In this document: positions 1-64,000 of the stretch, in pieces
Layout of the letters: every line of letters starts with the position of its first letter
How positions within the stretch are numbered: position 1 is the stretch's first letter
Source: a virus
Virus record (IMG/VR): IMGVR_UViG_3300032249_000542
Span: 32,001-96,000 of that record
Length of the DNA: 64,000 nt
Reading direction: 5' to 3' (one strand)
Program-made: the position numbers and the translations under genes
Notes under the pieces: model-generated
The model's database searches: none
Told to the model about the DNA's origin: nothing
The model's input: only the letters and a program-made list of their open reading frames with translations

Positions 1-342
1 AAAGCTTTTAAGAACTTCCTTTGTTGCGCTATGTCACCCAGTATCACTTTTGACATTAAAGAAATTCCAGTATTCAGACCTGCTGTAGAACCTGCTGGGT
101 TAAACTTTGTTTACATCGAACAAGAAATGACACAGGTCTACAAGTACATCACAAATCACCCAGCAAAACCCGTTGGTATTACATTAAAAAAACAAATGGA
201 ATTATTGGTGGTTACATTAGAATCTTTGCATAAAGATGAAGCAGAATTATTTGCTAACATGTTTAGAAAATCATTAAAGGTACGTGGATTAAATGCAAAG
301 ATTGTGAAAGAAGCATTTCCGGATCTTCCATTAGAGGTGTAA
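1..342 (+). CDS. Conserved T4-like phage hypothetical protein, 5'-truncated by the window edge
   Basis: Frame 1 is open from base 1. The C-terminus LESLHKDEAELF...VKEAFPDL resembles a conserved T4-like hypothetical protein. Confidence 0.6.
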   Translation, partial: KAFKNFLCCAMSPSITFDIKEIPVFRPAVEPAGLNFVYIEQEMTQVYKYITNHPAKPVGITLKKQMELLVVTLESLHKDEAELFANMFRKSLKVRGLNAKIVKEAFPDLPLEV

Positions 343-343
343 C

Positions 344-514
344 ATGAGTAAAGGTTCAAAGCCTAGACCTATTGAAATACCAAGGGATGATTTTGAAAAA
401 AACTGGGACACTATATTTGAAAAGGTGACTAATGAAGGTAGCTGTGGTAACGCCAACTGTAGGTGCAAAACAACTGGAACAATGTGTCCAAAGTGTTCAG
501 AACCAAACGTATAA
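344..514 (+). CDS. Small hypothetical protein (56 aa, MSKGSKPRP...)
   Basis: GAGGTG RBS upstream of ATG 344. Hand translation: MSKGSKPRPIEIPRDDFEKNWDTIFEKVTNEGSCGNANCRCKTTGTMCPKCSEPNV. Not in the ORF track; overlaps the next gene. Confidence 0.5.
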   Translation: MSKGSKPRPIEIPRDDFEKNWDTIFEKVTNEGSCGNANCRCKTTGTMCPKCSEPNV

Positions 515-1175
515 AAATTTAACTCATTATGTATTTGTTGATGGAAAGCAATTTAATAAAAGCGTGGATGAGCTTACAACGGGACTTCCAAATATTCAGC
601 GTGTTTATTTGGAAGAAAACGTCGGTAAAGGTTGGTATGGTCATCGTGTATACGCTGCATCTTCTTTCTTGGTTAACGCTGATGTCATATGTTACCTTGA
701 TGAGGACAATTGGTTTGATATACATCATGTTGAGGACTTGGTCAGCGTTCTTGAAAAGGGCAATGATTGGGCTTATTCGTTAAGGAAAATTTATGATAAA
801 GATGGTGAGTTCGTTTGTAATGATGAATGTGAATCGCTTGGTAAATGGCCTATCTACTTTGATGATAGAGCCTTTCATATCGATACTAGCAGTTTCGCTG
901 TTCGCCGTAATGTTGCAGTCCAAATAGGACATGCATGGTATGGGCAATGGGGTGCGGATCGTCAATTCTTTAATGCTATCAAACAACACTTTCCTAAGTT
1001 TGATTGTACGAGGAAACATTCAATGTGTTATCGTTTAGATGGTAACGAGAATTCTGTAACAAAAGAATTCTTCATTGAAGGCAACAAAGCAAATCATCAA
1101 AAATATAATTCACAATTACCCTGGTTACAAGAACCTAAGGGTGAACTGATTGGTCCTGGGATAACATTAATATGA
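432..1175 (+). CDS. Glycosyltransferase family 2
   Basis: N-terminal VAVVTPT...CVQSVQNQTY, DxD-like YLDED motif, WGADRQF. Confidence 0.85.
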   Translation: MKVAVVTPTVGAKQLEQCVQSVQNQTYKNLTHYVFVDGKQFNKSVDELTTGLPNIQRVYLEENVGKGWYGHRVYAASSFLVNADVICYLDEDNWFDIHHVEDLVSVLEKGNDWAYSLRKIYDKDGEFVCNDECESLGKWPIYFDDRAFHIDTSSFAVRRNVAVQIGHAWYGQWGADRQFFNAIKQHFPKFDCTRKHSMCYRLDGNENSVTKEFFIEGNKANHQKYNSQLPWLQEPKGELIGPGITLI

Positions 1176-2116
1176 AAACAGCATTGATTACTGGTGTATC
1201 GGGTTATCTCGGTTCGCACGTTGCAAAAGAATTGAAGAAGGCAGGATGGAAAGTTATTGGGTTAGATATAGTTCATACAATTAATCCTTACATCGATATT
1301 TTTTACTTGTGTAATATATCGGATGCTGTCTCGCTAGATGAATTGTTCAGTAGGGTAAAAATCGACACAGTTTTTCACTTTGCAGGATTGATTGAAGTTG
1401 GTAGTTCAGTTAAAAATCCTGCTGGGTATTGGAAAACAAATGCCGGTGGAACAATCAATCTTTTAGATATTATGAAACGTCATAAAGTAGAAAATATTCT
1501 TTATTCATCTACTGCTGGGTTGTATGAAACAAATAGTATTTTGCTTAATGAAGAATGTCCTCTCAATCCAGACAACAATCCATACGCAGGAAGTAAGTAT
1601 GTAGCAGAAATTGCGATTAAACAGTCGGGATTGAATTATCAGATTTTTAGATACTTCAATTTAGCAGGTGCTGATCCTGACGGTGAGTTTGGTGAGAATC
1701 ATTTTCCTGAAACACACTTGATTCCACGAATCTTTGAAAATCTAAATAACTTCACAATTTATGGCAATGACTATGATACAGTAGATGGCACTTGTGTTAG
1801 GGATTATGTTCACGTATCCGATGTTGCCGAAGCACATGTATTGGCTGCAAACAATTTAAATAACCTCACAATCAATCTAGGTACCGGAGTAGGATACTCG
1901 GTAAAAGAGATAGTCAACTTGGTAGAATTTGTAACGGGTAACAGAGTTAATTTCACTTTCGGTGAAAGACGAGGTGGTGACCCATCACAACTAGTTGCCG
2001 ATATCACTCTTGCCAAAGAGTGCTTGCACTACCGTCCCAAACATAGTATAGTTTCTATTATTGACACAGCATATAAATGGCATTCACAAAATGAAAAAAG
2101 AACCGATACAGTTTGA
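1172..2116 (+). CDS. galE: UDP-glucose 4-epimerase
   Basis: TGVSGYLGSH Rossmann motif, HFAG, YAGSK (YxxxK), FRYFNLAGA, DGTCVRDYVHV. Confidence 0.92.
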   Translation: MKTALITGVSGYLGSHVAKELKKAGWKVIGLDIVHTINPYIDIFYLCNISDAVSLDELFSRVKIDTVFHFAGLIEVGSSVKNPAGYWKTNAGGTINLLDIMKRHKVENILYSSTAGLYETNSILLNEECPLNPDNNPYAGSKYVAEIAIKQSGLNYQIFRYFNLAGADPDGEFGENHFPETHLIPRIFENLNNFTIYGNDYDTVDGTCVRDYVHVSDVAEAHVLAANNLNNLTINLGTGVGYSVKEIVNLVEFVTGNRVNFTFGERRGGDPSQLVADITLAKECLHYRPKHSIVSIIDTAYKWHSQNEKRTDTV

Positions 2117-2615
2117 ATCTAATCACTTCCTTACTGGTGATATTAATAACGAAAATATAGAATCTGCAATGAAGTGGGTAGTCGATGCAAATGAAAAAAA
2201 AGTTCCAAGTATAATATCATTATATATTAATTCAGATGGTGGTGATCTGGCAGGTGCTTTTGCATTAATTGACGTTATGCGTGTATCCGCAGTTCCCGTT
2301 TCAACTATTGGTATTGGGAATATAATGAGTTCTGCTTTTATGATATTTGCTTCTGGAACAAAAGGACATCGTGCAATATCAAAAAACACTAGCATAATGA
2401 TGCACCAATTTCATCATGACTTTGGTGGCAAGTATCATGACATAAAAGCATTCTCACAAGAATTTGATCGTATTAATCAAAGAATGCTTAATACGCTTAT
2501 TGATTGTAGTGGTATGTCAGAAGATGATGTAAGGAAGTATCTACTTGGACCAACTGATTCTTGGATTGATGCGTATCAGTTGAAAGAGTATGGAATTGCT
2601 GACTATATTTTTTAA
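2091..2615 (+). CDS. clpP: ATP-dependent Clp protease proteolytic subunit-like protein
   Basis: LYINSDGG, IMSSA (catalytic Ser position), IMMHQ (His), D..IDA...KEYGIAD. ATG 2091 preferred as start. Confidence 0.85.
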   Translation: MKKEPIQFESNHFLTGDINNENIESAMKWVVDANEKKVPSIISLYINSDGGDLAGAFALIDVMRVSAVPVSTIGIGNIMSSAFMIFASGTKGHRAISKNTSIMMHQFHHDFGGKYHDIKAFSQEFDRINQRMLNTLIDCSGMSEDDVRKYLLGPTDSWIDAYQLKEYGIADYIF

Positions 2616-2633
2616 GGGGAGTTAAATAGTCAA

Positions 2634-2798
2634 ATGTTAGCGGGCGGAAGTAAATACCAGAAACCGGTCAAGACGAAATTCAAAAAGAATCTAGACCGTG
2701 AAGTTTTAAAATCAGAAAAGAAACGTCACCACGATAAAACTTTATATCGCTTGGCCAAAGAGGAAAAGGAAGAACATGTTACATTCGACAAATCGTAA
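2634..2798 (+). CDS. Small basic hypothetical protein (54 aa)
   Basis: GGGGAG upstream; MLAGGSKYQKPVKTKFKK...; fills the intergenic gap. Confidence 0.5.
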   Translation: MLAGGSKYQKPVKTKFKKNLDREVLKSEKKRHHDKTLYRLAKEEKEEHVTFDKS

Positions 2799-2952
2799 GG
2801 AAGCAATTGTTTCTGAATTAGTTGATTTGGAAGGTAAGATTGCTGATGCACAAAATAATCGATATGACCTCAAAAAAGAATTGGCAGAAATTCGCCGTAA
2901 GGAAATTGAGGAATCGATGAATGAAAATACCCAACAGTTACTAAAAGGTTAA
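2776..2952 (+). CDS. Small coiled-coil hypothetical protein (58 aa)
   Basis: AGGA RBS; MLHSTNRKEAIVSELVDLEGKIADAQ...QQLLKG. Confidence 0.55.
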   Translation: MLHSTNRKEAIVSELVDLEGKIADAQNNRYDLKKELAEIRRKEIEESMNENTQQLLKG

Positions 2953-2962
2953 CATTTAGTCC

Positions 2963-3013
2963 TGTTGTTTTTATACAACAGGGCTTGACATAATACCTAT
3001 TTTTTGTTATGAT
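2963..3013 (+). promoter_or_regulatory. Sigma70-type early promoter with upstream TGTTG-N8-CAACA palindrome
   Basis: TGTTG tttttata CAACA 2963-2980; TTGACA 2985-2990; 17 bp spacer; TATGAT 3008-3013. Confidence 0.8.
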
Positions 3014-3019
3014 TGTAGA

Positions 3020-3430
3020 ATGAAAACTATTCCTACAGTCGGTTCGGAAGTAGAGGTTACTGTCCGTTATCCAAATTATAATTACTTTACTAGTAATTGT
3101 CAACCTTTTAACGACACCACATACAAGGGTGTCGTTGTCAAAAATGCAAAATGGATTGCACAGGATTGCTTTTGTGTCAAAACTGACAACAAAGTTTATC
3201 CTTTGTCAATTATCACTTTGTCAAAAGTTCATGATATCAAAATACTAAAAGGCGATGTTGCCAAAATAAGAAAATTCAAGGTACTCGGTACCAAGGGTCA
3301 TACTTATTTGATAACATTGTCAAATGGACACTATTCCTGTCATTGTATTGGTTTCCAATATCACAACAAATGCAAACACATAACAAAAGTGCAAGATGTT
3401 GTAGAAAAACAACAAAACTCTACCGCTTGA
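3020..3430 (+). CDS. SWIM zinc-finger protein
   Basis: C-terminal YSCHCIGFQYHNKCKHI matches CxCxnCxH. Confidence 0.75.
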   Translation: MKTIPTVGSEVEVTVRYPNYNYFTSNCQPFNDTTYKGVVVKNAKWIAQDCFCVKTDNKVYPLSIITLSKVHDIKILKGDVAKIRKFKVLGTKGHTYLITLSNGHYSCHCIGFQYHNKCKHITKVQDVVEKQQNSTA

Positions 3431-3455
3431 CATAAAGCGGGTAACCCTGTATAAT
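3397..3455 (+). promoter_or_regulatory. Sigma70-type early promoter with TGTTG-N8-CAACA palindrome
   Basis: TGTTG tagaaaaa CAACA 3397-3414; TTGACA 3427-3432; 17 bp spacer; TATAAT 3450-3455. Confidence 0.85.
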
Positions 3456-3488
3456 GATTATATTGAGTTAAGTATTAAGGAGTTTCAA

Positions 3489-3803
3489 ATGATGTTAGTT
3501 ATCCACACCCAGTACCGTGAGAACTACGGTACACCTTCCGATCCTTTCTGGAAAATGAAAGGTGGCTATAGTCACAAGATTTTAAACGTACCAGTTTATA
3601 ATCAAACTGGCAATTATCGTCAAATAGCAGAATTCGCTGCTTCTAAATTATGTTGCAATAATGAAATGGCTATTGAGAGCATGGAATATTGGTCACTAGA
3701 ACCAGATACCTATCTGTCCGAGTTTGAGCGTAGCCAACTTGAGTATGACGGTAAAATTTTATTTCCCGAATCAACCTTAGAATATTCTAACCTAGGAGGC
3801 TAA
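3489..3803 (+). CDS. Phage hypothetical protein
   Basis: AAGGAG RBS; IHTQYRENYG...WKMKGG motif. Confidence 0.7.
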   Translation: MMLVIHTQYRENYGTPSDPFWKMKGGYSHKILNVPVYNQTGNYRQIAEFAASKLCCNNEMAIESMEYWSLEPDTYLSEFERSQLEYDGKILFPESTLEYSNLGG

Positions 3804-3804
3804 C

Positions 3805-4005
3805 ATGCCTTTTATTATCGAACAAATACAACCGCCACCATCTGTAGGTTCTGATAATTCCTCAGATCCTATGATGGCTTATTTGTTTTTGTTATTTCTT
3901 GTTTTTTATTTTTTTCGTGGTTTAATCGTAGGTTTGATTTTTATGTCACTTCGGTTAACCCTATTAGCTATTTTTGGTTTTGCTACTTATAAATTATTCC
4001 TATGA
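3805..4005 (+). CDS. Small membrane protein
   Basis: GGAGG RBS; two hydrophobic segments. Confidence 0.6.
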   Translation: MPFIIEQIQPPPSVGSDNSSDPMMAYLFLLFLVFYFFRGLIVGLIFMSLRLTLLAIFGFATYKLFL

Positions 4006-4346
4006 TAATCTACACAAATCAAAGCTCTAAAAAACGCAAGCCCAATGCAAAGCAGCGAGAATTGCAAAAGGACTGGAATGACTTGATGGCCAAGTGGTCC
4101 GTCACTTCTACCGTTAAGGAGCGCAAGGTAAAACCTTTGAAGTCCTACAGTTTGCAAATTCCTGCTGAGCGTAATCCTCGCAATTTACCGTCGGTTGATT
4201 CTGGCGTAGGTAATGCAACAAAACCTATCGAGGGTAAACGATACACAGGCGATAAAATGTTAGGTATCGGTACTTTGCACAAGTCTAATGCTGTTCCTAT
4301 TTTTACCGATCAAGAAGCAAAAGACCAAGCCAATATGCGACGGTAA
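4002..4346 (+). CDS. Conserved phage hypothetical protein
   Basis: Basic N-terminus; YTGDKMLGIGTLHKSNAVP motif. Confidence 0.7.
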   Translation: MIIYTNQSSKKRKPNAKQRELQKDWNDLMAKWSVTSTVKERKVKPLKSYSLQIPAERNPRNLPSVDSGVGNATKPIEGKRYTGDKMLGIGTLHKSNAVPIFTDQEAKDQANMRR

Positions 4347-4363
4347 ATGTTGCCAAAAAAGAA

Positions 4364-4413
4364 TGTTGTATTTTTACAACACGCTTGACATAATTGCCGA
4401 CTTTTGATATAAT
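4364..4413 (+). promoter_or_regulatory. Sigma70-type early promoter with TGTTG-N8-CAACA palindrome
   Basis: TGTTG tattttta CAACA 4364-4381; TTGACA 4385-4390; 17 bp spacer; TATAAT 4408-4413. Confidence 0.85.
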
Positions 4414-4445
4414 GATTGTATTGAGTGAGAAATAAAGGACTTATT

Positions 4446-5195
4446 ATGAAATTACTATCTACTGGTAACCCCAAGACCCTTAAAGGTTTGGCAACAGGTT
4501 ACAATACCTACATTTTACACCTTGCACCTGCAAACCTTTCGGGTTTTGAGACTTGTCCAAAACGCACCGAAGGTTGTACTGCTGCTTGCTTGAATACAGC
4601 AGGTCGTGGCGGTATGTTCAAAAAAGGTGAAACAACCAATGTGATCCAAAAGGCACGAATTCGTAAAACCCGCATGTTCTTTGAGGACCGTGTTTCCTTT
4701 ATGAATTTGTTGGTCAAAGATATTGAGTTAGCAATTAAACAATCTGCTAAACTTAATTTAACTCCTGTATTCCGTTTGAACGGTACCTCCGATATCGCTT
4801 TCGAAAAATACGAGGTTCTCCGTAACGGTCAATCATACACAAATATTTTCTTTGCTTTCCCAGAAGTGATTTTTTACGATTACACCAAAATCCTTGGTCG
4901 TAAAATAAGTTTCATTCCTAACTATTCGTTGACATTCTCTGCTGCTGACGGCAATGATGCTGACGTACAAAAAGCAATAGCACAAGGTTACAATGTTGCT
5001 ACAGTTTTCGGTTTAAAGAAAACAGAAGCAATGCCTGAAACTTATCTTGGTCGTCCAGTATTTAACGGTGACGAATCCGACTTGCGTTTCCTAGATCCTA
5101 AAGGTGTTGTTGTTGGTTTGTATGCAAAAGGTCGTGCGAAAAAAGACACTTCAGGTTTTGTGAAATTTCCTACAATTATGTTGAAGGCTGCTTAA
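4446..5195 (+). CDS. GP88-like Cys-cluster (possibly radical-SAM-like) phage protein
   Basis: CPKRTEGCTAAC, FRLNGTSDI, FYDYTK, NGDESDLRF. AAGGA RBS before ATG 4446. Confidence 0.65.
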   Translation: MKLLSTGNPKTLKGLATGYNTYILHLAPANLSGFETCPKRTEGCTAACLNTAGRGGMFKKGETTNVIQKARIRKTRMFFEDRVSFMNLLVKDIELAIKQSAKLNLTPVFRLNGTSDIAFEKYEVLRNGQSYTNIFFAFPEVIFYDYTKILGRKISFIPNYSLTFSAADGNDADVQKAIAQGYNVATVFGLKKTEAMPETYLGRPVFNGDESDLRFLDPKGVVVGLYAKGRAKKDTSGFVKFPTIMLKAA

Positions 5196-5196
5196 C

Positions 5197-5346
5197 ATGT
5201 TAATTGATTTTACCGATGATGAATTAGATTTAATTTATGATTGTTTGAGTGAACGGAGTAAATTCTCAGATGATGAAAATGAATCAGAATTGATTGATAG
5301 TATTCAAGATAAAATGTGGAAGGCATCAAAAAATGCAGAATCTTAA
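5197..5346 (+). CDS. Small acidic hypothetical protein (49 aa)
   Basis: MLIDFTDDELDLIYDCLSERS...KASKNAES; fills the gap between genes. Confidence 0.5.
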   Translation: MLIDFTDDELDLIYDCLSERSKFSDDENESELIDSIQDKMWKASKNAES

Positions 5347-5551
5347 TTTGCTCGACTTTAAATCACCCCCAGAGTTTGCTTCTATATTCAAGCATATCCC
5401 AATTGAGAAATATACACCTGAAACAAAAAAACTAATTCGTGAAATTGTTGGTCGTAAGGTGTATTTTAAATTCCGTGGTCCTCGGTATTACAAAGACCAT
5501 TGTCTTAAACGTCATGCGGTAAAGTTTGACGTTTACCCAAGGAACTATTGA
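5333..5551 (+). CDS. Hypothetical protein
   Basis: ORF-track frame; ATG 5333 preferred; FRGPR motif. Confidence 0.55.
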   Translation: MQNLNLLDFKSPPEFASIFKHIPIEKYTPETKKLIREIVGRKVYFKFRGPRYYKDHCLKRHAVKFDVYPRNY

Positions 5552-5597
5552 TTCTTACCAATAATACCTTGACAAATAACCTGAAGTATGTTACATT
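5546..5597 (+). promoter_or_regulatory. Sigma70-type promoter with variant TATTG-N8-CAATA palindrome
   Basis: TATTG attcttac CAATA 5546-5563; TTGACA 5569-5574; 17 bp spacer; TACATT 5592-5597 with an upstream TG. Confidence 0.7.
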
Positions 5598-5628
5598 ATA
5601 ATCTCACTAACTGAATGGAGTTTTAATT

Positions 5629-6066
5629 ATGGCTTATGTTAAACGTGATCCTTCTTGGGAAACTAAACGTAAAGATGCTCGGCGCCACGAGCTTATTCTG
5701 CAAGTCCTAGTAAATGGTGGTGTTGTTACTAAGGATGAAATTGAGCAGACCACACAATACGAAGCAATGTATCGTTTGTCTGCTGTTATGTGGTGGTTAA
5801 AACGTCACGGTGCTGTTATCCGTGTTCACAAAGATGGTCGTAAGGTTGTAGGTTACGAATTGATGAATGTTGCAGATATGACCAAGATGCTTGATGCCCG
5901 TGGTCTCGCAGCAATACCAATCAAAGGTAAGGCCAAGACCAAAACTAAAGCTGTTGCAAAATCTAAGCCTGTTGTTTCAATGAACGAATTGAAAGCAGAG
6001 GCTACTGAAATTACAGCACCTGTTGTTCAACCTGAAGTTCTCGAAGTGACAGAAATTACCGAATGA
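5629..6066 (+). CDS. Putative winged helix-turn-helix DNA-binding protein
   Basis: ELILQVL..GGVVTKDEIE...YRLSAVMWWLKRHGAVIRV...VVGYEL fits a wHTH pattern; Lys-rich linker and acidic tail. Confidence 0.55.
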   Translation: MAYVKRDPSWETKRKDARRHELILQVLVNGGVVTKDEIEQTTQYEAMYRLSAVMWWLKRHGAVIRVHKDGRKVVGYELMNVADMTKMLDARGLAAIPIKGKAKTKTKAVAKSKPVVSMNELKAEATEITAPVVQPEVLEVTEITE

Positions 6067-6779
6067 AGCGTCTCCTGCCCTTAGCGGCTTTTCTACTTTC
6101 TAGTGCCCATGCAACAACGGGTACTGGAGAGTATTTTTATGGACCAGACACATCCGAAAATATTGCTTGTCAAGTTGCGGAAGACTTTGCACGTACCGAT
6201 GCGATAAGAAATTTTCTTGGAGAGACTTTCGAATCCTCTACAAGTGAGCAATGTTTTAATACCGAATGTTTTCTTTCACAAGACACCAGTAGCAGTATCA
6301 TTGGTTCTATAAAGAAGGTCAATAAAAAGGAAGTGACAAAATCTACTGCCGATGGTAAAATGATTTGTACAGTTACCTTGGATGCTGACGTTGAAAAACT
6401 TGAGAATGATATTTACTTCAATGTTTGGACTGAACAACCAACTTTCCGTCATGGTGACGAAGTGAATTTTTATGCCATGACAAATAGGGCAGGGATGATA
6501 ACTGTTTTCAATTACTACGATAAAAAGTTTAATAAAATCTTGACCAAAAAGGTTACTGACTTTAAAGATGAATTTCCTATCCTAGGTAAGAATCAAGTTA
6601 TGGTTGCACAAGTACCTAAAGATAAGAAGGTATCGAACGAAAGGTTGGTATTCATCTTTACGGAACTTGACACAGAAACAAAATCGGTGTATACTGATTA
6701 TGAAATGCAGAAATTTTTAAAGACTCTGCCGATTACTAAACGGCGAATCATTTACAAAGTTGCACAAATCGTGAGGTGA
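6063..6779 (+). CDS. Exported hypothetical protein
   Basis: Signal peptide MKRLLPLAAFLLSSAHA; beta-rich C-terminal domain. Confidence 0.65.
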   Translation: MKRLLPLAAFLLSSAHATTGTGEYFYGPDTSENIACQVAEDFARTDAIRNFLGETFESSTSEQCFNTECFLSQDTSSSIIGSIKKVNKKEVTKSTADGKMICTVTLDADVEKLENDIYFNVWTEQPTFRHGDEVNFYAMTNRAGMITVFNYYDKKFNKILTKKVTDFKDEFPILGKNQVMVAQVPKDKKVSNERLVFIFTELDTETKSVYTDYEMQKFLKTLPITKRRIIYKVAQIVR

Positions 6780-6781
6780 TT

Positions 6782-6907
6782 ATGAAATATATTATGTTAA
6801 TATTATGTACCCTTATTACAGCATGTGGTACAGTTGGTGGCGCATTACAAGGCGCTAGTGAGGACCTTAACAAGGCCGGTGGTTATATTCGTGAAGCGGG
6901 GAAATAA
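6782..6907 (+). CDS. Entericidin (EcnA/B)-like small lipoprotein (41 aa)
   Basis: GAGGTG RBS; MKYIMLILCTLITA-C-GTVGGALQGASEDLNKAGGYIREAGK has a lipobox followed by an amphipathic helix. Not in the ORF track. Confidence 0.65.
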   Translation: MKYIMLILCTLITACGTVGGALQGASEDLNKAGGYIREAGK

Positions 6908-7513
6908 ATGAAAAAGTTACTATTGATTCCAATCGTGCTTGCAATGACAGCATGTAGTACAGGTGGTGTTAAGTATAGTTCGGGTGTAGAAATTAAAGGT
7001 CCTGAGTTTGGTGGCGGTAGTCAGCAAGCCGAAGTAAAGTATCCAGATTGGTTTACAGCGCAACCTGAGAAAGGTGATGATGCTCTTTATGGTGTTTCTT
7101 CGGAATACTCTAAAGATTTTCAGTTTGCTGTTGACAAAGCGATGCTGTCTGCCAAACGTGAATTGGCAACCAACTTTTCGTCACATATCGAATCGATGAT
7201 GAAAGATTATGTTGCCGAAATCGGTGAAGCAGATCAATCTACCATTCAAGAAATTAACCGTACAACTAAACTGGTTGTGAGTCGTGTAAATCTAATCGGT
7301 GTGCAACGTACTGGTTACAAAGTAGTGCATGAGAAAGATGGTTATCGTGCATTTGTCAAACTCCGTTATGCAGCTGACCAATCTAACAAACTGTTGGTAT
7401 CTGAAATCAGAAAGAATAGAAAACTAAATGCTAAACTCGAATCTTCAAAAGCTTTCCGAGAGTTGGAACAAAGTATTGATGCTATTAACGAAGGCAAGCC
7501 AGTGGGTAACTAA
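6908..7513 (+). CDS. Lipoprotein (LPP20-like)
   Basis: Lipobox AMTAC; PDWF...A.DKAMLSAKRELA. Confidence 0.7.
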   Translation: MKKLLLIPIVLAMTACSTGGVKYSSGVEIKGPEFGGGSQQAEVKYPDWFTAQPEKGDDALYGVSSEYSKDFQFAVDKAMLSAKRELATNFSSHIESMMKDYVAEIGEADQSTIQEINRTTKLVVSRVNLIGVQRTGYKVVHEKDGYRAFVKLRYAADQSNKLLVSEIRKNRKLNAKLESSKAFRELEQSIDAINEGKPVGN

Positions 7514-7664
7514 TCTTATCACCGGCATATCAGAAAAAGATAAATGGTTCTGGTATAAACTGTGGTTGGTGATTATGATACTTGCTCTTGCCGCAGGTGC
7601 TAAAGGTCTGTTCCAAATGATTGGTTTATTTTATGTGATGTATCATGTTACGAAACTTTCTTAA
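7428..7664 (+). CDS. Small membrane protein (start uncertain)
   Basis: Hydrophobic C-terminal half; the true start is probably downstream of 7428. Confidence 0.45.
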   Translation: MLNSNLQKLSESWNKVLMLLTKASQWVTNLITGISEKDKWFWYKLWLVIMILALAAGAKGLFQMIGLFYVMYHVTKLS

Positions 7665-7833
7665 ATATTGTAAGTACAGCGGGTTGTCAATTACAATCCT
7701 CTGTAACTTTTTTCATTGGGGTATAATTCCTCGATACTATACAGTTAATGATGAATGGGATACGTACAAAACGCATCGATTCTCTTTTCTGTTTATTGGT
7801 ATTTCTTTTTGGATTGACAACGGAGATTGGTAA
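7645..7833 (+). CDS. Hypothetical protein
   Basis: ORF in the operon; ends FWIDNGDW. Confidence 0.55.
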   Translation: MLRNFLKYCKYSGLSITILCNFFHWGIIPRYYTVNDEWDTYKTHRFSFLFIGISFWIDNGDW

Positions 7834-8156
7834 TGAAATATTATGATGAAATGATGGCGTTGGAAACTAAGTTGATTGAAATGGAAACCGCACTTGCAGG
7901 GTTTCGTGGTTTTGTTAATGGTGCTGTGCAATTAGATCAGGAATGTTTGCAAAATGCGCTTTACTTTTTCGATGAATCCCTGCATAATATACATGGTGCT
8001 TGCAATTCTAAGTGGACTGAATTGTGGTCAGCAATAGGAAGTGATGTTACCCCTACTCTGCAACCAGTTCTTCCAGGAGGAGGTGGTGGTGGACATGACT
8101 ATGGTGCCGTTGGTATGGAAAAGAAACGTAGAGTTACCGATAAAACTTTAGACTAA
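7833..8156 (+). CDS. Hypothetical protein
   Basis: TAATG coupling to the previous stop; GGAG upstream. Confidence 0.6.
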   Translation: MKYYDEMMALETKLIEMETALAGFRGFVNGAVQLDQECLQNALYFFDESLHNIHGACNSKWTELWSAIGSDVTPTLQPVLPGGGGGGHDYGAVGMEKKRRVTDKTLD

Positions 8157-8725
8157 TGAATATTTTTTACCTAGATCATGATGTACGAAAATGTGCAGAA
8201 ATGCATAACGACAAACATTGCGTAAAGATGATTCTCGAATATGCTCAACTTCTCTCTACTACTCATCGTATTCTTGATGGTGTTCTTTCTATTGGTGTCA
8301 GTCCATCTGGCAGGAAGAAAACTGTATATGTGCTTGCCGATCAGCGTGATACCATTCTTTACTCTGCTACTCACGTTAATCATCCGTCTGCTGTATGGGT
8401 AAGACAGTCAGATAAGAACTATGATTGGCTATTTGCTTTGTTTCAAGCATTGATGGACGAATATACATATCGTTATGGTAAAATACATGCGTGTTCAAAA
8501 TTAGAAATTGGACTTGCTCGAATACCCGAGAATATTCCACAAGCACCATTTACTGAACCAACACCTGCAATGCCCGATACTTGCAAAGTGAAAAATGATT
8601 CGATTTCTTCATATCGAAACTACTATATAATGAATAAGACGCATCTAGCAAACTGGAAAAATCGTCCTATCCCTGAATGGTACAATGACAATACTCCGAG
8701 AATCTACGAACCTCAAGCATCGTGA
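8156..8725 (+). CDS. Pyrimidine-dimer DNA glycosylase (DenV-like) family protein
   Basis: MNIFYLD...DKHCVKMILEYAQLLST, HVNHPSAVWVR, EYTYRYGKIH. Confidence 0.7.
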   Translation: MNIFYLDHDVRKCAEMHNDKHCVKMILEYAQLLSTTHRILDGVLSIGVSPSGRKKTVYVLADQRDTILYSATHVNHPSAVWVRQSDKNYDWLFALFQALMDEYTYRYGKIHACSKLEIGLARIPENIPQAPFTEPTPAMPDTCKVKNDSISSYRNYYIMNKTHLANWKNRPIPEWYNDNTPRIYEPQAS

Positions 8726-9227
8726 AGTAGAGCAAACTAAGTTTGTTCAATATCTTTTGAGTGGAAACATAGTCGAGAAGGATTATGTTTCCTTTCTTTT
8801 TGAATTCCGAACAATCTATGAAGTTATAGAACGATTAAATCATAAGTATGGATATCTGGAAGGATTAGAAGGAATCGAACGTGCTGAATCAATACATGAT
8901 GACTTGTTTGAATTAAACGATAGTTATTTCAGACCATTACTACCTTCTACAATAAAATATCTAGACCGTTTGAATGAATTGTCTGAAGATGAATCAAAGA
9001 GAAATTTATTATTTGCCCATGTATATGTTCGACACATGGGAGACCTTTATGGAGGAAAATTAATTGCTCGCCTTATCCCTGGTTCTGGTCGCATGTATCA
9101 GTTTGATGATCGTCCTAGATTAATCAAATCATTTAATGAAAAACTTACAATGGATTTAGCTGATGAAGCGAATCTAGCATTTGATTATTACATATCAATA
9201 TTTGACGAACTATATGCCAACTTATAA
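8685..9227 (+). CDS. Heme oxygenase
   Basis: LRESTNLKHREVE (proximal His) and AHVYVRHMGDLYGG distal-helix motif. Confidence 0.85.
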   Translation: MTILRESTNLKHREVEQTKFVQYLLSGNIVEKDYVSFLFEFRTIYEVIERLNHKYGYLEGLEGIERAESIHDDLFELNDSYFRPLLPSTIKYLDRLNELSEDESKRNLLFAHVYVRHMGDLYGGKLIARLIPGSGRMYQFDDRPRLIKSFNEKLTMDLADEANLAFDYYISIFDELYANL

Positions 9228-9519
9228 TTTTTATGATTCTGAATTAGATGAAGAATTTGAAATGTTCATGAAGATATCTGAACGTGAAGAATATCTAAAA
9301 GAGAATCCACACATCAAACCGGTCGTATCAGCACCATCATTAATTTCTGGTACAACTGTCATTAATAAAGTTCCTGAAGGGTTTAAAGAAGTTCTATCTA
9401 GGGTTGCCGAAGCACATCCAGAAAGTGCAGTCGCTGATCGTTATGGGAAAAGATCAATCAAGAATATAAGAACTAAAAATATTGTCAATCGTCATTACGA
9501 AAAAGCAAAAAAGAATTGA
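9214..9519 (+). CDS. Conserved T4-like hypothetical protein upstream of phoH
   Basis: MPTYNFYD...EEYLKENPHI...GFKEVLSRV. Confidence 0.7.
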   Translation: MPTYNFYDSELDEEFEMFMKISEREEYLKENPHIKPVVSAPSLISGTTVINKVPEGFKEVLSRVAEAHPESAVADRYGKRSIKNIRTKNIVNRHYEKAKKN

Positions 9520-9565
9520 GTAGTATTATATAATGCTAACCTGCTGTTGTATATAAGGAGCATTT

Positions 9566-10327
9566 ATGGCACGTAAAGCGGCACTAAAACAGGTTTACAG
9601 TAGTGAAGAATCGTTGGACTTTTCAAAACCAACTAATCGTTTGAAGTTAAGATTAGATGATATGAAAACATTCCAACCACTAACTGAGAACCAGAATAAA
9701 TTTTTTCAAGCATATAAACAAGGAGATTACTTTATAGCATTACATGGTGTTGCTGGAACAGGTAAAACATTTTCAGCATTATATAAAGCCATCGAAGAAG
9801 TGTTGGATAAAAGTAACAATTTTGAGAAAATTATTGTCGTGCGCTCCGCAGTACAATCAAGGGAAATAGGTCATCTACCTGGTAGCGTAGATGAGAAGAT
9901 GGAAATCTATCAGCAACCATATCGTCAAATATGCGAAACACTTTTTGGTCGCAAAGATGCATGGGATAGATTAGAAGAACAAGGTCACATTGAATTCATT
10001 TCAACATCATTCATTCGTGGTATGTCATTTGACAATGCAATTATTATTGTTGACGAAATGCAGAATATGACCTTTGAAGAAATTGATACGGTAATGACTA
10101 GGGTAGGTAATCAATCAAAGATTATCTGGTGTGGTGATTACAGACAGACTGATTTGAACAAAAAGAAAAACGATGTCTCAGGTTTATTGAAATTCTTTGA
10201 TATTGCATACCACATGGATGCATTCACTAGAATCGAATTTACACCAGATGATATTGTCCGTTCAAGTTTGGTCAAAGACTATATTTTAGCAAAATTGAAG
10301 TTTGAGGATCTTTCAGAAAAGACATAA
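9566..10327 (+). CDS. phoH: PhoH-family ATPase
   Basis: GVAGTGKT, IGHLPG, RGMSF, IIVDEMQN, GDYRQTDL. Confidence 0.93.
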   Translation: MARKAALKQVYSSEESLDFSKPTNRLKLRLDDMKTFQPLTENQNKFFQAYKQGDYFIALHGVAGTGKTFSALYKAIEEVLDKSNNFEKIIVVRSAVQSREIGHLPGSVDEKMEIYQQPYRQICETLFGRKDAWDRLEEQGHIEFISTSFIRGMSFDNAIIIVDEMQNMTFEEIDTVMTRVGNQSKIIWCGDYRQTDLNKKKNDVSGLLKFFDIAYHMDAFTRIEFTPDDIVRSSLVKDYILAKLKFEDLSEKT

Positions 10328-11010
10328 TGAAAATATTTAATCATGTTACTGTAGACGGTTTAGGATATAAACTTAAACAGATTAATGAATCAACGGGTAG
10401 ACGGTATCAAACACCAGAAGGAAACCTCTACCCGTCAATAACTACAGTTTTAAGTAGTTATAATAAACAAGGGTTGATGGAATGGCGTGCTAGAGTTGGT
10501 GCTGAAGAAGCGAACAGGATATCAACCAAGGCATCCAATCGTGGAACTAAGGTACATGATACAATAGAAAAATATCTATTGAATGATTTGAGTGACATGA
10601 AACTCAATTCATTGATGCCTGACATAAAAGAAATGTTCATCAAGATTCGTCCTTACTTGGATAAACACGTTGGGATGATTTATGGAATAGAACAACCTTT
10701 GTATAGTGATGCATTGAAAATTTCTGGTACATGTGATTGCATTGGCGAATGGGATGGTGTGTTATCTATCATCGATTGGAAAACATCAAATTATCAGAAA
10801 GAAGAAAGTTATATCGGAAACTATTTTATGCAAACTTCGGCGTATGCTGAAATGTTTGAAGAAAGAACAGGTATATCGATTAATCAAGTGGTAGTTGCAA
10901 TAGCGGTAGAGAATGAGGAACCTCAGATATTCATAAAGAAAAAGAATGATTATCTAGAGGAATTGAAACGGTACATTGATAAATATCACTTGACTAATCA
11001 AGCAAGTTGA
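10327..11010 (+). CDS. PD-(D/E)XK (Cas4/RecB-like) exonuclease
   Basis: YPSITTVL, RGTKVH, GTCDC, IIDWKTS, YFMQTSAYA. Confidence 0.85.
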   Translation: MKIFNHVTVDGLGYKLKQINESTGRRYQTPEGNLYPSITTVLSSYNKQGLMEWRARVGAEEANRISTKASNRGTKVHDTIEKYLLNDLSDMKLNSLMPDIKEMFIKIRPYLDKHVGMIYGIEQPLYSDALKISGTCDCIGEWDGVLSIIDWKTSNYQKEESYIGNYFMQTSAYAEMFEERTGISINQVVVAIAVENEEPQIFIKKKNDYLEELKRYIDKYHLTNQAS

Positions 11011-11018
11011 TATATAAT
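10978..11018 (+). promoter_or_regulatory. Candidate promoters upstream of the tmRNA locus
   Basis: Late-type GATAAATA 10978-10985; TTGACT 10990-10995, 17 bp spacer, TATAAT 11013-11018. Confidence 0.6.
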
Positions 11019-11040
11019 ATGAGTCTAATTGGAGATTATT

Positions 11041-11169
11041 ATGAATGAAGAAAAGAAAGAACGTGACTATAGCAAGATGACCAAGGGCGATTACTATTGG
11101 GATAAGTTTATGAGTGTTATGTGGTTATTATTCATTGTCTCAATCGTCTCTGGTGGCTTCTATAGGTAA
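11041..11169 (+). CDS. Small membrane peptide (42 aa)
   Basis: GGAG RBS; MNEEKKERDYSKMTKGDYYWDKFMSVMWLLFIVSIVSGGFYR. Confidence 0.55.
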   Translation: MNEEKKERDYSKMTKGDYYWDKFMSVMWLLFIVSIVSGGFYR

Positions 11170-11170
11170 A

Positions 11171-11437
11171 GAATTGTTGTAACCCCTTCAAAGCGAAGGC
11201 ATGTTGGACGAGGGTTCGATTCCCTCCATCTCCACCAGAAGCATATTGTGTAGTGTGTTTCTGATGGGGATGACCTGGTTTCGACAGCGTGAGATAGTGG
11301 AGACGGCAACACGGTAGGCGATGACCGTTAATCAAGCAAAACTACAAATGCAAATGACGCATTTTATGGTGAAGATCGCCTAGCAGCGTAACTCACTTGG
11401 GGTTTCGGGAGTGTCCTTATTAACCAATCACTCCCAC
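11171..11437 (+). ncRNA. ssrA: Circularly permuted two-piece tmRNA
   Basis: The acceptor piece has the T-arm GAGGG-TTCGATT-CCCTC and ends CATCTCC-ACCA at 11237. An intervening hairpin follows. The coding piece starts GGGGATG at 11266 (7-bp acceptor stem with G3.U), has a GACCTGGTTTCGAC D-loop analogue and a tag ORF at 11350-11391 (ANDAFYGEDRLAA*). Outer ends are approximate. Confidence 0.9.
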
Positions 11438-11452
11438 CAAATTCTATATATT

Positions 11453-12136
11453 ATGAAAATCTATAAATCAAATTATCGTAATCATTGGGTTTCTCCATAC
11501 GTTATACTGGAGAAGGTTTTCTTTTGGCGTGAAATTGATTACGATGAACCACTTATCAAAAAACTTTCCGATTTTCTCGATCCGTTTTCCGTAGCATGGC
11601 TAAAGTTTCTTGACTTTGTACATCCACGTATCAACTATGTGAAGATTGACCGTTATGATACATGGTCAATGGATTCTACATTAGCTGATATCATTCTACC
11701 GATGCTGAAGCAGATGAAAGCAACAAAGCATGGTTCACCAACGGTTGATGATGATGATTTGCCAGAAGAACTGCGTGTTGTTGCACACAAAGATTGGTCG
11801 CAACAACTTGCATTTGAATTTGATGACCATGAACAATACGAAAAGGATTCGTGGGATTTGCAACATCGTCGTTGGGAATGGGTTCTCGATGAGATGATTT
11901 TTGCCTTTGAACACTATGTTGATGATACATGGGAAGAAGCATTCCGTTCAGGTGAACATGATATGATACATGTGCCATGCGAATGGTATGAAGATGGCAG
12001 ACCCAAACTTTACTCAATTGAAAAAGGACCGAACGATACCTACGTATGCGACTATGAAGGTATGAATAAAGTATACAAACGAATGGAGAATGGATTCTGT
12101 TTGTTTGGTAAGTATTACAGAGGACTGTGGGACTAA
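11453..12136 (+). CDS. Conserved phage hypothetical protein
   Basis: YVKIDRYDTWSMDSTLA, W.WVLDEMIFAF, GFCLFGKYYRGLWD; ATG 11453. Confidence 0.7.
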   Translation: MKIYKSNYRNHWVSPYVILEKVFFWREIDYDEPLIKKLSDFLDPFSVAWLKFLDFVHPRINYVKIDRYDTWSMDSTLADIILPMLKQMKATKHGSPTVDDDDLPEELRVVAHKDWSQQLAFEFDDHEQYEKDSWDLQHRRWEWVLDEMIFAFEHYVDDTWEEAFRSGEHDMIHVPCEWYEDGRPKLYSIEKGPNDTYVCDYEGMNKVYKRMENGFCLFGKYYRGLWD

Positions 12137-12148
12137 GTAAAAAAATGA

Positions 12149-12206
12149 CTAAATAAGATACTGGCATCACACACAAACCGCCAGTATTACACACACAGGA
12201 GTAACT
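12149..12206 (+). promoter_or_regulatory. Late-type promoter plus structured (AC)n leader
   Basis: CTAAATA 12149-12155; stem ATACTGGC/GCCAGTAT with a CACACAC loop; ACACACAC directly before AGGAG. Confidence 0.55.
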
Positions 12207-12479
12207 ATGAGTAACTTGACACCGTTCGAGATTCGTCTTGAATTATTGAAAATGGCAAGAGATATGCTTTCCGAAGATTATCACGGAAAGTGTCAACAAG
12301 TAAGCAGCGATTGGTCAGTTAAAGTCGATACTGCTAAAATAAACGGCGGTCAGATTCCAGACCATCCCGTGTTCCCACCATACCCCCCAGAAGCAGATAT
12401 CATCGCAAAGGCACAAGCCTTGAATGGTTTCGTTTCTAACATTTCAGTAGATAAACCCAAAGCAAAATCATCTACCTGA
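12207..12479 (+). CDS. Conserved T4-like hypothetical protein
   Basis: PFEIRLELLKMA...YP...DIIAKAQALNGFVS. Confidence 0.75.
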   Translation: MSNLTPFEIRLELLKMARDMLSEDYHGKCQQVSSDWSVKVDTAKINGGQIPDHPVFPPYPPEADIIAKAQALNGFVSNISVDKPKAKSST

Positions 12480-12486
12480 CGGGACC

Positions 12487-12506
12487 AGAGGTGCTTCGGC
12501 GCCTCT
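12487..12506 (+). other. C(UUCG)G tetraloop hairpin (intergenic RNA-stability or processing element)
   Basis: AGAGGTGC-TTCG-GCGCCTCT with no U-tract. Confidence 0.6.
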
Positions 12507-12526
12507 CTAACTAACAAGGAGAAATA

Positions 12527-13105
12527 ATGCGAAATCAATTCGTATCCAACTTTTTTGTATTAAGCATAGTTGTAATTGTATTGACTATGATATCAATGGT
12601 GGAATTAAATTCCCATCCAATGAGAAATGCATCTGTGGCCGGTGCAAACATTAAACTTTATAATTTAACGCAAGACGCACGACATGAAATTGCTTGCCTT
12701 GCAGAAAACATTTATTTTGAGGCAGCACACGAACCTGAAGAAGGTCAAATCGCTGTCGCATTTGTTACCATGAATAGAGTTAATAGTGGTAAATTCGCTA
12801 ACTCAATTTGTGGTGTAGTAAAACAGAAGATAGGTAGTACATGTCAATTTTCTTGGTGGTGCGAAAGTAAACCTTACGCTATGTCAACCTCTAATGCATT
12901 GACAAAAACTAACAATTCGTTGTATAATAGAATTGTAGATTTATCAGTTAATTTTTATTTGAATCATGACCAAATGAAAGATCCATCGAGAGGAGCTTTG
13001 TACTATCATGCAGATTATGTCAACCCTGGCTGGAAACTACCAAAGAATACGCAAATTGGTAGACACATTTTTTACGGAGAAAGAGATGGTAAAAGACGCA
13101 CCTAA
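12527..13105 (+). CDS. Membrane-anchored SleB/Hydrolase_2 cell-wall hydrolase
   Basis: CLAENIYFEA, VAFVTMNRV, CQFSWWC, GALYYHADYVNPGW, IGRHIFY; N-terminal TM helix. Confidence 0.88.
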   Translation: MRNQFVSNFFVLSIVVIVLTMISMVELNSHPMRNASVAGANIKLYNLTQDARHEIACLAENIYFEAAHEPEEGQIAVAFVTMNRVNSGKFANSICGVVKQKIGSTCQFSWWCESKPYAMSTSNALTKTNNSLYNRIVDLSVNFYLNHDQMKDPSRGALYYHADYVNPGWKLPKNTQIGRHIFYGERDGKRRT

Positions 13106-13364
13106 ACCTAAGACAGACACTAGTGGTCATATTAGGCAAAACACTATTTTAACTGTGAGTTTAACCTTGGTTTTACTTGCTTTTATTTTTGCAATAGTGT
13201 ATTATAAGTCTATGGATAGAAGATTGATGGCAGCAAATATTGAGGCAGCAATTGCAAAGAATATTGACCCGTTAGCGGTTCGTTGTTCATATGCAAACGG
13301 TGATGATAATATTTGTGTAGCCTATGCAATTTCTAACAAGTCAATTGACGCACCAAAACGATAA
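13086..13364 (+). CDS. Single-pass membrane protein
   Basis: GGAG upstream of ATG 13086; one TM segment; C-terminal C-x9-C. Confidence 0.6.
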   Translation: MVKDAPKPKTDTSGHIRQNTILTVSLTLVLLAFIFAIVYYKSMDRRLMAANIEAAIAKNIDPLAVRCSYANGDDNICVAYAISNKSIDAPKR

Positions 13365-13379
13365 AAGGAGAACTACATT

Positions 13380-13652
13380 ATGGCAGTAACTCAAATGAGT
13401 GTAAACAAATTGAGCAATCCTGCGGATCGTGATAAACTTTTGAAAGTGATCCGCACTTGTTCTGATTCTATGGCAAGAATGGATGCAGAGAAGGATTTGA
13501 TTCGTGAGGAAATTGCAGAGATTTCCAAAACGCTTGAAATACCAAAGAAGTTGGTAAGTAGGATGGTTAAAGTTTACCATAAACAAAACTATGATGAAGA
13601 AGTAACAACCCATGAACAATTTGAACAACTTTATGAAACGGTGGTGAAATAA
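13380..13652 (+). CDS. dsbA: T4 DsbA-like dsDNA-binding protein
   Basis: Size, helical pattern (RMDAEKDLIRE...KVYHKQNYDE) and position upstream of 33-59-32 as in T4. Confidence 0.7.
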   Translation: MAVTQMSVNKLSNPADRDKLLKVIRTCSDSMARMDAEKDLIREEIAEISKTLEIPKKLVSRMVKVYHKQNYDEEVTTHEQFEQLYETVVK

Positions 13653-14188
13653 TGAATACAATAGGCAGATATCAAGATGATGAACGTGGTCAGTATAATT
13701 TTAATTTTAGTGACAATGATGGTAAGCATATAAGTGTATCTTTTCGTGCTGAACCTGACTGGGATTTAAATGTAGTCTTTCAAGAGTTTCGAAACTTTTT
13801 GATTGCATCAGGTCATGATGTTGAAGGTGAAGTTGGTGAAATACATGCGTATGATGAATCAGATGAAGATGATAATTCAATGGAACAAAGTTGGGAAGAT
13901 GATTCTGATGAAGATCACGTAATTACACAAGCACAATCGGCAGATATATTTTCGATGGATCATTTGCCCAACAACGGATGGCCGTTCGGTGGTTTGACTA
14001 CATCACCACTACCTGCACTTAGTTCGCAATCATTTAATCAATTTCCAACAATGGCACCATTGACCTCACAACAAGTTCAATCGTGGAGTTTATCATCCGA
14101 TCAAATTCAAGCATTGACTACTGCTGATCTTTCAATGTGGCGAGTTGATGCTCCTGGGACAATCGGTGGAGCAAAGGTTACTTTCTAA
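13652..14188 (+). CDS. Acidic hypothetical protein
   Basis: TAATG-coupled ORF with an acidic centre. Confidence 0.6.
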   Translation: MNTIGRYQDDERGQYNFNFSDNDGKHISVSFRAEPDWDLNVVFQEFRNFLIASGHDVEGEVGEIHAYDESDEDDNSMEQSWEDDSDEDHVITQAQSADIFSMDHLPNNGWPFGGLTTSPLPALSSQSFNQFPTMAPLTSQQVQSWSLSSDQIQALTTADLSMWRVDAPGTIGGAKVTF

Positions 14189-14190
14189 CA

Positions 14191-14412
14191 ATGCCCACTA
14201 AAGATGAGATGATGAAGTTTGCACGCTCGATAGATGAGATAGTTTCTAAAACAGACTATAACTATATTGAAGCAATTGTAGAACATTGCAAAGTTACTGG
14301 CATGGAGATTGAGGTTGCTGCTACATTAGTCAATCAAAATCTTAAAGCTAAAATAGAAAACAATGCAATGGACTTAAACTTGTTACCTAAATCTAATAGA
14401 CTTCCAATATGA
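14191..14412 (+). CDS. gp33: Late promoter transcription coactivator gp33
   Basis: F...IDEIV...YNYIEAIVEHC...LKAKIE..A..LNLLPK; synteny. Confidence 0.85.
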   Translation: MPTKDEMMKFARSIDEIVSKTDYNYIEAIVEHCKVTGMEIEVAATLVNQNLKAKIENNAMDLNLLPKSNRLPI

Positions 14413-15002
14413 CAGGGTATGAAACATTCGCTCTCTTTCATCCACTAAAATTACACTTTACAACAGACTATGATTATTTCAAGTACAATGGAAAGTGTAA
14501 TATTAGTATGGATGCTTTTGAGAGACGAAAAGACAAATATCATTTCTACAAATTGTCACGTAAGTATACCAACGATGAAGAATTAAAGTGGTTTCTTATT
14601 GCCAATCTTGTAGAAAACGATAAACTGTGGGTTGGTGATTTGTTAGGTGATGGTGCGGATCAAAACTTTAAGAGAAGGCAAAAAACCCTACAGTCATTGA
14701 CATACACATTTGAAAATGACTGTAGGAACATCTTTGATGGAGTTGAAAATCCAAACGAATTACTTAGATGCAAGAATGGTGAATATCCACCTCTGCTTAC
14801 AAAGTATTTGCATAGGGATGTACAGATCGAAACAATTTGTATCCTTTCTAGAATACTTGGTCTGACAGATATCTGGAATTCCTGTATTGCTGAAAACATT
14901 CGTTGGCCAACTTTACGAAATACATTTTTAAAATATACACCGTTTCTTCCACAAGATATTACACCTTTTAAGTTAAAACTAAAAATCATAATAAATGAAT
15001 AA
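14409..15002 (+). CDS. gp59: Helicase loader gp59
   Basis: LKLHFT..YDYFKYNGK, F.RRKDKYHFYKLSRK; synteny. Confidence 0.88.
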   Translation: MTGYETFALFHPLKLHFTTDYDYFKYNGKCNISMDAFERRKDKYHFYKLSRKYTNDEELKWFLIANLVENDKLWVGDLLGDGADQNFKRRQKTLQSLTYTFENDCRNIFDGVENPNELLRCKNGEYPPLLTKYLHRDVQIETICILSRILGLTDIWNSCIAENIRWPTLRNTFLKYTPFLPQDITPFKLKLKIIINE

Positions 15003-15864
15003 ACTACTTCTCATTCTTGCGATTGTATCAATGGGTGCGTTAGCTAAAGAATCTGAACCATCCGTTTTACATTTCGATTCTACTGAAAATAGAATGGAGT
15101 ATAATCAAAACATTAGCAAGGTAAGATCACTAGCAAGTCTTACTAAACTAATGACTGCTATGGTTTCTTTGGACTATGACTCAAATATGCTACGTGAGGT
15201 TGAGTTAAAACCATTGGCGAGTACAAAACTCCCAAAACGTAATTATTCACGAAGTGAACTTTTCCATGCAATGTTGATCCGTAGTGACAATGGTGCAGCA
15301 GAAACGATTGCTTCTGATTACCCAGGTGGTCGTGCTAAATTCATTGCAGCTATGAATAACAAGGCAAAGGAAATGGGTTTAACAAGTACGTATTTCAAAG
15401 ACCCTTCTGGTTTGAGTGCAAGTAATGTGAGTACGGCTCTTGATGTTATGGATATGGTTACTGCTGCATCAACCTATGCAATCATTCGTGAAACTAGTGT
15501 AAAGAAACAGGCAATAATTGAAATGCAGTATAAAAAGAAGGTGCGTACCATTGCATTGAAAAATACTAACCATGCACTATTGTTTGAATTTGATAATGTG
15601 ATTACAAGCAAGACTGGATATACTGTACCTGCAGGTTGGTGTGTTGCAATGATGGTAGAACGATTAGAGAAAGCACCAGAACCCGACAAAGATATCATTG
15701 GTCGCCTTATAGATTTCTACAACGGTAAACCAACTATAGAATCAGGTAAAGGTGTTATTCATCGCCACGTAATTGTGGTAATGGGTGCTAAAAATCCAAA
15801 GGATCGTATTGACAAAGTGAAGGATATCATGTACAATGAGATATTGGATAACGAACTACCATGA
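14995..15864 (+). CDS. Peptidase S11 D-Ala-D-Ala carboxy/endopeptidase (PbpG/DacA-like)
   Basis: Signal peptide; SxxK (ASLTKLM), SxN (SDN), KTG (SKTGY). Confidence 0.88.
   Translation: MNKLLLILAIVSMGALAKESEPSVLHFDSTENRMEYNQNISKVRSLASLTKLMTAMVSLDYDSNMLREVELKPLASTKLPKRNYSRSELFHAMLIRSDNGAAETIASDYPGGRAKFIAAMNNKAKEMGLTSTYFKDPSGLSASNVSTALDVMDMVTAASTYAIIRETSVKKQAIIEMQYKKKVRTIALKNTNHALLFEFDNVITSKTGYTVPAGWCVAMMVERLEKAPEPDKDIIGRLIDFYNGKPTIESGKGVIHRHVIVVMGAKNPKDRIDKVKDIMYNEILDNELP
15809..15837 (+). promoter_or_regulatory. Sigma70-type promoter upstream of gene 32
   Basis: TTGACA 15809-15814; 17 bp spacer; TACAAT 15832-15837. Confidence 0.55.
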
Positions 15865-15960
15865 AGTACATTTACAAGGTGACTATATACTAGTATATAA
15901 TGCATACTGTGAATAAGATGTTATACAAAACTATACAACGCAAATACGAAAGGAAATACA

Positions 15961-16860
15961 ATGTCAGACTTTTCTCAATTCAAACGCAATCGTAATTCTC
16001 TAGAGAAACTTACGAAAGCGATTCAAGATACTAATCAACCAGCAGAAAGTGGATCAAAAGAAGATACACGTTTCTGGCAACCTGAAGTAGATAAAGCAGG
16101 AAACGGAATGGCAATCATTCGTTTTCTCCCAGGTTCTTCTATTGACGGTGACGATGCACTTCCATGGGTTCGTGTATTCAATCACGGCTTCCAAGGACCA
16201 GGTGGTTGGTATATCGAAAACTCCCTAACGACACTTGGACAAAAAGATCCAGTCTCAGAATACAATTCTACTCTATGGAATTCGGGTATTGAAGCGAATA
16301 AAGAAATCGCACGTAAACAGAAACGCCGTTTAACTTATATCTCCAACATTCTTGTTGTTTCAGATCCGAAGCATCCAGAGAACGAAGGTCAGATCAAGTT
16401 ATACAAGTATGGTAAGAAAATATTTGATAAGATTAATGAAACTATGAATCCAGAGTTTCCGGATGAGAAGCCAGTTAATCCATTTGACTTCTGGGAAGGT
16501 GCTAACTTCAAACTAAAGATTCGTCAAGTAGAAGGTTATCGCAACTACGACAAATCAGAGTTTGAATCTCCTGCACCTTTGTTTGATGGTGATGATGATA
16601 AACTTGAAGCATTGTGGAAAAAAGAATACTCACTCAAAGAGTTCTTAGAACCAAAACACTTCAAGTCTTATGATGTACTAAAAGCAAAACTTGATAAGGT
16701 ATTGGGTTTTGATGGTGAATCACCTATTGCCAAAACTAAGGCAGAAGATGCTAAGTTGAAAACATATGATGATGACGTACAAGAAATAATGTCAAAGAAA
16801 TTGCCCGCACTTGATGAGGATGATGAATTGAACTATTTCAAATCACTAGCAAACGATTAA
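15961..16860 (+). CDS. gp32: Single-stranded DNA-binding protein gp32
   Basis: DTRFW, IRFLP, HGFQGPGGWYIEN, PFDFWEGANFKLKI, acidic tail. Confidence 0.95.
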   Translation: MSDFSQFKRNRNSLEKLTKAIQDTNQPAESGSKEDTRFWQPEVDKAGNGMAIIRFLPGSSIDGDDALPWVRVFNHGFQGPGGWYIENSLTTLGQKDPVSEYNSTLWNSGIEANKEIARKQKRRLTYISNILVVSDPKHPENEGQIKLYKYGKKIFDKINETMNPEFPDEKPVNPFDFWEGANFKLKIRQVEGYRNYDKSEFESPAPLFDGDDDKLEALWKKEYSLKEFLEPKHFKSYDVLKAKLDKVLGFDGESPIAKTKAEDAKLKTYDDDVQEIMSKKLPALDEDDELNYFKSLAND

Positions 16861-16865
16861 TCGTT

Positions 16866-16891
16866 AATCCCCGCTTCGGCGGGGATTTTTT
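16866..16891 (+). terminator. Rho-independent terminator between convergent genes
   Basis: AATCCCCGC-TTCG-GCGGGGATT followed by a T-tract. Confidence 0.9.
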
Positions 16892-16892
16892 A

Positions 16893-19139
16893 CTAATTAG
16901 AACCACGGGCTACTCTGCGTAGTCCTTCCTCAGTAGCTATTAAGTCATAATTATATACAGTATCACTAATAACCCTATCTCCACTATTTCCATTCTTTTG
17001 TGACGATTTTGTAGAAGCGTCTGCTAACTGGAATAAAGAAGTTGATAGGTCACCGAACATATCACCAAACATAGAAAGGATCAATTCTGTTTCAGACATC
17101 TTTTCATACTTGTTTAATCCAGGTTGATTTTTTGGTGTTGTATTTTCTTGACTAGGAGCACTTTTTGAATTGCTAGCAAGTTGTTGTGAGGATCCCACTT
17201 TCTTTCCACCTTCTCCAACTCCAGAAGGCTCAGCACCATATGCAGTTTCCCATGATGCAAATTTCATAGCTCCAGGATTATTCATTCTATTAGGTAATGA
17301 CCCTGGTTTGAAGAATCCTTCTTGTCTAGCTTGTTCATTCAACAACGCAACTTTCTGTGCTTCCGATAAATCACTAAATTTAGTTGATGCGATTGAAACT
17401 CCTATAGCTTTTTCAAGTCCTTTTCCATAATTTTCAGTTGCATCAGGTGCCCAAGATTTAAGAGCTTCTGCAATAGTCTTTTTTGAATAAAATGGTTTTT
17501 CCCAAAGAGCTCTTTGAGCTTTAAACCCAGCTTCAGCTGATGGAAATTTAGCAAATTGATCCGAACCTTTTCCTTTTCCATCATCACTTGAGGTCAATTC
17601 CGAAACCGTAGATTTACTTGATTCAAAATTATCTGCATAGACTTTTTTGAAATCAAATCTTTCTAGATTTTTCATTTCTTTTTGTGGATCCAACATACGT
17701 AAAACTCTTTCATCCCGACTCATCAAATCTCTAATTCTACCTATAGTTAAACCTTCATATTTTCCGTCTTTTATGTTTTTTTCTATTTCTGCAGGAGTTC
17801 CCTCTCCTCTTAGAGAAGCATATTCTATCCACCACCTTCTGGTGTCAGGAAGATTTAAATTTAATGGAGCATCATCTCCTCTCTCTGTATTTAATTGAAT
17901 AATTCCCGCACCTTTTTCGATCTGAGATTCTAGTTGCTTTATTGCTCCTTCTTTTCCTTCATATTTTTTTTCATATCTTTTTGCTTCATCCTTGTCCCTA
18001 GATGTGGTTAACCCCGCATATGCTTTTGCAGCACCTGCACCTAAAGCTGCTCCAAGTAATGATCCTACTCCTGCTATCGGTGATCCAATAACTGCACCTA
18101 AAGCAGCACCAATCAATACATATATTGTATCTTTATTTTGATCCATCCATAGTCTTGTATATCCCATTATATCTTTACCAACCGCAATCATTACATCACC
18201 TAATGTTTTTGCTGCAGCCAATCCATGTGCTAGAATGGTATTGAAAGTACCTTTAATATTTTTTTCTATAGAACTAGTTGTTTCTTCTAATGATTTGGAC
18301 GCTTTATTTAAGTTTGTAGTGAAAAAAGTTGTATTGAATGTCTCATCTAATTTTCTGGCAAATCCAGTCATAAAAGTTTCACCTTCTTTTATACCAAAAA
18401 ATTCCTTTAAACTTTTGCTAATTCCATCAAATGCATCACCAAATACTGAGTAAAGATCAGTACCAATTTTTTTAAAATTAATACTTTTAGCTAAACTATA
18501 AATAACATATCCTCCAGCTATTAATCCTATTATTCCTGGTAAACCAAAACCAGTCATTGCAGTTAATCCACTTAAAAATGCACCACCAATACTGCCAATA
18601 GTTCCAATTAGTCCAGAAATTATAGCTCCACCAAGTCCAAGAACTCCTCCCCCAATTGATCCTAACGTATCTGTAATTCCACCAAACATTCCAGATTTTG
18701 CTGCTGGACCACTAGTTGATGGAGCTATAGATGGATTAGGTTCTGGTGTTAAAGACTTACCATAATTTTCTCGGGTCTTTGGTTTTAGTCCTTGTTTCTT
18801 TGCCATCATCTGAATATTCTGCCTCATGATATTCATGTCTTTTGCAATAATAGGTAAGAACATAGAATTCCTAGCCATTATTCTAGAACTTGCAGCTTGT
18901 GCTGTAGCAGACTTAGATTGTATTGAAGGACCTTTTGGGCCAGCATATTTGTAAGATTTTCCAAATTGCTTTTCTAAAATAGCTCCTAATATTCCAGATT
19001 TAGGAAGCATATTTCTTACGTCACGTTTTTCTTTTTGCGACTCAGAAATTGCTGTACCTAAGCTGGATATTGCTCCTTTACCGGAGTTCAATTCTTGACG
19101 AAATATAGTTTCAAATCTTGATGTTGGTCTTTTAGCCAT
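16893..19139 (-). CDS. Tape-measure-like / baseplate hub protein with C-terminal lysozyme-like domain
   Basis: Long helical protein with Gly-rich hydrophobic segments; FAKFP..EAG, WAP and NNPG motifs; follows the gp26/gp51-like genes. Confidence 0.6.
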   Translation of the reverse strand: MAKRPTSRFETIFRQELNSGKGAISSLGTAISESQKEKRDVRNMLPKSGILGAILEKQFGKSYKYAGPKGPSIQSKSATAQAASSRIMARNSMFLPIIAKDMNIMRQNIQMMAKKQGLKPKTRENYGKSLTPEPNPSIAPSTSGPAAKSGMFGGITDTLGSIGGGVLGLGGAIISGLIGTIGSIGGAFLSGLTAMTGFGLPGIIGLIAGGYVIYSLAKSINFKKIGTDLYSVFGDAFDGISKSLKEFFGIKEGETFMTGFARKLDETFNTTFFTTNLNKASKSLEETTSSIEKNIKGTFNTILAHGLAAAKTLGDVMIAVGKDIMGYTRLWMDQNKDTIYVLIGAALGAVIGSPIAGVGSLLGAALGAGAAKAYAGLTTSRDKDEAKRYEKKYEGKEGAIKQLESQIEKGAGIIQLNTERGDDAPLNLNLPDTRRWWIEYASLRGEGTPAEIEKNIKDGKYEGLTIGRIRDLMSRDERVLRMLDPQKEMKNLERFDFKKVYADNFESSKSTVSELTSSDDGKGKGSDQFAKFPSAEAGFKAQRALWEKPFYSKKTIAEALKSWAPDATENYGKGLEKAIGVSIASTKFSDLSEAQKVALLNEQARQEGFFKPGSLPNRMNNPGAMKFASWETAYGAEPSGVGEGGKKVGSSQQLASNSKSAPSQENTTPKNQPGLNKYEKMSETELILSMFGDMFGDLSTSLFQLADASTKSSQKNGNSGDRVISDTVYNYDLIATEEGLRRVARGSN

Positions 19140-19279
19140 TATCGCTTTCTGTTATTTTTTTCTGCTTCCATTTTTTGTTTTTCTGCTTCTAAGAAATTAA
19201 CCAATAAAGTTAAGTATATTTCTCTTTCCCACGGAATCATATTTTCCAATTCTGTTAAACTATATTTGTGATGCTGCAT
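19139..19279 (-). CDS. gp51: gp51-like baseplate hub / tail assembly protein (frame open upstream to 19342)
   Basis: MQHHKYSLTELENMIPWEREIYLTLL; not in the ORF track; probably reached by a -1 frameshift. Confidence 0.75.
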   Translation of the reverse strand: MQHHKYSLTELENMIPWEREIYLTLLVNFLEAEKQKMEAEKNNRKR

Positions 19280-19329
19280 TAATGAAAAGTTAGTTTGGTA
19301 GTAATTGGAAAGATTATCATGAGAAAGAG

Positions 19330-20067
19330 TTAACCGAAAAAACTTTGTACACCTTCTAAATTTATCTTTTCTTCAAATCCACACTTAGAACAATTAAAAT
19401 CTAATTCTTTTGATATTTTAGGCATAGTATCAAAGAACGCTTTTATTTTTTCCAAGTGTTGCTGTTGCATACTATCAATAAATTCATTTATTTCATCTTT
19501 TTCTAAATCTTTTACATAGTAGATATTATCTTTATCAAAAATATAGTCTATACATTTAATAATAAGTTCAAAAAGAATTTCTTCCTCATTCTTTCCTTGA
19601 AACTTTTGCATAATTTCAAAGCTAGGGTACTTCATAACAATACCTAAATTATCAGTTATCATTATTTTGTTAGTGTGTTCTTCACCAAATTTTGGATTAA
19701 TCTCAAGTACGTTAATATCAAATTTTTGTGAACCTGGGCAAATATTTTGATTTCCTTCAGGGTCAATAGATAAAACATTGTTACATTTATATGTAACATT
19801 TACCACTTCTCCTACTGACCTTGCACGAAGGTTTAGAAATAAAAACTCCAAATCAAATACAGGTAATGCATCAATATCTAATTCTGAAATTAGGCAATTT
19901 TTTAATGCCTGTTTGATTGAACTGATTACTTCCTCTATTTCCGATGACTGTGATGCCATCAAAAGTAATTTTTGTTCCTTTACTAGGAATGGTCTAAATT
20001 TTACTATTTGATTATTCGATGGTAATGTTGCTTCATAAATCGGCACATCAATTTTTGGTAAAGCCAT
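19330..20067 (-). CDS. gp26: gp26-like baseplate hub assembly protein
   Basis: MALPK, FRPFLVKEQK, FDLEFLFLNLRARSVGE, CxxC, LEGVQSFF. Confidence 0.85.
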   Translation of the reverse strand: MALPKIDVPIYEATLPSNNQIVKFRPFLVKEQKLLLMASQSSEIEEVISSIKQALKNCLISELDIDALPVFDLEFLFLNLRARSVGEVVNVTYKCNNVLSIDPEGNQNICPGSQKFDINVLEINPKFGEEHTNKIMITDNLGIVMKYPSFEIMQKFQGKNEEEILFELIIKCIDYIFDKDNIYYVKDLEKDEINEFIDSMQQQHLEKIKAFFDTMPKISKELDFNCSKCGFEEKINLEGVQSFFG

Positions 20068-20083
20068 AAAAACTCCTTAATAA

Positions 20084-20863
20084 TTATCTATTAAATAAAC
20101 CAGTAAACGCATTTTGTACTTCTCCGATAGCTCTTGCTCCCAGAACTCCACCTACAGCTGCAGCGATTTCATTGCCATCATATTTTCCGTCATATATTGT
20201 TCTATATTTGTGATATGAAAACTGAACTGTTAATCTATGTAGGTTATCATCTGACCAAGAAAGTTGTTGTGATGATATACCAATAGGATATGCATCCATT
20301 AATTCTACGGAATATATTTGTTTTACGAAATCATCGTATTGAATTATTTTTAGTTGGGTCATGTATCCAGACCCACTTTCACCTTTTGCAAATCTAAAAT
20401 TATTTGTTTTTGGTGATCTTATTGATTCTAACCAAGCATCAAATAGTTTTCTCTCACTAAATTCATTATTACAAATGAAGGTTAAAGATATATCATTATA
20501 TACCGTTTGATTTGGAACCTTAAATGTTGGACCATATGTTTTTACGTCAGTTGTAGAATAAGACTTTCCTGGAATTTCTGTTGCTTCACATTGTAATGCT
20601 AACCATCTTGTTGCATCATTTCTCCAACTGAAACTTTGATCTGCTCCTCTTTTTTTATCGTCTCCAAATGGTGCGGTAGATTCACCTCGTGCTATTGAAC
20701 CTATAACTTCATTTGGAAAATTCAATAAATTTGAAAGAAAGTTATCCTCAAATCTTTTACTAAGATATAGTGGAATTGGAATTATAACTTGAAAACGACT
20801 AGACTTTGCCGGACCACCTTTTGCCTTAATGTTGGCAAGAAATAGATTTGGTGAAAATGACAT
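20084..20863 (-). CDS. Tail-tube-fold protein (gp54/gp19-like)
   Basis: CEATEIPG, LFDAW, V.L.DAYP...LSW, LTVQFSY. Confidence 0.75.
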   Translation of the reverse strand: MSFSPNLFLANIKAKGGPAKSSRFQVIIPIPLYLSKRFEDNFLSNLLNFPNEVIGSIARGESTAPFGDDKKRGADQSFSWRNDATRWLALQCEATEIPGKSYSTTDVKTYGPTFKVPNQTVYNDISLTFICNNEFSERKLFDAWLESIRSPKTNNFRFAKGESGSGYMTQLKIIQYDDFVKQIYSVELMDAYPIGISSQQLSWSDDNLHRLTVQFSYHKYRTIYDGKYDGNEIAAAVGGVLGARAIGEVQNAFTGLFNR

Positions 20864-21441
20864 TAGAATTTTTCCTCTGATTCTGCGAATACTTGATTTT
20901 TAGATGCCTTTGCAAAGTTCTCCATTGGTAACAATGCAGCAATATCCCATTCGTTTGCATCGATTTGTACGAATTTGGATTGAATGTGTTTATACAAATA
21001 TTTCTTTAGACAAGGAGTGTGTTCGTATATTCTTGAAGTGTTTTTAAGGTAATGGTAATTTACTCTTAATCTGGTACTTGCATCATAACGGTTGTTCGTA
21101 TTTGTTTCACTCAACTTGTCTAAAAATATTAATCTTTGTCTCGGACGAATGTAATGCAGATTCAATCCAAGGAACCCATCGCCATGTTCTTCAATAGGTA
21201 TGACTAAAGGAAACTTGTCATAGTATTTCATAAACTCTTTAGTCTTTGGATCGTAGTAATAGAAATACATATTACCTACAATTGAACTATCCCTCAGTCT
21301 AGGTTTATCTTCCATCAGTCTAGTCCTTGACGGATTTAGACTTTTGACTTTAGATTGTAACCACGCACGAGCTTTTTCAGTACGAGGTGCCAATCCCTCA
21401 TTTCTTAAAGACTTTTCTATTCGATTTATTAAGTATGCCAT
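20863..21441 (-). CDS. gp2: DNA end protector protein gp2
   Basis: YFYYYDPKTK, YYDKFPL, GFLGLNLHY, EWDIAALLP. Confidence 0.88.
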   Translation of the reverse strand: MAYLINRIEKSLRNEGLAPRTEKARAWLQSKVKSLNPSRTRLMEDKPRLRDSSIVGNMYFYYYDPKTKEFMKYYDKFPLVIPIEEHGDGFLGLNLHYIRPRQRLIFLDKLSETNTNNRYDASTRLRVNYHYLKNTSRIYEHTPCLKKYLYKHIQSKFVQIDANEWDIAALLPMENFAKASKNQVFAESEEKF

Positions 21442-21445
21442 TGTC

Positions 21446-21453
21446 TATTTATC
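21446..21453 (-). promoter_or_regulatory. T4-type late promoter
   Basis: GATAAATA on the minus strand, 4 nt before the gp2 ATG. Confidence 0.6.
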
Positions 21454-21885
21454 TCACAAACCAAGGTGTTTCTCAGTTATGATTTTAAATTCCCACCCAT
21501 TGTCTTTGCAGAATTCAATAGCCGCTTTCCACTTGGATTGGTTGACAATGTAAGTCATAGATTCCTGAATGTACTTTTTAGTCTGCCGTTTCTGCTCAGG
21601 TTTCTTGGTTTGAATCTCAGGTTTGACTTCAATCACATACGTCATAACGGTACCATCTTTGCGTTTCATCTTTGCCACAAAGTCTGGGAAATAACGATGT
21701 TTCTTATTGTCAATTGGATTGTAGTATGGTATAATAAGCTCTTCGGACGCCCACCAGATTACCTCCGGATGGTCGTCTAGATACTTCATTACACGTAGTT
21801 CCCACAGAGAACGGTAAATGACATTATTTGCATTTCCGTTGTATTTTGTAGGGTTCTTGGGTTTAAATGTTCCTTTGTATGACAT
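21454..21885 (-). CDS. gp4: Head completion nuclease gp4
   Basis: YKG.FKPKNP.KY, YRSLWE, HRYFPDF, IEVKP, NQSKWKAA. Confidence 0.9.
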   Translation of the reverse strand: MSYKGTFKPKNPTKYNGNANNVIYRSLWELRVMKYLDDHPEVIWWASEELIIPYYNPIDNKKHRYFPDFVAKMKRKDGTVMTYVIEVKPEIQTKKPEQKRQTKKYIQESMTYIVNQSKWKAAIEFCKDNGWEFKIITEKHLGL

Positions 21886-21890
21886 AAATA
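21883..21890 (+). promoter_or_regulatory. T4-type late promoter
   Basis: CATAAATA upstream of the baseplate operon. Confidence 0.6.
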
Positions 21891-21919
21891 CTATCTAGTT
21901 AATCTCTCAAGGCAACCCT

Positions 21920-23305
21920 ATGCAATTCAATTTTTTTGACGTACAATATAATACAGAGGAAATCACTAAACCTATTCCCTCTAGTATTAATAACGACAGA
22001 TTTAATACTAGACGTTATCCCATAGATTTAGGAAATGTAGATAAAGGACATTACGTTTTCTTTACTATCTATCAGCAGATTAGATCCTCATCTGCAACAA
22101 GAACTCCGTTGGCACATATGGAACGTGGGCAAGTTGGAAATCAAACAGCAACCACTAGACAAGTTTTGTCAAAAGAAGGAGTGGTTAATACAGGAACAGT
22201 AGTGGGATATGGGCAAGAAATAGTTGAAGGTGTGGTTAATACAATTTGGTCTGGAGCACAAAACTTTGCATCTAAGCCAGAATTTGCGGAACTTGTAAAA
22301 AGAAATAAAGCTGCATTTACGGCAGTATCAGATACAGTAAATTCCGGAGTCAATGCATTTAAATCGACTACACGAATTGAATCTGTAACTGGTGAAAACT
22401 TGTTTAATCAAGTTGAATTGATAAAAGATGCTATTGCTTTGTATATGCCAGACACCCTAGCATTTTCAAGCAGTCAAAACTATTCGGATGTATCTATGTC
22501 TGATATTGGATTAGGATTGGTTGGAGTTTCTGCTTTAAATAGTTTAAAGTCTGGTGGACTAACAAAAGAAAATATAGCAAAAACTATTGGTGGAAATATC
22601 AGTCCGTTTTTATATGCCGGATTAAAAAAACAATTAGGATCAGCTGGAACTAATTTGTTTACGGCATTTACTGGTCAAGTAATGAATCCTCAACTTGAAC
22701 TGTTATACACAAGTCCAAGTTTTAGAGAATTTAGTTTTGATTTTGCATTTTATCCAAGAAGTCAAAAAGAAGCAAGAGATGTGTTTGACATTATAGAGTT
22801 ATTCAGATTCCACTCTGCACCAGAAATAAAAACTGGAGAAGCCGGTTTCTTTCTATATCCTCCATCACTTTTTGATGTTGAGTTTAGATATGGATCCACA
22901 GAAAACGTAAACTTACCAAAATTATCTAGTTGCGTATTGACTAGGGTGGATGTTGACTATGCACCAAATGGATTTGCTGCGTATGAGACTGGAGAACCTC
23001 GTGAAACAAAATTAACTTCCGAGTTAGGTGGAACAGGTACTCCTGTTGCAACAAGAATGACTCTACACTTTAAAGAAACTATTGTTCAATCTAAACATAC
23101 AATTCTTTATCAAAATCAAAATAAAACATTTAAAACAAGTGGAGATAATTCTGTTTCTGTAACTGCTCCAGTAAAAGTTACAGAATCTAGTGCATCCGTA
23201 CCACAAGCTAAATCTACTGCGGAAATGGGTGCAGTTCCTGTAGTGGAATTAATTGTAGATGGAAGACAACCACCAGTGCAGATATATCCTCCTGGGGCAA
23301 TTTAA
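21920..23305 (+). CDS. gp48: Baseplate tail tube cap gp48
   Basis: RYP.DL, IALYMPD, NPQLELLY..P.FREFSFDF.FYPRS, F.ET. Confidence 0.85.
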   Translation: MQFNFFDVQYNTEEITKPIPSSINNDRFNTRRYPIDLGNVDKGHYVFFTIYQQIRSSSATRTPLAHMERGQVGNQTATTRQVLSKEGVVNTGTVVGYGQEIVEGVVNTIWSGAQNFASKPEFAELVKRNKAAFTAVSDTVNSGVNAFKSTTRIESVTGENLFNQVELIKDAIALYMPDTLAFSSSQNYSDVSMSDIGLGLVGVSALNSLKSGGLTKENIAKTIGGNISPFLYAGLKKQLGSAGTNLFTAFTGQVMNPQLELLYTSPSFREFSFDFAFYPRSQKEARDVFDIIELFRFHSAPEIKTGEAGFFLYPPSLFDVEFRYGSTENVNLPKLSSCVLTRVDVDYAPNGFAAYETGEPRETKLTSELGGTGTPVATRMTLHFKETIVQSKHTILYQNQNKTFKTSGDNSVSVTAPVKVTESSASVPQAKSTAEMGAVPVVELIVDGRQPPVQIYPPGAI

Positions 23306-23306
23306 A

Positions 23307-23945
23307 ATGTCAAAATACTTTTCTTATTTTCCAACAACTTTATACAAATCTTCCGATAGTGGAAATGATTTAAATTTAGTTACGAACTTAATGACACGAT
23401 TCAAAATGCAAGAATCGTTAAAAACTAATAGTGCAGCCTATACTACATACTCTATTAAAGATGGTGACACTCCTGAAATCTTAGCTTATAAATTTTATGG
23501 AGATGTTGAGTATCATTGGGTAATTCTCACATATAATAATTTACTGGACCCACAATTTAATTGGCCTCTTGAAGAAAGAACATTAAATAGATACATAAAT
23601 TCAAAATATGAATCACTAGCTGATACTGCGAATAACGAAACTGGATTAATTTGGTCAAGGTCAAATATTCACTCTTATTATAAAGAGTTGACAACAGTTA
23701 CATCCAAGAATTTTTCACATACTCAAATTATTCAAATTGATGCACCAACATATGCAAATACTGTTACCGCAACAAGCACTATAACTTTAACTAGTGGTGA
23801 TTCTGTGACAAAATCTGTTGTGAAAGGTTCTAAAACATATTTTCAATATGAGTATGGTGTGAATGAAAGTTTAAGAACGATAAAATTGTTAAAACCCGAA
23901 TTTATATTTGCGCTAAGAGATGAATTACGTAGAACATTATCATAA
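23307..23945 (+). CDS. gp53: Baseplate wedge subunit gp53
   Basis: YFSYFP, IKDGDTPE.LAYKFYG...YHWVIL..N, NE..R.IKLLKP. Confidence 0.88.
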   Translation: MSKYFSYFPTTLYKSSDSGNDLNLVTNLMTRFKMQESLKTNSAAYTTYSIKDGDTPEILAYKFYGDVEYHWVILTYNNLLDPQFNWPLEERTLNRYINSKYESLADTANNETGLIWSRSNIHSYYKELTTVTSKNFSHTQIIQIDAPTYANTVTATSTITLTSGDSVTKSVVKGSKTYFQYEYGVNESLRTIKLLKPEFIFALRDELRRTLS

Positions 23946-25309
23946 TGGATAATATTAATCAAAGTACAGATTTTAGGATAGTTAAGTTATCCATCGTTGC
24001 ATCAAATGGATATGGAAAAGACTATGACTTGCGAAATGTTTTTATAGAATTAAACATATACGATACCGTATTGTTTTCTTCAGTATCAGGTAATATCATT
24101 ATTAATGATGCAGCTGGATTAATAAACGATTTAAGTTTAGATGGATCTGAAGTTTTACTAGTAAGAATTGGAAAATCTGAAAACGATATTACATACACTA
24201 ATAAATTCAGAATATATAAAATAGGAAACAGGCAACCATTATCTGCAACAAGTGAAGCATACTCTTTACATTTTGTTAGTGATGAATATATTTTATCTGC
24301 ACAAAGAAAAATAAGTCAATCTTATGTTGGAACGTATTCAAATATAGCAATAGCTATTATGAAAGATAAACTTCTATTGAAACCGGAAACAATTTCTGCT
24401 ACACCTTCAATCGGAATAAAAAATGTTGTCGTTCCAAATCTATCGCCGATAGAGTCATTAGAGTGGTTGTCGAGACGAGCTGTTGACAATGACTCGGTCC
24501 CAAACTTCTTGTTCTTTGAAAATAAAACTGGATACAATTTTGTTTCTTTGTCTGATATGATTAGGTCTAGTGAAGTTGCTAGAATAAATATTGACCCTAA
24601 AAATTTAGGTAAGACATTTTTTGAAAAAAAGAATGAGACAGAACTAGGAAATGAATTTTTAGGTGCTAGAGAATTTAAAACTACATCACAATTTGATTTT
24701 TTAAAATCAGTTAAATCTGGTTCATATGCTGGAACATTTTTAGGATTTGATCCCATTACTAGGTCATTTGATAAACAGAAATTCAGTTATTCATCATACC
24801 ATGGAAAGAATCCAGTATACCAAAGTAAAGTACCAAATCTTCCTTTAGTTTATGATACCGAAGGAAAGTTGAATATTGAAAATTATGAATCAAGAAAAAT
24901 AATGTATCCATTTGCATTGTATAGATCAAATAGTGAATACATTAAAAAAAATGGTGGTGCTTTTGAGAAAAATATTGAAGATAATCCACACGAATATATG
25001 TTACAACGTCCAGCAATCCTAAGGTCATTTTTTAATAAAACAGTAAAGTTAGTTATGCCTGGTAATTTCAATTTATCTGCTGGATATAATGTATTAATAA
25101 AAGTTCCAGATAGAGGTGTTGTTTATGGAGAAGAAAATAGAGATGATAGTCTTTATGGTAGATATACAATCATATCCACAAGACATAAAATAACATTCAG
25201 TAAACATGAAACTATATTTGAAGCATGTACAGATTCCACAAATAATGTGTCATTCAAATTACCATCAACCGCTCAAAATCAAGCGTTGAGTAGTACATTT
25301 ACAATTTAG
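23945..25309 (+). CDS. Baseplate hub protein (gp27-like)
   Basis: Lies between 53 and 5; FLFFENKTGYNFVSL, G.YTI...RHKI. Confidence 0.7.
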   Translation: MDNINQSTDFRIVKLSIVASNGYGKDYDLRNVFIELNIYDTVLFSSVSGNIIINDAAGLINDLSLDGSEVLLVRIGKSENDITYTNKFRIYKIGNRQPLSATSEAYSLHFVSDEYILSAQRKISQSYVGTYSNIAIAIMKDKLLLKPETISATPSIGIKNVVVPNLSPIESLEWLSRRAVDNDSVPNFLFFENKTGYNFVSLSDMIRSSEVARINIDPKNLGKTFFEKKNETELGNEFLGAREFKTTSQFDFLKSVKSGSYAGTFLGFDPITRSFDKQKFSYSSYHGKNPVYQSKVPNLPLVYDTEGKLNIENYESRKIMYPFALYRSNSEYIKKNGGAFEKNIEDNPHEYMLQRPAILRSFFNKTVKLVMPGNFNLSAGYNVLIKVPDRGVVYGEENRDDSLYGRYTIISTRHKITFSKHETIFEACTDSTNNVSFKLPSTAQNQALSSTFTI

Positions 25310-25317
25310 GACTAGTA

Positions 25318-27342
25318 ATGACTGATAATCAATTTGCAGGATTAAATGGATTTGTTTGGTGGGTCGGTGTTGTTGAGGACCGTCAAGATCCATTAAAACT
25401 TGGTAGATGTAAAGTAAGAATTTTTGGATGGCACTCAGAGGATATACAAAAAGTACCGACAGATTTACTTCCTTGGTCTCAAGCAATGATGCCGTTGAAT
25501 AACGCAAATCCTTATACTCCAAAAGAATCGGATGTTGTTGTTGGATTTTTTCTTGACGGCGATAATGCACAAACTCCAGTAATGATGGGTGTGCTTCCAG
25601 GGATTCCTTTAAACAAAGCAAATCCACAACAAGGTTTTAATGATACTAGAACAAATAAACAACTTGTAGTTGCTCCTGCAAAACCAAATCAAGAAAAAAA
25701 TTCATATCCTAGAAACTTAGATGAACCGACTACATCTAGGCTTGCAAGAAATGAAAATCCTACGCAAATAGATTTATTGAATCAATTAGTGTCAAAAGGA
25801 AACAAATATTTTGTCGCAAAACCTCCATCATATAATGCAAGATATCCTTATAACAATGCAATAGAAACTGAATCTGGACATGCATTTGAATTAGATGATA
25901 CACCAGAATATGAACGAATCAATATAATGCATCGTGGTGGTTCACATCTTGAGTTTAGACCAGAAGGATCGGTTCAACAAAAGATAATGAATAACAGTAC
26001 CCGAATGATTGAAGGCGATGAAACAGTTCATATTAAAGGAAATAAATTAGTTTACATTGACGGTGATTTAACTTACATAGTTGGCGGAAGTGTGACGTAC
26101 CAAGTTGAAAAAGATTTTTCTGTATCTGCAAAAAATGTCACATTCAACGCTAGAGGAAGTTTTTCAGCTGATGCTAAAGTATCAGCTTCATTGAGTGGAG
26201 TAGTTTCTAGCTCTTTAGGTGGATTGACTTCTATAATTACTTCGGTTGATGGAGTTAAAACAGATGTAACTGGAATGGCATCTCTTGATGCTAGTTCGTT
26301 TGGTAAAGCAACATTTGGTGGAAGTGCGACTGTAATTAATGGTGGTACGATTGCTCTAGTAAATATACCTGGCTCCGCTGAAGAAAGTTCAGCATCTAAA
26401 TCTGAACCACCAGCAGTGGGATCACCACTCACTAATCCAACAGTAGCTCCAAATATTACTGAGACAGCAACAGAATCAATAGACAATGCCATAGCCACTT
26501 ATGGTGTTCCAGATCCAAAAGTTTCAGATATTATAGGAACATCTGTATCAAACAAATCATATCTAGATGGTGTCCTCTATGGACCAACAAGTTATAATTG
26601 GACAAATCCAGTATCAATATCACAAAGTATGAGTGCTGTGAATCCAAGCTTTGCTGATTCACTAATAAAAGATTTGGGAAGAGGGCAAGTAGCACTAACT
26701 GATTGGATAAAGGGATTGCCGGAAGATTTGTATAATAAATCTGGATTGATAGAATTGGAAAAAGGATATGATAATGCTATCGCATTAAACAAGACAGCAA
26801 TCAGTTCTGGAAAACTTTCTGATTATGGAAAAGCTGGAAAAGCCTCAGTTGATTTGCTTGCAACAGGTGCTAAAGTTGGAGTTAATATATCAGGATTTAA
26901 CAAAGATGTTATTAATGCTTCACAGTTTGTAAAAGATAGTTGTTTGATAAAAACAGGTAAACAGTTTGCAAAAGACCTTGCACAACCATTAATTGATGCC
27001 GGAGATAAACTTAAAGAAGATTTAAAAGCAATGGATGATAATATTAAAGATTTGGATCCTAATCTAAAAGAAAGATTATCCGAACTAAGAAAATCTATTG
27101 ATAGTTTTGATGAAAAAGCATTGGATGAATTTATTAATGCTAATCATAAAGATGCAGCATGTCAACGATGTGCGAATGAAGCTTATACAAAACTTAGGAT
27201 ACAGGGAGTTGATAGAAAAACAGTATCCGAAGGAGTATCAAATTGTTTGTATAGGGAATATTCTGAATTTAAGAAAACATATGCTTCTAAGATACCTATT
27301 ACAGATAAAACCGCAGCTGATAATTTAAATAATTCTTGTTAG
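25318..27342 (+). CDS. gp5: Baseplate central spike gp5 (no lysozyme insert; long C-terminal extension)
   Basis: WWVGVVEDRQDPLKLGRCKVRI, LPW, GFFLDG, YPYN..IETESGH.FELDDTP..ERI, beta-helix repeats. Confidence 0.9.
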   Translation: MTDNQFAGLNGFVWWVGVVEDRQDPLKLGRCKVRIFGWHSEDIQKVPTDLLPWSQAMMPLNNANPYTPKESDVVVGFFLDGDNAQTPVMMGVLPGIPLNKANPQQGFNDTRTNKQLVVAPAKPNQEKNSYPRNLDEPTTSRLARNENPTQIDLLNQLVSKGNKYFVAKPPSYNARYPYNNAIETESGHAFELDDTPEYERINIMHRGGSHLEFRPEGSVQQKIMNNSTRMIEGDETVHIKGNKLVYIDGDLTYIVGGSVTYQVEKDFSVSAKNVTFNARGSFSADAKVSASLSGVVSSSLGGLTSIITSVDGVKTDVTGMASLDASSFGKATFGGSATVINGGTIALVNIPGSAEESSASKSEPPAVGSPLTNPTVAPNITETATESIDNAIATYGVPDPKVSDIIGTSVSNKSYLDGVLYGPTSYNWTNPVSISQSMSAVNPSFADSLIKDLGRGQVALTDWIKGLPEDLYNKSGLIELEKGYDNAIALNKTAISSGKLSDYGKAGKASVDLLATGAKVGVNISGFNKDVINASQFVKDSCLIKTGKQFAKDLAQPLIDAGDKLKEDLKAMDDNIKDLDPNLKERLSELRKSIDSFDEKALDEFINANHKDAACQRCANEAYTKLRIQGVDRKTVSEGVSNCLYREYSEFKKTYASKIPITDKTAADNLNNSC

Positions 27343-27349
27343 GATAGAA

Positions 27350-27655
27350 ATGCCTGGTTTTTTAGCTAAACAATTAGACGTAGTTTCAGATAGAGGATTC
27401 ATCGTTGGAGGTGGCTGGCCACTTGTAACTATTAACGGAATCAACGCAGCAAAACCTGGAGATTTAGTTGCTCCTCATGCATGTTGCGGAGCTCCTGGAT
27501 GTGAGATACATTGTAAAGCCATAATGACAGGTTTACTGAAAGCTGGGCAGATAACAATAAATGGATTACCCGTTGTTATACAAGGTGATTTAGCTACTTG
27601 TGCGGAACCAGTAAATAGACAAACAATACCTAGCGCAGTTTTTATTGGGCCATAA
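27350..27655 (+). CDS. gp5.4: PAAR-repeat spike tip protein gp5.4
   Basis: VTING..AA..GD...PH, ITING.PV...GDLATC; directly after gp5. Confidence 0.8.
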   Translation: MPGFLAKQLDVVSDRGFIVGGGWPLVTINGINAAKPGDLVAPHACCGAPGCEIHCKAIMTGLLKAGQITINGLPVVIQGDLATCAEPVNRQTIPSAVFIGP

Positions 27656-27657
27656 TC

Positions 27658-28452
27658 ATGGGAACATTATTCGATTCTTTACAATTAAATTTTGATACAA
27701 CTAAGTTTGGTAACGCATTAGATCCAAGAGGGACTTTGCAAAGGGACATAATTCTGAGTTCTCCTCCTTTGACTAAATGGCAGTATGATGCTGTTGCTAC
27801 AAATAATGTGGATAGAACAACTTATTTAAAAAATCCACTGGCAAATGTAGTTAATAACATCATCTCAACTGCAAACACACTTTATATAACAACAAATACA
27901 TATGCATACTTACCTAATGCAAACAGTTCTGTTTATAATTTAGAAATTGCAGCTAATAATTTTTTTAGGCATTCTCAAAGAATATCCGGATTAGAAGTTT
28001 CCACTAATAGTGCTTTACCTGATTTCTTTTCAGCAACAAGTTACGGTAGAAGTGTGTTTCCAATTTTTAGTAAATTTGAGGGTGTATCGAACAACAGTCC
28101 TATTTTAGGAAGTATGACAAGTCTGTTTGTAGAATCCGATCTATTAACTTATTCCGTAAGTTTGGAAGCTGCAAAAATAGAATTACAAAATAGTTTAGTT
28201 TCCTCAGGATTTCCAACAGTTACATATTCTTCAAATTTATCTTCAATTAGAATATCTGAAATATGTAACTTAATAAATTCTGCTGCATCATTTATGAATA
28301 CCAGAAGAACACATGATGTGAATTTCTTTGGAAGATTATTGCAGGTATCAAATAATTATATGGAGATTTCTCGTTATTCTGGATTTGCCGATATTGAGGC
28401 TCATTTAATTAGTAATTACATTGGTACAGACACTTTAAAAAATAACCTATAA
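27658..28452 (+). CDS. Hypothetical virion-region protein
   Basis: ORF between the PAAR gene and gp25. Confidence 0.65.
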   Translation: MGTLFDSLQLNFDTTKFGNALDPRGTLQRDIILSSPPLTKWQYDAVATNNVDRTTYLKNPLANVVNNIISTANTLYITTNTYAYLPNANSSVYNLEIAANNFFRHSQRISGLEVSTNSALPDFFSATSYGRSVFPIFSKFEGVSNNSPILGSMTSLFVESDLLTYSVSLEAAKIELQNSLVSSGFPTVTYSSNLSSIRISEICNLINSAASFMNTRRTHDVNFFGRLLQVSNNYMEISRYSGFADIEAHLISNYIGTDTLKNNL

Positions 28453-28455
28453 ATA
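28448..28455 (+). promoter_or_regulatory. T4 late promoter TATAAATA
   Basis: Exact consensus, 4 nt before the gp25 ATG. Confidence 0.7.
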
Positions 28456-28459
28456 GAAG

Positions 28460-28864
28460 ATGGCAACCACATTTACAAACGTAACAAGACAATACAGAGA
28501 CTTGGATTTGAATTTTAATATTCATCCAGTCCGTAAAGACATCAATAAAACTGTTGGTGATATGGCGGTTATTAACTCCATCAAGAATTTGATTTCCACA
28601 AACAATTATGAGAGATTATTTAATCCTACGTTTGGTGGAAATATCAGAGCACTATTGTTTGAAAATATGGATCCTGTGACTGCTCTTAGGATGGAAAAAG
28701 AAATAACTAAAATGGTTGAGAATTATGAACCTCGTGTAATTCTTAGTTCAATAACTATTGTTCCTCAATATGAAAACAATGCGTATGATGTCAAGATTAA
28801 GTTTCGTATTGTTAATCGTCCAGAACCGATACAAATTACATTTCAATTAGAGCGACTACGATAA
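28460..28864 (+). CDS. gp25: Baseplate wedge subunit gp25
   Basis: YRDLDLNF..HPV, SIKNLI.T...ERLF.P.FG, YEPRV. Confidence 0.92.
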   Translation: MATTFTNVTRQYRDLDLNFNIHPVRKDINKTVGDMAVINSIKNLISTNNYERLFNPTFGGNIRALLFENMDPVTALRMEKEITKMVENYEPRVILSSITIVPQYENNAYDVKIKFRIVNRPEPIQITFQLERLR

Positions 28865-30918
28865 TGGCAGACCGTTTACAAATAACAGACCTTGATTTTG
28901 ATACAATCAAGAATAATCTAAAAACATTTTTAACTCAACAATCTGAGTTTCAAGATTATGACTTTGAAGGTTCTGGATTAAGTATTCTTTTGGATGTTCT
29001 AGCGTACAATACGCACTACAATGCATACTATCTAAACATGGTAGCAAATGAAGCATTCATGGATACAGCTTTACTTAGGGATTCTGTAGTATCCCATGCG
29101 AAAGCATTAGGTTATATTCCTTATTCAAGATCACCTGCGGTAGCGAACGTAAATGTTCAAGTTATCGTTAATTCAAATGATACTGTTCAATCCTTGTCTA
29201 TTCCAAAAGGATTTAATTTCCAGTCAAATCTAATTGACAATAAATCATACACATTCAATGTAATTGACCCAATAACAGTATCGAGAACAGGTGATTCCTT
29301 TTATTTTGATAATGTTGATTTGTATGAAGGTGTTCTAATTTCTTTTGGTTCAACATACGATTCAACATCAAATCCTTTTTCAATATTTACTATACCAGAT
29401 ACAAATATTGATACAACAACATTAAAAGTTACTGTTCAATCATCGGCAGGAAATACTGCACTAGAAACATATTCTCTTGCAAGTGATATTTTAAATGTAG
29501 ATGCAACCTCTGCTGTTTACTTTCTACAAGAAGGTAGAAACCAACAATACCAAATATATTTTGGTGATGGAAAAATCGGAAAAGCAATATCAGATGGTTC
29601 TATTGTAACTGTTGAATATTTGATTACCAATGGAGCAGAAGCAGATAAAGCAAATGGATTTATTCCATTAACTGATATTAGTGGGTATGCAAATATTATA
29701 GTTACAGTAAATTCAGTTGCATCAGGAAGTTCAGAAAGGGAGTCTGTCGATAGCATCAAGTACTCCGCCCCATTACAGTTTGCCACACAAAATAGACTAG
29801 TTACTTATAAAGATTATGAATCTTATATTAAGAAAAATTACCCTAGTGTGGACTCTGTTTCCGTATGGGGAAGTGAGGATGACATTCCACCATCATATGG
29901 AAAAGTTATCCTATCACTTAAACCAAAGGAAAATTATTACATTTCTGAATTAGAGAAACAACGAATCATAGATGAAATCATCAAACCTAAATCTATAATT
30001 GCGATTCAAACTGAGATTCGTGATCCAGAATATTTATATCTGTTGGTAAATAATTACGTCAAGTATGATAAACGTAAAACAACAGATACCGAACAACAAA
30101 TAAAAAATAAAATTAGAAATGCAATTCTAAACTATCGTGAATTGAATCTGAATAGGTTCGGCGGACGTTTTGTTCTATCTAAACTACAAGATGCTGTGGA
30201 TAGCACGAACACAACTGCAATTATTGGTTCCGAAACTGTAGTTCGTGTTCAAAAAAGATTTGAACCAGAAATAGGTGTATTGAGAAACTATAAGTTAAAC
30301 TTTAATGTACCGTTACATAGAGGAACATTGACTAACAGATTAACTTCTACAGAATTTGATGTGTTTGATTCACAAGGAGTTTTAAGAACTGTTACCTATG
30401 AAGAATCAGCAGAAACATATACTGGTGTTGAAGATATTCAAGTTGTAAATCCTGGAGTTAATTACACATCTCCTCCAACAGTAACAATTACTGGTGATGG
30501 AAATGGAGCTACCGCAGTTGCAACTATCGTCAATCAAAGAGTAGAAAAAATTACTATTACTAATAGTGGTTTTGGTTATACCCGTGCTGTTGTGACACTT
30601 TCGGGCGGTGGTGGAAGTAGTGCTACAGCTGTTGCAATTGTTACTGCAAGAACTGGATTTTTAAGAACAGTTTATTATGATGCAGATGCACAGAAACAAA
30701 TTGTTAGCTCATCAGCCGGAAGAATTAATTACGAAACAGGTGAAATTACTTTATCTGATGTAGATATTCAAACAATATATTCTTCTGATAGTTTTATGAG
30801 AGTAACAATTGAATCTGATAAAGGTATTGTTGAAACAAACAGAAACACTATATTGGAAATAGATGTGAACGATTCTTCTTCTATAACGGTAGACCTATCT
30901 GAAATAAGTGCGAAGTAA
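28864..30918 (+). CDS. gp6: Baseplate wedge subunit gp6
   Basis: LDFDTIK, DYDFEGSGL, LAYNTHY, YFGDG, QNRLVT..DY. Confidence 0.93.
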   Translation: MADRLQITDLDFDTIKNNLKTFLTQQSEFQDYDFEGSGLSILLDVLAYNTHYNAYYLNMVANEAFMDTALLRDSVVSHAKALGYIPYSRSPAVANVNVQVIVNSNDTVQSLSIPKGFNFQSNLIDNKSYTFNVIDPITVSRTGDSFYFDNVDLYEGVLISFGSTYDSTSNPFSIFTIPDTNIDTTTLKVTVQSSAGNTALETYSLASDILNVDATSAVYFLQEGRNQQYQIYFGDGKIGKAISDGSIVTVEYLITNGAEADKANGFIPLTDISGYANIIVTVNSVASGSSERESVDSIKYSAPLQFATQNRLVTYKDYESYIKKNYPSVDSVSVWGSEDDIPPSYGKVILSLKPKENYYISELEKQRIIDEIIKPKSIIAIQTEIRDPEYLYLLVNNYVKYDKRKTTDTEQQIKNKIRNAILNYRELNLNRFGGRFVLSKLQDAVDSTNTTAIIGSETVVRVQKRFEPEIGVLRNYKLNFNVPLHRGTLTNRLTSTEFDVFDSQGVLRTVTYEESAETYTGVEDIQVVNPGVNYTSPPTVTITGDGNGATAVATIVNQRVEKITITNSGFGYTRAVVTLSGGGGSSATAVAIVTARTGFLRTVYYDADAQKQIVSSSAGRINYETGEITLSDVDIQTIYSSDSFMRVTIESDKGIVETNRNTILEIDVNDSSSITVDLSEISAK

Positions 30919-33548
30919 TGACTAGTTTAAAAATATCAAATTTAGTTCGCAATCAAGTTCCTGAATTTGTTCGTGAGCAACATCCTAAATTTGTTTCTTT
31001 CCTAGAAGCTTATTATGAGTTTTTGGAAACGCAACAAGGAACACAGAAAAATGATTTAATCAATCAGGCAAAGTCTTTACGATATTTGTCGGATGTTGAT
31101 TCTTCATTGGATACGTTTGAAAATAATTTCTATGAAAAGTTTGCATCTTTACTTCCTAGAGATGCTGCGGTACGTAAAGATATTCTTTTCAAAAATCTGA
31201 CAAATCTTTATTTGTCAAAAGGCAGTAGTTCATCATATAAACTTTTGTTTAGAATGTTGTTTGGTGAAGAACTTGAAATCATTGAACCAAAGAATGAAGT
31301 CCTTCGTGCATCTGCAAGCACGTGGTCAGTTGAAAATTCATTACGTGTAGACCCAGATACATTGTATTTACTACACAGCGGTAATGGAACTACTAAAACT
31401 TTTTTATTACCTAGTGCCTCATTTACAGTAAAATCTGTTTTAATTAATGGTGTTGAAACTACGGCGTATCTTGTAAATCAATATTCTAAAAGAATTATAT
31501 TCAATACCGCCCCTAGCAATGGTTCAACAATAAAGATTTTCTTTAATAATTTTGATTACTCTCTTTTAGTAAATCGTAAAATTGAAGGTAAGACTTCAAG
31601 AGCTTCCGGTATTACAGAACGATTTGCGGTCAGTCTTGTTTCAAATAGAAACATTGAGGATTTGTACATAAACTCAAAAACTGTTATAGGATCGTTTTCT
31701 AATGGTGAATTTTGTGTAACAGATATTATTGTAGACGGAAATTTATTAAACATAGAATTTTTAACATCTTCATCATTGCGTACTATTATTATTAATGAAG
31801 GTGGATCGAATTATTCAAACGGAGATTTGGTAATTGTATCTGGTGGTGGTGCAGATCAAGAAGCTGTCGCAGTTATTGAAGAAGTTTTTTCTGGCTTCAT
31901 TGATACGATTAGAGTAAATAAACCAGGAGCAGGATTTACAGTTGGTGGAATCATTGATGCAATAGACCCACCTCTTATCGTAAACGGTTCTATTGCAACG
32001 GTAAATACTTCATCTAGTAATGTAACTAATACCTATAGTATTTTATCGGATGTTCTTATTGCTAATTTATCTAGTATTATGATTGGTGCAGCTGATTATG
32101 CAATCGCTGGAAAATCAATAAGTAATACCTCAAAGATTATTACTTTGATGAATCCAAGAACAATTACAGTTGGTTCGATTGCAAACTGTCTAGTTGTTAC
32201 TGCAAACTCTGTTGCGACAGCTGTTCCTATTGTTCAAACTCAAGGTGCGACATACACCACAGGAACAGTAATTCATTCTATTACTGGATTCAGGTCAATA
32301 GGCGGTTATATAATTAATGGTTCCGGAGAAAACTATCGAGTTGGCGATGAAGTTATTTTTGGATCAAATCCAGTATTAACTGATGGTGTTGGTGCAGCTG
32401 CAAGGGTTAGTGCTACAGATACATCTGGTAGAATATTAAAATTAGATATCGAACCAACTAGATTAACTGGTACTGCAAACGTAACTGCAAATAGTCACAT
32501 TGTAACTGGAACAGGAACAAGTTTTGACACAGAAATAACAGTTGGTGATAGAATTATTGTAAATGGTGAATCAAGATTTGTTAATGCAATAACTAGTGCA
32601 ACTTCTATCAATTGTAACTTAGTGTTTACATATACGACTGCTGGGATAGATGCAGCAATTGGTAAGTATTGGATATACCCAACTGGTGGAACAAACTATA
32701 CACAAAATAGTTTTCCATCGATTACGATACGTTCAAGAATCGGTACAGGTGCAAATATAGCTATAGATTCGTGCATGGGTGACGGTGAGAATCTAACTGC
32801 AACTGGTTCTAAATTACCAGGAGCTATTGTTAAGATTAAAATTGTTGACGGTGGTAGAGGATATAAGTATATTCCGTTCATTAACTTAACAGAATCTGGT
32901 GATGGACTAGCAAGTGCAGAAGCAGAGATTGAAAGTTCGTTTGTAACCTTTGAAGGTAAGTGGACAACTTCTGATTCCATCATTTCTTCAACAGAAAGAA
33001 AAATTCAAGGTAAAGATTATTATGTAGACTATTCTTACATAACATCGTCAAAAGTTGAATTTAGAAAATACAAACAGATTTTAAAAGATTTACTACATCC
33101 TGCAGGTCTAATCAACTATGCAAGATATCGCATAGATAAAGAAGCGAATGTAACAAACTTAGGTGTTACAACTATCAGTCCTAATAAAGTAATTTCTGGT
33201 AAAGTTAATATTTCACAAGGGGGAATATATATTACTGGAGTGAATACTAAATTTGTTGATGGATATAATAAAGGTTATATTGGTATAGGTGATGGAATTG
33301 ATGTCAACGGCAGAATATATGTTGTTGAATCTATTATTAGTAACACAAACGTACAGGTATCACAAGTAACAACAACTCCACCTTTAGGAGTTATTTCTGC
33401 ACCAGTTCCGTTCAACGTAACGGCAAATCTAGAACCATTTATGATTCTTGGTGGAGTAACAAATGTTGCACCTGGAACTGCTGAAATAATATTAGAAAAT
33501 GGGGATATGTTAGTAACAGAAGATGGAAATATTATCACAACGGAATAA
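30918..33548 (+). CDS. gp7: Baseplate wedge initiator gp7-like
   Basis: QVPEFV...PKFV.FLEAYY, Y.SKG...SYKLLFR.LF, IQG.DYY.DYSY, LLHPAG. Confidence 0.8.
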   Translation: MTSLKISNLVRNQVPEFVREQHPKFVSFLEAYYEFLETQQGTQKNDLINQAKSLRYLSDVDSSLDTFENNFYEKFASLLPRDAAVRKDILFKNLTNLYLSKGSSSSYKLLFRMLFGEELEIIEPKNEVLRASASTWSVENSLRVDPDTLYLLHSGNGTTKTFLLPSASFTVKSVLINGVETTAYLVNQYSKRIIFNTAPSNGSTIKIFFNNFDYSLLVNRKIEGKTSRASGITERFAVSLVSNRNIEDLYINSKTVIGSFSNGEFCVTDIIVDGNLLNIEFLTSSSLRTIIINEGGSNYSNGDLVIVSGGGADQEAVAVIEEVFSGFIDTIRVNKPGAGFTVGGIIDAIDPPLIVNGSIATVNTSSSNVTNTYSILSDVLIANLSSIMIGAADYAIAGKSISNTSKIITLMNPRTITVGSIANCLVVTANSVATAVPIVQTQGATYTTGTVIHSITGFRSIGGYIINGSGENYRVGDEVIFGSNPVLTDGVGAAARVSATDTSGRILKLDIEPTRLTGTANVTANSHIVTGTGTSFDTEITVGDRIIVNGESRFVNAITSATSINCNLVFTYTTAGIDAAIGKYWIYPTGGTNYTQNSFPSITIRSRIGTGANIAIDSCMGDGENLTATGSKLPGAIVKIKIVDGGRGYKYIPFINLTESGDGLASAEAEIESSFVTFEGKWTTSDSIISSTERKIQGKDYYVDYSYITSSKVEFRKYKQILKDLLHPAGLINYARYRIDKEANVTNLGVTTISPNKVISGKVNISQGGIYITGVNTKFVDGYNKGYIGIGDGIDVNGRIYVVESIISNTNVQVSQVTTTPPLGVISAPVPFNVTANLEPFMILGGVTNVAPGTAEIILENGDMLVTEDGNIITTE

Positions 33549-33551
33549 CAA

Positions 33552-34820
33552 ATGGCAAATACAAAAATTACAGAACTGGTAATAGCATCGTCACTAGATT
33601 CTAATACACAAAATACTTTGTTTCTAATTGTAGACAGACAAAGTGGAACTCCAACAACTAAACAAGTTGAAATGAGTATATTAGATACGGTGTTTGATTA
33701 CACTACCTCAAAAGCAAACTCCGCAGCACTATATGCTAACGGTGCTTTTGTTCAATCAAACTCTGCGTATGGATCACAGAATACAACTGGCATATATGCT
33801 AATGCTGCGTTCCTACATGCGAATAATGCATACGGTTCTCAGAATACAACTGGTGTTTATGCCAATGCAGCATTCCTAAAAGCGAACACTCCATCGGATG
33901 TTGCGAACTCTGCGGCACTATATGCTAATGGTGCATTCGTACAAGCAAATGCTGCTTTTATTGCCACAAACACTTCTTCTGCCGGAAGTTATGCAAACTC
34001 AGCATTTTTAAAAGCTAATTCCGTATATGAATTGGCAAATCTCAATTACTTGCAAGCTGCCACTAGATTAAATGTATCATATACTGCTGCCGATGCTTAT
34101 TTGTTCGACCAATATGTTGGAAACAATCCAACTATCCGTGTATCTCCAGGTACAACTATTGCGTTTGATTTGAATTATGTTGGATCAAATTCTTTCATGA
34201 TTCGTCAATCTATTGGTGGAACTAATGTATCAACTAATTTAATTCACGTTTCACCTACTGGTGTTATATCACTTAATGATGAAGCGCAAGGTAAAAACTC
34301 AGGTATATTGTTCTTTAAAGTTCCAGTTGATATTGTCAACACAGATTATGCATATCAGAATTCCAATAATCCAGGAACCATGCGTGGAATAATTCGTATT
34401 GAGCAACATATTGGTGTTGTGCAAAATATTGCAAACGCAGGATACGTTCAAGCTAATACTCCTTCGCATGTTGCGAACTCTGCGGCACTTTATGCTAACG
34501 GTGCGTTTGCTCAAGCGAATGCTGCTTTCTTAACTGCAAACACTCCGCCTGCTATTGCAAACTCTGCTGCGTTATATGCTAATGGTGCGTTTGTACAATC
34601 GAATGCTGCTTTCCTAACTGCAAATACTCCTTCACATGTTGCGAACTCTGCTTCAACATATGCTAACGGTGCGTTCTTATCGGCGAATTCTGCATACAGT
34701 TATAGTTCAAATAATACTACAGCAAAGTGGGCCGCAACTGCTCCAACAACTGTTCAGGCAGCAATTGATAGACTTGCAAATGCAGTATATACACTAAGAA
34801 GTAATTCGCCAATACCTTAA
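33552..34820 (+). CDS. Virion fibre protein with Ala-Asn heptad repeats
   Basis: MANTKITEL N-terminus; ANSAALY/ANGAFVQ repeats flanking a beta-rich domain. Confidence 0.7.
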   Translation: MANTKITELVIASSLDSNTQNTLFLIVDRQSGTPTTKQVEMSILDTVFDYTTSKANSAALYANGAFVQSNSAYGSQNTTGIYANAAFLHANNAYGSQNTTGVYANAAFLKANTPSDVANSAALYANGAFVQANAAFIATNTSSAGSYANSAFLKANSVYELANLNYLQAATRLNVSYTAADAYLFDQYVGNNPTIRVSPGTTIAFDLNYVGSNSFMIRQSIGGTNVSTNLIHVSPTGVISLNDEAQGKNSGILFFKVPVDIVNTDYAYQNSNNPGTMRGIIRIEQHIGVVQNIANAGYVQANTPSHVANSAALYANGAFAQANAAFLTANTPPAIANSAALYANGAFVQSNAAFLTANTPSHVANSASTYANGAFLSANSAYSYSSNNTTAKWAATAPTTVQAAIDRLANAVYTLRSNSPIP

Positions 34821-34827
34821 AATGACA

Positions 34828-34835
34828 GATAAATA
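34828..34835 (+). promoter_or_regulatory. T4-type late promoter
   Basis: GATAAATA, 6 nt before the gp8 ATG. Confidence 0.6.
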
Positions 34836-34841
34836 ATTCCT

Positions 34842-36419
34842 ATGGCAAATACAGTAACGACAATTAAAACTAGGTTTAGTACCTCGGAACAGTTCAAGGA
34901 AAGTTTCTCTGAAGCTAATCCTACTGTTTCTTATGTTTTTATCGGAAATCATCTAGCATATACAGATGAAAATACACCCACAGATATTTCAGACACCGTT
35001 CAAGATGAAAAGGTTGTTTGGAATAATATGATTGGTGGTAAAAAGATTACAGGAAATGACGTTGAACATGTTGCTCCTCGTGTCAACTGGACGGCAAATA
35101 CAAAGTATCGTCAATTCGATGATCGCATTGATGCTTTAACATTATTATCTGCAAACACTACACAAAATCTAAAACCAATGTATGTGATTACAACTGGTCG
35201 TAGTGTGTATAAATGTTTGTCAAATAACACTTCAGCAAATTCTACGATAGAACCTACCGGTGATTATGCAACATCCAATGGTGTTATTGATACGGCAGAT
35301 GGTTATCGTTGGAAGTACATGTTCAATATTAAACCAGGGAATAAGTTTTTAACGCTAGATTGGATTCCTTGCCCAACAAGTAATGCACAATTAGATTACA
35401 CTTCCAGTAGGTTGGGAGTTGTTGATGGTGAATTAACGACCATTGTTGTTACTAACGGTGGAACAAATTACAATCACGCAAACGTCAATGTAGTATCATT
35501 TATTTCTGGAACAAATAGACTTACAATTTCTAATACAACGGTTGTATTGAATCAGTTTAATATTCCTACACTTGCAAACCTCACTAACATGTCAGTTACT
35601 GGTCCAGGTATTCGCCCAGGAACATACATCTCCGACATCAATGTTGCATCTGGTATTGTAACTCTTTCAACCAATACTAATAGTACAGGGGGAAATACAA
35701 ATCCTCTATCATTGACAAGTCGTGTTGCAATTATCGGAGACGGAACAAAAGCAGAAGCATCTGTTTTCATCAACAATACAGGTAATGTTGCAAACATCAA
35801 ATTAACAACAGTAGGTATAAACTATTCTTTTGCAAATGCAACTGTCTATGGTTCTGGAACTGGTGCAATAACTAGAGTTATTTTATCACCGAAGTATGGA
35901 CATGGATATAATCCAGCAAAAGAGTTGGGTGCTAAAAATATTATGGTTGCAGTTCGTGTGGGCGAAATTGATTCTACAGAAGGTGGAAAAATAACCGCAA
36001 ACACTAACTTCAGACAGTATGGAATCCTAAGGGATCCGCATAAATATGGTGAAACCTCAATTGTATCATCGGCAAATGCTAACTCTGCGATATCGCAAAC
36101 TACCGATTTGAATGTTGTTCCTGGGTCATTATATCAAGCAAATGAATTTGTTTATCAAGGAACTATTTCAAGTCCATCTGCATACGGATATGTGGTAGAT
36201 CAAACCGAATCTGTTATTAAGTTGACAGGAGTTCGTGGAGTAATGGCAACAGGATTGAATTTGCTTGGAGCAAATTCTGCAATTCAACGAACCGTTGTTT
36301 CAATTAAAAATCCAGATTTTCAATCATTCTCTGGTGACATTTTACATGTTGAAAACGTAACTGCGATTGATCGAGAAGAAGGTCAAGCAGAAGATATAAA
36401 ATTTGTTCTTAAATTCTAA
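34842..36419 (+). CDS. gp8: Baseplate wedge subunit gp8
   Basis: VYKCLSN, DGYRWKYM, P..GHG.NP.KELG, FRQYGIL.DP, EDIKFVLKF. Confidence 0.88.
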   Translation: MANTVTTIKTRFSTSEQFKESFSEANPTVSYVFIGNHLAYTDENTPTDISDTVQDEKVVWNNMIGGKKITGNDVEHVAPRVNWTANTKYRQFDDRIDALTLLSANTTQNLKPMYVITTGRSVYKCLSNNTSANSTIEPTGDYATSNGVIDTADGYRWKYMFNIKPGNKFLTLDWIPCPTSNAQLDYTSSRLGVVDGELTTIVVTNGGTNYNHANVNVVSFISGTNRLTISNTTVVLNQFNIPTLANLTNMSVTGPGIRPGTYISDINVASGIVTLSTNTNSTGGNTNPLSLTSRVAIIGDGTKAEASVFINNTGNVANIKLTTVGINYSFANATVYGSGTGAITRVILSPKYGHGYNPAKELGAKNIMVAVRVGEIDSTEGGKITANTNFRQYGILRDPHKYGETSIVSSANANSAISQTTDLNVVPGSLYQANEFVYQGTISSPSAYGYVVDQTESVIKLTGVRGVMATGLNLLGANSAIQRTVVSIKNPDFQSFSGDILHVENVTAIDREEGQAEDIKFVLKF

Positions 36420-36429
36420 AGGTTAATTC

Positions 36430-39400
36430 ATGCCAATCAGCACTAATTTTAATGTAAATCCATACTACGATGACTATGATGAGGATAAGCAATTTCTCAG
36501 ATTACTATATAAACCCGGATATGCGGTTCAGGCTCGTGAATTAACCCAAGCACAAACACTACTTCAAAAACAAGTAGAAAGATTTGGTAACCACATATTC
36601 AAGAATGGTTCTATTGTAACTGGCGGTCAGGTATTCCTACAAAATGTATCTTATATGAATTTGGATAGCCAGTATGCAACTACCGATATTCTTGCTGCTG
36701 ATTTTGTTGATAAAATTATTCTAACAACAGATAATTCAAAACGTGGCCAAGTTATTAAAGTTTATGATGCAACAGCAAATACCCCACATACTTTATTAGT
36801 TAAACAAATATACGGTAACACATTTACTTCAGGCGATTCTATTAAGACACTTGAAACTGGTGGCGATGCGTTTGCGAATCGTGCAAACATTTCTACATTA
36901 GGTACTGGTACAGGACAAGTATTTTCAGTAAATGATGGTGTTTTCTACTACGAAGGTTTTTTTGTTAAGGTAGATCCACAAGCAATCGGAACATCAATAT
37001 ACAATAATAATACTGCAAACGTAAGAATAGGTTTTGAAGTTACCGAATCAATAGTCGAATCTGTTAATGATACGTCACTACTTGATCCAGCACAAGGTGC
37101 ATCTAATTTCCAAGCACCAGGTTCTGATCGTTTTAAAATTGAATTAAATCTAACAACAAGATCATTGGATAGTGTTGACTTAACAAAGTTTATTGAACTT
37201 GCACAAGTTAAAGAAGGTATATTACAAAAAGTAATTAGAAATGCTCTTTATGCTAATTTAGAAGATACTCTAGCAAGACGTACATATGATGAATCAGGTG
37301 ATTATGTTGTAAATCCGTTTTTATTGAGTATAGAAACAAATGCATCAAATACTGCTAACATGGATCTTGTTTTATCTGCTGGTAAAGCTTATGTTAAAGG
37401 TTATGAATATCAAACAATTTCGCCAATAACAATTACTGTTCCAAAACCAAGAGATACAATTAACGTAGATACAAAATTTATTTCTGCTGACTTTGGTTCA
37501 TATGTTTATACGTTTAATCATTTTGCATTATTGCCTTCTGATACTTTAGGCACAATTGATATTCATTGCGTACAAAACAATAGTATCTGGACTGCAAATA
37601 CAGCTGTATACTCAAATACCAAGATTGGTACAGCAAGAGTTAAATCTGTAGTTTTTGACACTACTGCTGGAAGTCAATCAGATGCAAGTACCTATGTTTA
37701 TAAAACATATTTGACAGATATTAATGTTGGTTCTATCGTTGCTTCCGTTGCAACCGGAGTTAATACATCTTGTTTTGCTTTAGGAAGCGCAACAGTAGGG
37801 TCAATGTCAAATATAGATAATGCATATGCTGGTGCAAAGATTCGTATTGTTTCTGGTCCAGGTGCTGGAGAAACACCAAAAACAATTACAACATATTCAG
37901 GTTCAACTAAAAATATAACAACCAATATTCCGTTTGCAGTTGCTCCTACTACTTCTAGTATATACTCTATTGATTTTGAAATTAAAGATGCGGAATCTTT
38001 TGTTGAGATTGGTGCAGACTCTACTAAATTCACATCAGCTGCAAATATTTACGGATTTTCTAAAGATCAAGCGTCAACGTATGAAAACGTGTTTGTTTCT
38101 GAAAAATCACAAGAACCGTTGTTGTTCAAGTTGGGTGAAGATTATGTAGTTGCTAATTCTATTGCAAATTTCTCTTATGAATATCAAAAGTTTTTATCTG
38201 GCGTAACAATAAGTGCAAGTACAGTTGACTTATCATCTTATTTGTCTGCGGGTGAAACATTAACCACAACATCTACTTCATCAATTTCATCCAAACAAAA
38301 AGATTTAATAGTTCAAGCAAAAACTACAAGTGGAATTTATGTTCCTAATCAAATTATTGCTGCAGCTAACTTATCTGTTTCTGGAACAACACTAACAATC
38401 AGTTCAGCGTATACTGGTACTGCTGACATGTTCGTTACTGTACGTTCAGATGCTACATCTAAAAATAAGAATTACGTTCGTGCTAATGTAGTTGTTCAAA
38501 ATTATGGTGCCGCAAATAATATTTTTGGTAACAGTTCAGTTTTCGTAATAAATGACCAAGGTCAAACTCAAATTCACAATACATCGCATATAAACAAACT
38601 CCCTGGTTTATCTCAGTCACTATATGTTTCTGATGTTGTGTCAATTAATGCAATCTTCGATTTCCAAGGTACAACTATTAGTCAAGCGAACATGGGTTCT
38701 GCTGCTAACGTCACAAGTCGTTATTTACTAGATACGGGTCAAAGAGATAGTTATTATGACCATGCATCTATTATACTAAAAGCAGGAGTAACTCCTCCTA
38801 CTGGCCCATTATTAATTAGATATAATCGTTATACCACATCTAATACTCCGGGTTACTATACAGTAGACTCATATCTACGTGGACACAATAGTGGTTATTC
38901 TGAAGTTGCATATGAAAATGTTCCAAGGTTCACTTCAATATCTTCTGAAAAAGAGAATTATTTACTAAGAGATCATTTGGATTTTCGTCCATGGAGACAG
39001 GATGCATCCGCAAATGATTTAACTTTAGCTAACACAAAAACATTTGGTACAACCACAAATGGATTAAAAATTCCATTAAATGGTTCCGATATTGTTACAT
39101 CGTTTAAAAACTATTTACCAAGAATTGATAAAGTTGTTTTAAATGTTGCTAGAGAATTCAGTATCATTAAAGGAGAATCTTCGGTTACTCCTTCGAGACC
39201 ACAAGACAAAGAAGATTCAATGACTCTGTATATTTTGAGTTATCCTCCTTTTGTTGATGATACAAAATTTATTTCTGTTAGACCAATTAAAAATCAAAGA
39301 TACACAATGAAAGATATTGGTAACTTTGAAAAAAGAATTGAGAATCTTGAATATTATACTTCATTATCGTTACTAGAATTCGACACAGCAACAAAACAAG

Positions 39401-42400
39401 ACTTTAGTATTCTTGATTCTGCAAACTTACCAAGATTTAAAAACGGATTCATCGTTGATGCTTTTAACGGAACTTCCGTATCGAATGTTTTAGATTTTGA
39501 TTTTAAAGCATCTATTGATAGACAACAAAAATTACTTCGTCCTACGTTTAATGTTACTTCAACACTATTGAACTATGCTCCATCTGATGGAGATAATACA
39601 AACATTAATCGTAACGGACCTATCTTTACAGTTGATTCTAATGAGATAACATACTTAGATCAACCACTTGCTTCAAGGTCAGTTAATATTAATCCGTTTA
39701 ATGTTATCAATTATCTTGGTAAAGTGCAACTTGATCCATCTTCAGATGTTTGGTATGATGAAACTCGTCTAGCAGATTTGGCTGTTGATATTTCAGGTGA
39801 CCGTGCTGCATGGCAACAATTAGTTGAGGGTGCTGCTCAAACTGAATGGGATTCTTGGAAAGATATCTGGACTTCAACTCAAACAAGAGATATTGAAAGA
39901 AGTGGTTGGCAGGTAACTGGTACATCTCAAAGTGGACGTGCTGTAACAGTTTCAGAACAACAAAGAGTTGATACATTAAGTGTATCAACAACACAACAAG
40001 GAAGAACTGGTGTAAAATCAACTGTCACACTTGATACACTTACGAAATCATTAGGTGATCGTGTCGTAGATGTTTCGATTATTCCTTACATGAGAGATGT
40101 AAATATTCTTATTGTTGGTGATGATTTCTATCCATCAACACAGTTATTTTCTTTCTTTGATGCACAAGATGTTAGTGGATATGTTGCTCGTGCGAACAAA
40201 ATTGTATTCAGAAATAACAATTTAAAATATCAAACACAAATAGGTAATCCAGAAGTTATAACATTTAAGAATAATGTTACAGGAACAACTAATGCTCAAG
40301 GTATTATTGTTAAAACTTCAAACAATGTTGGATTCTTTGTAAGTGCAGAAGCAACTTCTTCTTTAAATGTAACACCAACATCAGCAACATTAAGTGTCAT
40401 TGGACAATCAAGTACACAAAATAATGTTATTGAATATTTTGAACATTATACTGGTAATGCAGCTGCTGGAGGAGCTTCAACAATTACGTTGAATCTACTC
40501 GCTTCTGGTGCTTTAAATGCTACCAATGCAAACTTTACTGGTGAACCAATTAAGATTATATCAGGTAAGGGTGTTGGACAATCTGCAACAATTAGCGCAT
40601 ATGATCCTGCGACTAGAATTGCAACTATTACTCCTGCATGGACTACTGTTCCAGATGTGACTTCACGTTATACGGTCGGCCGTTTAACAACAACTGATAC
40701 TGGTTCTGTTGCAGGTATTTTCTTCTTACCAACTGGAACATTTAGAGTTGGTGAAAAATTATTCAGATTGATCGATGATAGTGCAGGTAACTTAGAGGCA
40801 TCTAAAACAAATGGGGATGCACGATTCTTTGCAGCAGGATTATTACAGACAAAACAAGAATCATCAATTACTGCAACTGTTCCTGCAGGTATTCAGCGTT
40901 CAGATGTGTCTGATACTCGAACTGTTCAGTCTACATCGTTTGGACAGAGGACAGAAAAAAGATCGTATGTGTATTATGTCGATCCTCTTGCACAAACATT
41001 CTTTGTTAATGGTGCATTATTTCCGAATGGATTATATATCAGTAAGATTCGTGTTTGCTTTAGAACAAAGGATCCTACTGTTCCAGTAACACTACAAATT
41101 AGACCTACCGTAAATGGATTCCCTCATAGTTCAGTTGTTTATCCGTTTGGTACTGTTACATTGACTCCAGATAAAGTTACTGTATCTGAAAAACCAAGTC
41201 TTGATGATGCAGCAAAATTTACTGACTTTGTGTTTGATGCTCCAATCTATTTGCTCCCAGGTGAACATTCATTTGTTCTACTTGCAAACTCAAATCAATA
41301 TGAAGTGTATTGTGCAGAAAAAGGTAAGACGAATCTTTTGGATAATAAACAAATTTCAGACCAACCATATGGTGGTTCATTATTCTTATCACAGAATGGA
41401 TCGACTTGGACACCAGAACAAAATCTTGACATGATGTTTAGGGTTAGTAGAAATGAATATTCTCAAACTCCATCGCAAGTTGTGTTTCATGCGAACATGT
41501 CGAACACCACATCAAATGTTGTGTATGATCTAATTCATTTGATGACTGGAGAAATGATTCTTCCAGGAACATCTGTAACATATAAATTTGCATCGGAAAG
41601 AGCTGCACCATATGGTGGAGCTGTTGGATACAAACCAATTATTCCTTTAGAAAATTATATTGTAAATGATGGTGAACGCCGTCGTGTATTGAATCCAACA
41701 ACTGGTAACACTACATTCAAAGTTATTGCTACACTCGCAACAAGTGATTCTGCAATATCACCATATGTTGATACAAATAGATTTAATTTATTAACAGTTG
41801 AAAATAGAATGAACAATCTACCATTGTCTAACGACCAAATCGTTATTGCAAATACTGGTAGTGGGATGACTAGTGGAATATACAGTATTGCATTATCAAA
41901 TACTGCCGGTGGTGGTGCAATCCTTCTTGCAAATGTTGTTGGAGGTTCTATTTCTAGAGCTTGGGTACAAGATGGTGGAAGTGCATATGTAGATTCCCCA
42001 TCAATTAACTTATTTGCTTCGTTAGCAACATCTGCTGGTGGATATACTGGTGGAATGTGTGTTGGATCAGGTGCAAATGGTGCTTCTATTATAATCAACG
42101 GAGAAACCTCTAAATCAGGTGGTCCTGCAACAGCACGATACATTATGCGTACCGTAACACTTGAAGATGGATTTGATTCCGGAGATATTCGTGTTTATCT
42201 AACTGCATATAAACCAGCAGGTAGTGACATTTACGTTTACTTCAAACCACAGTCTGTATCAGATATTGAAAAATTCTCTGATTTAAATTGGCAATTATTG
42301 ACACAGATTAATAATGGTAACTTTGTATCAACACAAGCAAATGACTTTAGAGAATTGGTATTTGCTCCTGGAATAAACGGTGTTGCAAACAACTCTATTC

Positions 42401-42537
42401 TGTATTCGTCTGGTACAACATCATTTACTAACTATAAATCTTTTGCAATTAAAATTGTCATGTCTGGTTCTGATACAGTAGACGTTCCATTAATAAGAGA
42501 CTTACGTGTTATTGCTTTACCGGAGGGTAACGTATAA
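36430..42537 (+). CDS. Large virion structural protein (VrlC/DUF4815-like)
   Basis: NVNPYYDDY, PGYAVQARELT, RRTYDESG, YTMKDIG...RIENLEYYTSLSLLE, DPLAQTF, DLRVIAL. Confidence 0.85.
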   Translation: MPISTNFNVNPYYDDYDEDKQFLRLLYKPGYAVQARELTQAQTLLQKQVERFGNHIFKNGSIVTGGQVFLQNVSYMNLDSQYATTDILAADFVDKIILTTDNSKRGQVIKVYDATANTPHTLLVKQIYGNTFTSGDSIKTLETGGDAFANRANISTLGTGTGQVFSVNDGVFYYEGFFVKVDPQAIGTSIYNNNTANVRIGFEVTESIVESVNDTSLLDPAQGASNFQAPGSDRFKIELNLTTRSLDSVDLTKFIELAQVKEGILQKVIRNALYANLEDTLARRTYDESGDYVVNPFLLSIETNASNTANMDLVLSAGKAYVKGYEYQTISPITITVPKPRDTINVDTKFISADFGSYVYTFNHFALLPSDTLGTIDIHCVQNNSIWTANTAVYSNTKIGTARVKSVVFDTTAGSQSDASTYVYKTYLTDINVGSIVASVATGVNTSCFALGSATVGSMSNIDNAYAGAKIRIVSGPGAGETPKTITTYSGSTKNITTNIPFAVAPTTSSIYSIDFEIKDAESFVEIGADSTKFTSAANIYGFSKDQASTYENVFVSEKSQEPLLFKLGEDYVVANSIANFSYEYQKFLSGVTISASTVDLSSYLSAGETLTTTSTSSISSKQKDLIVQAKTTSGIYVPNQIIAAANLSVSGTTLTISSAYTGTADMFVTVRSDATSKNKNYVRANVVVQNYGAANNIFGNSSVFVINDQGQTQIHNTSHINKLPGLSQSLYVSDVVSINAIFDFQGTTISQANMGSAANVTSRYLLDTGQRDSYYDHASIILKAGVTPPTGPLLIRYNRYTTSNTPGYYTVDSYLRGHNSGYSEVAYENVPRFTSISSEKENYLLRDHLDFRPWRQDASANDLTLANTKTFGTTTNGLKIPLNGSDIVTSFKNYLPRIDKVVLNVAREFSIIKGESSVTPSRPQDKEDSMTLYILSYPPFVDDTKFISVRPIKNQRYTMKDIGNFEKRIENLEYYTSLSLLEFDTATKQDFSILDSANLPRFKNGFIVDAFNGTSVSNVLDFDFKASIDRQQKLLRPTFNVTSTLLNYAPSDGDNTNINRNGPIFTVDSNEITYLDQPLASRSVNINPFNVINYLGKVQLDPSSDVWYDETRLADLAVDISGDRAAWQQLVEGAAQTEWDSWKDIWTSTQTRDIERSGWQVTGTSQSGRAVTVSEQQRVDTLSVSTTQQGRTGVKSTVTLDTLTKSLGDRVVDVSIIPYMRDVNILIVGDDFYPSTQLFSFFDAQDVSGYVARANKIVFRNNNLKYQTQIGNPEVITFKNNVTGTTNAQGIIVKTSNNVGFFVSAEATSSLNVTPTSATLSVIGQSSTQNNVIEYFEHYTGNAAAGGASTITLNLLASGALNATNANFTGEPIKIISGKGVGQSATISAYDPATRIATITPAWTTVPDVTSRYTVGRLTTTDTGSVAGIFFLPTGTFRVGEKLFRLIDDSAGNLEASKTNGDARFFAAGLLQTKQESSITATVPAGIQRSDVSDTRTVQSTSFGQRTEKRSYVYYVDPLAQTFFVNGALFPNGLYISKIRVCFRTKDPTVPVTLQIRPTVNGFPHSSVVYPFGTVTLTPDKVTVSEKPSLDDAAKFTDFVFDAPIYLLPGEHSFVLLANSNQYEVYCAEKGKTNLLDNKQISDQPYGGSLFLSQNGSTWTPEQNLDMMFRVSRNEYSQTPSQVVFHANMSNTTSNVVYDLIHLMTGEMILPGTSVTYKFASERAAPYGGAVGYKPIIPLENYIVNDGERRRVLNPTTGNTTFKVIATLATSDSAISPYVDTNRFNLLTVENRMNNLPLSNDQIVIANTGSGMTSGIYSIALSNTAGGGAILLANVVGGSISRAWVQDGGSAYVDSPSINLFASLATSAGGYTGGMCVGSGANGASIIINGETSKSGGPATARYIMRTVTLEDGFDSGDIRVYLTAYKPAGSDIYVYFKPQSVSDIEKFSDLNWQLLTQINNGNFVSTQANDFRELVFAPGINGVANNSILYSSGTTSFTNYKSFAIKIVMSGSDTVDVPLIRDLRVIALPEGNV

Positions 42538-42767
42538 TGGCACTAGTTAAAGTAGAAAATCATAATAACTTAGTCCGTGATACTTCTTCTGGTGCTGTTC
42601 TAAATACAGATAGAACCGGATTGCAAGAGTATTATCGTAGGCGTGAGATTGCAAAGAAAGAACTTCTGGAAAGAGAAGAAAATAAAATGCGTTTGCAAAA
42701 AATGGAACAAGAGATGCAAGAGATAAAAGAATTGTTAAAAGAAATTGCAATAATTAGGAAACAATAA
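42537..42767 (+). CDS. Small conserved coiled-coil protein
   Basis: KVE.H.NLVRD.SSGAVLN; typical of the gene following VrlC-like genes. Confidence 0.7.
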   Translation: MALVKVENHNNLVRDTSSGAVLNTDRTGLQEYYRRREIAKKELLEREENKMRLQKMEQEMQEIKELLKEIAIIRKQ

Positions 42768-43381
42768 TGGCATTAATAAACAATATTAATACGCAGAATA
42801 CCTTTGACCAATGGGTTACCACAACTCAGCAATTAGTTTCTACTGTAAATAATTTTACAGATGGTCCTGCGATTATTGCAAATACCAGTCTTGATATTTC
42901 AGGAACAGGTAGTAAATTAAATGTTCGTAATAGTGGTGCAATCAACACATTCTATGCGAATACTGCAAACATAGCAAACATTTCATTTTCTCAAAATGGA
43001 ATGACTATTCCCGGTAATGTTGCAACTTTAAATGTGACATCAAACATTGCAATTGGTGCTAATGCATCAATTTCAAACAATGTAAATATTGGTGGATCCG
43101 TTATCGTTTCTCAAAGCATGAATGTTGCAAGTAACATTACCGTAAATAACATTACTGTTTTTGGTAGAGTAAACGCAACTTTAGGAATAACTACATCAGG
43201 TAACACTACATTTGGTAATGTAATTGTTACTGGAACAAGTAATACAAAACATTTTGAGTATACTACTGCAAATGGACAGACTCTTGCAGTCACAGGAATT
43301 GCCACGATGAATCGTGCAGCAGGAAATGTGTTAAGTCAAATAGAAGAAATTTCAATAGCACTATCACTCGTTTTAGGATAA
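42767..43381 (+). CDS. Fibre / baseplate attachment protein
   Basis: NTFDQW N-terminus, beta-repeat body, C-terminal IALSLVLG. Confidence 0.6.
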   Translation: MALINNINTQNTFDQWVTTTQQLVSTVNNFTDGPAIIANTSLDISGTGSKLNVRNSGAINTFYANTANIANISFSQNGMTIPGNVATLNVTSNIAIGANASISNNVNIGGSVIVSQSMNVASNITVNNITVFGRVNATLGITTSGNTTFGNVIVTGTSNTKHFEYTTANGQTLAVTGIATMNRAAGNVLSQIEEISIALSLVLG

Positions 43382-43384
43382 GAA

Positions 43385-43717
43385 ATGGCAAATACGTACA
43401 GAAAGAAAATTGCTGGTGGTGTTGGTGTAACACTAACTGATGTTTATGTTGCAAATAGTGGAATTCAAGGTATTGCAATTGGTATGACTGTTGCAAACAT
43501 ATCTACCGCTCCTGTATCTGCAAACGTCAAAGTGTTTAGCGCAGCAACATCAAATTCAGCATTCGTTGTTAGAGAATCAACGATTGCAATCGGTGGTACA
43601 TTAGTTCCACTTGGTGGCGACCAAAAACTTATTTTAGAAGCAGGAGATAAGGTACAAGTGCAAATGTCAGCTGCAGGTTCTGGCGATGTAGTTATATCGG
43701 TTCTGGAGATTAGTTAA
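43385..43717 (+). CDS. Small beta-sandwich virion adaptor protein
   Basis: KLILEAGD...SVLEI; paralogous to 53548..53886. Confidence 0.6.
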   Translation: MANTYRKKIAGGVGVTLTDVYVANSGIQGIAIGMTVANISTAPVSANVKVFSAATSNSAFVVRESTIAIGGTLVPLGGDQKLILEAGDKVQVQMSAAGSGDVVISVLEIS

Positions 43718-45045
43718 TGTCATACCTAGGAAATACGCCAGACAAGAATATAATTTTTTATGTTCTTGGTATTGACAAATTTAATGGTACAGGAGCCTGT
43801 ACTACGTTTACCATGTCAAGAACATTGGCTCAGGATATTGATGCACAAGTTCTTGTTAATAATGTTCAACAAGCACCTATTGACGCATATTCTGTTTCCG
43901 GAAGTTCATTAGTATTTACAGAAGCACCATCTGTTGGTACTGAAAATATTCAAGTCATTTATCGTACTCAGAATGTTGTATCGTATAGTCAGTTATCAAC
44001 TTCAGAAATTCAAGGTGAAGCTGTTACTGCCGCAAAACTTGCAACTGGTTCTGTAACTGAAACTAAAATTGGAACAGGTGCTGTAACAGTTACTAAAATT
44101 GGTACTGGTGCTGTAACAAGTGTTAAACTTGGAGCTGGTGCTGTAGAAACTAGTAATATATTGGATGGTGCAGTAAACGCAGACAAAATTGCAACAAATG
44201 CTGTTACCGCAGATAAAATTATTGCGGGTGCTGTAACAAGCACTAAGATCGGTACAGGTGCAGTTGGGACAACACAATTAGCTACAGGTATAAGTGTAAC
44301 AATTACAGGCGGAACTATTTCAGGTATCACAGACCTTGGAGTTGCAGACGGTGGTACAGGAGCATCTGACCAAGCAACAGCAAGAACTAATTTGGGGTTA
44401 GGTTCAATATCAACGCAAGCAGCAAGTGCTGTTGCAATTACAGGTGGAACAGTTCAGGGAGTTTCAAGTTTAACTGGATTTACATCCAATCCAACTGGAA
44501 CAACTGGTCTTTTCTCATTAGGTACTACAGGAATTCTAAACATAACATCTGGTGCATATGCAACAACTGACGGAATGACATTTGGTACAGATGGTGCAGG
44601 TGCTAAGAAATTATTTGTTTCTGCTAGTTCTGATTCTGCTGCAGCATTTAGACGTAGAACAACTGACGGACAAGTAGTTACATTTACCAAAGATGTTACA
44701 ACTGTCGGTAGTGTATCTGTTACTGATACCGCAACCGCATATAATACAAGTTCAGATCGTAGACTGAAAGATTATATTCAACCATTCACAAACGGACTTG
44801 AGTATGTAAATCAGATGCGTCCTGTTCATTTTAGATGGATATCTAACAACAAACAAGGAATTGGATTTATTGCAGATGAACTACAAGAGGTAGTTCCACA
44901 AGCAGTTACAGGTCATGCTAATGGAGAAACATATCAAGGTGTTGATGCATCTTTTGTAGTTCCTTATCTGGTAAGTGCTGTACAAGAATTGCATGACCAA
45001 ATCTTAGAATTAAAAGCAGAAATTAACACTTTAAAGAATAGTTAA
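43717..45045 (+). CDS. Tail fibre with C-terminal intramolecular chaperone (peptidase S74-like)
   Basis: YNTSSDRRLK cleavage motif, GFIADELQEVVP.AV, terminal coiled coil. Confidence 0.85.
   Translation: MSYLGNTPDKNIIFYVLGIDKFNGTGACTTFTMSRTLAQDIDAQVLVNNVQQAPIDAYSVSGSSLVFTEAPSVGTENIQVIYRTQNVVSYSQLSTSEIQGEAVTAAKLATGSVTETKIGTGAVTVTKIGTGAVTSVKLGAGAVETSNILDGAVNADKIATNAVTADKIIAGAVTSTKIGTGAVGTTQLATGISVTITGGTISGITDLGVADGGTGASDQATARTNLGLGSISTQAASAVAITGGTVQGVSSLTGFTSNPTGTTGLFSLGTTGILNITSGAYATTDGMTFGTDGAGAKKLFVSASSDSAAAFRRRTTDGQVVTFTKDVTTVGSVSVTDTATAYNTSSDRRLKDYIQPFTNGLEYVNQMRPVHFRWISNNKQGIGFIADELQEVVPQAVTGHANGETYQGVDASFVVPYLVSAVQELHDQILELKAEINTLKNS
44020..44289 (+). repeat. Nine degenerate 30-nt / 10-aa tandem repeats (AVTxxKIxxG)
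   Basis: AVTAAKLATG SVTETKIGTG AVTVTKIGTG AVTSVKLGAG ... AVGTTQLATG. Confidence 0.8.
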
Positions 45046-45047
45046 CC

Positions 45048-45524
45048 ATGGCATACATCGGAAATACTGTAAGGTCAGTACCTTTTATTGTTGACACTTT
45101 CTCTGGAAATGCATCAGCAACTAATTTTACGTTGACAAGAGCTCCTGCAAGTACAACATCAATTGCTGTATTTGTGAATGGTGCTTATCAACAACCAACT
45201 GCTAACTATTCGTTGGACGTAACGACTATTTCGTTTACTGTTGCACCTCCAACAGCTACAAATAATATTCAAGTATTACATATTGGTGAAGGACAGATTG
45301 CATCACAAGTTCCATCAGATGCAACGGTAACAACACCAAAGATGGCAGCGAATGTTGCGGTGACCGCATTTACTGCGAATACATCTTTAAGAGTTCCAGT
45401 TTACACAAGTAATACTACAAGAAATTCTACGATTACAACTCCTCAAATAGGTATGGTAATAATTTCTGGAACACAGTTTCAAGGTTACGATGGAAGCGGG
45501 TGGGTAGTTCTAAATAATAATTAA
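45048..45524 (+). CDS. Short fibre-like virion protein
   Basis: MAYIGN..DTFSGN docking-like N-terminus; FQGYDGSGW C-terminus. Confidence 0.65.
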   Translation: MAYIGNTVRSVPFIVDTFSGNASATNFTLTRAPASTTSIAVFVNGAYQQPTANYSLDVTTISFTVAPPTATNNIQVLHIGEGQIASQVPSDATVTTPKMAANVAVTAFTANTSLRVPVYTSNTTRNSTITTPQIGMVIISGTQFQGYDGSGWVVLNNN

Positions 45525-45527
45525 GGA

Positions 45528-45881
45528 GTGTACATGTTTTATCAATATGGTGTTGACGTAGCAGTTAAAAAATTAAGACCTGGAGCAAAATTCTCTTTGT
45601 ACAATTTGGACATTACTGGATGGGAAGATCCTGAAGGTAGAGAACCACCAACACAAGAAGAAATCTTAGATCAAATTGAAAAAGATAAAATACTACATGA
45701 TTACTACATGTATCAGCAATTAAGATTTAGAGAATTTCCAGAAGGTTGGCAACAATTAGAAATGCTTTGGGATGATATAGATCAAGGCAGAATTCCTGGA
45801 AAAGACAGTTCAATCTGGTATCAGAAAATAAAAGAAATAAAAGAAAAGTATCCTAAACCAACAGAACCCTTAGAGACATAA
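45528..45881 (+). CDS. Putative fibre assembly chaperone
   Basis: LRPGA, PT.EEI, R...FP...QLEMLWDD...IKEKYPKP; soluble composition among fibre genes. Confidence 0.55.
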   Translation: MYMFYQYGVDVAVKKLRPGAKFSLYNLDITGWEDPEGREPPTQEEILDQIEKDKILHDYYMYQQLRFREFPEGWQQLEMLWDDIDQGRIPGKDSSIWYQKIKEIKEKYPKPTEPLET

Positions 45882-46613
45882 ATGCCATTATCAAGAATTA
45901 CGTCACAGTCAATACAAGACGAAACGATTATCCCAGCTGACATTCTAGATTTCTCAATTACCAGTAGTCAGTTGTCAAATACGGGAGTAACCGCGACCAC
46001 ATTTGGTGGAGGTACCTCTGGGACGGTTGTTGTTCCTGTTATTGCTACGGATATCGCTGGAAGAATAACCTCTGCGGCAAATCAAACTTTATCACTAACA
46101 TCTTTTGGTGTTGTTGATGTTACTGCATTAGCAAGTTCAGGTAAAGTAAATGTAGCATCCTTACAAAGTAATGCATCAATTTTTACTAGCACTTTAAATG
46201 TTACTGGAACTACTTCAATAGCACAAGCGAAAGAAAAAGTTACTGTCACAGGAACTGGTGCAGGTGGTACTATTAATTTTGATGCATTAACACAAGCAGT
46301 TGCATATTACAATTCAACATCAACTTCAAATTTTACTGTTAATATTCGTGGCAATTCTGGAACATCATTAAATACTGTTATGAATACTGGTGAATCATTA
46401 ACGATAGTTGTTGTTTCAACTCAAGGTGGTTCTTCTTTCTATCTAACTGGAATTACCGTTGATGGTACTGCAACAGGTGTTACCACTCGTTATGCAACTC
46501 AGGCACCATCATCTGGTGGTACTTCGGGTATTGACGCATATACAATAACCATTATTAAAACCGCTTCTGCAACTTTTACAGTTCTTGCAGCGCAAACTAA
46601 ATTCGTAGCTTAA
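45882..46613 (+). CDS. Tail fibre protein
   Basis: Thr/Gly-rich; C-terminal DAYTITIIKTASATFTVLA. Confidence 0.65.
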   Translation: MPLSRITSQSIQDETIIPADILDFSITSSQLSNTGVTATTFGGGTSGTVVVPVIATDIAGRITSAANQTLSLTSFGVVDVTALASSGKVNVASLQSNASIFTSTLNVTGTTSIAQAKEKVTVTGTGAGGTINFDALTQAVAYYNSTSTSNFTVNIRGNSGTSLNTVMNTGESLTIVVVSTQGGSSFYLTGITVDGTATGVTTRYATQAPSSGGTSGIDAYTITIIKTASATFTVLAAQTKFVA

Positions 46614-46619
46614 AAATAC

Positions 46620-49600
46620 ATGGCAACAATATCAACTTTCGCAGCATTTTCATCTAGAGGTTATGGAGCATTTACTTCAGGTAGATTAGTTCCTACAGGA
46701 GGTGACTTTGTTATTGACAATAATGGTGCAGGTAAACGTGTTCACGTATTCCTTGGTGGAGGAACTTTTACAGTACCAGCAGAAACACTACCCACAAATA
46801 GATTTGTTGATTTAGAAATTCTTGTTGTTGGTGGTGGTGGTCCTGCAGGATCATCTGATAGTGGAGGTGGCGGTGGTGGTGGAGGTGCTGTAATTTATGA
46901 TAGTGCATTTAGAATTCCTAAAGGACATTCACTTTCTGTTACAGTAGGTGGTGCGGGGCAAGTAAGTAAAGTAACAGGACTTCATGCTGCTCCTGGTGGT
47001 GGTACCGGTGGAACTTCTGATAGATATAGTAAAGGACAACCCGGTGGTTGTGGTGGTGGAGGATCGTGGCAAAACGCTGGTCCTAACGGAGGAGAGTATA
47101 CATTATCAAATCCTGGAGCAACTTGGGGAACATCTGGACCGGCCGCACCAGCGAATGTAACACCCGCATTTCCAACTCCTGCGATAGGACCAACATATGC
47201 TCCAGGTCTTACTGTTGACAGGACATTTAATGCAGGTTATCATAACAATCGTGGTAATGGTCAATACGGATGTTCATCTGCTACACCAGATTCATCAAAA
47301 GGAATTGCTGGATCAATAACTTCTCCAGCTCCAGGGACATCATATAGTCCAAAAGCATTCAGAATGCGTGGAGGAGGTGGTGCATCTTATGTTGGTGGAC
47401 TTGGAGGACAAGGAATACTAACAGATTTCCGCACCTTAGAAAATGGTACATATGAATTTATACTTGCTGGAGGACATGGTGATCTTCCAAACAATGGTGA
47501 CAGATCATGGAATTCCTTAAAACAAGTTGCTGGTGCTAAAGGATTAAGGGATTCTGGAGTTTATAATGGAACTTTTTATGATGCTGGTGATTCGTACATA
47601 TCATCACCATCACAAGTAAATTGGGAAACTGAATATGATAATCCAGTTCAAAGTTCTGTAGAAAATGCTCCTTCAGGTAGTGAAACGTATGGGTCGGGTG
47701 GAAGTAGAACTCATGAACAAGACGGAGGACGAGGTTTTCTTATTTTAAGATATCTTGATTCTGCGGTAACTAGTGCATCAGCAAATGTTTTTGGTGGAAA
47801 TATTTCAACTTCTGCAAACGGTCAGTACAGATATCATATCTGGTATGGTGATGAAACGAATGATGGTTCTTATAAAGGAACTAGTGCTAATTCACAAGGA
47901 TATATTGCGTTTAATGATGAAGGTAATTATAGAGCAAAGTATTTTAATAGTAATACTGAAGAAGCGTATTATACTGTAAAAGGTAAGGACGGACAACCAC
48001 GAGGTGCAAACACAACACCATTTTATTTCTATCAAGATGTTCCAGCATTTAGTGTGCAATATATGCTTGTGGGTGGCGGTGGTTCTATGGGGACAAGAGG
48101 AAACTCAGTTCATCCTGGAGGATTAAATTACTTAGTTGGAGGAGGGGGTTCTGGAGGAATTGCAATGGGATCCTTTACTACTCCATCTCAGGCACCTTCT
48201 TCATATAATATGCCAGAACTTCCATCATCATTAGCTAATAGTGCTAGTTTTGGTGACCAAATAACCGGTTCGTTTCAACATAGACTTGGGTATATTGAAG
48301 TACGTGCGAATAGTCTATTAACTACCAAATTATCAACAAGTAAATATCTTTCATCGTTAGATAATGATGTTAATGCATATCATAGACAGAGACAAGGAAC
48401 AATAAGAATTCGTGGAAGTGGTAACGAGTCAGCTAGATTGTTACAAAGATTACGCCGTGATACTATTGAAGGATATTTTGCGGATAATGGAAATAATGAT
48501 ACAGGTAAGCGTTACTTAGTTTACGCTTCAAATAATCCCGGAGATCCACAATCTGATGGATGGGGATCTTCTATTAATCTTAATGATGGTTATGAATCGT
48601 ATTTTTACACTAATTATACTAGAGTAAGAGCAGGACGTAAAGCACATATAATGCAAGATGGTAATGATAATAGTGGTCCAACAACTGATTACTCAGAAGG
48701 AAATCCTTCTTGGAACAATAACATAGAATTTGAGTTGGGAACTGGTTCTACCGCAGAAACATTTGTTGCAACACCAACAGGAACTCATCCACAGACTGGT
48801 GAGAGTTACTATAACGCACTAAGAATAACTAGAGCACTTCCAAGAATTTCTAGTGGTGGTGATGACCTTGGAACAAATCGTTATAGTCAATTTCATAGTG
48901 CAATATCAAACTTTAATAGTAGTTCTCCTGGGTGGGAAGTAAGAGATCCACCAATGCAGTCGGGATTGAATAATGTAGATAATCTTTATAATAGAAATTT
49001 TAATATGAATGTTGGTAGTGTTTTTGGTGGTGGAAGAACGCTACGTGGTTCATATGTTCTACAACAAGGTGAAAACACAGCAACTAGAAGATTTGAACAC
49101 ATTAACTGGGATGATGGAAACCACAATGTTTCTGTTGACGCTGGTTGGAAAATAGTTGATGTTAATGCTGGTACTGTCAACAGAATGACTTATACTACTG
49201 AATCCGAAGATACAGTTAGAACCCGTGTTGAAGTTTGGAGAAGGTCATTAAGAAAAATTTGGATAAGACATTTATTTGCGTTTGACACAAGTATCGGTAA
49301 TGGTGGTAAAGGTAATAAACAGCCATCAGCACGTAGACGTTCTGGTGGAACCACTAGTTTACATATGCAAAATGATGATAATCCATCTTATTCAGCTGGT
49401 GGAGGTGGTGCAGGAGGATGGCACACATATTCCAGCGAAGGAGAATCACCGGTTGATGCAGGTGGACCAGAAATAGCAACATCAGACAGAAGTCCTGGAA
49501 CTTATGCTGGAGCAGGTGTAGGAACCAGTCCAATGAATTGGGGAACATTAACTCCAGCAGGTTCTGGTGGTGGTGCTGCACATTCTATAAATGCTCTTAG

Positions 49601-50432
49601 TGAGAGTAGCAATCCAGTCCCTGGTGGTAGTGCTGGTCCTGGTGGAAGCACTTCAGAAACATTAGGAGCATATGCTTCTGGTGGTGGAGGAGGCGGTTCA
49701 ATTGCCGACAGAGATTCTACAGTTAAATTTGGAGGAGCTACAAGAGGTTTAATATTCTCTGGTGGACGAGACTCTAAAAGAAACGCAGGAAATAGTTCAA
49801 ATGGTCATGGTGGTCGTGGATGGTTTGGTAGCACAACCAACTGGCCAGGAACAGTCGGTGTACAAAATATTTCTGGAACAAACTATTATTATTATGTTGA
49901 TGTAAATCAATTTCCACACAATGCACAATTTGCTGCAGGTGGTGGAGGTGGTGCTAGCAATGCCGACGGTGGTGATGGATCTGGAACATCTGGTGGAACT
50001 GGTGGTAACGGAGCAGATGGTGTATCTTATTCATTAACTGGTTACGCTACAATTTATGGACATGGCGGTGGGGGAATGGGAAGATTTGTTAATGGAACTC
50101 CAGGAAGTGGACAACCAGCAGACCCATCAACACAAACTGTTCCTTCGGGAGCTCCTAGTGGTGCTCTATACTTACCTTATGGTGGTGGAGGTGGTTATTC
50201 TGCTGGCAGACAAGAAGGTGGAGGAGCAGGTGGTGGACCAACACAATATTATCCTGGAAGTGGACCTTGGCCAACTGCATATGATGTTTCATTTGGTACT
50301 GCACACATGGATTATATGCGTTATATTAATTCCAATGTCCCTGGTCCACAAAAAGGAGATTTTGGTACTGCATATTCTGGGAAACAAGGTGTAGTAATTA
50401 TTTCTTACGATAGAGCTCCTTACTTCAGTTAA
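46620..50432 (+). CDS. Large glycine-rich adhesin / receptor-binding protein
   Basis: Repeated VH.F...GTF / LVVGGGG...GGGGG / G.VII.Y glycine-rich modules. Confidence 0.7.
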   Translation: MATISTFAAFSSRGYGAFTSGRLVPTGGDFVIDNNGAGKRVHVFLGGGTFTVPAETLPTNRFVDLEILVVGGGGPAGSSDSGGGGGGGGAVIYDSAFRIPKGHSLSVTVGGAGQVSKVTGLHAAPGGGTGGTSDRYSKGQPGGCGGGGSWQNAGPNGGEYTLSNPGATWGTSGPAAPANVTPAFPTPAIGPTYAPGLTVDRTFNAGYHNNRGNGQYGCSSATPDSSKGIAGSITSPAPGTSYSPKAFRMRGGGGASYVGGLGGQGILTDFRTLENGTYEFILAGGHGDLPNNGDRSWNSLKQVAGAKGLRDSGVYNGTFYDAGDSYISSPSQVNWETEYDNPVQSSVENAPSGSETYGSGGSRTHEQDGGRGFLILRYLDSAVTSASANVFGGNISTSANGQYRYHIWYGDETNDGSYKGTSANSQGYIAFNDEGNYRAKYFNSNTEEAYYTVKGKDGQPRGANTTPFYFYQDVPAFSVQYMLVGGGGSMGTRGNSVHPGGLNYLVGGGGSGGIAMGSFTTPSQAPSSYNMPELPSSLANSASFGDQITGSFQHRLGYIEVRANSLLTTKLSTSKYLSSLDNDVNAYHRQRQGTIRIRGSGNESARLLQRLRRDTIEGYFADNGNNDTGKRYLVYASNNPGDPQSDGWGSSINLNDGYESYFYTNYTRVRAGRKAHIMQDGNDNSGPTTDYSEGNPSWNNNIEFELGTGSTAETFVATPTGTHPQTGESYYNALRITRALPRISSGGDDLGTNRYSQFHSAISNFNSSSPGWEVRDPPMQSGLNNVDNLYNRNFNMNVGSVFGGGRTLRGSYVLQQGENTATRRFEHINWDDGNHNVSVDAGWKIVDVNAGTVNRMTYTTESEDTVRTRVEVWRRSLRKIWIRHLFAFDTSIGNGGKGNKQPSARRRSGGTTSLHMQNDDNPSYSAGGGGAGGWHTYSSEGESPVDAGGPEIATSDRSPGTYAGAGVGTSPMNWGTLTPAGSGGGAAHSINALSESSNPVPGGSAGPGGSTSETLGAYASGGGGGGSIADRDSTVKFGGATRGLIFSGGRDSKRNAGNSSNGHGGRGWFGSTTNWPGTVGVQNISGTNYYYYVDVNQFPHNAQFAAGGGGGASNADGGDGSGTSGGTGGNGADGVSYSLTGYATIYGHGGGGMGRFVNGTPGSGQPADPSTQTVPSGAPSGALYLPYGGGGGYSAGRQEGGGAGGGPTQYYPGSGPWPTAYDVSFGTAHMDYMRYINSNVPGPQKGDFGTAYSGKQGVVIISYDRAPYFS

Positions 50433-50435
50433 TAC

Positions 50436-50482
50436 CTTTCTCCCGTTTCAGTTTGACTAAATAGACAATAATCGGGAGAAAG
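50436..50482 (+). promoter_or_regulatory. SD-sequestering hairpin with a late promoter in its loop
   Basis: CTTTCTCCCG 50436-50445 pairs with CGGGAGAAAG 50473-50482; CTAAATA at 50457-50463. Confidence 0.65.
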
Positions 50483-50483
50483 T

Positions 50484-50816
50484 ATGGCAGACTTCGTTGA
50501 ACTCACATTAGAAAAAGGCGCTACGTTTAGTAGTACAATTACAGTTAAAGATGACCAAGGATTGGAACAAAATTTAACTGGATACATCGCACGTTCGCAA
50601 ATGCGTAAATCGTATTATGCGAATTCAAAACATGATTTTACTGTTACAGTTACAGCACCATCAATTGGATTAATTACCATGGGAATGACTGCTGCAAATA
50701 CTTCTAACATATCTCCTGGTCGTTACGTGTATGACGTTGAAATAGAAAATAACTCTGGTGATGTTACAAGAATATTTGAAGGAATCGTAACCGTTCTACC
50801 GAATGTTACCAGATAA
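50484..50816 (+). CDS. Virion structural / fibre connector protein
   Basis: GATF, NLTGY.ARSQMRKSY, GRYVYDVE, RIFEG.VTV.P.VTR. Confidence 0.7.
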   Translation: MADFVELTLEKGATFSSTITVKDDQGLEQNLTGYIARSQMRKSYYANSKHDFTVTVTAPSIGLITMGMTAANTSNISPGRYVYDVEIENNSGDVTRIFEGIVTVLPNVTR

Positions 50817-51020
50817 ATGGCTAATTATACAGTACAGATAAAACCGAATAAAACTGCGGTTACTTCGGTTCAAATTGCAAAAACTCCAGCGATATATCTT
50901 TCACAGATTGCAGACGTTGACGCCGGTGATCCAGATAATGGAGAAGTCTTAGTGTACGATTCCGTAACGCAAAGATACGTCATTCAAGCAATACCAGTCA
51001 TTAGAGGAGGGACATTCTAA
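50817..51020 (+). CDS. Small virion protein
   Basis: L..IADVD...GEVLVYD...GGTF. Confidence 0.6.
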   Translation: MANYTVQIKPNKTAVTSVQIAKTPAIYLSQIADVDAGDPDNGEVLVYDSVTQRYVIQAIPVIRGGTF

Positions 51021-53545
51021 TGGCTCTTGGTAATACAACAATACAAATAAAATATTCTACAGCAAATGGTAGACCAGCATCTTTAAATGTTGGCGAACTT
51101 GCTTATTCGTTTGCATCAAATACATTATTCATTGGTACGTCATCAAGCACTACTCTCAATATTGGTGGTCATACGATTGCAAACGTAGTTGAGAATAGAA
51201 CTTCTTTAGCATTACCAAATACTTTAGTTTTTCGTGACCAGTTTGGTAATTTTACTGCAAACGGAATTAATGCTCCTATACTTGGAAACGCAAATACTGC
51301 CACTAGGTTTGAAGTCCCAAGATATATTAATATCTCTGGTGACGTAGGAAATACAAGTAATCTATATGATGGTAGTTCAAATGCAGACATCATTCTAAAA
51401 CTAGATGATACTGGAATTGCTGCTGGAACGTATGGTGGAAATCGTACAGTACCAGTTATTAAATACTACGCAAATGGTATATCATACTTTGCTGGAAACG
51501 TAGCCGTAGATACAACTTTATCATTTGCCGGAGATTTTGGTACTGCAAATTTAGAGACTCGTACTGATACTCTTACGTTTGGTGGTGGTGATGGTATCAT
51601 TACACATGCACATGATTCAAATAATGTTGTAGATATTTTTGTTGATGAAACCGTTGTTAAGACAGATAGAACAGACCAAATAATTCAAGGTAATATTGTT
51701 ATTACTGGTAACTTGAATGTTCAAGGTAACACGTTATACACTCAAACTGAAACAGTATTAATTGAAGATAATATCATCACACTTAATGCGGCGATTGGTC
51801 AGGCATCACTTCCGATTAGAGATGCTGGTATTGAAATTGACCGTGGGTCATTACCAAACTCTCAGATTATTTGGAATGAGACAGTTGATCGTTGGACATA
51901 TACGCATGATGGGTCTATATATTACAACATTGGTTCTGTACAAAATGCATTTGTAACATTTACTGCAAATGGAACACCAGTAACTCCACAAAGTAATAAT
52001 GACACATTAACTATTAACGGTCTAAGTGGTATTCTTATTACCGCTAATGATAGTTCAAATACTATCAACATTGGTTTAACAGAACTTGCACAAGGTAACT
52101 CAGGATCACAATTATATGTTGCACCAAATGGTGACGATTCATATGATGGTTATGCAATCTCACGTCCTAAGAGAACAGTTCGTGCTGCTGTAAATGCGGC
52201 ACGCCCTGGAACAAGAATATTCATTGCTTCAGGAATATATGAAGAAGTTACACCAATCATTGTTCCACAAAGAGTTGAAGTTTCTGGTGATGGTGAGCGT
52301 TCAACAATTATTAGACCGGTCGATCCAACAAAAGATATATTCTGGTTGAACAATAATTGTTTGATTACCAACATGGGGTTTGAGAATTACACAGCATCAG
52401 CATGTGCGTTTCCTGAACTTACAATTCGTTCCGCAACTGCACAGGGTGGAACTGCAAACACAATAACACTTGATTCCAGTTCTGATTCATTGACAAGTTA
52501 TTACAATGAAATGCAAATTGAAATTCTTTCTGGAACTGGTTCAGGACAAACCAAAACAATATCTGCATATGACGGTTCTACTAAAATTGCAACAGTAGAT
52601 TCTGCTTGGTCAGTTATTCCTAACAGCACTTCTGTATTTAAAGTTTCTATTCCTAGAAGGTCAACTCCTGCAGCAAATACTGCACGTTGGACAACCTTTA
52701 TTACTGCATCACCATACGTTTATGTTTGTTCATCAAGAACAACAACTGGTACCGGACTAAAAGTAGATGGTGCTCGTGCAACTGGTAATAAGAGTATGGT
52801 GTCTGCACAGTTCACTCAAGTTAATACTGGAGGAATTGGATTCCATGTATTGAATGATGGTTACGCACAGTTAGTTTCTATGTTTAGTATTTTTTGTGAT
52901 ACTGGATTCTTAGCAGAGAGTGGTGGTACTGCATCAATGGGTAACTGTAACGTCAACTTTGGTAATCGTGGATTAAAATCAAATGGTCGTGGTGCATTAA
53001 TAATGACTGGAACATTGAGCGCTAATGGTATTTTTAACGACTTTACACTCAATCTAAATAACATAACAGTTAATACAGATCCATACATGAGTGTTTCTGC
53101 AAACGTACCTTATGTTGGTTTGATTGGTTACGTTGATGGTGACGCATCGGATACATATTATTATGTTACATCATCTACTGTTCCATCTAGTGGAAATACA
53201 TTAACAACAATAAAAAATTCATTAGACAATACTTTTATTTCTGGAACAACAATTAGATTTTATCAACAGTCTCAGCTTCGTGCATCAGGTCAGACGTTTG
53301 AATTTGTTGGTGCTGGAACATCATTATCAACTGCACTACCGAGAAATGGCGGGATACCAAATAGTGAAGCACAAATTGTAAGATCAAATGGCGGTGCGGT
53401 ATTCTGTACTTCAACAAATGAAAGCGGAGATTTTCAAGTGTCTGATTTAATTATCGAACAAACTACTGGTACTATATCAGGTAGAACATTCAGTAAAAGT
53501 TTATATGCAGAACTGACTCCGTTTATTCTAGCATTGGAAGGCTAA
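51020..53545 (+). CDS. Tail fibre / spike with putative pectin-lyase-like beta-helix
   Basis: TIQIK...P.SL..GELAY N-terminus; LYVAPNGDDS.DG...PKRTVRAA, IFIASG.YEE, SMVSAQFTQ. Confidence 0.7.
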   Translation: MALGNTTIQIKYSTANGRPASLNVGELAYSFASNTLFIGTSSSTTLNIGGHTIANVVENRTSLALPNTLVFRDQFGNFTANGINAPILGNANTATRFEVPRYINISGDVGNTSNLYDGSSNADIILKLDDTGIAAGTYGGNRTVPVIKYYANGISYFAGNVAVDTTLSFAGDFGTANLETRTDTLTFGGGDGIITHAHDSNNVVDIFVDETVVKTDRTDQIIQGNIVITGNLNVQGNTLYTQTETVLIEDNIITLNAAIGQASLPIRDAGIEIDRGSLPNSQIIWNETVDRWTYTHDGSIYYNIGSVQNAFVTFTANGTPVTPQSNNDTLTINGLSGILITANDSSNTINIGLTELAQGNSGSQLYVAPNGDDSYDGYAISRPKRTVRAAVNAARPGTRIFIASGIYEEVTPIIVPQRVEVSGDGERSTIIRPVDPTKDIFWLNNNCLITNMGFENYTASACAFPELTIRSATAQGGTANTITLDSSSDSLTSYYNEMQIEILSGTGSGQTKTISAYDGSTKIATVDSAWSVIPNSTSVFKVSIPRRSTPAANTARWTTFITASPYVYVCSSRTTTGTGLKVDGARATGNKSMVSAQFTQVNTGGIGFHVLNDGYAQLVSMFSIFCDTGFLAESGGTASMGNCNVNFGNRGLKSNGRGALIMTGTLSANGIFNDFTLNLNNITVNTDPYMSVSANVPYVGLIGYVDGDASDTYYYVTSSTVPSSGNTLTTIKNSLDNTFISGTTIRFYQQSQLRASGQTFEFVGAGTSLSTALPRNGGIPNSEAQIVRSNGGAVFCTSTNESGDFQVSDLIIEQTTGTISGRTFSKSLYAELTPFILALEG

Positions 53546-53547
53546 AA

Positions 53548-53886
53548 ATGGCAAGTGCAATTCCATTAAATTCGTTTAAAACTATAATTTCAAATGTTAC
53601 TAATGCAGCGAATACTGTATATACAGCTCCTATCGGAGTTACAACAGTAGTTCTATTAGCACAAGTTTCTAATATTGATACTTCAACAGTTACCGTAACA
53701 GCATCGCATCGTCGTGGTGCGAATACAACACGCTTGATTGCAAACGTAAAGATTCCTATTCAAGATGCTGGAAGCTTGTTGACTGGCAAACTTGTTTTAG
53801 AAGCTGGAGATGGTTTCTCTATCCAAGCAGATAGAATAAATGCTGCTGAACTAACATTATCAATACTAGAAACTGCTAATGCGTAA
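53548..53886 (+). CDS. Small beta-sandwich virion adaptor protein
   Basis: VYTAP.G...VLLAQVSN, GKLVLEAGD, LSILET; paralogous to 43385..43717. Confidence 0.6.
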   Translation: MASAIPLNSFKTIISNVTNAANTVYTAPIGVTTVVLLAQVSNIDTSTVTVTASHRRGANTTRLIANVKIPIQDAGSLLTGKLVLEAGDGFSIQADRINAAELTLSILETANA

Positions 53887-56800
53887 TAAACAGATACTAT
53901 TAAGTGGTAGAGCAGTAACGACGAATGCCGCAAATGTAGCGGCAGATCGTTACTCGTTTCTAAATCTTAGTGATGCAGAACCAAATCTTGGAGTAGCAAG
54001 TGCTAACGACTATGTTTTAGTCTACAATACACATGCAAATACTTCTGGTAATAGACTTTGGTCTAAGAGTCTTATTACATCATACGACCATGCTAACTCT
54101 GCATATAGTTCACAGAATACAACTGGAGTGTATTCCAATGCTGCATATGCACAAGCAAACTCTGCATCCCTGTATGCTAATGGTGCTTTCGTACAAGCGA
54201 ATGCTGCATACGGTTCACAAAATACTACAGGTACGTATGCAAATGCTGCTTTCTTAAAAGCAAACTCTGCATATGCATCTCAAAACGTAACTGGCACTTA
54301 TGCTAATGCTGCGTATGCACAGGCAAACTCAGCTTCCTTATATGCAAATGGTGCATTTGTTCAAGCTAATGCTGCATACGGAAGTCAGAACACAACCGGC
54401 ACTTATGCTAACGCTGCATACGCACAAGCCAATTCTGCATCGTTATATGCGAACGGTGCGTTCATTCAAGCAAACGCTGCATACGGTTCGCAAAACGTAA
54501 CAGGAACTTATGCGAACAATGCTTATGTACGTGCAAACAATTCGTTAAATGCAAACGTAGGTGGCACGGTTACAGGTAACGTAACTATTGTTGGTAACCT
54601 AGTTTCTAACACATTGACTACAACTGGTAGTGGTGGAAACATTACTGGTGCCAATGCGATATTCGCAAACTATGTTTTTGCCAATAACATTGATTTACAA
54701 TTACTGGCAAACGCTGCGTATGCACAAGCAAACTCTGCAAGTCTCTACGCAAATGGAGCATTTGTTCAGGCTAATGCTGCGTATGGTTCACAGAATACAA
54801 CAGGAACATATGCTAATGCATCATTCCTAAAAGCGAACTCTGCATATGAAAGTCAGAACACGACTGGTGTTTACGCTAATGCTGCATATGCACAAGCAAA
54901 CTCTGCAAGTCTTTATGCTAATGGTGCGTTTGTACAAGCGAACGCTGCATATAATTCTCAAAACACGACTGGAGTTTATGCAAACTCTGCTTTCTTACAA
55001 GCAAACTCTGCATACGCACAAGCGAACTCGGCATCCTTGTATGCCAACGGTGCGTTTATACAAGCAAATGCTGCATACAATAGTCAGAATGTAACTGGTA
55101 CATATGCGAACAATGCATATGACCAAGCAAATTCCGCAGCATCATATGCTAACTCTGCATTTGTAAAAGCGAATAGTGCATACGCAAGTCAGAACACAAC
55201 TGGTGTTTATGCAAACGCAGCATACGCACAAGCGAATAGCGCAAGTTTATATGCCAATGGTGCATTTGTTCAAGCGAATGCTGCATATGGTTCACAGAAT
55301 ACTACTGGTGTTTATGCGAACTCTGCATATGCATCTCAGAATGTAACTGGAACGTATGCTAATAATGCATACGTTCGTGCAAACAATTCTCTTAATGCAA
55401 ATGTAGGTGGTACTGTTACTGGTAGTGTTAATGTTACTGGAGACTTGGCTGTTTCTGGAAACCTTTATATTTTAGGTAATGTAACCACTATCGGAGCAGA
55501 CTCTTTATCAATTGAAGATCCAATAATATTGTTAGCCAATAATAATATTACGGATGTTGTTGATATAGGTTTTGTATCTCATTACAGTAATAATCCAGTA
55601 AGACATGCTGGATTAATTAGACATTATGTTGATAAAGAGTGGTATCTTTTTGATGGGTATATTCCTCATATTCAAGATACAAATTTATTAGATTTAAGTA
55701 ATACAAGTTTAGTTATTTCAACTTTGAATGCAAACTTATCTGCAAATCTAATAACACTAAGAGGTATAGAACTAGGTTACTATGCAAACGCAGCATTCTT
55801 GCAAGCCAATACTGCATATGCATCTCAAAACGTAACAGGAACATATGCTAACTCTGCATATACACAAGCTAACTCTGCAAGTCTTTATGCCAACGGTGCA
55901 TTCGTCCAAGCAAACGCTGCATACACATCTCAGAATGTAACTGGTACCTATGCGAACAATGCATACGATCAAGCAAACTCTGCAGCATCATATGCTAACT
56001 CTGCATTTGTAAAAGCAAACTCTGCGTATGCAAGTCAGAATGTAACTGGCACATATGCTAACAATGCATACCTACATGCAAACTCTGGTTTTATTCATGC
56101 GAATTCTGCGTTTGAAACGATAAACAATTTTTCAGTAGTTGCTAATACTACTAATACAACCGTAATTGCAGTAAACGATCATGCGAATGGTGCTTTCTTA
56201 AAAGCAAACTCTGCATATGCAAGTCAGAATGTAACTGGAACATATGCCAACGCTGCATATGCACAAGCGAACTCTGCGGCACTATATGCCAACGGTGCGT
56301 TCATACAAGCGAATGCTGCATTTGAAGTTGCAAATTCTGCTGCACAATCAACATATGCAAACGCAGCTTTCCTAAAAGCAAACTCCGCATACGATAGTCA
56401 GAATGTAACTGGCACATATGCAAACAATGCTTATGCACAAGCGAATAGTGCAAGTCTGTATGCGAACGGTGCGTTTATACAATCCAATGCTGCCTATACA
56501 TCTCAGAACGTAACTGGAACTTATGCAAACAACGCATATGCACAAGCGAACTCTGCTGCGACATATGCTAACGGCGCTTTCATTGTTGCAAATACACCAT
56601 CACATGTTGCGAACTCAGCTGCACTTTATGCTAACGGTGCATTCATACAAGCGAATGCTGTATTTAATGTTGCGAACTCTGCAGCACTTTATGCTAACGG
56701 TTCTTTCATACAATCAAACGCTGCATACAGTTCACAGAACACGACTGGTGTTTATGCTAATGCTGCGTATGCACAAGCGAACTCTGGTGCGTTATATGCC

Positions 56801-58747
56801 AACGGTTCTTTCGTACAATCAAACGCAGCATTTGATATTGCAAACTCGGCAGCTTTATATGCCAATGGTTCGTTTATACAAGCGAATGCATCATACAATT
56901 CACAGAATGTAACAGGTACATATGCTAATGCTGCATTCATTCATGCCAATGCTGCATTTAATGTTGCAAACAATTCTATTGATACGTATGTTCGTGCTCA
57001 TGCTAATGCATCATACAATACTGCAAACGCAGCTTTTGTTAGAGCAAATTCATCAGTATTCTCTATTACTGCAAACTCGTATGAGATTTATACGAACACA
57101 TCAACTGGAAACATACAGATTGGTCTTGCAAATGTAAACGCAAGTATCGGTACGTATGGTGGTGCTACTGCAATTCCAGTTATTAATGTTGATGGTTACG
57201 GTCGTGTACAGTCAGTTTCTAACACCACGATTACTGTTCCTCCTGGAACATATATTTTCCCGAACACCGGTCAACTTACAACAAATTCGAATTTTGGTAA
57301 TGTACTAATTGGGTTAGCTAATGTTAATTCAACTATAGGTACATTTGGTGGTGCTTCTGTTATTCCAATAATTCAAACTGACGGTTATGGTCGCATTACT
57401 AATATCGTTAATTCATCTATTAGTATACCATCCGGAACGAATATTGTCAATAGCAGTTTTATTACTGCCAACTCTCCAAATGGTACTGTTGCATTATCTC
57501 TGGCAAATTCTGGTGTAACTTCAGGAACGTATGGTGGTGGAGGTAATGTACCAGTAATTACGATAGATCAATATGGTCGTATAACGGTAGCTTCAAACAC
57601 AGTATCTTCAACAAATGCATTAAGTACGATTATCAGAAATTCGTACACAGCAACTGCTGCACAGACAGCATTTAACACAACTACTTCGTTTACTCCAGGG
57701 TATGCAGATGTTTATGTCAATGGATTAAAACTAAGTCCTGCTGATTATACCGCAAATCCAGTTGGCAGTATTAACATACTAAACCCAACATTAATAGATG
57801 GTGATGCAGTTGATATTCAAACCGCAACTACATTTATTGTTGATGCAAATACAAGATACGAAAAAACTACGTTTACTGCAACTGCTGGACAGACTGCATT
57901 TACGGTATCATACGTTGTAGGTAGTGTAAATGTATATCTAAATGGTTTACGTTTAAAAGAGACTGATGACTTTGTTGCAACCAATGGTTCAACTGTAACA
58001 TTAACTGTTGCTTGCGAACTAAATGATATAGTAGAGATTGAACGATCTGGTATGATGTATACCTATCTTGATAATCTTTATCTCTCAACAAGGTATGCTA
58101 ATACAGCAATATCAAATGGACAGACTACGTTTACTGTAACTGGTGGATACAAGGTTGGTTTTGTCGATGTCTACTTAAACGGTATTAAGTTAAACATTCC
58201 ATCTGACGTAGTTGCAAGTGATGGTTCGACTATTGTAATGCAATCATCAATTGTTGAGACTGGTGATAATATTGAAGTTGTTGGTATAGGTCCAGAGTTT
58301 ACACCTGCCAATGCGATATCAGTACGTGGTGGTACAATTTATGGATCGTTGATTGTTACAGAGAACGTAGTTGCAAATGCAGTTAATGTTGCAACCGTTT
58401 ACTTCAACGACGGAACAAAAATGATTACTGCTGCGTCTGGTTCAGGCACAGGAATAACATGGAAGATAATTAGTGCGAATACAACGGCAAATACAACAGA
58501 AGGTTTCCTTGTAGATACAACGACTGCGAATGTTTATATCACATTAAACTCATCACCTAGTCTTGGAAATACTGCTCGAATTGTAGATATGGCAGGAAAC
58601 TTTGCGATAAATAACTGTATCATCAAAGGAAATGGTAATAAGGTTATGGGAAGTACAGATGACTTTATCATTTCATCAAACAACGCTGGCATTGGTCTAG
58701 TGTACAGTAATGCAACTTACGGTTGGAGAATAATTGAGAATCCATAA
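53879..58747 (+). CDS. Very long fibre protein with Ala-Asn heptad repeats
   Basis: Dozens of ANxA[FY]xx / QN[TV]TG heptads; GTYG..IPVI..D.YGR repeats; three T.F...Y..G.VDVYLNG domains. Confidence 0.8.
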   Translation: MRNKQILLSGRAVTTNAANVAADRYSFLNLSDAEPNLGVASANDYVLVYNTHANTSGNRLWSKSLITSYDHANSAYSSQNTTGVYSNAAYAQANSASLYANGAFVQANAAYGSQNTTGTYANAAFLKANSAYASQNVTGTYANAAYAQANSASLYANGAFVQANAAYGSQNTTGTYANAAYAQANSASLYANGAFIQANAAYGSQNVTGTYANNAYVRANNSLNANVGGTVTGNVTIVGNLVSNTLTTTGSGGNITGANAIFANYVFANNIDLQLLANAAYAQANSASLYANGAFVQANAAYGSQNTTGTYANASFLKANSAYESQNTTGVYANAAYAQANSASLYANGAFVQANAAYNSQNTTGVYANSAFLQANSAYAQANSASLYANGAFIQANAAYNSQNVTGTYANNAYDQANSAASYANSAFVKANSAYASQNTTGVYANAAYAQANSASLYANGAFVQANAAYGSQNTTGVYANSAYASQNVTGTYANNAYVRANNSLNANVGGTVTGSVNVTGDLAVSGNLYILGNVTTIGADSLSIEDPIILLANNNITDVVDIGFVSHYSNNPVRHAGLIRHYVDKEWYLFDGYIPHIQDTNLLDLSNTSLVISTLNANLSANLITLRGIELGYYANAAFLQANTAYASQNVTGTYANSAYTQANSASLYANGAFVQANAAYTSQNVTGTYANNAYDQANSAASYANSAFVKANSAYASQNVTGTYANNAYLHANSGFIHANSAFETINNFSVVANTTNTTVIAVNDHANGAFLKANSAYASQNVTGTYANAAYAQANSAALYANGAFIQANAAFEVANSAAQSTYANAAFLKANSAYDSQNVTGTYANNAYAQANSASLYANGAFIQSNAAYTSQNVTGTYANNAYAQANSAATYANGAFIVANTPSHVANSAALYANGAFIQANAVFNVANSAALYANGSFIQSNAAYSSQNTTGVYANAAYAQANSGALYANGSFVQSNAAFDIANSAALYANGSFIQANASYNSQNVTGTYANAAFIHANAAFNVANNSIDTYVRAHANASYNTANAAFVRANSSVFSITANSYEIYTNTSTGNIQIGLANVNASIGTYGGATAIPVINVDGYGRVQSVSNTTITVPPGTYIFPNTGQLTTNSNFGNVLIGLANVNSTIGTFGGASVIPIIQTDGYGRITNIVNSSISIPSGTNIVNSSFITANSPNGTVALSLANSGVTSGTYGGGGNVPVITIDQYGRITVASNTVSSTNALSTIIRNSYTATAAQTAFNTTTSFTPGYADVYVNGLKLSPADYTANPVGSINILNPTLIDGDAVDIQTATTFIVDANTRYEKTTFTATAGQTAFTVSYVVGSVNVYLNGLRLKETDDFVATNGSTVTLTVACELNDIVEIERSGMMYTYLDNLYLSTRYANTAISNGQTTFTVTGGYKVGFVDVYLNGIKLNIPSDVVASDGSTIVMQSSIVETGDNIEVVGIGPEFTPANAISVRGGTIYGSLIVTENVVANAVNVATVYFNDGTKMITAASGSGTGITWKIISANTTANTTEGFLVDTTTANVYITLNSSPSLGNTARIVDMAGNFAINNCIIKGNGNKVMGSTDDFIISSNNAGIGLVYSNATYGWRIIENP
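54085..57050 (+). repeat. Degenerate 21-nt (7-aa) repeat array
   Basis: ANSASLY/ANGAFVQ/ANAAYGS/QN[TV]TG[TV]Y units with synonymous variation, interrupted by two non-repeat inserts. Confidence 0.85.
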
Positions 58748-61700
58748 TGGCTGATTTAAGAGACTATACAAAAAAGAACCCCATATTTGTTGGAACAGAT
58801 GGTATTAGATTACCAATTGGAACAGGCGCACAAAAAGGTGCGTCATCAAATGTTGCAGGTACTCTACGTTACAACACAGATATTAGTAGTATAGAATTTT
58901 TTACTCCATCGGGTTGGATTCCCCTTGGAGCTCCACCAGCTATAACTACAGTAACTCCTTCAACTTTTAATGGTACATCTGGATCAGAATTTACAATTAA
59001 CGGTTCAAACTTTAGTTCAGATGTTCAGGTGTATTTTGTTACATCAAATGGAACTAACATATTAGCATCAACTGTTACGTATATTGGTAATTCACAATTA
59101 AAAGCAACTACTCCTAGAAATATCACAGTACAAGAAGAACCGATTAGTGTTAAAGTAAATCAACCTTCGGGAATTTTTACAAAACCAGATTGTATTGATG
59201 CTGGTGGTCTACCGAGTTGGATTACTACAGCAGGAACATTAGGAAGTATATTTGGTGCAAATACAGTTAATGTATATGTGTCTGCAACGGACCCTGAAGG
59301 TTCATCAATATCATATCAAATAACATCAGGTTCATTGCCTGCAGGTTTAAGTTTAACTTCGGCAAATGGATTAGTTCAAGGTCTTGCAAGTTCAGTCTTA
59401 GCAAACACAACTTATAATTTTACAATTAAAGCAAACGACACGGCAACTAATAATACTGACAGAGCATTCAGTTATACTGTATTAAATCGTGCTCCTGTAA
59501 TCAATACTGCTGCAGGAAGTTTAGGAACAATCTATTCTGGAAATGCAGCTTCGGCAACAATTTCTGCATACGATCCAGACGGTGGAAGTATAACATTTGC
59601 TGTTGCTTCTGGATCATTACCAGCAAATAGTTCATTAGGAACTGCAAACGGAGTCATACAGGGAACTCCGATTCTTGTAACTACCAATACAACATATACA
59701 TTCTCAATTAGTACAACTGATGAAGGTAGTTTATCTGCATCAAATACCTACACATATACTGTATTAAATCGTCCTCCTTTGTGGAATACCAATCCGACAT
59801 TGACAACTATTAATGGTGCTGACCCTTACACACCAATTACAATTAACGCATACGATCCAGACGGAGCGAGTATAACATATTCTTTAACTTCTGGTGCTGT
59901 TCCAAGTGGATTAACATTTGTTACTGCAAATGCTACACTTACTGGAACACCTGATGAAGTTGAATCTAATACCACAAGTACATTTGTTGTTACTGCAACC
60001 GACGTTGGTTCAGATGCAAATGCAAGAACATTTAGTTTAACAGTTACACCAATTGTTGATGCTCAGTTTTCTAACACAGTTTTATTATTGCATGGTGATG
60101 GAAATACTTCAATTAGAGATGCCTCATCAGATAATCGCCCATTAACTGTTTTTGGAGATGTAAAGACAACTAACTTTAGTCCATTTTCAAATACTGCATA
60201 TGGTTCATATAGTGGAAATTTTGGTATGGCTGCAGGCAACTTGTACTATCCTGATAGTGATGCATATACATTAGGTAGTGCGGATTTTGCAATTGAATTC
60301 TGGTGGTATCCTACTAACATATCTTCAGAAACAGATATGTTTGGTCAATGGTCAAGTGGTGGTAATGATGAATCGTGGTTAATACATTGCCGTTCATCAA
60401 CCTTTGGACTGTCTTATGTAACGGATGGTTCATCTGACATTTATGTAGAAAGTGGAACTAAACCAACATTAGGTCGTTGGAATCATATTGTAGTATGTAG
60501 AAATAGTAATACCATTTCCATTTTTATAGATGGAGTGAGAACAGCTACTGGTTCTGAGTCAGGAGCGATTAGTAATTCTACTAGAGTGTGGTGCGTGGGT
60601 GGACGTGGAGGAAGTTCATATGGAAGAATAAATGGAATGATTTCTGATTTCCGTATCGTAAAAGGTAACGGACTCAGTCCATATAATGCAACTTCTTCTA
60701 CATTAACTGTTCCAACTGCACCGTTGCAAGATATTGCTGGAACAAGTTTTCATATCTTTAATAGAGCAAGAGGATTTACAGATACTATAACTGGGAATAT
60801 TCCTACGGTAGTTGATGCAGTATTATTAACAGCAAAAAGTCCATTTGGAAACACAGAAGCAGATACTACCACAGGATCAATGTATTTTGATGGTTCAGGA
60901 GATTATCTCAGTCTAGGAGCACCATACAATTTTGGTTCAAATAACTTTACTGTAGAAGGTTGGTTTTATTTAACCACAATATCTGGAACTCAATCACTTT
61001 GGGGATCATCTAATGGTGGTGGAGGACAATCTAAACTTCAAGTATATGTCTCAAGTGGAAATATTACTTTAGATTTTAATGGAAGTGCTGTTGTTGCAGC
61101 TACAGCAGCAACATATCTAGTTCCTGGCACATGGAATCATGTTGCGTATTGTAGAGGTGGAACCGGATCTAATCAAACCGCAGTTTTTATAAATGGTGTT
61201 CGTGCTGCGGTTGGTACATTAGGAAGTCAAACTGGAATTACCGATCATTTTAAAATTGGAAATAGTGAAGCTGGTGTAATTGCTGCGTCTTACATTTCTA
61301 ACTTTAGAATTGTTGATGGTACTGATGTTTATGGGTATACAAACACAACATATACTGTCCCAACAACTCCATTAACAAATATAACGAACACAAAATTATT
61401 AACTCTACAGAATCGTCAACCACACAACAATCACGGATTTATTGATAGTTCTAGAACTAAGAGTTTAATTACAAGAAACGGTAATCCTTCACAAGGTACG
61501 TTTACTCCGTTTAGTGCTGACTCTGGAAAATGGAGTGCATATTTTAATGGAAGTAGTGGAGTAAGATTTCCAGATAGTTCTGTTTTCTCAATGGGAACAA
61601 ATCCATTTACGATTGAAGCTTGGGTGTATGTAACAAAGACACAAGGAGCTGGATATTCTATTATTAGTCAATGGATAGACGGAAATGATAGTAACAGTTC

Positions 61701-63423
61701 ATGGATGATTGGATTTAATTGGGGTGGAGGATCAGGTGGTTCAAAATTTGAAGGAACTATTTCTATTGGTGGATCTGTTACTTCAGTAACAGACACGGTT
61801 GATTGTACACTTAACACTTGGAACCATGTAGTTCTTTCTCGTTCTGGTTCTCCAGGAACATTAGCATTATTCGTTAATGGAGTTCGTAAAGCTACAGCAA
61901 CTCCTACAGGTTCACTTATTGATGCTACTAATTCAGTTGGTATAGGTATTCGTGGTGGTACTAATGGTTATTACGCTGACGGAGTGTATATTTCCAATGC
62001 TCGTGTTGTTAATGGAACAGACGTATATGGAGCTACTAATACATCATTTACAGTTCCAACAACACCATTAACAGCAATTACAAACACTTCATTATTAACT
62101 TGTCAAGACAATCAATATAAAGACAATTCACCTAACGGATTAACTTCAACTACTGTAAGTATTCCACAAGTAAAAGCATTCTCACCATTTGCACCTAATA
62201 ACAAATATTCTACTGCAAATACTGGTGGTTCAATATACTTAGATGGTTCAGGTGACCATCTTTATGTTGGACATCCTATTGACTTTTACTTAGGTAATAA
62301 CTCAAGTGGTTATGATTTTTCATTCGAATGTTGGTATTACACTACAACTGCTGCTTTTCAAGGATTACTGTCTAAAAGAACAGGTGGGGTTGCATCGGGT
62401 TGGGAATTTGCAACTTCTGGAATGTATGGGGATTTAAACGGAACTTGGCGTGATTCAAATTCTATAGTTGGAGAAGGAGCAGGTACATATACTTCACAAA
62501 AATATGGACAATGGACACATATTTGTTACACTCGTTCAGGAACAAATGTTAGAATGTTTATTAATGGTAAATTAACATATGTTAAAACAGATATATCCGG
62601 TTACATACAACAACTAACCGATAAGTATTTAACCATAGGTGCTAACGGTGCAAATGGTGGAAATGAAAATTTATTTAATGGTTATATTTCTAGTATGAGA
62701 TTCTGCATTGAATCAATACCTACTGGTTACCAAACAGCTAGCACTACTGCAGGAACACAAATATTTACTCCACCGACTGCTCCGGTTACATTAACATCAC
62801 AAGGAGCTTTGGCAAATTCAGTTGTAATGCTAACAAATTTTAATAATGCAGCTATTGTAGATTCAACTGCAAAAACTATACTTGAAACCACTGGCGAAGC
62901 AAAAGTAAATAATTCCATTTATAAGTATGGAACAGGAGCATTGACATTTGATGGTACCGGAGATTCTTTGTTGTTTCATAATCCAATTGATTTTGCGTTT
63001 GGTATCGGAGATTTTACTGCTGAACTTTGGTTGTATCCAGTTTCGTGGGACTCAAACATGGTTGTGTTAATGGGTTATAGTTCTACTGGATTTGGAATAC
63101 AGAGATATGGTGGTGCTAGTAATCTAGGAATTATTATTAATGGATCATGGGTACTAACAGATGCTACCTTACCTTCCACTGGACAATGGACACATATTGC
63201 TGTTACAAGAACTAGCGGAACATTACGGTTTTTTGTTAATGGGGTAGTTTCAGGAAGCACTCCATCAAACACATCTGACATTAGTGGTGGAATGTACGGT
63301 GTTGCTGGATACTCCGGACAAACTTATTTTAATGGACACATGGAAGATATTCGTATTACCAAAGGTTCATCTCGTTACACAACAACCTTTACTCCTCCAA
63401 CTAGAGGATATCCAGACAAATAA
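58747..63423 (+). CDS. Fibre / adhesin with Ig-like and several LamG (concanavalin A-like) domains
   Basis: ATDPEG...GSLPAGLSL Ig/cadherin-like repeats; FDGSGDYL, FT.E.W, W.H.A..R, YISNFRI LamG motifs. Confidence 0.85.
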   Translation: MADLRDYTKKNPIFVGTDGIRLPIGTGAQKGASSNVAGTLRYNTDISSIEFFTPSGWIPLGAPPAITTVTPSTFNGTSGSEFTINGSNFSSDVQVYFVTSNGTNILASTVTYIGNSQLKATTPRNITVQEEPISVKVNQPSGIFTKPDCIDAGGLPSWITTAGTLGSIFGANTVNVYVSATDPEGSSISYQITSGSLPAGLSLTSANGLVQGLASSVLANTTYNFTIKANDTATNNTDRAFSYTVLNRAPVINTAAGSLGTIYSGNAASATISAYDPDGGSITFAVASGSLPANSSLGTANGVIQGTPILVTTNTTYTFSISTTDEGSLSASNTYTYTVLNRPPLWNTNPTLTTINGADPYTPITINAYDPDGASITYSLTSGAVPSGLTFVTANATLTGTPDEVESNTTSTFVVTATDVGSDANARTFSLTVTPIVDAQFSNTVLLLHGDGNTSIRDASSDNRPLTVFGDVKTTNFSPFSNTAYGSYSGNFGMAAGNLYYPDSDAYTLGSADFAIEFWWYPTNISSETDMFGQWSSGGNDESWLIHCRSSTFGLSYVTDGSSDIYVESGTKPTLGRWNHIVVCRNSNTISIFIDGVRTATGSESGAISNSTRVWCVGGRGGSSYGRINGMISDFRIVKGNGLSPYNATSSTLTVPTAPLQDIAGTSFHIFNRARGFTDTITGNIPTVVDAVLLTAKSPFGNTEADTTTGSMYFDGSGDYLSLGAPYNFGSNNFTVEGWFYLTTISGTQSLWGSSNGGGGQSKLQVYVSSGNITLDFNGSAVVAATAATYLVPGTWNHVAYCRGGTGSNQTAVFINGVRAAVGTLGSQTGITDHFKIGNSEAGVIAASYISNFRIVDGTDVYGYTNTTYTVPTTPLTNITNTKLLTLQNRQPHNNHGFIDSSRTKSLITRNGNPSQGTFTPFSADSGKWSAYFNGSSGVRFPDSSVFSMGTNPFTIEAWVYVTKTQGAGYSIISQWIDGNDSNSSWMIGFNWGGGSGGSKFEGTISIGGSVTSVTDTVDCTLNTWNHVVLSRSGSPGTLALFVNGVRKATATPTGSLIDATNSVGIGIRGGTNGYYADGVYISNARVVNGTDVYGATNTSFTVPTTPLTAITNTSLLTCQDNQYKDNSPNGLTSTTVSIPQVKAFSPFAPNNKYSTANTGGSIYLDGSGDHLYVGHPIDFYLGNNSSGYDFSFECWYYTTTAAFQGLLSKRTGGVASGWEFATSGMYGDLNGTWRDSNSIVGEGAGTYTSQKYGQWTHICYTRSGTNVRMFINGKLTYVKTDISGYIQQLTDKYLTIGANGANGGNENLFNGYISSMRFCIESIPTGYQTASTTAGTQIFTPPTAPVTLTSQGALANSVVMLTNFNNAAIVDSTAKTILETTGEAKVNNSIYKYGTGALTFDGTGDSLLFHNPIDFAFGIGDFTAELWLYPVSWDSNMVVLMGYSSTGFGIQRYGGASNLGIIINGSWVLTDATLPSTGQWTHIAVTRTSGTLRFFVNGVVSGSTPSNTSDISGGMYGVAGYSGQTYFNGHMEDIRITKGSSRYTTTFTPPTRGYPDK

Positions 63424-63426
63424 GAT

Positions 63427-64000
63427 ATGGCAACTACAAAATCATCTAATACGGTAGTAAATATTAAACAAGTACCTATTGCTTTTGCACAGGCTAATAC
63501 TGCATTTGCATCTGCAAACAATGTAGCTCCACAAATACAACCTGCGTTTAGTACAGCTAATTCAGCAGGACTTTATGCTAACGCATCTTTCTTACATGCT
63601 AACAATGCTTATGTACGTGCAAACAATTCTCTTAATGCAAACGTGGGTGGAACAGTTACTGGTAATGTTGTAGTCATTGGTAATGTGGTATCAGATGCAT
63701 TCCAAACATCTGGACCTGCTGGTGACATTACTGGTGCTAATGCAATATTCGCAAATTACATTTTTGCAAGTAACACAAATTTACACTTACTTGCAAACTC
63801 ATCATATGCACAAGCAAATGCTGCATTCAACGCTGCGAATAATGCATCAGATTCATGGGTACGTAATCAAGCAAATCTTGCTTTTGACAAAGCGAATACT
63901 TCATTATCAAACACTAATTTAAATGTTTTTGGAACACTCAGAATGTTAAATCAAAGTGGTGATGAAGGTGGTGAATTATTTTTAGATAAACCAGTATCAA
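63427..64000 (+). CDS. Fibre protein with Ala-Asn repeats, 3'-truncated by the window edge
   Basis: ATG 63427 (MATTKSSNTVV...); frame open to the window end; shares ANNAYVRANNSLNANVGGTVTG with 53879..58747. Confidence 0.75.
   Translation, partial: MATTKSSNTVVNIKQVPIAFAQANTAFASANNVAPQIQPAFSTANSAGLYANASFLHANNAYVRANNSLNANVGGTVTGNVVVIGNVVSDAFQTSGPAGDITGANAIFANYIFASNTNLHLLANSSYAQANAAFNAANNASDSWVRNQANLAFDKANTSLSNTNLNVFGTLRMLNQSGDEGGELFLDKPVS

Follow-up and report, generated by a model that had tools for sequence, protein, structure and literature searches.

We identified a beta-type permuted two-piece tmRNA gene in a viral genome from IMG/VR. The stretch of DNA that we analyzed (the window) is 64,000 nucleotides long and corresponds to bases 32001-96000 of a 169,777-bp virus record. 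The gene matches the Rfam covariance model beta_tmRNA (RF01850) over its full length, with 158 bits (E = 9e-49; the cut-off is 84 bits). It also has a full-length match to tmRNA_permuted (RF04321), with 154.9 bits (E = 7e-31; cut-off 47). ARAGORN also called a permuted tmRNA, both in the window (11145-11482) and in the genome as a whole, and its tag reads ANDAFYGEDRLAA. When we searched for the permuted arrangement with a strict pattern, there was one match in the window and none in 100 shuffled sequences. The match to the permuted tmRNA family is far beyond chance. We think it very likely that this is a working tmRNA gene of a lytic, T4-like freshwater phage.

A sequence-only reading of the window had proposed a phage-encoded, permuted two-piece tmRNA with its own tag. 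The covariance models, the covariation within the helices, and the selection on the tag all agree with this core proposal. The checks that it had suggested, with the Rfam models and with ARAGORN, were positive for RF01850, RF04321, and ARAGORN alike. It had named only bacterial lineages as known carriers of permuted tmRNAs. The identification stands, but phage two-piece tmRNAs were already in the literature: Buchholz et al. (2022) described the two-piece tmRNA of the T4-like phage Melnitz, which lies behind an early promoter (PMC9004378). In that study, 402 of 18,146 phage genomes had a tmRNA, corresponding to 133 unique forms; 53 of the 133 were two-piece, and 50 of those 53 came from aquatic phages (PMC9004378). 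Permuted tmRNAs were present in 17 of 47 Melnitz-like contigs (PMC9004378), and the 2025 tmRNA database includes 79 phage sequences (PMC11915505). Because two-piece tmRNAs of phages have been published and are common in aquatic phages, the category is known, and the novelty that the sequence-only reading implied is not upheld. Our locus repeats the finding of Buchholz et al. (PMC9004378), and it adds a beta-type member, from a little-studied freshwater branch of T4-like phages, to this category. We confirmed permuted tmRNAs in the phages Melnitz, Mosig, and HTVC008M, and in Stenotrophomonas phage DLP6.

The order of the parts is permuted: the T-arm, the 3' strand of the acceptor stem, and the CCA (which ends at 11237) are encoded upstream of the 5' strand of the acceptor stem (which starts at 11266). 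As judged by the Rfam match, the gene is complete and is not a fragment. On re-reading the sequence, we found that the positions originally given for the T-arm, the acceptor strands, the CCA, the spacer, and the tag were each correct, and ARAGORN reads the tag in the same frame, as ANDAFYGEDRLAA followed by a stop codon. The features are listed in Table 1.

Table 1. The tmRNA gene and nearby or related features, with positions in the window.
Feature	Position	Strand	Basis
ClpP-family peptidase gene	2061..2615	+	PF00574, 102.5 bits, full domain
PD-(D/E)XK exonuclease gene	10327..11010	+	Pfam PF12705, phrog_298
Predicted sigma-70-like promoter, TTGACT-17-TATAAT, 11/12 matches to the consensus	10990..11018	+	Consensus scan
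42-codon ORF; N-terminus charged, C-terminal helix hydrophobic	11041..11169	+	Conserved in relative L112
Acceptor piece, about 63 nt (inferred size)	11175..11237	+	Rfam alignments, ARAGORN 3' tRNA domain, covariation counts
Distal P2 strand UGUUG	11175-11179	+	Within the acceptor piece
P2a strand CAUGUUG	11200-11206	+	Within the acceptor piece
T-arm GAGGG/TTCGATT/CCCTC	11210-11226	+	Within the acceptor piece; contains GGUUCGAnUCC, as read from the sequence
Acceptor 3' strand CATCTCC	11227-11233	+	Within the acceptor piece
Discriminator A11234, then the encoded CCA	11234; 11235-11237	+	Within the acceptor piece
Intervening segment, 28 nt, predicted to be removed on maturation	11238..11265	+	Fold and covarying stem columns
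5' part of the coding piece, including the resume region	11266..11349	+	Rfam alignments, covariation
Acceptor 5' strand GGGGAUG	11266-11272	+	Pairs with CATCTCC, 7 bp including G3:U
Conserved D-loop analogue UGGUUUCGAC	within 11266..11349	+	Rfam alignments
P2a strand CAGCGUG	11285-11291	+	Within the coding piece
Distal P2 strand CAACA	11307-11311	+	Within the coding piece
First pseudoknot hairpin CGGU/ACCG	11312-11315 with 11324-11327	+	Within the coding piece
Tag frame encoding ANDAFYGEDRLAA, from the GCA resume codon (11350) to TAA (11389-11391)	11350..11391	+	ARAGORN
3' part of the coding piece	11399..11439	+	Rfam beta model hairpin, pairing counts in relatives
Terminal hairpin GGGAGUG/CACUCCC, then ACCA (11436-11439)	11407-11413 with 11429-11435	+	Rfam beta model

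A pattern scan of IMG/VR identified 22 viral contigs with permuted tmRNAs, and bacterial genomes yielded 25 more. We mapped the Rfam-derived structure onto an alignment of 18 beta-type sequences and counted the base pairs. The 7-bp acceptor stem that had been read from the sequence, with its G3:U pair, is present throughout: 100% of the cells are paired and G3:U is invariant. The discriminator A73, which along with G3:U is an identity element for alanine, is also invariant. The T-arm is 100% paired as well, and both sides of the pair have changed in three of its five pairs. The proposed pairing of CATGTTG with CAGCGTG corresponds to helix P2a, which is 98.4% paired, with changes on both sides in 5 of 7 pairs. 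For the distal part of P2, 88.6% of the cells are paired (both sides changed in 4 of 5 pairs), and for the first pseudoknot, where the count covers just the hairpin part, 84.7% are paired (4 of 4 pairs changed on both sides). Overall, the covariation score was 0.43; shuffled alignments scored 0.16, and no slid control exceeded 0.12.

The other long-range contact of the sequence-only reading, between AACCCC (11181-11186) and GGGGTT (11399-11404), was not confirmed in that form. Of the cells that contain letters, 76.9% are paired, but about a third of all its cells are gaps, and the pairing is lost where a relative has no C-rich motif. In the relatives, 90.5% of cells show GGGG (11399-11402) paired with CCUU (11415-11418), which lies in the loop of the next hairpin downstream. 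GGGG and CCUU probably form a local pseudoknot with this hairpin (11407-11413/11429-11435). Because GGGG is better paired with the downstream loop than with AACCCC, we predict that it is the acceptor stem and P2 that keep the two pieces joined, just as they do in the two-piece tmRNAs of bacteria. For the 3' hairpin itself, 51% of the cells are paired, which is an underestimate because several rows of the MAFFT alignment are out of register; compensatory changes in the stem can be seen by eye.

The last hairpin (11407-11439, + strand) has a 7-bp stem that is followed directly by ACCA, so that it resembles the minihelix of a tRNA acceptor. This ACCA is kept in the phage relatives L009, L112, L019/L023, and L015, and is not found in the bacterial copies that we examined. 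The ACCA-ended hairpin may be a signal for the processing or the protection of the 3' end.

The spacer between the two pieces, together with C11236 and A11237, folds as a 12-bp hairpin with GUGU as its loop. The predicted energy is -13.3 kcal/mol (z = -4.8), none of 200 shuffles was as good, and the stem columns covary in the relatives. This bears out the proposal of a hairpin that is formed by the 28-nt spacer and starts inside the CCA. Among the phage relatives, the spacer ranges from 19 to 177 nt, so 28 nt is at the short, empty end of the range. The spacer is also the most length-variable part of the gene: in relative L112, which is about 93% identical, it is 70 nt (about 4910-4980), and phages that are further removed have up to 177 nt at this locus.

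The tag begins with ANDAFY and ends with LAA, and it has 13 residues, versus 10 in the nearest bacterial tmRNAs. We found five distinct relatives with ANDAFY tags. At residues that are unchanged, these have 10 synonymous codon differences from our copy, and the only tag positions at which the amino acids differ are 7, 9, and 10 (GEDR, GEMR, and EEFA). In other words, the N-terminal ANDAFY and the C-terminal LAA are fixed, and the four-residue middle is variable. Since the codons of the tag vary synonymously, the tag is under selection as a peptide. We did not find an ANDAFY-tagged tmRNA in 185,579 bacterial species genomes, using a tmRNA-anchored pattern that would miss variant D-loop analogues such as the one in L112. 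The ssrA tags of E. coli have two parts, which are an N-terminal adaptor part (N-D-x-x-Y) and a C-terminal protease part (LAA). By analogy, the fixed ends of our tag would match this two-part logic.

The virus record has direct terminal repeats and is rated as complete. The sequence-only reading had described a lytic, T4-like phage, and the genome agrees: T4-type baseplate and tail proteins are encoded within the window, a T4 gp21-type prohead protease is encoded at 118104-118583 of the full genome, and there is no integrase in the phage genome. The genome is 36.8% G+C, and its 25 tRNA genes form a single array. Among cultured phages, Methylophilales phage Melnitz and the Pelagibacter myophages are the nearest, at only about 38% identity in gp6. 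Neither psbA nor CsgG, nor any curli gene, is present in the phage genome, which rules out cyanophage-type or Melnitz-type content.

The window does not encode SmpB, as had been noted from the sequence. We extended the search to the complete 169.8-kb genome, as had also been suggested, and found no match to SmpB (PF01668) there either. Because the phage lacks SmpB, the function of its tmRNA would depend on compatibility with the SmpB of the host. Other published phage tmRNAs likewise need SmpB from the host (PMC9004378).

The genes upstream of the tmRNA encode PhoH and the PD-(D/E)XK exonuclease, and those downstream encode a protein of unknown function, a cell-wall hydrolase, and the gp59 helicase loader (all from Pfam or PHROG). 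The predicted promoter lies at the end of the exonuclease gene, and both of its hexamers are conserved in L112, which is a close relative. It is the likely start of a transcript that contains the small ORF of 42 codons and the tmRNA precursor. The stop codon of this ORF precedes the tmRNA by 5 nt. The precursor of the tmRNA thus seems to make up the 3' portion of a small mRNA, and the ORF is probably co-transcribed with the tmRNA. Since an ORF, and not a dedicated promoter, is directly upstream, the 5' end of the acceptor piece should require a further cleavage. A scan 3' of the gene found no terminator-like site. The ORF ends with G-x-[FH]-Y-x-[RN], it has no match in Pfam or PHROG, and it is conserved in L112 (about 4720-4850) with synonymous changes. 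In L009, a similarly-built ORF of 43 amino acids (8017-8148) ends at the start of the tmRNA.

Close by, there are two auxiliary genes that are typical of aquatic T4-like phages: a heme oxygenase (PF01126; 8685-9227, + strand), just upstream of the tmRNA region, and phoH (9566-10327, + strand), just upstream of the exonuclease. The genome lacks psbA, though.

A search of IMG/VR with the exonuclease identified 51 loci, of which 44 were informative (at least 2.5 kb of downstream sequence). A permuted tmRNA directly follows the homologous exonuclease gene in 38 of these 44 viral loci. Phages whose exonucleases are 57-91% identical to ours have beta-like tags, while those at 42-48% identity have alpha-like tags such as ANDNIAPMALAA, and many of the relatives at this locus carry ordinary 10-residue tags. 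Melnitz, which has an alpha-type tmRNA, is also syntenic at this slot. Because the synteny extends across phages with beta-like and with alpha-like tags, the slot is old in this clade of phages.

As for the origin of the RNA, its scaffold is closer to bacterial beta-type tmRNAs (50-82% similarity) than to alpha-type tmRNAs (36-61%) in every 30-nt window. The tag region alone is equally distant from both. We considered a chimera with a beta-type scaffold and an alpha-type tag, and we rejected it, as the scaffold is closer to the beta type everywhere and the tag region is no closer to one type than to the other. In a maximum-likelihood tree, from an alignment with about 230 alignable columns, a supported clade (96/95) contains this RNA, eight other viral RNAs, and three bacterial ones (G070, G250, and G400). 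Over about 155 nt, identity to the best matches from bacteria is only 75-77%. We did not find a standard tmRNA in any of these three bacterial genomes, which implies that the permuted gene is native to them. And because the permuted tmRNA is their sole tmRNA, this type of RNA should work with an ordinary SmpB.

Given these results, we propose the following mechanism. Transcription would begin at the sigma-70-like promoter and would proceed through the 42-codon ORF into the tmRNA precursor. The tRNA-processing enzymes of the host would cut the precursor, with RNase P cleaving at G11266 and with 3' trimming to the encoded CCA at 11237, and the 28-nt hairpin spacer would be discarded. In the mature RNA, the acceptor piece would be about 63 nt long and the coding piece about 172 nt, and the 7-bp acceptor stem and the long P2 would join the two. 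The host's alanyl-tRNA synthetase would recognize G3:U and A73 and charge the RNA, and SmpB and EF-Tu from the host would bring it to ribosomes that have stalled on broken or stop-less mRNAs. Translation would then resume at the GCA at 11350 and append ANDAFYGEDRLAA, and the C-terminal LAA would direct the product to ClpXP-type proteolysis. The benefit to the phage would be more free ribosomes, and the clearance of truncated proteins, while the host's mRNAs are being destroyed.

The sequence-only reading had suggested that the phage's RNA substitutes for a host tmRNA that is destroyed by defence nucleases, or else that it redirects proteolysis; as statements of purpose, both are speculation. 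Buchholz et al. proposed that phage tmRNAs maintain the translation machinery or that they tag proteins for recycling (PMC9004378). If our mechanism is correct, then phage-borne tmRNAs would be one way in which large lytic phages invest in free ribosomes during infection. We know of no experimental demonstration of the role of any phage-borne tmRNA. Several properties make this clean and compact locus a convenient candidate for a first functional test: its predicted promoter is of the early type, its spacer is short, its tag is clearly under selection, the phage genome is complete, and relatives are plentiful. The conserved exonuclease-tmRNA arrangement and the phage-specific tag supply concrete hypotheses for such a test.

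The main alternative is that the same RNA mostly re-routes proteolysis and that ribosome rescue is secondary. A tag-and-destroy branch would then consist of the 13-residue tag, which is specific to the phage, and the ClpP that the phage encodes; it might be used, for instance, to recycle host proteins or to compensate for an attack on the host's tmRNA. The extra length of the tag relative to the 10-residue tags of the nearest bacterial tmRNAs, its absence from the bacterial genomes that we scanned, and its pattern of fixed ends around a variable middle would all fit this explanation. So would the ClpP, which the phage encodes besides its gp21-type head protease. When it is aligned with a solved ClpP, the phage protein's Ser, His, and Asp fall on the catalytic triad. 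The protein is nearer to the models for true ClpP than to those for ClpP-related head proteases, yet it falls below all of the NCBIfam cut-offs. ClpP-family genes are also present in 5 of 10 other phage records with tmRNAs, counting two weak matches of 58 bits. But Melnitz, HTVC008M, Mosig, and DLP6 have tmRNAs and no ClpP, so ClpP and tmRNA are not an obligate pair. In our phage, the two genes are 9 kb apart. A Walker-A scan of the phage gave four candidates and no ClpX-like ATPase: the one candidate with a fitting size and motif position is a MoxR/CbbQ-type ATPase, and we judged the other three by their motif and length. Furthermore, the tag still ends with the canonical LAA, and the ordinary 10-residue tags of many relatives at the same locus do not suggest a specialized branch. 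Overall, we consider it unlikely that re-routing is the main role. It is possible that ClpP is a partner in degrading the tagged proteins, and the data allow such a pairing but do not demand it. A bolder form of this idea, which we think is probably wrong, makes the tmRNA half of a tag-and-destroy pathway that is run by the phage: the phage may supply an early-expressed tmRNA and a ClpP that is catalytically intact (as judged by its triad), with SmpB and the unfoldase coming from the host, and the lineage-specific tag may comprise an adaptor-like ANDAFY, a variable linker of four residues, and LAA. In a wider version, which we hold to be just as doubtful, the exonuclease-tmRNA slot may go back to the ancestor of a large clade of aquatic T4-like phages, and alpha-like and beta-like tmRNAs may have been swapped in place as the hosts changed.

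Two other explanations compete with the proposal of a working tmRNA. The RNA could be a decoy that titrates the host's SmpB and thereby blocks the host's trans-translation. This has been proposed for the RNA of mycobacteriophage DS6A, which has just the tRNA-like domain, and a similar molecule inhibits tmRNA (PMC4131195, PMC11915505). A phage that lacks its own SmpB is compatible with this explanation, but the gene has kept the hairpin of the first pseudoknot, the resume codon, and an intact tag frame, none of which a decoy would require. The selection on the tag peptide (at 9 of its 13 positions, the only changes are synonymous) argues against a mere decoy, as does the invariance of the alanine identity elements, and we view this explanation as very improbable. 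Or, the gene might be a passenger that plays no part in infection, being either a host tmRNA gene that was captured recently or what is left of an integration site. Integration often takes place at tmRNA genes, pieces of which are found in prophages (PMC9004378), and our RNA does cluster with bacterial beta-type tmRNAs. However, the gene is complete, the phage has no integrase, and purifying selection acts on the structure and the tag alike in this lineage of phages. Also, the exonuclease-tmRNA arrangement is found in 38 of 44 phage loci even though the exonucleases are just 42-91% identical. The synteny and the selection largely refute the passenger explanation, and we give it almost no credence.

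Among known systems, the closest in setting are Melnitz, Mosig, and HTVC008M, which are also lytic, T4-like aquatic phages that have a permuted tmRNA and lack SmpB. The Melnitz-type phages share the early-type promoter and the slot downstream of a homologous exonuclease gene. However, the RNAs of these three phages score best with the alpha model (68-107 bits), whereas ours is beta-type (158 bits), and the tags of Melnitz-type phages differ from ours. In Melnitz, the 3' end of the tmRNA gene carries a glutamine riboswitch (RF01739), while no riboswitch of any kind scores above threshold in our window. Finally, our phage has 25 tRNAs and ClpP and has no curli genes, unlike the Melnitz-type phages.

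The bacterial beta-type tmRNA (RF01850) has the same architecture as our RNA and the same conserved hairpin loop after the tag; this type of tmRNA is attributed to Sharkady and Williams (2004; cited in PMC9004378). Our RNA differs from the bacterial ones in being borne by a virus, in having a tag of 13 rather than 10 residues, and in having an ORF, and no dedicated promoter, immediately upstream. It also lacks the second 3' hairpin of the Rfam beta model. More distant are the one-piece tmRNAs of the large Bxz1-group mycobacteriophages and the RNA of DS6A, which are likewise carried by phages that lack SmpB (PMC4131195). The Bxz1-group tmRNAs have the standard gene order, the DS6A RNA lacks a tag frame, and the hosts are Actinobacteria (PMC4131195).

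Some bacteria have both a one-piece tmRNA and a beta-type permuted tmRNA: these include Gallionellaceae G001, G342, G004 (Stenotrophomonas), and G005 (Herbaspirillum). In the Gallionellaceae genome (L059/G001), the two tmRNAs (796-1165 and 1448-1779) are in tandem, about 280 bp apart. The permuted copies from Stenotrophomonas and Herbaspirillum have unusually long tags or tags that do not end with LAA. Phage hallmark genes are absent from the flanks of these copies, and for the Stenotrophomonas copies, a prophage origin is not supported.

Another phage, the cultured Stenotrophomonas phage vB_SmaS-DLP_6 (KU682439.2, 168 kb), likewise has a beta-type permuted tmRNA with a 13-residue tag. Its tag is ANDDSFAPMAIAA, its genomic context differs from that of our phage, and its RNA is on another branch of the tree, together with the chromosomal copies from Stenotrophomonas. 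The DLP_6 tmRNA, at 102838-103059, adjoins tRNA genes and is unannotated in KU682439.2; it scores 136.8 bits with RF04321 and 103.7 bits with RF01850.

What the first reader, a model, noticed from the sequence alone, without database searches (positions are those of the whole stretch)
19139..19345. Candidate programmed -1 frameshift fusing gp26-like and gp51-like ORFs (lambda G/GT-type arrangement in a T4-like phage)
Seen on the minus strand: the gp26-like ORF ends AGT TTT TTC GGT TAA, containing the slippery heptamer T-TTT-TTC (19342-19336). The -1 frame is open from there: FFRLTLSHDNLSNYYQTNFSL-MQHHKYSLTELENMIPWERE. The segment LSHDNLSNYYQTNF lies upstream of the first ATG (19279), which has no obvious SD, and it resembles from memory the N-terminus of gp51-like proteins. 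Gene order is tube-fold gene, ORF1, ORF2, tape-measure-like gene. Known: this order with a -1 shift defines tail assembly chaperones (lambda G/GT), and T4 itself is not a standard example. Inference: these two baseplate-hub genes are a frameshifted chaperone pair.
Basis: partly seen in the sequence, partly recalled or inferred. Interest (0 to 1): 0.8.

Follow-up and report, generated by a model that had tools for sequence, protein, structure and literature searches.

The report
Frameshift in baseplate-hub chaperone gene
One tail-assembly gene of this uncultured 170-kb T4-like phage very probably makes a 245-residue and a 309-residue protein, because some ribosomes slip back one base on a strictly conserved TTTTTTC; phage T4 makes the same pair from two separate genes (26 and 51).

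Summary
The gp26-like gene (19330-20067, minus strand; Pfam T4_baseplate, E 6e-61) ends AGT TTT TTC GGT TAA. The -1 frame is open from the heptamer (19336-19342) to a TAA that overlaps the ATG of the 748-residue tape-measure-like gene.

Comparative evidence supports a programmed -1 frameshift:
- All 88 relatives outside the Ackermannviridae-like group (gp26 from 98% down to about 27% identical) carry T_TTT_TTY in the same phase.
- In all of them the extension lies in the -1 frame, and homology starts at the heptamer.
- The ATG at 19279 has no Shine-Dalgarno sequence and is replaced by Val or Ile in close relatives.
- The 20 codons before it vary in a coding pattern in the -1 frame.
- The virtual fusion aligns without a break with T4 gp51, which is a gp26 paralogue carrying this extension.
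- The complete genome has only one such gene.
- Seven phages with separate genes 26 and 51 lack the T run.

There is no downstream RNA structure. The N-terminal 90 residues resemble tail assembly chaperones (Z 6.9-8.0).

No paper or annotated record that I could search reports the slip, and a 2016 review names T4 as the exception. This scan has noted the same thing on many other genomes. No product has been detected, so the slip remains an inference.

The parts
19330..20067 (-). gp26-like baseplate-hub assembly chaperone gene, zero frame, 245 aa (the short, 'G-like' product). An AAGGAG Shine-Dalgarno sequence lies 5 nt upstream of its ATG.
   Evidence: Pfam PF12322 T4_baseplate E 6.1e-61, 206 bits against a cut-off of 24.5. 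phrog_150 'baseplate hub' E 1.3e-66. AF2 model pLDDT 87.8. SD context.
19336..19342 (-). Slippery heptamer T_TTT_TTC in the zero frame (Phe-Phe codons 243-244), one codon before the zero-frame stop.
   Evidence: The heptamer is TTTTTTC in 81 and TTTTTTT in 7 of 88 relatives, always in the same phase. The codon before it always ends in T although its amino acid varies (S/N/D/A).
19330..19332 (-). Zero-frame stop codon TAA of the short product.
   Evidence: The stop lies exactly one codon after the heptamer in 85 of 88 relatives.
19142..19336 (-). Extension of 65 codons in the -1 frame (RLTLSHDNL...NNRKR), the 'T-like' part. It is homologous to the C-terminal 50 residues of T4 gp51. The predicted long product is 309 aa.
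   Evidence: phrog_634 'baseplate hub assembly catalyst' E 5.5e-30, and phrog_150 positions 231-276. BLASTP to T4 gp51 residues 200-249, E 3e-8. Continuous alignment across the junction. Coding pattern of variation in the -1 frame.
19277..19279 (-). Internal ATG that gene callers use as the start of a 46-aa 'gp51-like' ORF. It is probably not a real start.
   Evidence: No SD-like motif here or in 30 distinct relatives. The residue is V or I in L004-L009, and the first ATG lies at codon 33/34 in 14 loci.
16893..19139 (-). 748-aa tape-measure/hub-like gene (in the position of T4 gene 29). Its ATG overlaps the stop of the -1 frame extension (TAATG), and there is no SD.
   Evidence: There is no significant Pfam, PHROG or NCBIfam hit and no significant match to T4 gp29. 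Atlas leads are below 0.9 only (tail tip lysozyme; T4_Tape_measure 0.83). Relatives are annotated as tape measure.
20084..20863 (-). Tube-fold gene upstream (gp54-like baseplate-tail tube initiator).
   Evidence: phrog_45 'tail tube' E 4e-38. Weak Pfam Phage_TTP_2 and Phage_T4_gp19 hits. The homologous position is annotated gp54 or tube initiator in HTVC008M and PX29.

Best explanation
The gp26-like gene is decoded in two ways.
- Most ribosomes read Phe-Phe-Gly-stop and release a 245-residue hub-assembly chaperone.
- A minority slip back one base while the two tRNA-Phe sit on T_TTT_TTC. They continue in the -1 frame for 65 more codons and release a 309-residue protein.

The long product is the counterpart of T4 gp51 and the short one the counterpart of T4 gp26. 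The pair is a lambda G/GT-type short and long chaperone encoded just upstream of the tape-measure-like gene.

Shown: the sequence anatomy, its conservation, the homology of both parts, and the lack of a second gene in the genome.

Inferred: the slip itself, its efficiency, and the roles of the two products in hub and tape-measure assembly. No stimulatory RNA structure is present, so the efficiency is probably low and set by the heptamer alone, as in lambda.

The T4 core lineage (Tevenvirinae, Twarogvirinae, Krischvirus) probably replaced the slip with two paralogous genes.
For: 1. Anatomy.
2. In 81 IMG/VR and named-phage loci the extension homologue is always in the -1 frame, and the tblastn alignment starts at the FF of the heptamer. 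The wider set gives 88 of 88 with T_TTT_TTY. It spans Kyanoviridae, Pelagibacter, Caulobacter, Sinorhizobium, Ochrobactrum, Stenotrophomonas, Vibrio and Aeromonas phages.
3. The third base of the preceding codon is invariant T while its amino acid varies. The second Phe is TTC in 61 of 69 junctions although 77% of Phe codons in these genes are TTT.
4. The pre-ATG segment evolves as coding sequence in the -1 frame. The ATG is not conserved and has no SD. In 65 of 88 loci the -1 frame has no start codon upstream of the site.
5. T4 gp51 carries PF12322 over residues 1-201 (E 4e-52) plus a tail homologous to the extension. Virtual fusions align with it without a break.
6. The complete 169,777-bp genome has a single PF12322 gene and a single extension.
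7. Negative control: seven phages with separate genes 26 and 51 encode the same Phe motif without a T run, for example GAG TTC TTT in T4.
8. U_UU.Y is the second most shift-prone A-site motif in E. coli (PMC4066793).
9. In the tree, T4-type gp26 and gp51 together form one side of a starred branch (99/96) against all single-gene forms.
Against: - No protein, ribosome-profiling or reporter evidence exists for this or any relative that I could find.
- No downstream stimulatory structure: window MFE -1.9 kcal/mol, z +1.15; no consensus pairs in 27 sequences.
- An upstream SD-like GAAGG cannot be separated from the conserved Gly codon, which T4 gp26 also has.
- TTTTTTY is common in this AT-rich genome, with 45 copies in the window.
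- 23 of 88 loci have an ATG or GTG in the short -1 frame opening upstream of the site.
- The tape-measure identity of the next gene is weakly supported.
- The chaperone-fold match is moderate and was not reproduced with the gp51-type model.
Confidence: 0.87

Rival explanations
1. There are two independent genes, as in all GenBank annotations. gp26 ends at its stop, and a separate 46-residue 'gp51-like' peptide starts at ATG 19279 (or at a non-canonical start upstream).
For: All 16 annotated records that I inspected call a separate small ORF or nothing, and none uses a joined CDS. An ATG is present at codon 20/21 of the extension in 64 of 88 loci.
Against: - The 20 codons upstream of the ATG are conserved as protein and vary in a coding pattern.
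- The ATG is V or I in close relatives, so 14 loci would lose half of the conserved segment.
- No SD-like motif occurs in any of 30 distinct contexts, while gp26 itself has AAGGAG.
- No start codon lies between the -1 frame's upstream stop and the conserved segment in the window.
- T4 gp51 shows that the segment functions fused to a gp26-like domain.
Confidence: 0.06
2. The long product arises by transcriptional slippage. RNA polymerase adds one U in the U6 run, so some mRNAs carry the fused frame and the ribosome does not slip.
For: The site is a homopolymer run, and an extra U would give the same 309-residue protein. Sequence alone cannot fully separate the two routes.
Against: - From my own knowledge, productive bacterial transcriptional slippage usually needs runs of about 8-9 or more. 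Here the run is 6 (7 in 7 of 88 loci) and never longer.
- The run always sits in the X_XXY_YYZ phase.
- The Ackermannviridae-like relatives keep only the in-phase tetramer T_TTC, a run of four T. That is a recognised ribosomal shift motif (PMC4066793) but is too short for polymerase slippage.
Confidence: 0.05
3. The split is an artefact or decay. The gene is really a single 309-residue ORF, and a homopolymer sequencing error or a recent frameshift mutation split it.
For: Rare single-ORF forms of 279-299 residues exist in metagenome assemblies.
Against: The same split, with the stop one codon after the run, appears in 85 of 88 independent loci. These include finished genomes of cultured phages sequenced on different platforms. 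The fused forms are singleton clusters with heterogeneous junctions, as expected of errors or sporadic indels.
Confidence: 0.02

Closest known systems
Lambda gpG/gpGT and the conserved -1 frameshift of tail assembly chaperone genes in long-tailed phages (Levin et al. 1993; Xu, Hendrix and Duda 2004; as summarised in PMC5009743)
   Same: - A short product and a C-terminally extended product come from one gene by a -1 slip on an X_XXY_YYZ heptamer near the 3' end.
- The gene lies between a tube-type gene and the tape-measure-type gene.
- No stimulatory structure is needed.
- By analogy with T4 gp51 (PMC3004832), the products are assembly factors that are absent from the virion.
- The N-terminal 90 residues match solved chaperones: HK97 2ob9 Z 6.9, YqbN 3klu Z 7.3.
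   Different: - There is no detectable sequence similarity to gpG or gpT.
- The shared part is 245 residues with extra Cys-rich beta domains, against about 140.
- The heptamer is T_TTT_TTC instead of G_GGA_AAG.
- The zero-frame stop follows after a single codon.
- The T4 counterparts act in baseplate-hub assembly.
- The review states that this frameshift is conserved 'except T4'.
Phage T4 gp26 (208 aa) and gp51 (249 aa), hub assembly chaperones (Leiman et al. 2010, PMC3004832)
   Same: Both T4 proteins and the window's gene carry PF12322. The T4 gp51 tail (residues 200-249) is homologous to the window's -1 frame extension. The short and long forms correspond one to one.
   Different: - T4 encodes the two forms as divergently transcribed paralogues about 20% identical, with no T run.
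- The window's complete genome has one gene and must recode to make the long form.
- T4-type gp26 keeps 3-4 residues of the extension (FF-ELL, FF-KLI) before its stop.
E. coli dnaX tau/gamma -1 frameshift (as cited in PMC4066793)
   Same: A bacterial-type -1 slip on a homopolymeric heptamer sets a fixed ratio of two products from one gene.
   Different: From my own knowledge, dnaX uses A_AAA_AAG with an upstream SD and a downstream hairpin, and its shifted product is the shorter one. Here no structure is present and the shifted product is longer.

Membership tests
G/GT-type tail assembly chaperone frameshift (lambda-like) | Two overlapping reading frames lie between a tube-type gene and the tape measure gene. 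| tested here: met
   The order on the minus strand is gp54-like tube-fold gene, gp26-like ORF, -1 extension, then the 748-aa gene. Caveat: the tape-measure identity of the 748-aa gene rests on position, size, Gly-rich hydrophobic stretches and relatives' annotation. Sequence evidence is weak.
G/GT-type tail assembly chaperone frameshift (lambda-like) | [quoted passage not shown] | tested here: met
   T_TTT_TTC at 19336-19342, one codon before the stop. The -1 frame is open for 67 codons.
G/GT-type tail assembly chaperone frameshift (lambda-like) | Site, phase and frame relation are conserved among divergent relatives. | tested here: met
   88 of 88 loci have the heptamer, and the extension is in the -1 frame in all of them. 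Controls with two genes lack the run.
G/GT-type tail assembly chaperone frameshift (lambda-like) | The downstream frame has no start of its own and is made only as a fusion. | tested here: met
   The ATG is not conserved, there is no SD, and the pre-ATG codons are under coding constraint. This is comparative evidence only.
G/GT-type tail assembly chaperone frameshift (lambda-like) | The shared part has the tail assembly chaperone fold. | tested here: inconclusive
   VIA-align on the window's model, residues 1-90, gave 3fgx Z 8.0, YqbN 3klu Z 7.3, HK97 chaperone 2ob9 Z 6.9 and 5ir0 Z 6.0, with the next hit at 4.5. Foldseek gave nothing at E <= 0.001. The gp51-type model's list was filled by its C-terminal hairpin.
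G/GT-type tail assembly chaperone frameshift (lambda-like) | A long product is made at a low fixed ratio and is required for tail assembly. The short part binds the tape measure and the extension binds the tube protein. | not testable with these tools
   This needs proteomics, reporters and genetics. The literature says only that T4 gp51 is essential, of unknown function and absent from the particle (PMC3004832).
T4 gp26/gp51 hub assembly chaperone family (Pfam PF12322) | A PF12322 domain above the curated cut-off. | tested here: met
   206 bits against a cut-off of 24.5, covering residues 9-244.
T4 gp26/gp51 hub assembly chaperone family (Pfam PF12322) | The gp51-specific C-terminal tail. | tested here: met
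   It is present, but in the -1 frame: phrog_634 E 5.5e-30 and T4 gp51 residues 200-249 at E 3e-8. Relatives of the extension and T4-type gp51 proteins both carry the precomputed family PF28602.1, which is absent from the local Pfam copy.
T4 gp26/gp51 hub assembly chaperone family (Pfam PF12322) | Two separate paralogous genes, as in T4. | tested here: not met
   There is one PF12322 match and one extension match in the complete 169,777-bp genome.

The most novel reading that the evidence does not exclude
The frameshift may do more than set a ratio of short to long chaperone. In this clade the tape-measure-like gene has no Shine-Dalgarno sequence. Its ATG overlaps or lies 2-9 nt after the stop of the -1 frame extension. 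Tape-measure synthesis could therefore be started mainly by ribosomes that have just finished the frameshifted product. That would tie the copy numbers of the long chaperone and its client together. Relatives with a gap of 15-21 nt instead carry a strong SD.
Probability: 0.15. Interest if true: 0.8.

Novelty: new member of a known kind. Interest (0 to 1): 0.66.

Why it matters
A standard review states that the tail-chaperone frameshift is conserved in long-tailed phages 'except T4' (PMC5009743).

- **The gap closes.** Most T4-like phages, including the abundant marine cyanophages and pelagiphages, appear to use the frameshift. T4 itself is a derived case that replaced recoding with two paralogous genes.
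- **gp51 gets a working model.** gp51 is an essential T4 protein of unknown function (PMC3004832). It can now be treated as the long, GT-like form of the gp26 chaperone.
- **Annotation needs correcting.** Hundreds of genome records call a spurious peptide of 40-60 residues, or nothing, where a joined CDS belongs.
- **It is testable.** Cultured relatives allow a direct test of the slip.
- **It is a natural case study.** The two arrangements allow a comparison of recoding against gene duplication as ways to make two forms of one protein.

Tried and rejected
- **Downstream stimulatory RNA structure.** None was found. The window's 81 nt fold at -1.9 kcal/mol (z +1.15), and RNAalifold on 27 relatives gives 0 pairs.
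- **Upstream SD-like stimulator (GAAGG, 9 nt upstream).** It cannot be separated from the conserved Gly residue, which is also present in T4-type gp26 where nothing shifts.
- **Near-identical named phage.** None was found by megablast.
- **NCBIfam.** No hits for any of the four proteins.
- **Tape-measure identity of the 748-aa protein.** No Pfam or PHROG family, BLASTP to T4 gp29 gives E 0.63, and Atlas scores are below 0.9.
- **Foldseek against PDB with the gp26 model.** Nothing at E <= 0.001.
- **VIA search with the gp51-type model.** The list was filled by generic helical hairpins matching residues 205-250, so it did not retest the chaperone fold.
- **PF28602.** It could not be looked up because it is not in the local Pfam copy.
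- **Literature.** Nine full-text searches found no report of a gp26/gp51 frameshift or of their paralogy. Subscription journals, including Xu et al. 2004, are not in the library.
Full report
**1. What is there**

On the minus strand a 245-codon ORF (19330..20067) ends GGT GTA CAA AGT TTT TTC GGT TAA.
- Its product matches Pfam PF12322 T4_baseplate over its whole length (E 6.1e-61) and PHROG 150 'baseplate hub'.
- T_TTT_TTC occupies 19336-19342 in X_XXY_YYZ phase.
- Read from the heptamer, the -1 frame is open for 67 codons (P0001: FFRLTLSHDNLSNYYQTNFSLMQHHKYSL...).
- It ends at a TAA that overlaps the ATG of a 748-codon ORF (16893..19139).
- Upstream of the heptamer the -1 frame is open for only 10 codons and holds no ATG, GTG or TTG.

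The genes around it are T4-like:
- gp4-like head completion, gp2-like DNA end protector and a gp54-like tube-fold protein lie upstream.
- A gp48-like tube cap lies on the other strand.
- gp59-like and gp32-like genes lie nearby.

The window belongs to a complete 169,777-bp IMG/VR virus record with terminal repeats. The closest named phages are Synechococcus phage S-CREM1 and Methylophilales phage Melnitz, at about 40% protein identity.

**2. The extension is a real coding segment, read in the -1 frame**

P0001 matches PHROG 634 'baseplate hub assembly catalyst' (gp51) at E 5.5e-30 over residues 2-66. It also matches the C-terminal positions 231-276 of the gp26 PHROG 150.

tblastn finds the extension in 575 phage records. 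In 537 of them the match covers at least 80% of the query and typically starts at residue 1, lying under the annotated end of gp26 and whatever follows it.

In 81 loci from IMG/VR and two named phages (gp26 46-98% identical), the extension is always in the -1 frame relative to gp26, and the alignment begins at the FF of the heptamer.

Across 69 non-redundant junctions, the 20 codons between the heptamer and the window's ATG show nucleotide entropies of 0.89, 0.61 and 1.24 at -1-frame codon positions 1, 2 and 3. That is the pattern of a translated sequence.

**3. The extension cannot be started on its own**
- The ATG at 19279 is Val or Ile in the closest diverged relatives (L004-L009).
- In 14 loci the first ATG lies at codon 33 or 34, inside the most conserved motif.
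- None of 30 distinct upstream contexts has an SD-like 4-mer, while gp26 itself has AAGGAG five bases before its ATG.

**4. The slip site is under selection at the nucleotide level**

The heptamer is TTTTTTC in 81 and TTTTTTT in 7 of 88 loci. These loci span cyanophages, Pelagibacter, Methylophilales, Caulobacter, Sinorhizobium, Ochrobactrum, Stenotrophomonas, KVP40-like Vibrio and Aeromonas phages.
- The residue before the two Phe varies (Ser, Asn, Asp, Ala), but its codon always ends in T.
- The first Phe is always TTT.
- The second Phe is TTC in 61 of 69 junctions, although 77% of the other Phe codons in these genes are TTT.
- The zero-frame stop follows after exactly one variable codon in 85 of 88 loci.

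The heptamer alone would not be remarkable. The window has 45 TTTTTTY, which is half the number in shuffles.

In E. coli, U_UU.Y ranks second among shift-prone A-site motifs (PMC4066793).

**5. T4 supplies the natural fused form**

In T4, genes 26 and 51 are divergently transcribed. The facts about the two proteins are:
- T4 gp51 (249 aa) carries PF12322 over residues 1-201 (E 3.9e-52) and matches PHROG 150 end to end.
- It is about 20% identical to gp26.
- Its residues 200-249 align with P0001 residues 2-56 (E 3e-8).

Virtual -1 fusions from 18 phages align with T4-type gp51 proteins without a gap at the junction (...F|KLLVNPDEIF.FY.IN... against ...FF|RLTLSHDNLSNYYQTN...). T4-type gp26 stops 3-4 residues into the extension (FF-ELL, FF-KLI).

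So T4 gp26 is the short form and gp51 the long form. I reached this reading before consulting earlier notes.

The window's complete genome has one PF12322 gene and one extension. The long form can therefore only arise by recoding.

**6. Negative control and evolution**

Seven phages with separate genes 26 and 51 were checked: T4, CF1, KMI13, ABTNLsp5, Aba3014, SSG23 and Acj9. They encode the equivalent Phe motif as TTC TTT, TTT GTT, TTC CTT or TTT ATT, and none has a T run.

A maximum-likelihood tree of the shared domain (41 rows) places T4-type gp26 and gp51 together on one side of a starred branch (99/96). All single-gene forms lie on the other side, including the Straboviridae Aeromonas phages.

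The root is not inferred. The wide spread of the single-gene form nevertheless makes the frameshift the likely ancestral state, and the T4 pair a later duplication. The 'KLL'-type tail of T4 gp26 suggests that the frames were fused before the copy was truncated. This last step is inference.

**7. Stimulators**

No downstream structure exists. The window's MFE is -1.9 kcal/mol (z +1.15), and 27 relatives give no consensus pairs.

A GAAGG lies 9 nt upstream and looks SD-like. It encodes a Gly that is also conserved in T4 gp26, so its role cannot be judged.

A low, heptamer-only efficiency would fit lambda G/GT, for which a 30:1 ratio is reported (PMC5009743).

**8. Fold**

The AF2 model of the window's gp26 is confident (pLDDT 87.8). 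Foldseek finds nothing at E <= 0.001.

VIA-align against 48,161 chains puts four small proteins on top for residues 1-90:
- 3fgx, Z 8.0
- B. subtilis YqbN (3klu), Z 7.3
- the HK97 tail assembly chaperone (2ob9), Z 6.9
- 5ir0, Z 6.0

The next hit has Z 4.5. From my own knowledge, YqbN belongs to the XkdN-like chaperone family.

This is suggestive but not decisive. The gp51-type model (pLDDT 91.2) shows the extension as a helical hairpin (helices 208-221, 226-230 and 234-249). Its search list was filled by generic hairpins.

**9. Rivals**
- Independent initiation at the ATG is contradicted by sections 2 and 3.
- Transcriptional slippage would give the same protein. However, the run is only 6-7 T and always in ribosomal phase, and Ackermannviridae-like relatives keep just the in-phase tetramer T_TTC.
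- Sequencing error is excluded by the recurrence in finished genomes.
- Rare fused ORFs of 279-299 residues are singleton clusters with heterogeneous junctions.

**10. What is known**

Leiman et al. 2010 list gp26 and gp51 as hub assembly chaperones. They call gp51 essential, of unknown function and absent from the particle. Atkins et al. 2016 state that G-T frameshifting is conserved in long-tailed phages 'except T4'.

None of the 16 annotated records that I inspected joins the two frames. Nine full-text searches found no report.

Earlier notes of this scan describe the same arrangement on many other genomes, so this is a recurring finding of the scan rather than one unique to this window.

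**Verdict**

It is a lambda-type chaperone frameshift in a family where it has not been described. The comparative evidence is strong, but no product has been detected.

Noticed in passing
L093 2280-2304, L094 2196-2220, L096 2205-2229, L097 2049-2073: Ackermannviridae-like phages (Klebsiella Menlow, Erwinia Bue1, Vibrio VPALA and D533) lack the heptamer. They keep an in-phase tetramer T_TTC ((A/C)TT TTC NNN TAA), and the homologous extension is again in the -1 frame. This suggests a single-tRNA A-site slip variant of the same recoding.
   Followed up: partly
window 16893-19141 (minus strand): The ATG of the 748-aa tape-measure-like gene overlaps the stop of the -1 extension (TAATG), and no SD precedes it. 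In 31 of 50 distinct relatives the next large gene starts 2-9 nt after that stop without an SD-like motif. Relatives with a gap of 15-21 nt have a strong SD. Translation of this gene may be coupled to frameshifted ribosomes.
   Followed up: partly
whole window, both strands: TTTTTTY occurs 45 times against 92 +/- 13 in dinucleotide-preserving shuffles, and every one of 100 shuffles has at least 45. Slippery T runs are generally avoided in this AT-rich genome (33-39% GC).
   Followed up: no
L083 3803-3835 (T4 gene 26 end) and L098-L103: T4-type gp26 proteins end 3-4 residues into the sequence that corresponds to the gp51 extension (FF-ELL, FF-KLI, FF-KVM). This looks like truncated copies of an already fused gene.
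   Followed up: partly
proteins P0147, P0149, P0151, P0161, P0162, P0168: Metagenome assemblies contain rare single-ORF proteins of 279-299 aa that carry both PF12322 and the extension. All are singleton clusters with different junction sequences. They are either sporadic in-frame fusions or homopolymer assembly errors.
   Followed up: partly
window 14995-15864 (+): A 289-aa protein with a signal-peptide-like N-terminus matches Peptidase_S11, a D-Ala-D-Ala carboxypeptidase (E 1.2e-33). It sits between the gp59-like and gp32-like replication genes, which is an unusual cargo gene for that position.
   Followed up: no
proteins P0002-P0093 and P0146-P0174: The precomputed tables list a Pfam family PF28602.1 on the C-terminal tail of T4-type gp51 proteins and on relatives of the window's extension. 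It is absent from the local Pfam copy, so its name and curators' description could not be read.
   Followed up: no
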